Shown here piece after piece: positions 1-9,089 of a DNA stretch of 9,089 nt. A program made the position numbers and the translations under genes. The notes beneath the pieces were generated by a model, which saw only the letters and a list, made by a program, of their open reading frames with translations, made no database searches and had not been told where the DNA came from. Numbering within the stretch: the stretch's first letter is position 1; the number at the start of each line of letters is the position of its first letter. The stretch comes from a virus (Duplodnaviria > Heunggongvirae > Uroviricota > Caudoviricetes). The DNA lies in IMG/VR virus record IMGVR_UViG_2667527789_000012. One strand, 5' to 3'.

Positions 1-1202
<1,202 letters not shown>

Positions 1203-1215
1203 CCTGAACCAGGAA

Positions 1216-2724
1216 TTATTCTTCGGACTGGTCGTCGGTGTGCTGCGGCTCCTGTCGTTTCGTTGCGGCACTACTGCCTCCTTTATCACTGGCCGGATCG
1301 GTATCAAATACCAGATCCAGATTGCGGTTTTCATCAATTTCGGCCTTGCGCCGACGTTTGACATCATCCGGATTACGACCACCAGCACGTACCCAGTCTG
1401 ATTCTGTCGCCGCTCCACCACGAATCTGGATTTTCCAGGCCTCAGCCTCCTTAACAGGGTCAATCCACGGCATCACTGGTCCGGAATACACCGCGGTATA
1501 CAGTGAAGAACGGTCAAGATCGCGGGGTAGCCTGATAACACCGGATGCCACAGCCTGTTTCAGCCATGCACGATACATCGGGCGGGTGACGGCACCAATA
1601 AACCAGTCCTGCAGGATCAGGTAGCCATCAGTGGATTCAACCAGCTCCTGACGCTGGGCGCTGTAAGTGCCGTTATAGTTGCGCGCTGTACTGGAAAAAC
1701 TCAGACGACTGCCCGCCGCCACGGCACGCAACTGACCATTACGAAAAGTTTCAAGGTTAGGATTGGGGCGATCCGACTTCACCATTCCGATTTCTTCGCC
1801 GGGTTTCAGATCGTCGTAAATAATGCCCGGCTGAATGGTAAGCTCACGTTCATTCTCCTTTCTGCCATTACCATCCGGTTCATAGCTCTGCCCGTCGCCT
1901 TTCCGGATGTACATCCCCAGAGCAGCGGCGATCCTTGCTGCAGTCAGCTCAGAATCTTCATATTCTTTCAGGGCACTGAGGCGGATCAGCACACCGGACA
2001 ACAAAGACGTCCCGCGCATCTGGTGCAGACGGCGAACAAATTTAAGATGCAGCATTCGCTCTGCATCCACTTCTTTGGTTTCCATCTGCCGTCCGGATAC
2101 GGGACGGCTTTTATACACCAGATATTTTTCGGGACGCCCCCAGTCATCAACAAACACGCCCTGATTCAGCCTGTTGCTCTCATCACTGGTCATGGGAATA
2201 AAGTCCGGCTCGAGCGCCTCCAGCCAGAAATGAACACCGGCAGAAGGCGCCAGGCTGTTTATGCGCCCGGAAACCATCTGGGCAAACACCTCACCATCGC
2301 GCAGCCAGGTACGAAGCATCAGACGTTCCAGCATCGGACGGGTAAACTGCCCGGTGACTTCCGGGCTGACAGACCATTCACTCCATCGGGTGCGAATCTC
2401 CGCAGCCAGGTCACGGGCAATGGCCCCATTGCGTAATACCGGATGTGGCTCGACAATAATCCCGTTTTTCCCCACCACCCGTTCTTCCAGCTTGTCAAAT
2501 ACACCAATAACCAGATCGTGGTTGTTATCAAGGTAACGGGCCTGCTCACGTAACGACACGGCCCCGTACTGGCTTAACTGGTCGGCAGTTCGGTTCTCCC
2601 GTCGGGCTTTGTGTGTCCGCGTCGTTTTTACGGCCTCATAAGCCTGGATCACCGCACGGGAACGCAGCCTTGCCGCTTTCCATCCTGGTGAAAAAACGCC
2701 AATCACATCATCAAGAATTGCCAT
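1216..2724 (-). CDS. Phage portal protein (lambda gpB-type position and size)
   Basis: 502 codons from the ATG at 2724 (MAILDDVIG...), preceded by GAGG at 5-nt spacing. The ATG overlaps the upstream gene's TGA (TGATG). It sits between the terminase/gpW genes and the protease, as in lambda Nu1-A-W-B-C. Family assignment is by synteny and size, not by a recognised motif. Confidence 0.75.
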   Translation of the reverse strand: MAILDDVIGVFSPGWKAARLRSRAVIQAYEAVKTTRTHKARRENRTADQLSQYGAVSLREQARYLDNNHDLVIGVFDKLEERVVGKNGIIVEPHPVLRNGAIARDLAAEIRTRWSEWSVSPEVTGQFTRPMLERLMLRTWLRDGEVFAQMVSGRINSLAPSAGVHFWLEALEPDFIPMTSDESNRLNQGVFVDDWGRPEKYLVYKSRPVSGRQMETKEVDAERMLHLKFVRRLHQMRGTSLLSGVLIRLSALKEYEDSELTAARIAAALGMYIRKGDGQSYEPDGNGRKENERELTIQPGIIYDDLKPGEEIGMVKSDRPNPNLETFRNGQLRAVAAGSRLSFSSTARNYNGTYSAQRQELVESTDGYLILQDWFIGAVTRPMYRAWLKQAVASGVIRLPRDLDRSSLYTAVYSGPVMPWIDPVKEAEAWKIQIRGGAATESDWVRAGGRNPDDVKRRRKAEIDENRNLDLVFDTDPASDKGGSSAATKRQEPQHTDDQSEE

Positions 2725-2936
2725 CAGAACCTCGCCAGCCGGTACCCGGGATGCCCCCGTCGTCGTGTAATCAGAGCCGCAAGGCGGCGCTCCCACTCCT
2801 GCCGTCCCTGCCGGATCTCAGATAAGTTTTCCATGGTCATCTGCTGACCATTAAAGGTGACGGATTTTCCGTCCAGCACCGCCATTTCAGCTTCCGTATA
2901 ACGCTGAATCATGGCTTCGATATCATTCTGGTTCAT
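2724..2936 (-). CDS. gpW-like head-tail joining (head completion) protein
   Basis: 70 aa, in the position of lambda W between terminase large subunit and portal. The C-terminal ...RRRGHPGY resembles the lambda gpW C-terminus (...RRRGPAGFYV, from memory). Start taken as the ATG at 2936 (GGAGG at 6-nt spacing), overlapping the terminase TGA as ATGA. Confidence 0.65.
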   Translation of the reverse strand: MNQNDIEAMIQRYTEAEMAVLDGKSVTFNGQQMTMENLSEIRQGRQEWERRLAALITRRRGHPGYRLARF

Positions 2937-5032
2937 AACCATCCTCCGGAAGTCAGCCAGGGGTTAACATCGTCAGTTACTGTTTTCTTCCGTTTTTGTT
3001 TTTTAACAGGCGTGGATACCGGTTCCGGTGAGGATGACGGTTCGGTACTGTCCTGGACACACTCCAGCCAGGTCTCCCGGCTCGCCCACTCCGGTGCATC
3101 CGGCCAGCGGATCTTTTCGTATCCATGCAGAATGACCAGAGCCTCGGCATACACCATCAGGTCAAAAGCTTCGTTGGCACCGCGACCCGGCTTACTCCAT
3201 TTCCCGTCACTGCTCCGCTCTTCATACGTCAGTTCGTCGTAAAACCAGCTCCCCAGCCAGTCAGGGAAATGCACATAGCCTGGACCTGGCGAGTCACGCC
3301 ATAACGCGTTATTCACCCGGTCTTTCAGGGCATCCGTCTGAAGAAGCCAGAGCGGCACATCACCTGCGGCCTGCGCCCGGCGGCCCGTTCGTCCGGTGTT
3401 ATCAGGGAATGTACGGCTGATCAGTTTTGCGCGCCGGATGCTGTCACCCTTAAACAGGTAAATACGTTTACCAAGGCCATCACGACGGCAACGACGCCAG
3501 AATTTATAGGCATTATCAGTGACCCCGTCTTCACCGCCGGAGTCCACCGCCATTGCCATCAGTCGCATTTGTTGAGAAGGATCGGAGGCCAGCGGCCAGC
3601 TTTTATGAAAAACATCCGTCAGCAGGACATCCCAGTCTTCCGGATAGCTGGCCGGATCAATTCGCTGGCTCTCCCCGTCGCAGTCACTGCGCAATGACTG
3701 CGTGATGTTGTAACGATCAATAATCCAGCGTTCGCCACGACTGCCATAGCCCGTTACCTGAACCACAAAACGGCGATGACGTCCCGCCTGCACATCCACT
3801 GTCGCCACAAGGAAATTAACGCCATCCGGCACACTGCGGGAAGGAACTGGCTCTGCCCGCTGCTCAAGCAGTTCACTTTTTCGTTGCTCCATGCTGGCAC
3901 GAGGAAGATAAGGCAATCCCCAGTCGGTGTTGATAACCGCCCTGAGTGTTTCTTCGCTTCCTGTCGCTTCATACTCCTGTTCTGCAGTCAGTAATTTGTA
4001 AACCAGTTGCGCCCAGGTCTGATACGCAGCAGCTGGCCCTTCCATCCAGAAACTGGCGATACGGGAGCGGCGCGGTTCACCGGAAACGTTGCCGTTACGA
4101 TCAATGACCTGACCTTCACGCAACCAGACTCCTGCACTATTGAGCTCACGCTTTTTCTCCGCAGTGATAATGCCGCTGCAGTGCGGGCAAAGTAGATACG
4201 CCGCCTCACTGGCTTTAAAGGGATCCGGTTCATTACGGTAGCCGGTCATGGCATCCATGGCTGGCTGAAAATATTCACCGCAGTGCGGACATGACCAGTA
4301 CCAGCGGCGGCGGTCACCACGATTGTAAAGGGAAAGAATACCAGTCGTCGGTGGCGCTTCATGAGGCGACTTACGTCGCCATTTGCTGTCGCAGATGTCA
4401 CGTCCCGGCGAGCTCTCCACCAGAGTCATCCCGGCGGACATAAATGTGGTGGTACGTTTTGAGGCCAGGGAGAAACCATCACCCTCGCTGTCGATATTCT
4501 CCGGAAAACGGTCGTAATCGGTTAAGGCGACAAACCGGTAATCCGACGACGACATAATGTTGACCGAGGGCCAACCAATTTTAAGGAACGAGCCATCCCT
4601 GAACGTCTTATCATGGACATTATTGTCGTTACGACGTGGACTCATTCTTTTCTTTACCGCCGCACTGCTTCTGAACGTTCTGTCGAGGCGCTTTTTAGAA
4701 TGCTCGCGGGCCTTATCTTCGGTCATCTGCACAACGAGCATGTCCGAAGGATCGCAAACGATGGTATAGACAATCCATCCATCGATCAGACCAATGGTCT
4801 TCCCTGTTCGCGCAGGACCAACAAAAATCACCGCATCGTATTCACGCGATGCCAGGCAGTTCATGGGCTCAATGATGTAGGGTGTCAGTTCAGGATCCCA
4901 TGGCACCGAGTTACCAGCCCCCTTGGGAACACGCATGAATTTTTTAACAGCCTCCGAAATCGGCATGCGACGTGGTGGGGAAAATCCTGCCGATATGTCC
5001 CTTCCCAAATTTCGGGCTGATGAAAAACCCAT
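2933..5032 (-). CDS. Terminase large subunit (lambda gpA family)
   Basis: 699 aa with a Walker A P-loop (VGPARTGKT) and paired Cys motifs (CPHCGEYF ... CPHCSG) like the CPHCGEE motif of lambda gpA. An HFPDW... segment near the C-terminus resembles lambda gpA HFPNNPD. Strong AGGAGG RBS 6 nt upstream of the ATG at 5032, immediately downstream of the small terminase gene. Confidence 0.9.
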   Translation of the reverse strand: MGFSSARNLGRDISAGFSPPRRMPISEAVKKFMRVPKGAGNSVPWDPELTPYIIEPMNCLASREYDAVIFVGPARTGKTIGLIDGWIVYTIVCDPSDMLVVQMTEDKAREHSKKRLDRTFRSSAAVKKRMSPRRNDNNVHDKTFRDGSFLKIGWPSVNIMSSSDYRFVALTDYDRFPENIDSEGDGFSLASKRTTTFMSAGMTLVESSPGRDICDSKWRRKSPHEAPPTTGILSLYNRGDRRRWYWSCPHCGEYFQPAMDAMTGYRNEPDPFKASEAAYLLCPHCSGIITAEKKRELNSAGVWLREGQVIDRNGNVSGEPRRSRIASFWMEGPAAAYQTWAQLVYKLLTAEQEYEATGSEETLRAVINTDWGLPYLPRASMEQRKSELLEQRAEPVPSRSVPDGVNFLVATVDVQAGRHRRFVVQVTGYGSRGERWIIDRYNITQSLRSDCDGESQRIDPASYPEDWDVLLTDVFHKSWPLASDPSQQMRLMAMAVDSGGEDGVTDNAYKFWRRCRRDGLGKRIYLFKGDSIRRAKLISRTFPDNTGRTGRRAQAAGDVPLWLLQTDALKDRVNNALWRDSPGPGYVHFPDWLGSWFYDELTYEERSSDGKWSKPGRGANEAFDLMVYAEALVILHGYEKIRWPDAPEWASRETWLECVQDSTEPSSSPEPVSTPVKKQKRKKTVTDDVNPWLTSGGWL

Positions 5033-5040
5033 TATTCCTC

Positions 5041-5568
5041 CTAGAGACTCTCTCCTTCCTCATCAGGAATTAATTCAGCAGCACAAGCCTCGTAGGATTT
5101 TTCCTGAAGAGTGTATCGCAGGTCATCAATGGCCTGCTGTACAACGCCGACGGCCTGAGGAGTCAGGGCGCAATCGCGTTCAAGAACATCCGGAATTGTC
5201 TCCAGAACCTGGACGACAGCCTTTCTCATGGACGAATAGACGATGACTACTTCATCAACGGGGATGAGTTTTCGCTGCTCCTTTTCCAGCTTGATCCTTT
5301 CATTTTCAGATTGGTACCAGTCCTTTCTCTCTTTCGGCTCCATACGGGATGGATCATGAACAGAGTCTGCTGCCTCATGCTTCACACTAAACAGGGCTGG
5401 CCCGACATGCTGCAGGGCGTAAACGGGGTTCCCCCTGATAGTCGCAGCCACAGGAGTGTTGGCCGCGAGGAGCCGTTTTTTTACTGTGTCCCGGTGAAGC
5501 CCAAAGGCCTCAGCGATTTTAAAAACACTCCAGTAATAAGCATCACCGATCCCGCTCACATTTGACAT
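5041..5568 (-). CDS. Terminase small subunit (lambda Nu1-like, N-terminal HTH)
   Basis: Lies directly upstream of the large terminase and about 190 bp downstream of the cos-like block. It has a predicted helix-turn-helix (FKIAEAFGLHRDTVKKRL), a Nu1-like charged middle region (KDWYQSENERIKLEKEQRK) and an acidic C-terminus. Start chosen at the ATG at 5568 (MSNVSG...; GGAG at 6-nt spacing); in-frame ATGs at 5598 and 5580 are alternatives. Confidence 0.75.
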   Translation of the reverse strand: MSNVSGIGDAYYWSVFKIAEAFGLHRDTVKKRLLAANTPVAATIRGNPVYALQHVGPALFSVKHEAADSVHDPSRMEPKERKDWYQSENERIKLEKEQRKLIPVDEVVIVYSSMRKAVVQVLETIPDVLERDCALTPQAVGVVQQAIDDLRYTLQEKSYEACAAELIPDEEGESL

Positions 5569-5688
5569 AAGCAACTCCATCTGGCAGGTGAAAATCATGT
5601 TTATTTATATATTTCAATTAATTGCAAACTGGTCTAATGACAGGGAGAAAAAAATATTGTACAGGTGAAAAGAGAAATAACTTTTAAT

Positions 5689-5701
5689 TATCAATAAATT
5701 A
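5689..5701. promoter_or_regulatory. IHF-like binding site in the cosB position
   Basis: TATCAATAAATTA matches the IHF consensus WATCAAnnnnTTR. It lies in the AT-rich stretch between the cosN-like block and the small terminase start, where lambda has its I1 IHF site. Confidence 0.3.
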
Positions 5702-5744
5702 CCAAACATGCTGCCGCCGCCATGGAAATGCAAAAACTAGCCTT

Positions 5745-5780
5745 TTTCCGCGACGCTCCCGCCCCGTGGCAGGGGCCCCC
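5745..5780 (-). other. cos site core (cosN-like cohesive-end region of a lambda-type packaging site)
   Basis: In gene sense the sequence reads CACGGGGCGGGAGCGTCGCGGAAAAAGGC, closely resembling the lambda left end GGGCGGCGACCTCGCGGGTTTTCGC (recalled). Distance to the Nu1-like start is about 190 bp, as in lambda, with an AT-rich cosB-like stretch in between. Exact nick positions cannot be determined from sequence. Confidence 0.6.
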
Positions 5781-5793
5781 ACCGGGAGGACCC

Positions 5794-5820
5794 GACAGCC
5801 TGACAGCCTGACAGCCGTGA
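5794..5820. repeat. Tandem direct repeat GACAGCCT x3 (third copy degenerate) on the Rz side of cosN
   Basis: GACAGCCTGACAGCCTGACAGCCGTGA read directly, immediately after a GGGGCCCC palindrome (5772-5779). Located where a cosQ-like element or terminase/host-factor sites would be expected. Confidence 0.6.
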
Positions 5821-5952
5821 TGAGCATCTGATACAGCGCTTTACATAATGGCATAGGAATAATTCAGAAGGACATCACAGCATGCCCACACAAATTAGTG
5901 TGAGTGTCCTGTTTCTTCCTACGCACAGGACTGACGAGCATGAGGGGAAAAT

Positions 5953-6120
5953 ATGCGAACCATAAATGCCTCATCTTCAGCAATGCAACCGGCATCCGAA
6001 CAGGACGATATTGTAAATTCACCTAATTACGAGGACATTGCAGTAGTTGAATTGCAGCTCTGTATTAGCCTGACAGTGACAGAATGCGATATTGACTCTG
6101 TCACAGGTGAAATAGTTTGA
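5953..6120 (+). CDS. Hypothetical small acidic protein (55 aa); not in the ORF track
   Basis: ATG at 5953 preceded by GAGGGG at 5-nt spacing, running to TGA at 6118-6120. Translation MRTINASSSAMQPASEQDDIVNSPNYEDIAVVELQLCISLTVTECDIDSVTGEIV has 10 Asp/Glu against 1 Arg. Contains rare codons (CGA, ATA) and no promoter was identified, so coding status is uncertain. Confidence 0.3.
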   Translation: MRTINASSSAMQPASEQDDIVNSPNYEDIAVVELQLCISLTVTECDIDSVTGEIV

Positions 6121-6140
6121 ATGATTAGCAGTTATGGTGC

Positions 6141-6347
6141 TCAGTCAACCACCAGGGAATAATCCTTCGAATTCTTATCGTGCTTCACCAACGCTGCCTC
6201 AATTGCCCTGAATGCTTCCAGAGACACCTGATGTTCTATACATGCAATTACAACATCCGGGTAACTCATAGAAATGGTGCTATTAAGCATATTTTTTACA
6301 CGAATCAGATCCAACGAGAGTTCATCAGCAGATTGTTCTTTATTCAT
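6141..6347 (-). CDS. Hypothetical protein (68 aa), cos-proximal accessory gene
   Basis: ORF with GGAG at 7-nt spacing before the ATG at 6347, convergent with the 55-aa ORF (stops 20 bp apart). No family recognised; possibly the counterpart of a small Qin-prophage gene next to the Nu1 homolog. Confidence 0.5.
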
Positions 6348-6647
6348 TTTGTCGCTCCATGCGTTTGCTCGTCATCTAGCGGTTGAAATATTACTTCAAA
6401 TCTTACTGCATAAAAGAGGAAAAGTATGAAAGTTTGAGTACATCGACCTTACATACATCTGTCGGTTGCATATCCCTCCTGGATGCCAGCAAGGCTCAAT
6501 TTTGTTACGCAATCAACACTATTCATCAAAAACAGGCTTAATATTTGACATAAATCATCAACAAAACACAAAGAGGTCAGACCAGATTGAAACAATAAAC
6601 ACGATAATGCTAACTACGCGCCATCGTATCACATGGAAGGTTTACCA

Positions 6648-7058
6648 ATGGCTCAGGCTGCCATTTTTAAAGAAATATTCGATCAAGTGCGTAAAGATTT
6701 AAACTGTGAATTATTTTATTCTGAGCTAAAACGTCACAATGTCTCACTTTATATTTACTATTTAGCCACAGATAATATTCACATTGTGTTAGAAAACGAC
6801 AACATAGTGTTAGTAAAAGGACTCAAAAAGGTTGTAAATGTTAAATTCTCCAGAAACAAACATCTTATAGAGACCTCCTATAATAAGTTGAAATCAAAAG
6901 AAATCACATTTCAACAATACAGGGAAAATCTTGCTAAAGCAGGAGTTTTCCGATGGGTTACAAATATCCAGGAACACCAAAGATATTACTATGCCTTTGA
7001 TAACTCATTACTATTTACTGAAAGCATCCAGAAAACTACACAGATCTTACCACGCTAA
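6648..7058 (+). CDS. DUF1398-family prophage protein (YdfO/YbcV-like)
   Basis: 136 aa from the ATG at 6648 (GGAAGG about 6 nt upstream; the track ORF begins 5 codons earlier). AT-rich with an internally repeated architecture. It occupies the position of ydfO between the Nu1 homolog and gnsB in Qin. Family assignment is from memory and synteny. Confidence 0.55.
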
Positions 7059-7067
7059 ACCATAACG

Positions 7068-7094
7068 TCCGGCTTCTCTCACTCCTGAGCCGGA
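7068..7094 (+). terminator. Hairpin downstream of the DUF1398 gene (possible weak terminator)
   Basis: TCCGGCT ... AGCCGGA forms a 7-bp stem with a 13-nt loop, 10 nt after the stop at 7056-7058. The following sequence is only modestly U-rich. Confidence 0.3.
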
Positions 7095-7150
7095 CTGCAT
7101 TGGTTTAATAAAAACCATCAACAATTGTGATTTAGATATTCGGAACCATT

Positions 7151-7180
7151 CAAATATAACAAAACCCCGTAAAAACGAGG
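7151..7180 (-). terminator. Rho-independent terminator downstream of the gnsB-like gene
   Basis: Minus-strand sense CCTCGT-TTTT-ACGGGG (5 Watson-Crick pairs plus one G-U) followed by TTTTGTTATATTTG, about 30 nt after the gnsB-like stop. Confidence 0.4.
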
Positions 7181-7209
7181 TTTATGGATAAATTTTATTA
7201 TTGAATACA

Positions 7210-7383
7210 TCAGATTAAATTAATCTTGACATCATAGCTTTCAAGACCCGTCATTTTTTCCCGTGCGGTAAACTGAATACTGGTAACTTCTTTCCCGGTC
7301 TTTTTCTTAAGTTCAATAATTTTTTTTGTTATATATTCAGAAATATCTGCTTCTGCTTTTGTTTTTAAGTTTTCAATATTCAT
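7210..7383 (-). CDS. gnsB: GnsA/GnsB-family protein (57 aa)
   Basis: Not in the ORF track (below length cut-off). Translation MNIENLKTKAEADISEYITKKIIELKKKTGKEVTSIQFTAREKMTGLESYDVKINLI, same length as and close to recalled E. coli GnsA/GnsB (MNIEELKKQAE...KNTGKEV...RFTAREKMTGLESYDVKIKIM). RBS AGAGGAA lies 5 nt before the ATG at 7383. Confidence 0.8.
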   Translation of the reverse strand: MNIENLKTKAEADISEYITKKIIELKKKTGKEVTSIQFTAREKMTGLESYDVKINLI

Positions 7384-7431
7384 CATTTCCTCTTTTAGTC
7401 TGTTATGACTTTCCAGTTACACAGTAAGTCG

Positions 7432-7437
7432 ATTATA
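7432..7437 (-). promoter_or_regulatory. Candidate -10 hexamer (TATAAT) for the gnsB-like gene
   Basis: A perfect TATAAT on the minus strand about 50 nt upstream of the gnsB-like start; the -35 is weak (TTATCT at 17-nt spacing). Confidence 0.3.
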
Positions 7438-7554
7438 TGGTGCAAACGTGTAAAAGATAAGATGAAACATCGCAATAATCAACATACGATAGTCTAAATT
7501 TTACACAAACAGACAAAGAGAATTTTCCTGAATTATCAATACAATAGCATCAAA

Positions 7555-7785
7555 TCAACTCAAGAGCCTTATTGCTGCTTCCAGAATTTCTTCTGAAGTA
7601 ACATGTCGATCCGCGGCTACATAAATGACTTTATGATCTCCGGTCAGAGATGGAAACCCTGCGGCCATTACAGTAAGGTGTGTTTTTTCGCCATTTGGAT
7701 ATTCACGCATGATGGTGTTAACTCCAGTCATCGCTGGCACTACCACTGCTGGTTCAGAGTTAAAAAAAACTATGATTTTTTTCAT
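7555..7785 (-). CDS. Hypothetical small protein (76 aa), YnfN/YmcE-like by position
   Basis: ORF starting at the ATG at 7785 (MKKIIVFFNSEPAVVV...); the track ORF's extra 14 codons begin at a TTG. It sits between cspI and gnsB like ynfN in Qin, and its length equals that of YmcE, the GnsA neighbour. No sequence-level recognition; weak SD. Confidence 0.5.
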   Translation of the reverse strand: MKKIIVFFNSEPAVVVPAMTGVNTIMREYPNGEKTHLTVMAAGFPSLTGDHKVIYVAADRHVTSEEILEAAIRLLS

Positions 7786-7825
7786 GATGTTACCGTAGTA
7801 TGTGAGTATCCATCGAATAGATACC

Positions 7826-7868
7826 AAGCAAAAAAGCTCCCGAAGGAGCCTTCATTTTCACTTTTTTA
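7826..7868 (-). terminator. Rho-independent terminator ending the cspI transcript (hairpin is U-flanked on both strands)
   Basis: Minus-strand sense GCTCC-TTCG-GGAGC followed by TTTTTT. On the plus strand the same stem is followed by CTTCATTTTCACTTTTTT. Confidence 0.5.
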
Positions 7869-8056
7869 AATCCAACGACAGACGGCTGGCATTTAAGTAT
7901 TGTGAAATATTATCAAATGTAATCATCATTGATTTACAAAAGATACATTTTGCCCCGAAAGGATTCATGTCAGAAACATCAAAAGATGATGTTCTATACT
8001 GGGAACCATGACAACACGGGCATCTAAAGTGAATATGGTTTGTAATATTGTCTACC

Positions 8057-8269
8057 TCAAAGCGCCACTACATGAACAGCGGCAGGACCTTTAGGTCCGT
8101 TCTCAATACCAAATTCAACTTCCTGATTCTCAGTTAATGTTTTGAAATCGTTGCTCTGAATTGCTGAGAAATGGACAAACACATCTTTGCTGCCATCTTT
8201 CGGCGTGATGAAACCAAAACCTTTTTCAGGGTTAAACCATTTCACTAAACCAGTCATTTTGTTAGACAT
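8057..8269 (-). CDS. cspI: Cold-shock protein, CspA family (70 aa)
   Basis: [38 protein letters not shown]... carries the RNP1/RNP2 cold-shock-domain motifs (KGFGFI, VFVHF). AAAGGTAATAATT-ATG mirrors the cspA translation initiation region. The symbol cspI is assigned from Qin-like synteny (gnsB-ynfN-cspI-Rz) and recalled sequence. Confidence 0.85.
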
Positions 8270-8449
8270 AATTATTACCTTTTGAAGAAATTAGCCCTTG
8301 GGCAGAATGGTCCGAAAAAAAATATCAGAGAGAAAAACCAACAAGGAAATCTCAAGAGGTACAAATAATAAAATTATAACAATGACTGCTTCAGATAAAT
8401 TTGTAACAAACCAGAACACCATTAACGCATGATTAACCACCCATAGCAA
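8270..8449 (-). promoter_or_regulatory. cspI promoter and long 5' leader
   Basis: Minus-strand -35 TTGCTA (8449-8444), 17-nt spacer, -10 GTTAAT (8426-8421), similar to the cspA promoter, with AT-rich DNA upstream. Predicted start near 8414 gives a leader of about 145 nt, as expected for cold-inducible csp genes. Confidence 0.5.
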
Positions 8450-8631
8450 GGATTACTTTTGTAAAGAAAAACACAGCAATGAAAGAATAGCTTTATTTAT
8501 TAATAAAACGTGTCATTCTGATTAAGACCTTTTATCTTACCCTTAAGATTTCAGGAATTTTGGCTCATGGAAGAGTCCTTTTTATTTAAATTTTACATTC
8601 CGCGATGTAAATGTTCCGATTTAATATTACC

Positions 8632-9089
<458 letters not shown>

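Follow-up and report, generated by a model that had tools for sequence, protein, structure and literature searches.

The window analysed here, a stretch of 9,089 nucleotides, carries genes in the order of a standard lambdoid late region, where the cos site should lie between lysis genes and terS. Rz/Rz1 (9027–8632, minus strand) is followed by several Qin-type morons, namely cspI (8269–8057, minus strand), a ynfN-like ORF on the same strand between cspI and gnsB in the listed gene order, gnsB (7386–7210, minus strand), ydfO/ybcV (6633–7058, plus strand), and a ybcW-like ORF (6347–6141, minus strand). An intergenic region then leads to the terminase genes, terS (5041–5568) and terL (2933–5032), and to the head genes, all on the minus strand: a complete W-like ORF between terL and portal, a complete portal gene of the lambda family (2796–1216), and a ClpP-protease/major-capsid fusion gene whose ORF is uninterrupted up to the window edge. 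Offsets with a plus sign are counted below in gene sense, i.e. along the minus strand, from the predicted left genome end at position 5764.

The terminase genes

The small terminase, TerS, is a 175-residue protein matching DUF1441 in Pfam (E 3.9e-44) and phrog_141 (1.8e-64). The ATG at 5568 (+197) is preceded by a GGAG Shine-Dalgarno sequence and is the start used by RefSeq and by the record of phage Tritos, while alternative starts occur at 5580 (+185), which is used in the record of phage cdtI, and at 5598 (+167). A preliminary description of this DNA had called the gene Nu1-like and had placed its start about 190 bp from cos, as in lambda. The spacing agrees with our measurement, +197 for the window compared with +191 for lambda Nu1. 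The Nu1-like label stands for remote homology, as indicated by reciprocal PHROG matches, but not for membership in the Phage_Nu1 family, since Pfam assigns the protein to DUF1441.

Indeed, DUF1441 is the sole Pfam match of the window TerS, with 150.6 bits (cut-off 35.1) over profile positions 3–144 of 147, and Phage_Nu1 gave no match. Direct comparison of TerS with lambda Nu1 was not significant, either by BLASTP (E 4.6) or by hhalign (probability 1.4%). With PHROG profiles, the window TerS matches phrog_57, the family of lambda Nu1, at 1.7e-9, next to its primary match to phrog_141, and lambda Nu1 matches phrog_141 at 5.6e-8 and phrog_57 at 1.3e-76. Because these cross-matches are reciprocal yet secondary, we regard TerS as a remote homologue of Nu1 that lies outside the Nu1 family; judged from its sequence, it is a member of DUF1441/phrog_141 with a presumably Nu1-like role. 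Both BLASTP and hhalign place the helix-turn-helix in the same register, residues 15–49 of TerS with residues 5–39 of Nu1.

Searches of PDB sequences with TerS and with a 39-sequence profile returned nothing relevant. The AlphaFold2 model of TerS (mean pLDDT 82.5, and 86–90 over residues 11–60) shows an N-terminal strand-helix-helix-strand-strand-helix arrangement, i.e. a winged helix-turn-helix, followed by long helices. The N-terminal domain of Nu1 folds as a MerR-like winged helix-turn-helix. The best local Foldseek matches of the model in the PDB are MerR-type domains, those of RacA, BldC, and MerR regulators, with non-significant E values of 0.1–1 and none as low as 0.001, and Nu1 is not found in the top 50 matches.

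The large terminase, TerL, has 699 residues and belongs to the gpA family (Pfam GpA_ATPase, 4.2e-80; GpA_nuclease, 1.8e-86), a family associated with 5'-extended cos ends (PMC12315714). It shares 24% identity with lambda gpA over 627 aligned columns (BLASTP, E 3e-22) and is predicted to be the nicking enzyme at cosN. A gpA-type TerL adjoins terS in every relative examined.

cosQ, cosN, and the ends of deposited genomes

In gene sense, the intergenic region reads ...GGCTGTCAGGCTGTCAGGCTGTC GGGTCCT CCCGGTGGGGGCCCCTGCCACG / GGGCGGGAGCGT / CGCGGAAAAAGGCTAGTTTTTGCATTTCCATGGCGGCGGCAGCATGTTTGGTAATTTATTGATAATT..., where slashes delimit the predicted cohesive end. The equivalent layout in lambda is ...ACGGGTCCTTTCCGGTGATCCGACAGGTTACG / GGGCGGCGACCT / CGCGGGTTTTCGC.... 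The G+C content is 63–78% over 5720–5839, which comprises cosQ and cosN, compared with 23–33% over 5600–5719, the cosB-like segment that lies downstream in gene sense. The resemblance of the GC-rich block at 5748–5765 to lambda, which had been noted before, amounts to 14 of 18 positions (GGGGCGGGAGCGTCGCGG in gene sense, GGGGCGGCGACCTCGCGG in lambda). For the composite pattern GGGTCCT-N(18-26)-CGGGGCGG-N6-CG, the window has a single match, at 5793–5751 on the minus strand, and 200 dinucleotide-preserving shuffles have none.

The first element of this pattern, a cosQ-like heptamer GGGTCCT at 5787–5793 (minus strand), has the same letters as lambda cosQ (bp 48473–48479 of the lambda genome) and is invariant in an alignment of 37 DUF1441-class cos sites. 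It is separated from the predicted top-strand nick by 22 nt, compared with 23 nt in lambda. The preliminary description had overlooked this element.

The second element, cosN, has the form CG/GGGCGGGAGCGT/CG and occupies 5751–5766 on the minus strand, as identified from its letters and from the deposited genome ends of cdtI and Tritos. The minus strand is predicted to be nicked between 5765 and 5764, in line with these two records, which start at 5764 and end at 5765, and the plus strand between 5753 and 5752, by homology with lambda. These nicks would leave a 5' cohesive end at 5764–5753 (minus strand), whose length of 12 nt follows from homology; we infer both length and polarity of the overhang from lambda. 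The window end equals that of lambda at 8 of 12 positions, with differences at bp 7, 8, 9, and 11; its left half, GGGCGG, is shared with lambda, and so are the CG flanks on the two sides, which lie 12 bp apart. The two-fold symmetry of cosN extends to 8 of 16 bp in the window, compared with 10 of 16 in lambda.

According to work of the Feiss laboratory, lambda-like phages are defined by 12-base 5' extensions similar to that of lambda, among which bp 7–12 of the end often differ (N15 at 9 and 12; Gifsy-1 at 8, 9, and 11) and the nick-flanking CG pairs and the 7-bp cosQ are kept (PMC4669245). As far as the letters can tell, the pattern of identity between the window and lambda agrees with this natural variation.

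Between cosN and cosB, at the position of lambda I2, lies the segment CGCGGAAAAAGGCTAGTTTTT (+13 to +33; 5732–5752, minus strand). It is nearly invariant in the 37 DUF1441-class sites and in seven remoter relatives, whereas the flanking cosB is variable. It also distinguishes the window from lambda, which has GGTTTTCGCTATTTATG in place of GGAAAAAGGCTAGTTTTT.

Other features are shared with lambda, such as an AT-rich cosB with an IHF consensus, a TerS start about 190–197 bp from the end, and a TerL of the gpA family. Further differences from lambda are the lack of the lambda R sequences in the window, the DUF1441 rather than Phage_Nu1 type of TerS, and the low identity of TerL.

Independent evidence for the position of the cut comes from related phages. 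We compared positions 5950–5500 with 50,697 phage records by megablast. Base 1 of cdtI (AB285204 / NC_009514) and base 1 of Tritos (OV696610) both fall on query position 187, which is window position 5764, and the first bases of both records are GGGCGGGAGCGT, coinciding with the end that had been predicted in the preliminary description. The last bases are ...GGTCCTCCCGGTGGGGGCCCCTGCCACG in Tritos and ...GGGTCCTTCCGGTGGGGTGGCCTGCCACG in cdtI, and the right ends of both records (...CCACG) correspond to window position 5765. Hence, for two near-identical phages, those who deposited the records put the genome ends at the predicted nick, although analogy with lambda may have guided this choice. 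The paper on the Tritos record describes only the re-annotation, without how the ends were chosen (PMC9928086), and a cos feature is annotated in neither record. In open-access full text, the 12-mer GGGCGGGAGCGT was not found in a phage context, and its complement and sister variants led to unrelated papers and to the LLS/mEp213 paper. The two ends are joined in the window, because it represents a chromosomal copy of the prophage.

From the left end to +115, the cos region of Tritos is 100% identical to the window and that of cdtI 97.4%, and TerS and TerL are the same in both phages, with 99.3–99.4% identity to the window along the 1765 nt that follow the left end. At the right end of Tritos, the final 2300 nt are 99.7% identical to the window, and this right arm shares cspI, ynfN, gnsB, ybcV/ydfO, and ybcW with it. 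In cdtI, the right arm upstream of cosQ bears no relation to the window, and homology starts at cosQ; the mosaic junction thus coincides with the edge of the proposed functional unit.

cosB and its pairing with the small terminase

Initiation of packaging at lambda-like sites requires cosN and cosB, with TerS bound at the R sites and IHF at I1 (PMC4669245). The AT-rich, cosB-like stretch with an IHF consensus that had been described earlier is indeed present, with a G+C content of 23–33% and a single IHF match. This match, TATCAATAAATTA, lies at 5689–5701 (plus strand; +64 to +76 in gene sense), where it would be the equivalent of I1. It was found by pattern search with the consensus WATCAANNNNTTR, which has no second match anywhere in the 9 kb of the window. 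Chance would give about 0.5 matches per window, and therefore about 0.01 per 150-bp stretch. An exact IHF consensus at +61 to +64, in the same orientation, occurs in 15 of 35 unique DUF1441-class sites, and a TTGA[AT] core at +65 to +71 (TTGAT near +70) is kept in nearly all of them.

On the cosN side of the IHF match lies a GC-rich imperfect palindrome, CATGGCGGCGGCAGCATG (+41 to +58; 5707–5724, minus strand), which overlaps the position of R3 in lambda (bp 50–65) and in N15 (bp 48–60) (PMC9026076). This stretch co-varies with the TerS N-terminal domain over three cosB types, and a relative, L137, has a better palindrome, CATGCTGGCGGCAGCATG. We consider it a candidate primary binding site for TerS. 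A direct repeat, TTTTCACCTG, is present in two exact copies, the first at +94 to +103 (5662–5671, minus strand), the R2 position in relatives, and the second at +171 to +180 (5585–5594, minus strand), 17 nt before the TerS start and analogous to lambda R1. The relative L133, whose TerS is 75% identical, has both copies at the same offsets despite diverged flanks, and the CTG at +101 to +103 is invariant in 8 relatives. These two repeats are reasonable candidates for additional TerS sites.

A scan for R sites with 10-mers, allowing up to 2 mismatches, recovered R3, R2 (inverted), and R1 of lambda as a positive control. The same scan shows a direct-inverted-direct set at about +47, +94, and +121 in two other cosB types of the DUF1441 class, A and B, and finds no R3/R2(inverted)/R1 triple in the window-type cosB. 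A further repeat search of the window cosB gave low-complexity AT-rich pairs only.

We scanned IMG/VR with the composite pattern described above and, with further loci added, obtained at least 133 sites, a count that contains duplicates, is biased by the search pattern, and is indicative only. Among the matches listed, the lambda cohesive end GGGCGGCGACCT is the commonest (at least 65 sites) and the window variant GGGCGGGAGCGT the second commonest (at least 16), and the mEp213-type end GGGCGGCGCGCT occurs at least 8 times. The type of TerS downstream of each site was assigned by tblastn. A DUF1441 TerS follows 14 of the 16 listed sites with the window variant. The spacer between cosQ and the nick appears to follow the TerS lineage, as it measures 23 nt in 62 of the 67 listed sites with a Nu1-like TerS downstream and 22 nt in 34 of the 37 with a DUF1441-like TerS.

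Alignment of the 37 unique DUF1441-class sites shows that CCTGCCACG/GGGCGG and the CG after base 12 are kept, and that the +13 to +33 segment, with the consensus CGCGG(A/G)AAA(A/C)GGCTAGTTTT, is strongly kept. The geometry is the same at seven loci with a remoter TerS of the window type (55–83% identical), where the ATG lies about 198 nt from the end. Remoter members with a DUF1441 TerS have AGGTACT in place of the supposedly invariant cosQ GGGTCCT, and remoter relatives show AG for CG on the left flank of cosN, together with altered left halves.

The DUF1441-class sites divide into discrete types from +37 onward, and each type is paired with one TerS N-terminus. In the +41 to +58 region, type A has TCGTCATCACCAC and a TerS starting with MDRELKNL..SGVHRQTAAARL, type B has GGTCATCATCATCAT and a TerS starting with MDQEIATL..TGVHRQTVAARL, and the window type has CATGGCGGCGGCAGCATG and a TerS N-terminus containing ..YYWSVFKIAEAFGLHRDTVKKRL. 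It is tempting, if doubtful, to see in the window-type cosB and its own TerS DNA-binding domain (..YYWSVFKIAEAFGLHRDTVKKRL..) a distinct class of packaging specificity, unlike the R3-I1-R2(inverted)-R1 arrangement of lambda. Such a class might, as an equally tentative proposal, consist of the GC-rich palindromic primary site at +41 to +58 and the direct repeat TTTTCACCTG, once at +94 and again at +171.

Two known systems illustrate these relationships. The phages mEp213 and LLS, and other lambdoids with a DUF1441 TerS and Gifsy-2-like heads, belong to the same sub-class as the window, with a 22-nt spacer, the CGCGG(A/G)AAA(A/C)GGCTAGTTTT block, and an IHF core close to +70, as well as a gene in which protease and capsid are fused. 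They differ from it in the end's right half, in their cosB, which is of the GGTCATCATCATCAT type with clear direct-inverted-direct repeats, and in the TerS N-terminal domain. The putative end of this group has been given as GGGCGGCGCGCT (PMC12315714). The Qin prophage of K-12 (nohA region) shares rzpQ, cspI, ynfN, gnsB, and ydfO with the window, as well as a cos site right before the small-terminase gene, but this site is a canonical lambda cos, GGGCGGCGACCT, with a 23-nt spacer, the gene product is a true Nu1 homologue, NohA, and the head genes downstream are deleted. The window has another module for packaging and the head, and a complete one.

Proposed function of the site and alternative readings

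We conclude, with a probability of about 0.9, that positions 5793 to about 5585 (minus strand) constitute the functional cohesive-end site of a lambdoid prophage of the Tritos/cdtI type. Two observations weigh against this reading, namely the lower two-fold symmetry of cosN than in lambda and the lack of a recognisable R3/R2(inverted)/R1 triple in the window-type cosB. The element is already known in the sense that deposited phage genomes have the same letters as their termini, and it obeys the published rules for lambda-like cos sites.

We infer the mechanism, including the binding of TerS and IHF, by homology with lambda. TerS dimers would bind cosB through their N-terminal winged helix-turn-helix, the candidate sites being the stretch at +41 to +58 and the TTTTCACCTG copies at +94 and +171, and IHF would bend the DNA at +64 to +76. 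The bent complex would set the gpA-family TerL on cosN, where it would introduce two nicks 12 bp apart, on the gene-sense strand between 5765 and 5764 and on the opposite strand between 5753 and 5752. The product would be the 5' overhang GGGCGGGAGCGT, and packaging would then take in terS and terL, moving toward lower window coordinates. At the next cos of the concatemer, cosQ (GGGTCCT), cosN, and the +13 to +33 segment would direct the terminating cut.

The most serious alternative is that the site is a relic in a defective prophage, whose own terminase no longer acts on it and which is packaged only by a co-resident helper of the same specificity. The preliminary description leaned in this direction when it spoke of a retained cos site. 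Over 8965 nt, several complete E. coli chromosomes match the window at 100%. The surrounding element resembles Qin, and Qin is cryptic in K-12. In strain 190, where 97% of the window is matched at 100% identity, frameshifts affect xis and an exonuclease gene, and an IS1 lies between gnsB and ydfO; some copies of the prophage are therefore probably defective. Partners for cross-packaging also exist, given that the cos region has matches in 2112 of the 5426 complete E. coli genomes (about 40%), with up to 7 per genome, although only 661 of these 2112 genomes cover at least 80% of the 451-bp query.

Nevertheless, a relic seems unlikely to us, although clearly less so than the other alternatives below, and the framing as a retained remnant does not fit the window itself. 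Its terS, terL, W-like, and portal genes are complete, its protease-capsid ORF is unbroken to the edge, and all of them have strong family matches. Tritos, which is 99.4–99.7% identical and whose cos region is the same, letter for letter, from the left end to +115, is a live phage that makes virions and plaques: it corresponds to prophage 3 of E. coli LF82, for which spontaneous induction at 2.8e6 genomes/mL, electron microscopy, and a plaque isolate have been reported (PMC9928086).

The related suggestion that a helper phage could package across this site is plausible for a helper with the same type of cosB and TerS. A lambda or phage 21 helper is not expected to initiate here, because cosB and the DNA-binding domain of TerS differ. 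In experiments with lambda, 21, and N15, only termination at cosQ-cosN was independent of cosB specificity (PMC4669245), and by analogy heterologous lambda-like terminases could terminate, but not initiate, packaging at the window cos.

We regard as quite improbable a second alternative, in which the locus is cut but the ends depart from the lambda model, with an overhang other than 12 nt or with shifted nicks. It draws on the derivation of the overhang length from homology, on the AG left flank and altered left halves of remoter relatives, by which the nick geometry is perhaps not rigid, and on the identity of just 24% between TerL and lambda gpA. The functional cos site with lambda-type ends is favoured over it by the CG flanks exactly 12 bp apart and the left half shared with lambda, by the cdtI and Tritos genomes, both cut between CG and GGGCGG, and by the tie of the gpA family to 5'-extended cos ends (PMC12315714). 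The third alternative, a chance GC-rich similarity to lambda with pac/headful packaging from elsewhere, has next to no probability in view of the absence of matches in 200 shuffles, the conservation of the site, with its distance from terS fixed, in dozens of phages, a TerL of gpA rather than headful type, and the deposited genome termini at the site. A cos site of a satellite or PICI was also considered and rejected, because the element's own terS, terL, and head genes directly follow it.

For annotation, the site marks where packaging starts and where the virion genome ends in a common type of E. coli prophage. The direction of packaging follows from it too, and this matters for how Chi sites are oriented and for any cos-dependent transfer among co-resident prophages. 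The general understanding of cos packaging is unchanged, as the site follows the rules of the Feiss laboratory. Two minor points are new and will concern packaging specialists only, namely the split between 22- and 23-nt spacers by TerS lineage and the R-site architecture of the window cosB type, in which no clear R3/R2/R1 triple stands out.

A scan of 5450–6200 for promoters and terminators gave nothing above shuffle expectation in the cos region. A 51-residue ORF at 5699–5854, which crosses cos, was taken as spurious; the HannyBb record has 'hypothetical proteins' over the same stretch.

Packaging-site geometry and small terminase lineage

The distance between cosQ and the predicted nick appears, from sequence comparison, to split according to the lineage of the small terminase, with 23 nt for Nu1-like proteins and 22 nt for DUF1441-like proteins. 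Among the matches listed from IMG/VR (loci L009-L128, together with window 5765-5793), the 23-nt spacing occurs in 62 of the 67 sites associated with a Nu1-like small terminase and the 22-nt spacing in 34/37 of the DUF1441-like sites, these counts including duplicates and coming from a sample biased by the search pattern.

The literature describes no natural variation in cosQ (PMC4669245). In more distant relatives of the window's small terminase (loci L132-L138), GGGTCCT is replaced at the cosQ position by AGGTACT (or GGGTCCC); in L132, L134, L135, L137, and L138 the region concerned lies upstream of terS and spans roughly -230 to -190 relative to the ATG. The presumed cohesive end has a left half other than GGGCGG in L133, L136, and L137, where its left flank is also AG rather than CG. 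The conserved +13..+33 block between cosN and cosB is preserved in these distant relatives, and the ATG still lies ~198 nt from the presumed end.

Repeats and reading frames at cos

Directly adjoining cosQ, three tandem 8-mers, GGCTGTCA GGCTGTCA GGCTGTCG, occupy window 5794-5817 (minus strand). Phage Tritos carries the identical three copies, whereas HannyBb, PhiR40_1, and mEp460 have two each and cdtI has none. Because cdtI lacks them entirely, the array is not required for cos. A 51-aa ORF on the minus strand (window 5699-5854) spans both cosQ and cosN, and the HannyBb record carries "hypothetical proteins" over the equivalent stretch; in all likelihood the cos site has been miscalled as coding sequence here.

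Modular exchange and flanking genes

Between Rz and cos lies a moron block (window 6141-8269) comprising cspI, ynfN-like, gnsB, ydfO/ybcV, and ybcW-like genes, which the window has in common with Tritos and with the Qin prophage of E. coli K-12. In Qin the block is joined to lambda cos and nohA, whereas in the window it is joined to the variant cos and the DUF1441 terS. The joining of different packaging modules to a shared moron block represents modular exchange at or near cos.

A ClpP-type prohead protease ORF (window 1-1463, minus strand) extends past the window edge. The equivalent gene is annotated in RefSeq as a protease/major-capsid fusion, which corresponds to a head module of the Gifsy-2/mEp213 type (PMC12315714). 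At the other end, the alignment of genomes that match positions 1-8965 at 100% leaves out window 8966-9089, the final 124 nt, within Rz, which points to a mosaic junction among the lysis genes.

In the genome of E. coli strain 190, which otherwise is 100% identical to the window over 97% of its length, an IS1 (L006 17977-18674) separates gnsB from the DUF1398 (ydfO-like) gene, and the same prophage also carries frameshifts in xis and an exonuclease gene.

Follow-up and report, generated by a model that had tools for sequence, protein, structure and literature searches.

The window, that is the whole 9,089-nt stretch of viral DNA analysed here, carries a block of small genes on both strands between Rz/Rz1 and cos (positions 5830-8631; Table 1). 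An earlier note on this DNA had called the block AT-rich, and base composition and the gene map agree: its G+C content is 36.3%, compared with 53.3% in the packaging genes (1-5598) and 48.3% in Rz. The codon comparison that the note had proposed gave the same picture, third-position G+C being 0.28-0.42 in the island genes and 0.54-0.56 in terminase and portal. Of the claim of at least five small genes in mixed orientation, the orientation stands, and the RefSeq count is seven: cspI, ynfQ, ynfR, ynfN, gnsB, ydfO (DUF1398), and a 68-aa YbcW-family gene, with ynfQ and ynfR being annotated small genes that had been overlooked. The DUF1398 gene and the 68-aa ORF had been recognized as such; the latter's product gave no match in Pfam, NCBIfam or PDB. 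At the left boundary, the right and left ends of the deposited phage Tritos genome fall on window positions 5765 and 5764, respectively, which locates cosN; a length of 12 nt was assumed for it, following lambda (GGGCGGCGACCT).

Table 1. Features of the accessory block and its boundaries, in window coordinates.
Feature	Position	Strand	Basis or remark
cosN, GGGCGGGAGCGT	5753..5764	-	left boundary of the accessory region; position approximate
ybcW-family gene, 68 aa, co-oriented with late genes	6141..6347	-	phrog_657 E=5e-47; YbcW annotation in Tritos; hypothetical in RefSeq
divergent ybcW/ydfO intergenic region	6348..6647		gene orientation; autonomous ybcW expression (published RNA-seq)
ydfO/ybcV-type DUF1398 gene, 136 aa, opposite to late genes	6648..7058	+	PF07166 148 bits; PDB 2HH8 YdfO E=8e-67; phrog_413
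intrinsic-terminator-like hairpin after gnsB	7162..7183	-	9-bp stem and T-rich tail
gnsB, 57 aa, GnsA/GnsB family	7210..7383	-	PF08178 120 bits
predicted gnsB promoter	7432..7460	-	-10 TATAAT 7432-7437, weak -35 TTATCT 7455-7460, spacer 17 nt; read from sequence
ynfN, full-length 76-aa form, orphan small protein	7555..7785	-	beta5-alpha fold
ynfR, 21-aa ORF spanning the terminator hairpin	7790..7855	-	RefSeq annotation
intrinsic terminator directly 3' of ynfQ	7830..7852	-	AAGGCUCC-UUCG-GGAGCUUUUUU; folds at -13 kcal/mol
ynfQ, 62 aa, YmcF-like, zinc-ribbon-type (CxxC...CxxC)	7858..8046	-	RefSeq; PF23641 110 bits; ATT start
cspI, 70 aa, CspA-family RNA chaperone	8057..8269	-	CSD PF00313 108 bits
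cspI 5' untranslated leader, ~145 nt, cspA-type RNA thermometer	8270..8415	-	Rfam RF01766
cspI promoter	8421..8449	-	-35 TTGCTA 8444-8449, spacer 17 nt, TGc-extended -10 GTTAAT 8421-8426; read from sequence
rzpQ (Rz), cut by window end	8632..9089	-	DUF2514 78 bits; RefSeq annotation of D3, K-12; right boundary of the region
rzoQ (Rz1), embedded in rzpQ	8682-8936	-	right boundary of the region

The block is already known, annotated, and largely described: it is the moron block of Qin/Tritos lambda-like prophages. A 3.1-kb segment is found at 100% DNA identity in many E. coli chromosomes, and in strain D3 this match lies within a complete prophage adjoining rspB/ynfA, the Qin integration site in K-12. 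What lies here is the E. coli Qin locus within a prophage that has not degraded, in line with the earlier view of a lambdoid moron site mirroring Qin. K-12 Qin (rzpQ/rzoQ-cspI-ynfQ-ynfR-ynfN-gnsB-ydfO) shares site and gene order, and its cspI-gnsB segment is nearly base-for-base identical. However, K-12 Qin is defective, whereas the prophage here is complete from int/xis to the tail fibre genes; its left side carries ynfO, a lambda-type cos and nohA instead of ybcW, an own cos and terminase; its YdfO is another allele (only 78% protein identity, though the cassette is shared); and its ynfN has lost one nucleotide from a T run, while the 76-aa frame is intact here. Escherichia phage Tritos (AIEC LF82 prophage 3; OV696610; PMC9928086), which is functional and plaque-forming, is 99.7% identical along 95% of the query sequence, the match running to the cos end of its genome, and carries the same seven genes with essentially no difference within the island. 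cspI and a neighbouring gene have been published as Tritos morons (PMC9928086). The label 'YnfN' given to the 174-nt Tritos gene in Table 1 of that study was rejected here, as its coordinates are those of gnsB.

Of 5426 complete E. coli genomes, 2096 (39%) carry the cspI-gnsB unit, which is also present in Citrobacter prophages, there in the order Rz-csp-ynfQ-ynfN-gns. Between Escherichia and Citrobacter copies of cspI, ynfQ, ynfN, and gnsB, dN/dS ranges from 0.02 to 0.15 (cspI 0.02-0.03, gnsB 0.05-0.07, ynfQ 0.13-0.15) at saturated dS (>1), and the cspI-gnsB genes are under strong purifying selection. This contradicts the idea that the small ORFs have no function and are AT-rich DNA in decay or simply carried along, which we regard as extremely improbable. 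Base composition would fit such decay, as would the variable T run of ynfN (8T in 46 loci, 7T in 10, and 9T in one), the ynfR ORF, which has no start codon in the Citrobacter copies (the hairpin is conserved), and the H-NS-type silencing reported for ybcV/ybcW-like genes (PMC7827196); against it also stand the spread of the cassette among E. coli genomes, its high and regulated expression, and the detection of tagged YnfR protein.

The CspI translation is 100% identical to CspI of K-12 and Tritos (tblastn), and the note's cspI-like RNA chaperone with a long leader was borne out by the CSD and by a match of 112.8 bits to the cspA thermoregulator RF01766 (gathering score 78; 8030-8415). Like the cspA mRNA thermosensor, the long leader and coding start fit the covariance model end to end, with its 3' terminator part unmatched because ynfQ comes next instead; in contrast, the leaders of cspA, cspB, and cspG differ in sequence from that of cspI. 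In support of the cspI promoter, the motif ATGCGTTAAT is invariant across the cspG, cspB, and cspI alignment. The model starts at 8415, just past the predicted cspI promoter, which shares the TGn-extended, non-canonical -10 of cspA-type promoters and is preceded by an AT-rich upstream element. Given that a generic scan returned fewer promoter sites than its shuffles, with no enrichment, and passed over this promoter with its non-canonical GTTAAT, promoters were assigned by sequence reading, homology, and published RNA-seq; the proposal that several genes carry their own signals is supported on that basis by predicted promoters, and for terminators by the terminator-like hairpins after ynfQ and gnsB. 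The cspI 5'UTR changes structure between 37 and 10 °C in experiments, and cold induction of cspI acts via this thermometer (PMC13271884). The note had named both cspI and ynfN as cold-inducible, which is right for cspI; for ynfN, as for gnsB, the literature searched gave no confirmation. Double and triple csp deletions including cspI grow more poorly at 15 °C, whereas a single cspI deletion has a marginal cold phenotype (PMC12562117), and cells lacking cspI are outcompeted in long-term stationary phase (PMC7406224).

The cspI stop codon lies inside the ynfQ Shine-Dalgarno sequence (UGAGG), which suggests that the two genes are translationally coupled, with YnfQ made at low stoichiometry. YnfQ is 66% identical to YmcF, and an ATT or ATC start is found in 42 of 43 csp-coupled homologues; its AF2 model has a pLDDT of 75, and all zinc-ribbon matches were non-significant. 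RefSeq lists it as 'cold shock small protein'. Among 43 csp-linked loci from several genera, 31 have a terminator within ~10 nt of the ymcF/ynfQ stop (one at +22), with stems of differing sequence. YnfR was detected as a strongly cold-induced YnfR-SPA fusion (PMC6001520), and in the DNA alignment its ORF lines up with the N-terminal part of YmcE. ynfN had been introduced as YnfN/YmcE-like, a label that has to be withdrawn: sequence comparison detects no similarity between YnfN and YmcE. The chromosomal paralogue cspH-cspG-ymcF-ymcE-gnsA likewise combines a csp gene, an ATT-started YmcF-like gene 10 nt past its stop, a terminator, and gns. It differs in that ymcE (76 aa, overlapping gnsA) replaces ynfR, ynfN, and the 171-nt spacer between ynfN and gnsB, in having no flanking phage genes, and in a cspG promoter and leader that resemble cspB rather than cspI.

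GnsB is 67% identical to GnsA and matches the GnsA structures 4XO1 and 4XO2, as expected from its assignment to the GnsA/B family. That this family affects unsaturated fatty acid content is correct for overexpression, under which GnsA and GnsB increase unsaturated fatty acids and restore growth of mutants sensitive to cold (PMC10607373; bioRxiv 10.1101/2024.03.27.586906); gnsA and gnsB plasmids rescue cold-sensitive relA fadR mutants. Both Pfam and RefSeq name GnsB as a toxin: Pfam titles PF08178 'GnsA/GnsB toxin' and PF15939 'YmcE antitoxin', and ymcE-gnsA, which overlap by 11 nt, are catalogued as a type II toxin-antitoxin pair resting on Wei et al. 2015. If GnsB were the toxin of such an addiction module, with YnfN or YnfR as antitoxin, it would stabilise the prophage. 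We consider this highly unlikely: a YmcE homologue is absent here, YnfN is dissimilar and YnfR no more than a 21-aa vestige of the N-terminal part of YmcE, the 171-nt spacer separates ynfN from gnsB, a healthy lysogen contains 5 to 64 times as much gnsB RNA as ynfN RNA, plasmids overexpressing gnsB restore growth instead of killing, and PADLOC gave no match.

Expression was taken from published RNA-seq of LF82, the lysogen of the near-identical Tritos prophage, with genes assigned by coordinates. In LB, fpkm values are 955 for cspI, 274 for gnsB, 51 for ynfN, 14 for terS, and 8 for Rz; in DMEM, log2 fpkm reaches 12.2 for gnsB, with 9.0 for cspI and 6.1 for ynfN. ybcW rises from log2 fpkm 5 in LB to 9-10 in DMEM and macrophages (~30-fold), terminase stays near 3, and ydfO expression is low. 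ynfN follows cspI at ~5% of its RNA, the two co-vary during long-term stationary phase, and AZT co-induces cspI (6.5-fold), ynfQ (5.9-fold), and ynfN (5.8-fold) with similar SspA dependence. Autonomous expression of the block is thus seen in a lysogen of a 99.7%-identical phage, and the data show three or more autonomous units, cspI(-ynfQ), gnsB, and ybcW, with ~5% read-through into ynfN, although the low ynfN RNA could also reflect a weak promoter of its own. That gnsB expression does not follow cspI and ynfN lends indirect support to the predicted gnsB promoter.

These data also bear on whether the cassette mainly serves lytic growth, aiding lysis or the expression of late genes when it is cold. 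As it follows S-R-Rz on the late strand, it would then be made from the Q-antiterminated late transcript, with Csp acting as RNA chaperone and antiterminator and Gns altering the membrane. cspI, ynfQ, ynfR, ynfN, gnsB, and ybcW indeed all follow the late operon direction from Rz to cos, the same prophage has another pair of csp genes, cspB and cspF, between Q and the holin gene, and lambdoid prophages of two genera have conserved the cassette. Yet cassette RNA in lysogens is 30- to 100-fold above that of the adjacent late genes and depends on own signals, the cassette is intact in the defective K-12 Qin, and lambda and many plaque-forming relatives lack it, leaving a mainly lytic role decidedly improbable.

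The remaining genes belong to the generic lambda right end. Positions 5995-7077 are 89.4% identical to lambda 47023-48090 (~1.07 kb), ydfO and ybcW corresponding to lambdap78 and lambdap79, and the DUF1398 and 68-aa genes have the same place and orientation in lambda (Rz/Rz1-bor-lambdap78-lambdap79-cos) and DLP12 (borD-ybcV-ybcW). Lambda differs in carrying bor, a serum-resistance lipoprotein gene on the opposite strand, where the five-gene, late-strand cspI-gnsB cassette sits here. cspI-ynfQ-ynfR-ynfN-gnsB is kept in 80 of 80 IMG/VR loci (Rz upstream in 79), whereas ydfO and ybcW vary, ydfO being missing from 26 of the 80; in Citrobacter L018, terS is next after gns, and ydfO and ybcW were not matched there. 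ydfO and the 68-aa ORF had been counted as part of a cold cassette, which the lambda match and their independent variation contradict: the cold-related unit is cspI to gnsB only, at the position of lambda bor. Gene orientation and RNA-seq suggest that 6348-6647 presumably holds the ybcW and ydfO promoters.

The earlier note had read the whole island (cspI, ynfN, gnsB, ydfO, and the 68-aa ORF) as one joint cold-adaptation cassette. A cold connection is apparent in the cspI thermometer, the cold-induced YnfR, the RefSeq name of YnfQ, the redundant help of CspI at 15 °C, the lipid and rescue effects of GnsA/GnsB, and the csp-ymcF/ynfQ...gns order that recurs in cspG-ymcF-ymcE-gnsA and Citrobacter prophages. 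However, ydfO and ybcW occur in lambda without csp or gns and are missing from many cassette-bearing loci, gnsB and ybcW are regulated apart from cspI, and Gns is restricted to Escherichia and Citrobacter, while csp-ymcF is spread far wider. In addition, all of these show strong expression or induction at 37 °C, whether in stationary phase, in DMEM or macrophages, under AZT, or in long-term stationary phase, so the block is not cold-specific, and a loss-of-function cold phenotype of gnsB, ynfN, or ynfQ was not found in the literature searched. A joint cold function is therefore only partly supported, cold induction being documented for cspI and YnfR, and we think it rather unlikely for the island as a whole.

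We favour, as the probable explanation, an accessory (moron) region, composed of two independently assorting modules with stress and fitness products for the lysogen, in an E. coli lambdoid prophage of the Qin/Tritos type; the expression data come from near-identical prophages (LF82/Tritos, K-12 Qin). Module A (~7160-8450), the late-strand cspI-gnsB cassette, would be transcribed in lysogens independently of the late promoter, and given its strand Q-antiterminated late transcription should cross it too, so that it may also have some role in lytic growth. Its own CspA-type promoter would drive cspI, whose leader thermometer may expose the ribosome-binding site at low temperature; ynfQ would be translated from AUU, 10 nt past the cspI stop, and the strong terminator after it would let a few percent of transcripts continue into ynfR and ynfN. 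gnsB would have its own predicted sigma-70 promoter and terminator. In module B (~5995-7080), ydfO/ybcV lies on the opposite strand, and ybcW appears to have its own regulated promoter. The products of the block would benefit the lysogen, in general stress resistance and fitness, and not the virion: CspI is a redundant RNA chaperone in cold growth and long-term stationary-phase survival, as shown in K-12, and abundant GnsB could, judging from overexpression, shift membrane lipids towards unsaturated fatty acids.

The AT-rich block at window 5830-8631 is, as we consider likely, a known two-module moron block that comprises at least three autonomous transcription units and benefits the lysogen under several stresses, including cold. 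The window, whose source DNA is E. coli, carries every phage late gene on its minus strand, and in the phage's own direction Rz/Rz1 is followed by the block, cos, terS, the large terminase, a gpW-like gene, the portal gene and a prohead protease/capsid fusion. G+C amounts to 36.3% in the block versus 53.3% in window 1-5598; windowed values are 0.50-0.59 in the packaging genes and drop to 0.31-0.40 across ~6000-8600, and third-position G+C is 0.28-0.42 in block genes versus 0.54-0.56 in the terminase and portal genes. Given that total and third-position G+C drop together, the AT-rich stretch that the earlier note had placed between Rz/Rz1 and cos is real, and its base composition is deviant, as is typical of a moron. 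Its location is also that of a moron, that is, a module junction outside the essential modules, bounded by the end of Rz at 8632 and by cosN, and lambda holds bor at the equivalent junction. The deposited right and left ends of Tritos, a plaque-forming Escherichia phage (prophage 3 of AIEC LF82; OV696610) that is 99.7% identical to the window, align at 5765 and 5764, respectively, and therefore position the cohesive end, which reads GGGCGGGAGCGT here and GGGCGGCGACCT in lambda.

Positions of the block genes, their predicted signals and the flanking phage features in the window
Feature	Position	Strand	Remark
small terminase	5041-5568		DUF1441, phrog_141
cosN	~5753-5764	(-)	Tritos deposited ends aligned
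68-aa hypothetical, YbcW family	6141-6347	(-)	RefSeq; named YbcW in Tritos annotation
DUF1398 gene, ydfO type	6648-7058	(+)	RefSeq
terminator after gnsB	7162-7183	(-)	hairpin
gnsB	7210-7383	(-)	RefSeq
gnsB predicted promoter, -10	7432-7437	(-)	perfect TATAAT, weak -35; read from sequence
ynfN	7555-7785	(-)	RefSeq; 76 aa
ynfR	7790-7855	(-)	RefSeq; 21 aa
intrinsic terminator directly after ynfQ	7830-7852	(-)	AAGGCUCC-UUCG-GGAGCUUUUUU, -13 kcal/mol
ynfQ	7858-8046	(-)	RefSeq 'cold shock small protein YmcF'
cspI	8057-8269	(-)	RefSeq
cspI promoter	8421-8449	(-)	TTGCTA, 17-nt spacer, TGc-extended GTTAAT; read from sequence
rzpQ (Rz)	8632 to past window end	(-)	
rzoQ (Rz1)	8682-8936	(-)	

The small terminase of the window is of the DUF1441 type and K-12 nohA of the lambda Nu1 type. 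At 1-1271 (-) and 1216-2796 (-), the head genes are of the kind in which a ClpP-like prohead protease and the major capsid protein are fused, and they overlap the end of the portal gene. Rfam isrC, a Salmonella Hfq-binding sRNA, matched window 1-59 (-) with 59.7 bits over model positions 1-59 only, the match being cut by the window end; the full context in strain D3 (L001 13600-15800) gave no isrC match at the gathering score, and we take the hit for a fragmentary match, within the protease/capsid fusion gene, whose score truncation has inflated.

RefSeq annotates seven genes in the block. The count of at least five small genes made previously was right for cspI, ynfN, gnsB, the DUF1398 gene and the 68-aa ORF, which are confirmed by profiles or RefSeq, while ynfQ and ynfR had been overlooked. 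Every product has been assigned a PHROG family, and profile matches were obtained to CSD (108 bits), GnsAB (120), DUF1398 (148) and the YmcF-like PF23641 (110). CspI is a single cold-shock domain of ~70 aa (PF00313, residues 5-69) with both RNP1 (KGFGFI) and RNP2 (VFVHF) in its translation, which matches K-12 and Tritos CspI at 100% (tblastn). The DUF1398 gene, correctly called in the earlier note, matches PF07166 over 119/119 positions and the solved structure of YdfO (2HH8, E=8e-67); likewise, the 57-aa GnsB matches its family profile (PF08178) and the solved structures of GnsA (PDB 4XO1/4XO2, E ~1e-20), in agreement with the proposed GnsA/B-family gene. An anti-phage defence role is without support from PADLOC, which yielded nothing for the block proteins beyond a generic CSD model (53.8 bits) and one marginal match (E=2e-4).

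The 3.1-kb segment 5600-8700 is present at 100% identity in many E. coli chromosomes, with partial matches in 3413 of 5426 complete genomes and coverage of at least 80% in 440. The 1.2-kb cspI-ynfQ-ynfR-ynfN-gnsB cassette alone reaches at least 80% coverage in 2096 of the 5426 genomes (39%), mostly as a single copy. In strain D3, the block lies within a complete lambdoid prophage (int, xis, dicB, cI/cro-like, hokD, Q, cspB/cspF, lysis genes, block, head and tail genes) inserted beside rspB/rspA/ynfA, which is where K-12 harbours its cryptic prophage Qin. The cassette in Qin is the same at almost every base, and the proposed resemblance to Qin is thereby borne out. The same D3 prophage carries, between the antiterminator Q gene and the holin gene (L001 24809-26059), a second cold-shock pair, cspB and cspF, together with ynfU, a gene for a zinc-binding small protein; the Q-to-holin interval is the other classic lambdoid moron site.

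The cassette and its neighbours ydfO and ybcW do not form one cold set, as had been proposed for the whole island. Window 5995-7077 (ybcW, intergenic region, ydfO) is 89.4% identical to lambda 47023-48090, where lambdap78 and lambdap79 lie between bor and cos, both oriented as in the window, which places the DUF1398 gene as well as the 68-aa ORF in the generic lambdoid right end. Lambda has bor where the window has cspI-gnsB. All 80 IMG/VR loci recovered with GnsB hold cspI-ynfQ-ynfR-ynfN-gnsB, with Rz upstream in 79; ydfO is missing in 26 of them and ybcW in others. Citrobacter prophages are arranged Rz-csp-ynfQ-ynfN-gns, and in one of these (L018) the terminase gene follows, with no match to ydfO or ybcW. 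In K-12 Qin, YdfO is only 78% identical to that of the window, and ybcW is replaced by ynfO, a lambda-type cos and nohA. Thus, cspI-gnsB and ydfO/ybcW are two modules that assort independently. A record deposited as Campylobacter phage CJLB-4 (MW057783.1, 48,361 bp) also matches the lambda-like sub-block at 89.4%, with the same coverage as the lambda records and at nearly the same coordinates, and might hold the DNA of lambda, not of a Campylobacter phage.

Transcript levels further divide the block. We read the RNA-seq data of LF82, the Tritos lysogen (PMC9928086, S1 Table), by coordinates, as approximate log2 fpkm. In the Tritos sheet of this study (Table 1/S1 Table) the product labels stand one row away from the coordinates they belong to: the moron reported as 'YnfN, 27-fold' (LF82_0907, 174 nt) is gnsB (window 7210-7383), and the true ynfN (156 nt) is expressed at a level about five times lower.

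Approximate expression (log2 fpkm) of block genes in the Tritos lysogen LF82
Gene	LB overnight	DMEM 1 h	DMEM 6 h	Macrophage 1 h	Macrophage 6 h
cspI	9.7	9.3	9.0	12.6	11.3
ynfN	5.5	6.0	6.1	8.1	7.0
gnsB	8.0	9.9	12.2	11.2	10.0
ydfO	3.1	2.8	4.1	4.8	4.6
ybcW	5.0	6.8	9.0	9.9	9.7

Rz and terminase remain at ~3-4 log2 fpkm in all conditions, and in LB the values are 955 fpkm for cspI, 274 for gnsB, 51 for ynfN and 8 for Rz. Expression in this lysogen is hence uncoupled from the late promoter, and the block has a predicted cspA-type promoter and leader as well as two terminator hairpins, so that the promoter and terminator signals claimed for it are supported. A generic sigma-70 scan of the block (6 sites versus 11.3 expected) missed the cspA-type promoter and is uninformative here. 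At ~5% of cspI in LB, ynfN tracks cspI, which fits leak-through at the terminator after ynfQ; the independent expression of gnsB fits its TATAAT element and the terminator behind it, and ybcW has its own regulated promoter, predicted from the LF82 data. Co-induction by AZT in K-12 (cspI 6.5-fold, ynfQ 5.9-fold, ynfN 5.8-fold) shows a similar SspA dependence for these genes, and cspI and ynfN co-vary through growth phases (PMC7406224). The late-strand position of the cassette might indicate a role in the lytic cycle, but plaque-forming relatives do without it, and we find this explanation quite improbable. Dispensability of the block for lytic growth would fit the comparison of genomes, in which cspI-gnsB is absent from lambda, HK629/630 and other plaque formers, and ydfO from 26 of 80 loci. 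That the small ORFs are functionless DNA is contradicted by dN/dS between the E. coli cassette and Citrobacter prophage copies (cspI 0.02-0.03; ynfQ, read from ATT, 0.13-0.15; ynfN, 76 codons, 0.11; gnsB 0.05-0.07; synonymous divergence is saturated, with dS above 1), and we give this idea almost no credence.

The names given to Gns in Pfam and RefSeq imply a toxin, and GnsA-YmcE is said to be a type II toxin-antitoxin module, the toxicity claim reportedly going back to Wei et al. in 2015. For GnsB, however, this role is very unlikely. No adjacent or overlapping, co-transcribed YmcE antitoxin is present in the window, which has no YmcE homologue (PF15939); YnfN cannot be aligned to YmcE, ynfN and gnsB are separated by 171 nt, and gnsB RNA lies far above ynfN RNA in the Tritos lysogen. 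In addition, overexpression of Gns from gnsA or gnsB plasmids rescues growth rather than arresting it: both relieve the low-temperature growth defect of relA fadR cells, and gnsA restores 16:1 and 18:1 fatty acids (bioRxiv 10.1101/2024.03.27.586906). Similarly, gnsA overexpression suppresses lapC190 (PMC10607373, citing Sugai 2001 and 2004).

Cold regulation is documented for cspI. Window 8030-8415(-) matches the Rfam cspA thermoregulator RF01766 end to end (112.8 bits; gathering score 78), and in-cell and in-vitro probing showed that the cspI leader switches between two forms, with the ribosome binding site and start occluded at 37 °C and open at 10 °C (PMC13271884). Together, the Rfam match and the published 5' UTR experiment argue for predicted cold induction through a long 5' UTR, as in the CspA family, and the call of a cold-inducible, cspI-like RNA chaperone with a long leader stands. 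The ATGCGTTAAT motif is invariant across cspG, cspB and cspI.

Directly downstream, ynfQ encodes a 62-aa protein (HFRCPCCHGSQYR...GAKCIFCK; PF23641, 109.9 bits, 62/62 positions) that is absent from ORF lists because its start codon is ATT; a mechanical ORF begins only at Met27. The junction reads ...GCG CTT TGA GGTAGACAAT ATT ACA AAC CAT..., and at 8044-8059 (-) the cspI stop is located inside the ynfQ Shine-Dalgarno sequence (UGAGG), with AUU 10 nt past the stop. This arrangement points to probable translational coupling of ynfQ to cspI. We surveyed one genome per species, yielding 143 YmcF/YnfQ relatives, and examined 80 loci from ~20 enterobacterial genera (L005-L084). Among 43 csp-coupled loci, the csp stop falls within the Shine-Dalgarno sequence and the start is ATT in 39 and ATC in 3, the sole ATG being that of Citrobacter sedlakii; among 37 uncoupled loci, ATG occupies the homologous codon in 23 and the second codon in 5 more (4 Atlantibacter, 1 Enterobacter bugandensis), although these loci are phylogenetically non-independent and the comparison per genus is ~10 versus 6. 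Three contigs in this set, binned as Veillonella parvula, Mucilaginibacter and Chryseobacterium (L006, L053 and L070), bear enterobacterial sequence and are probably mis-binned or contaminant; L006 encodes the same proteins as this prophage block, and L053 the same as the E. coli cspG locus. The AF2 model of YnfQ, of moderate confidence (pLDDT 75), has a zinc-ribbon-like knuckle pair followed by a helix; Foldseek returned only non-significant zinc ribbons (TFIIE-alpha, ribosomal zinc-ribbon proteins; all E>1), from which we assign no function, and weak sequence matches to Rieske and UvrA proteins (E 0.04-1) reflect Cys/His composition.

An intrinsic terminator occurs at most ~10 nt past ymcF/ynfQ in 31 of the 43 csp-coupled loci (one at +22), with differing stem sequences, and separates ynfQ from ynfN in 15 of 24 loci. 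The 21-aa ynfR, like the YmcE N-terminus, is read across this hairpin (7830-7855 (-); L003 3875-3900), which is why the two align. Citrobacter copies keep the hairpin and have a ynfR ORF without a start codon; therefore, the conserved feature of ynfR is the RNA structure. Tagged YnfR protein has been found in K-12, and YnfR-SPA is strongly elevated on cold shock (PMC6001520). The T run in ynfN codons 6-9 (7760-7770 (-)) has 8 T in the window, giving an intact 76-aa YnfN, and comprises 8 T in 49, 7 T in 11 and 9 T in one of the related loci; K-12 has 7 T, so the annotated 51-aa K-12 protein is a frameshift-truncated allele. According to an older EcoGene annotation citing Polissi et al. 2003, ynfN is reportedly cold-inducible. 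The label 'YnfN/YmcE-like' is wrong, since BLASTP gave no alignment between the two at E<=100, and YnfN has no Pfam match while PF15939 is matched by YmcE alone; the same results rule out YnfN as a YmcE relative or antitoxin. YnfN is confidently modelled by AF2 (pLDDT 89) as five predicted strands and a C-terminal helix; significant structural neighbours were absent, and 1.84 billion proteins contain just 46 cluster representatives.

The K-12 chromosome carries a paralogous locus, cspH-cspG-ymcF-ymcE-gnsA, whose DNA aligns to the cassette through csp, ymcF/ynfQ and the terminator hairpin, and again over gns (YmcF/YnfQ 66% and GnsA/GnsB 67% identical). Compared with cspF-cspB (L002) and window 7150-8560, cspG (L003 3177-4241) looks mosaic. 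Its promoter and upstream region, leader and first ~70 coding nt are 70-97% identical to cspB versus 25-53% to the cspI upstream region, and its 3' coding half and everything downstream follow cspI-ynfQ...gnsB; informative sites are 10 B to 5 I before alignment column 404 and 15 B to 30 I thereafter. The mosaic fits a prophage-relic origin, and these alignments suggest that the locus may derive from a Qin-like cspF-cspB...lysis...cspI-ynfQ...gnsB array in which recombination between the two csp genes deleted the lysis cassette.

It is conceivable, if somewhat doubtful, that the csp-ymcF/ynfQ pair, and not the island, forms the unit whose function is conserved, namely a Csp chaperone and a zinc-ribbon small protein on one mRNA, with AUU initiation and a gated downstream gene. 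YnfQ/YmcF would start on a near-cognate AUU/AUC 10 nt past a csp stop embedded in the Shine-Dalgarno sequence, and leak-through at the terminator would feed a third gene that varies between loci, namely ynfN or ymcE-gnsA. Near-cognate starts accompany coupling to csp (42/43; uncoupled loci mostly use ATG), which suggests termination-reinitiation; this might fix a low YnfQ:Csp ratio and may respond to IF3 and, by way of IF3, to cold. On this view, YnfQ could be devoted to assisting or modulating what Csp does to RNA, the ribosome or RNA polymerase. The unit would have its mobile copy in the prophage cassette, and cspH-cspG-ymcF-ymcE-gnsA a prophage fossil from which recombination between cspB-like and cspI-like genes removed the lysis genes.

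Physiological data connect parts of the block to cold. CspI contributes, alongside CspA and CspE, to 16S rRNA synthesis and to growth at 15 °C; single deletions have marginal effects, and double or triple deletions are clearly defective (PMC12562117). A single integrated cold cassette would fit cspI, ynfQ, ynfR and perhaps gnsB, and of the cold-adaptation proposal the cspI thermometer, the redundant role of CspI at 15 °C, the cold induction of YnfR and the rescue by gns hold up. What weakens it are the modularity and independent regulation of the block, as well as inductions at 37 °C: those in DMEM, in macrophages, by AZT and through growth phases all occurred at this temperature. At 37 °C, cells without cspI lose the competition in long-term stationary phase (PMC7406224). 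The accessible literature yielded neither loss-of-function phenotypes for gnsB, ynfQ, ynfN, ydfO or ybcW, nor cold induction of gnsB or ynfN, nor interactions among block products. We therefore regard one integrated cold cassette as unlikely, and favour the two-module moron block; the observation is confirmed, its interpretation is partly supported, and the block was already known.

Little of this is new, given that all genes are annotated in RefSeq, the block is that of Qin, and its autonomous expression in the functional phage Tritos has been published. Its value is that of a correctly resolved example of a very common cassette, separated from generic lambda right-end genes. The observations on the ynfQ start codon and terminator fall outside the earlier proposal; an AUU/AUC start tied to csp coupling and a conserved terminator gating ynfN offer openings for simple experiments on the coupling between small proteins and stress regulators. 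Judging from its gene content, the cassette would provide lysogens with a further RNA chaperone of the cold-shock type, a zinc-ribbon small protein coupled to Csp and a small protein that modulates lipids, and it is present in 39% of complete E. coli genomes.

What the first reader, a model, noticed from the sequence alone, without database searches (positions are those of the whole stretch)
7210..7785. GnsB-like gene, missed by the ORF track, paired with a YnfN/YmcE-like gene
A 57-aa GnsA/GnsB-family gene is tandem with an upstream 76-aa gene, both minus strand and 171 bp apart. This mirrors the chromosomal ymcE-gnsA and Qin ynfN-gnsB pairs. GnsA has been proposed, as I recall, as a toxin with YmcE as antitoxin, so this may be a small two-gene module of that kind. 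The gnsB-like gene has its own strong -10 (TATAAT) and terminator.
Basis: partly seen in the sequence, partly recalled or inferred. Interest (0 to 1): 0.5.

Follow-up and report, generated by a model that had tools for sequence, protein, structure and literature searches.

The report
Known prophage gnsB and ynfN genes
These are the already catalogued gnsB and ynfN genes of a Qin/Tritos-type E. coli prophage, part of a phage-borne cold-shock and membrane-lipid gene cassette, and the evidence does not support reading them as a toxin-antitoxin pair.

Summary
gnsB (57 aa, 7210-7383, minus strand) and a 76-aa gene (7555-7785, minus strand) lie 171 bp apart. The same DNA occurs at 100% identity in many E. 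coli chromosomes and in phage Tritos, annotated gnsB and ynfN.

GnsB is 100% identical to K-12 GnsB. The 76-aa protein is full-length YnfN. K-12's 51-aa YnfN results from a 1-bp deletion in a T8 run.

YnfN has no similarity to YmcE. YmcE itself is frameshifted or truncated in other Escherichia lineages where gnsA stays intact.

The toxin-antitoxin reading is not supported:
- All 26 gns loci found among 185,579 species genomes sit behind csp plus ymcF/ynfQ, but only 14 carry ynfN.
- ynfN homologues occur without gns.
- At least 418 complete genomes keep intact gnsB beside frameshifted ynfN.
- In published LF82 RNA-seq, gnsB RNA is about 4-70-fold higher than ynfN RNA.
- The confident YnfN model matches no known fold.
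- Published work shows plasmid-expressed gnsB alone rescues growth.

Best reading: a prophage "moron" cassette. cspI-ynfQ is followed by a terminator, and ynfN is probably expressed by readthrough. gnsB appears to have its own promoter and terminator, and it raises unsaturated fatty acids. This is already known and of low interest.

The parts
7210..7383 (-). gnsB, 57 aa, GnsA/GnsB family. The second of two tandem ATGs is the annotated start, and the GAGG Shine-Dalgarno spacing fits it.
   Evidence: 100% identical to K-12 GnsB. Pfam PF08178 E=3.1e-35. RefSeq annotation of identical DNA. PDB GnsA 4xo1/4xo2 E=5e-20. dN/dS 0.04-0.22.
7555..7785 (-). ynfN, full-length 76-aa form. Predicted five beta-strands plus a C-terminal helix, with no known fold.
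7762..7769 (-). T8 homopolymer in codons 6-8 of ynfN. K-12 has T7 here, which truncates the ORF to 14 codons (MKKIIVFLTLNQQW*) and explains the 51-aa K-12 annotation.
   Evidence: Alignment of the window with K-12 Qin. Translation. The T8 form is exact in 1043 complete E. coli records and the T7 form in 418.
7384..7554 (-). 171-bp ynfN-gnsB spacer. It holds a conserved block TTGATTATTG...TTAyAnA (about 7482-7445) and TATAAT (7437-7432). This is the candidate gnsB promoter and leader.
   Evidence: The block is conserved upstream of gns in E. coli and Citrobacter, including loci that lack ynfN, and upstream of gnsA. RNA-seq shows gnsB far above ynfN. The promoter assignment is inferred, not mapped.
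7162..7183 (-). Intrinsic-terminator-like hairpin plus T-run immediately after gnsB.
   Evidence: Scan hit. RNA fold -11.1 kcal/mol, z=-2.2.
7827..7853 (-). Intrinsic-terminator-like hairpin (AAGGCUCC-UUCG-GGAGCUU, then a U-run) after ynfQ, lying inside the annotated 21-aa ynfR ORF (7790-7855). It separates cspI-ynfQ from ynfN.
   Evidence: Fold -14.9 kcal/mol, z=-2.7. The hairpin at 7836-7849 was flagged. The hairpin is conserved in E. coli and Citrobacter while the ynfR ORF is not.
7858..8046 (-). ynfQ, a YmcF-like 62-aa CxxC zinc-ribbon small protein annotated with an ATT start.
   Evidence: RefSeq annotation. Pfam PF23641 E=1.3e-11 on the C-terminal part. Present upstream of gns in 26/26 loci.
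8057..8269 (-). cspI, a cold-shock protein, 100% identical to K-12 CspI.
8030..8415 (-). cspA-type thermoregulator RNA, covering the cspI 5'UTR and coding region.
   Evidence: Rfam RF01766, 112.8 bits against a gathering score of 78, E=2.5e-29.

Best explanation
The region is the right-end accessory ('moron') cassette of a Tritos/cdtI/Qin-type lambdoid prophage of E. coli. It lies between the lysis genes and cos/terminase.

Layout on the minus strand: cspI (with a cspA-type thermoregulated 5'UTR), 10 nt, ynfQ, an intrinsic terminator (overlapped by the ynfR sORF), ynfN, 171 nt, gnsB, terminator.

Shown:
- The gene identities, the architecture, and the conservation of the hairpin.
- Invariant linkage of gns to csp-ymcF/ynfQ.
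- Variable presence of ynfN.
- gnsB RNA far higher than ynfN RNA in a lysogen carrying identical DNA.

Inferred:
- ynfN is expressed at a low level by readthrough of the cspI-ynfQ terminator. This may be increased in the cold, when CspA-family proteins antiterminate.
- gnsB is transcribed from its own promoter in the spacer.

From the literature on the identical K-12 protein: GnsB raises the proportion of unsaturated fatty acids (16:1/18:1). It suppresses the cold-sensitive secG null and the fabA6(Ts) defects, and rescues low-temperature growth of relA fadR mutants.

The cassette therefore most likely gives the lysogen a cold and membrane-fluidity adaptation package: an RNA chaperone plus a lipid remodelling factor. 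YnfN is an accessory small beta-protein of unknown activity that belongs to the csp unit. It is not an antitoxin for GnsB.
For: Identity and annotation.

Thermoregulator: Rfam cspA hit upstream of and over cspI.

Architecture: tight packing cspI-10 nt-ynfQ-2 nt-ynfR-4 nt-ynfN, then 171 nt to gnsB. Terminator hairpins follow ynfQ and gnsB. The ynfQ hairpin is conserved across genera.

Linkage: 26/26 gns loci have csp and ymcF/ynfQ directly upstream, and ynfN is present in 14/26.

Candidate promoter: a conserved block lies upstream of gns in both gnsA- and gnsB-type loci.

Expression: LF82 prophage Tritos matches window 7100-7900 at 100% identity (H16). In its RNA-seq, gnsB (LF82_0907, = window 7210-7383) reads log2 FPKM 7.6-12.3, the ynfN part 4.8-8.4 and cspI 9.0-12.7.

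Position: next to cos in the phage genome.

Function: gnsA/gnsB clones alone rescue low-temperature growth, and gnsA expression was shown to raise 16:1/18:1. gnsA overexpression suppresses lapC190. ymcE/cspG are co-induced at 15 C.
Against: - No transcription start site was mapped here. The gnsB promoter is inferred from RNA abundance and conservation, and differential RNA stability or processing could contribute.
- Cold induction of gnsB or ynfN themselves was not shown in any data I could read.
- The biochemical target of Gns proteins is unknown.
- Overexpression of gnsA/gnsB raised persister counts and lowered ATP in one preprint, so some growth-modulating effect exists.
- Pfam and PGAP label the family an 'addiction module toxin'.
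Confidence: 0.75

Rival explanations
1. ynfN-gnsB is a two-gene toxin-antitoxin module. GnsB is a growth-inhibiting toxin and the upstream YnfN neutralises it, analogous to the proposed YmcE-GnsA pair.
For: Pfam names PF08178 'GnsA/GnsB toxin of bacterial toxin-antitoxin system' and PGAP calls gnsB an 'addiction module toxin'. Reviews and tools list ymcE-gnsA as a TA system, citing Wei et al. 2015 and Yamaguchi & Inouye 2011. Overexpressed gnsA/gnsB raised persister levels and lowered ATP. ynfN sits upstream on the same strand in 14 of 16 GnsB-type loci.
Against: - YnfN is unrelated to YmcE.
- The YmcE ORF is broken in E. ruysiae, E. whittamii, Escherichia sp. E1V33 and one E. coli, while gnsA stays 91-98% conserved.
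- gns occurs without ynfN in 12/26 loci: 10 gnsA-type loci and two Citrobacter gnsB-type loci.
- ynfN occurs without gns in L012/L013 and in phage PHB10.
- The K-12-type frameshift in ynfN coexists with intact gnsB in at least 418 complete genomes. It removes beta-strands 1 and 2 and part of strand 3 of the predicted fold.
- There is a 171-bp spacer and a terminator upstream of ynfN, and gnsB RNA is about 4-70-fold above ynfN RNA. This is the opposite of a co-transcribed pair with antitoxin in excess.
- There is no PADLOC hit.
- gnsB alone on a plasmid rescues growth.
Confidence: 0.07
2. ynfN and gnsB are functionally unrelated neighbours. ynfN is a partner or accessory of the phage csp-ynfQ unit, for example modulating Csp or zinc-ribbon function or a phage-host interaction. 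gnsB is an independent lipid moron that landed next to it.
For: ynfN homologues travel with csp (and a ynfQ-like gene in L012-L015) even where gns is absent. These include a second paralogue upstream of csp in L012/L014 and phage PHB10. ynfN is packed 4 nt after ynfR and 72 nt after ynfQ, but 171 nt from gnsB.
Against: This overlaps largely with the best explanation and differs only in denying any shared cold and membrane theme. gns is itself always behind csp-ymcF/ynfQ (26/26), so all the genes share one conserved neighbourhood.
Confidence: 0.15

Closest known systems
Qin cryptic prophage cspI-ynfQ-ynfR-ynfN-gnsB locus of E. coli K-12 (b1552-b1550)
   Same: Same genes, order, strand and spacing. 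The DNA is essentially identical: over the 1.2 kb aligned there are two substitutions and one indel. GnsB, CspI and YnfQ proteins are 100% identical.
   Different: The window carries T8, giving intact 76-aa YnfN. K-12 has T7, giving a frameshift and a 51-aa annotation. The window's prophage has intact terminase, portal and protease genes (Tritos/cdtI-like), whereas Qin is a cryptic remnant. The adjacent DUF1398 gene is only 78% identical to K-12 YdfO.
Chromosomal cspG-ymcF-(ymcE)-gnsA locus of Escherichia
   Same: A paralogous csp, zinc-ribbon small protein and gns, with a conserved terminator hairpin after ymcF/ynfQ and a conserved block upstream of gns. GnsA is 67% identical to GnsB.
   Different: It has no ynfN. 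Only about 190 bp separate ymcF and gnsA. The annotated ymcE ORF overlaps both neighbours and runs through the terminator and the conserved block. YmcE is unrelated to YnfN and is not conserved as an ORF.
Escherichia phage Tritos (prophage of AIEC strain LF82, OV696610) and phage cdtI
   Same: 100% identity over window 7100-7900 (H16) and 98.7-98.8% over the packaging genes. The genes are annotated GnsB and YnfN. They are transcribed in the lysogen as morons.
   Different: None of substance. In the published Table 1/S1, the label 'YnfN' is attached to locus tag LF82_0907, whose coordinates are those of gnsB.
Type II toxin-antitoxin modules (e.g. relBE, yefM-yoeB)
   Same: Two small same-strand genes on a mobile element, and the family name of Gns.
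   Different: There is no overlap or short gap, no co-transcription signature, no obligatory co-occurrence, no DNA-binding antitoxin fold, and the 'toxin' is tolerated without the 'antitoxin'.

Membership tests
GnsA/GnsB family (Pfam PF08178) | Full-length match to the family HMM above the gathering score | tested here: met
   120.3 bits against a cut-off of 27, E=3.1e-35, residues 1-54 of 54.
GnsA/GnsB family (Pfam PF08178) | About 57 aa with close sequence identity to characterised GnsB/GnsA and to the solved GnsA structure | tested here: met
   100% to K-12 GnsB, 67% to GnsA. PDB 4xo2/4xo1 E=5e-20.
GnsA/GnsB family (Pfam PF08178) | Overexpression raises unsaturated fatty acids and suppresses secG-null and fabA6 defects | not testable with these tools
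   Literature on the identical K-12 protein only: Sugai et al. 2001 as cited, and the ASKA gnsB rescue.
YnfN family (PHROG 3425) | Sequence identity to YnfN and a full-length profile match | tested here: met
   C-terminal 51 aa are 100% identical to K-12 YnfN. phrog_3425 E=7.2e-54 over residues 1-76 of 76. RefSeq names the identical 76-aa protein 'protein YnfN'.
YmcE (Sfa) | Detectable sequence similarity of the 76-aa protein to YmcE | tested here: not met
   BLASTP gives no alignment at E<=100. In the DNA alignment, the ymcE N-terminus lines up with the ynfR/terminator region, not with ynfN.
Type II toxin-antitoxin module | Antitoxin and toxin co-transcribed as a tight bicistronic operon (overlap or short gap) | tested here: not met
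   A 171-bp gap holds a conserved promoter-like block. gnsB RNA is about 4-70-fold above ynfN RNA in LF82.
Type II toxin-antitoxin module | The pair is inherited together, and the toxin is not kept without its antitoxin | tested here: not met
   ynfN is absent from 12/26 gns loci. ynfN occurs without gns. A frameshifted ynfN lies beside intact gnsB in at least 418 complete genomes.
Type II toxin-antitoxin module | Antitoxin with a known antitoxin or DNA-binding fold (RHH, HTH, AbrB, Phd/YefM) | tested here: not met
Type II toxin-antitoxin module | Toxin arrests growth and the antitoxin relieves it | not testable with these tools
   Published plasmid expression of gnsB or gnsA alone is tolerated and rescues growth. 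One preprint reports more persisters and lower ATP. Wei et al. 2015 could not be read.
Prophage moron | Non-essential gene in an accessory slot of a phage genome, with its own promoter and terminator, expressed in the lysogen | tested here: met
   The slot lies between Rz and cos/terminase. There is a terminator. gnsB is transcribed far above the prophage background in LF82. The promoter itself is inferred.
cspA-type cold-shock unit | Csp gene preceded by the cspA thermoregulator 5'UTR, with gns linked downstream | tested here: met
   Rfam RF01766 scores 112.8 bits. csp plus ymcF/ynfQ lie upstream of gns in 26/26 loci. Cold induction of gnsB itself was not tested.

The most novel reading that the evidence does not exclude
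YnfN in its true 76-aa form is a small beta-rich protein of a fold not represented in the PDB. The K-12 reference allele, the one carried in EcoCyc and UniProt, is frameshifted. YnfN travels with phage-borne cold-shock genes. The terminator in front of it is a conserved, possibly Csp- or translation-sensitive gate that makes ynfN a cold-conditional gene. In the same reading, the 'YmcE antitoxin' that underlies the Pfam/PGAP 'addiction module toxin' name of the Gns family is not a real conserved protein, so the family is misnamed.
Probability: 0.3. Interest if true: 0.35.

Novelty: already known. Interest (0 to 1): 0.15.

Why it matters
There is little new biology here. The genes are annotated in thousands of E. 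coli genomes, and the lipid phenotype of GnsB was published in 2001.

The useful by-products are corrective:
- The 'addiction module toxin' label of Gns proteins, and the YmcE/YnfN 'antitoxin' idea, are not backed by comparative genomics or by the expression data examined here.
- The reference K-12 YnfN (51 aa) is a frameshift remnant of a conserved 76-aa protein.
- One published moron table attributes gnsB expression to 'YnfN'.

For phage biology, the locus is a clear example of a cold-shock and membrane-lipid accessory cassette carried next to cos by lambdoid phages of Escherichia and Citrobacter.

Tried and rejected
- YmcE similarity: BLASTP of YnfN against YmcE found nothing.
- Defence-system reading: PADLOC has no hit for GnsB, YnfN or YnfQ.
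- Regulatory RNA or type I TA in the 171-bp spacer: Rfam at E<=1 found only the cspA thermoregulator in 5500-9089. The gnsB leader does not fold better than shuffles, z=0.17.
The promoter therefore remains inferred.
- ynfR as a conserved leader peptide: rejected. Most Citrobacter loci have no ATG, and the 93% E. coli variant has a premature stop, while the hairpin is conserved.
- Primary papers: Wei et al. 2015 and Sugai et al. 2001 are not held. What I say about them rests on citations in other papers and on my own recollection.

Full report
OBSERVATION

On the minus strand there is an ORF at 7210..7386 (58 aa from the first of two tandem ATGs) and an ORF at 7555..7827 whose ATG at 7785 gives 76 aa. 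A megablast of window 7100-7900 finds the same DNA in 2146 of 5426 complete E. coli genomes, with 1497 records at 99% identity or more.

In E. coli ATCC 25922 the identical stretch is annotated as follows:
- gnsB at window 7210-7383, 57 aa
- ynfN at 7555-7785, 76 aa, WP_000720962.1
- ynfR at 7790-7855
- ynfQ at 7858-8046
- cspI at 8057-8269

A 57/58-aa ORF lies below the common 60-aa cut-off, which probably explains why an ORF track missed it.

IDENTITY

The 57-aa product is 100% identical to K-12 GnsB and 67% identical to GnsA. It matches Pfam PF08178 at 120 bits and the solved GnsA chains 4xo1/4xo2 at E=5e-20.

The C-terminal 51 residues of the 76-aa product are 100% identical to K-12 YnfN. 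The alignment with K-12 Qin explains the length difference. K-12 has T7 where the window has T8 (7762-7769), so the K-12 reading frame stops after 14 codons (MKKIIVFLTLNQQW*). The database entry therefore starts at Met26.

Several lines support the 76-aa form as the real gene:
- Full-length 75-76-aa homologues exist down to 52% identity, with an invariant N-terminus M-K--VFFN.
- The first 25 codons show the same excess of synonymous change as the rest: pN 0.10-0.16 against pS 0.64-0.74.
- PHROG 3425 is a 76-residue profile matched end to end.
- In a confident AF2 model (pLDDT 89.9, pTM 0.77), residues 1-28 supply strands 1-3 of a five-stranded sheet.

The exact T8 form occurs in 1043 complete E. 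coli records and the exact K-12 T7 form in 418.

NOT YmcE-LIKE

BLASTP of YnfN against YmcE gives no alignment even at E<=100.

At the DNA level, the cspG-ymcF-gnsA locus is paralogous to cspI-ynfQ-...-gnsB only in three parts: csp, ymcF/ynfQ with the hairpin behind it, and gns with about 90 nt upstream of it. The roughly 280 nt holding ynfN are simply absent.

The annotated ymcE ORF overlaps ymcF and gnsA and runs through the hairpin. Across Escherichia it is frameshifted (E. sp. E1V33, E. whittamii, E. ruysiae) or truncated (E. coli SCPM-O-B-8794), and it lacks its ATG in E. albertii. Meanwhile gnsA stays 91-98% identical. YmcE is therefore doubtful as a protein, and the locus does not mirror ymcE-gnsA.

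CONTEXT

The window is a Tritos/cdtI-type lambdoid prophage. On the minus strand it runs as follows:
- protease/capsid, portal, gpW-like gene, large terminase, DUF1441 (small terminase)
- the phage record ends, i.e. cos, near position 5764
- a 68-aa ybcW-like gene
- a DUF1398 gene on the plus strand
- gnsB, ynfN, ynfR, ynfQ, cspI, then Rz

The cassette thus fills the accessory slot between the lysis genes and cos.

Rfam finds the cspA thermoregulator over the cspI 5'UTR, at 112.8 bits.

The gaps are 10 nt (cspI-ynfQ), 2 nt (ynfQ-ynfR), 4 nt (ynfR-ynfN) and 171 nt (ynfN-gnsB).

A strong terminator-like hairpin with a UUCG loop and a U-run lies just after ynfQ, inside ynfR (-14.9 kcal/mol, z=-2.7). 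Another follows gnsB (-11.1 kcal/mol, z=-2.2). The first hairpin is conserved in E. coli and Citrobacter and also behind ymcF. The ynfR ORF is not conserved: most Citrobacter loci have no ATG, and the 93% E. coli variant has a stop.

CO-OCCURRENCE

A pattern scan of one genome for each of 185,579 species finds only 26 gns loci. All are in Escherichia/Shigella and Citrobacter, apart from two contigs in MAGs labelled Veillonella and Mucilaginibacter, which I take to be contamination.

All 26 have a csp gene and a ymcF/ynfQ-like gene immediately upstream on the same strand. ynfN is present in 14. None of the 10 gnsA-type loci has it, and two Citrobacter gnsB-type loci (L026, L029) lack it.

Conversely, ynfN homologues of 52-60% identity sit behind csp with no gns in the sequence available downstream. 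That sequence is 3 kb for L012/L013, while the contigs of L014/L015 end within about 240 nt of ynfN. The csp is followed by a ynfQ-like gene in L012-L015, and phage PHB10 shows the same gns-free arrangement behind csp. Some of these loci carry a second ynfN paralogue upstream of csp.

In the phage collection, YnfN is found in 8 records and GnsB in 7 of those. The constant partner of gns is csp-ymcF/ynfQ, not ynfN. ynfN is tied to csp at least as much as to gns.

EXPRESSION

Strain LF82 carries prophage Tritos with 100% identity to window 7100-7900. LF82 coordinates 1610092-1610892 correspond to window 7100-7900 (H16).

In the published RNA-seq table, log2(FPKM+5) values are:

| Locus tag | LF82 coordinates | Gene | DMEM | LB | Macrophages |
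|---|---|---|---|---|---|
| LF82_0907 | 1610202-1610375 (exactly gnsB) | gnsB | 9.7-12.3 | 7.6-8.5 | 9.9-11.3 |
| LF82_3578 | 1610547-1610702 (51-codon part of ynfN) | ynfN | 5.8-6.3 | 4.8-6.2 | 6.8-8.4 |
| not recorded | not recorded | cspI | 9.0-12.7 across all conditions | | |

So gnsB RNA is about 4-70-fold more abundant than ynfN RNA, and ynfN is roughly 8-20-fold below cspI. This fits two inferences: partial termination after ynfQ, and a separate promoter for gnsB.

The gnsA locus shows the same pattern in the same data. Raw counts are cspG 7782/8416, ymcE 544/395 and gnsA 2335/2073.

A block TTGATTATTG-N-TTAyAnA is conserved about 60-100 nt upstream of gns in E. coli gnsB, Citrobacter gns (including loci without ynfN) and gnsA. 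In the window it lies at about 7482-7445.

None of these reaches the scanner's 9/12 rule, and no transcription start was mapped. The promoter position is an inference.

In passing: the paper's Table 1 lists 'YnfN (LF82_0907)' as a moron 27-fold above background, but those coordinates are gnsB. The labels in its S1 table are shifted by one row.

FUNCTION

From the literature on the identical or paralogous K-12 proteins:
- Multicopy gnsA and gnsB raise unsaturated fatty acids and suppress fabA6(Ts) and the cold-sensitive secG null (Sugai et al. 2001, as cited).
- ASKA clones of gnsA or gnsB alone rescue low-temperature growth of relA fadR mutants, and gnsA expression restored 16:1/18:1 in the relA spoT fadR mutant.
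- gnsA overexpression suppresses lapC190.
- cspG and 'ymcE' are co-induced at 15 C.

With cspI and its thermoregulated leader directly upstream in every locus, the most economical reading is a cold and membrane-fluidity adaptation cassette carried as a prophage moron. How Gns proteins act biochemically is unknown.

A further inference from established knowledge: CspA-family proteins are transcription antiterminators (Bae et al. 2000, recalled and not read here). The conserved terminator after ynfQ could therefore be read through more in the cold, making ynfN cold-conditional.

TOXIN-ANTITOXIN READING

The TA label comes from Pfam and PGAP names and from lists that cite Wei et al. 2015 and Yamaguchi & Inouye 2011. 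I could not read Wei et al.. One preprint reports more persisters and lower ATP on overexpression.

Against the TA reading:
- The supposed antitoxins of the two paralogous loci are unrelated to each other, and one of them is not a conserved ORF.
- gns and ynfN are separable in both directions.
- At least 418 complete genomes, K-12 included, keep an intact gnsB next to a ynfN that has lost about half its beta-sheet.
- The genes are 171 bp apart with very unequal RNA levels, and the 'toxin' is the abundant one.
- gnsB alone is tolerated and beneficial on plasmids.

I put this reading at about 7%.

VERDICT

The YmcE likeness and the TA module are not supported. The locus is already known and annotated. 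Its best explanation is a phage-borne cold-shock and lipid moron cassette in which gnsB is an independently transcribed gene and ynfN belongs to the csp unit. Interest is low. The by-products worth keeping are the K-12 ynfN frameshift, the doubtful status of YmcE (and with it the 'addiction module toxin' name), and the apparently novel fold of YnfN.

Noticed in passing
window 7762-7769 (minus strand); L003 (K-12) about 2167-2173: K-12 ynfN carries a 1-bp deletion in a T8 run (T7). The reference 51-aa YnfN is therefore a frameshift remnant of a conserved 76-aa gene. The exact T8 form is in 1043 complete E. coli records and the T7 form in 418. An A7 run lies just upstream, so both tracts are slippage-prone.
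   Followed up: yes
L002 2848-3078 (K-12 ymcE); L031, L032, L035, L037, L039: The ymcE ORF, the supposed antitoxin of GnsA, is frameshifted, truncated or lacks its ATG in several Escherichia lineages while gnsA and ymcF stay intact. It overlaps the ymcF terminator hairpin and the conserved block upstream of gnsA. It is probably not a real protein-coding gene.
   Followed up: yes
window 7790-7855 (ynfR): The 21-aa ynfR ORF, a small protein detected experimentally in K-12, lies exactly over a conserved terminator hairpin. The hairpin is conserved in Citrobacter but the ORF is not. Translation of ynfR across the hairpin could influence readthrough into ynfN, whose ATG is 4 nt after the ynfR stop.
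   Followed up: partly
PMC9928086 Table 1 / S1 against S4; window 7210-7383: In the LF82 prophage moron paper, locus tag LF82_0907 is labelled 'YnfN', but its coordinates (1610202-1610375, 174 bp) are gnsB. The product labels in S1 are shifted by one row. The 27-fold 'YnfN' moron is in fact gnsB.
   Followed up: yes
window 8030-8415 (minus strand): An Rfam cspA thermoregulator (RF01766, 112.8 bits) covers the cspI 5'UTR and coding region. The prophage csp gene keeps the cold-sensing leader.
   Followed up: partly
window 6141-6347 (minus strand): A 68-aa ybcW-like gene (PHROG 657, no Pfam) corresponds to LF82_2580. That gene is strongly up in DMEM and in macrophages relative to LB (log2FC +4.9). 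It is another expressed moron of unknown function next to cos.
   Followed up: partly
window about 5764/5765: The phage Tritos, cdtI and HannyBb records begin at window 5764 or 5032, so the cos site and genome ends fall between DUF1441 (small terminase) and the 68-aa gene. The cassette is the extreme right end of the packaged genome.
   Followed up: partly
L012 2037-2261; L014 725-949: There is a second, divergent YnfN paralogue (36-55% identity) upstream of csp in loci that lack gns. YnfN-like genes may form a small family of csp-associated phage genes.
   Followed up: no
window 7445-7482 (minus strand); L016-L039 upstream of gns: A DNA block TTGATTATTG...TTAyAnA is conserved upstream of every gns gene, both gnsA and gnsB types, in Escherichia and Citrobacter. 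It could be a promoter or a regulator binding site. It is not identified with any known motif.
   Followed up: partly
window 6648-7058 (plus strand): A DUF1398 (YdfO/YbcV-like) gene lies convergent with gnsB. It has a weak PADLOC hit to a type II restriction enzyme model (E=2e-4, 18.8 bits), and PHROG 413 labels it 'head protein'. Neither label is convincing.
   Followed up: no
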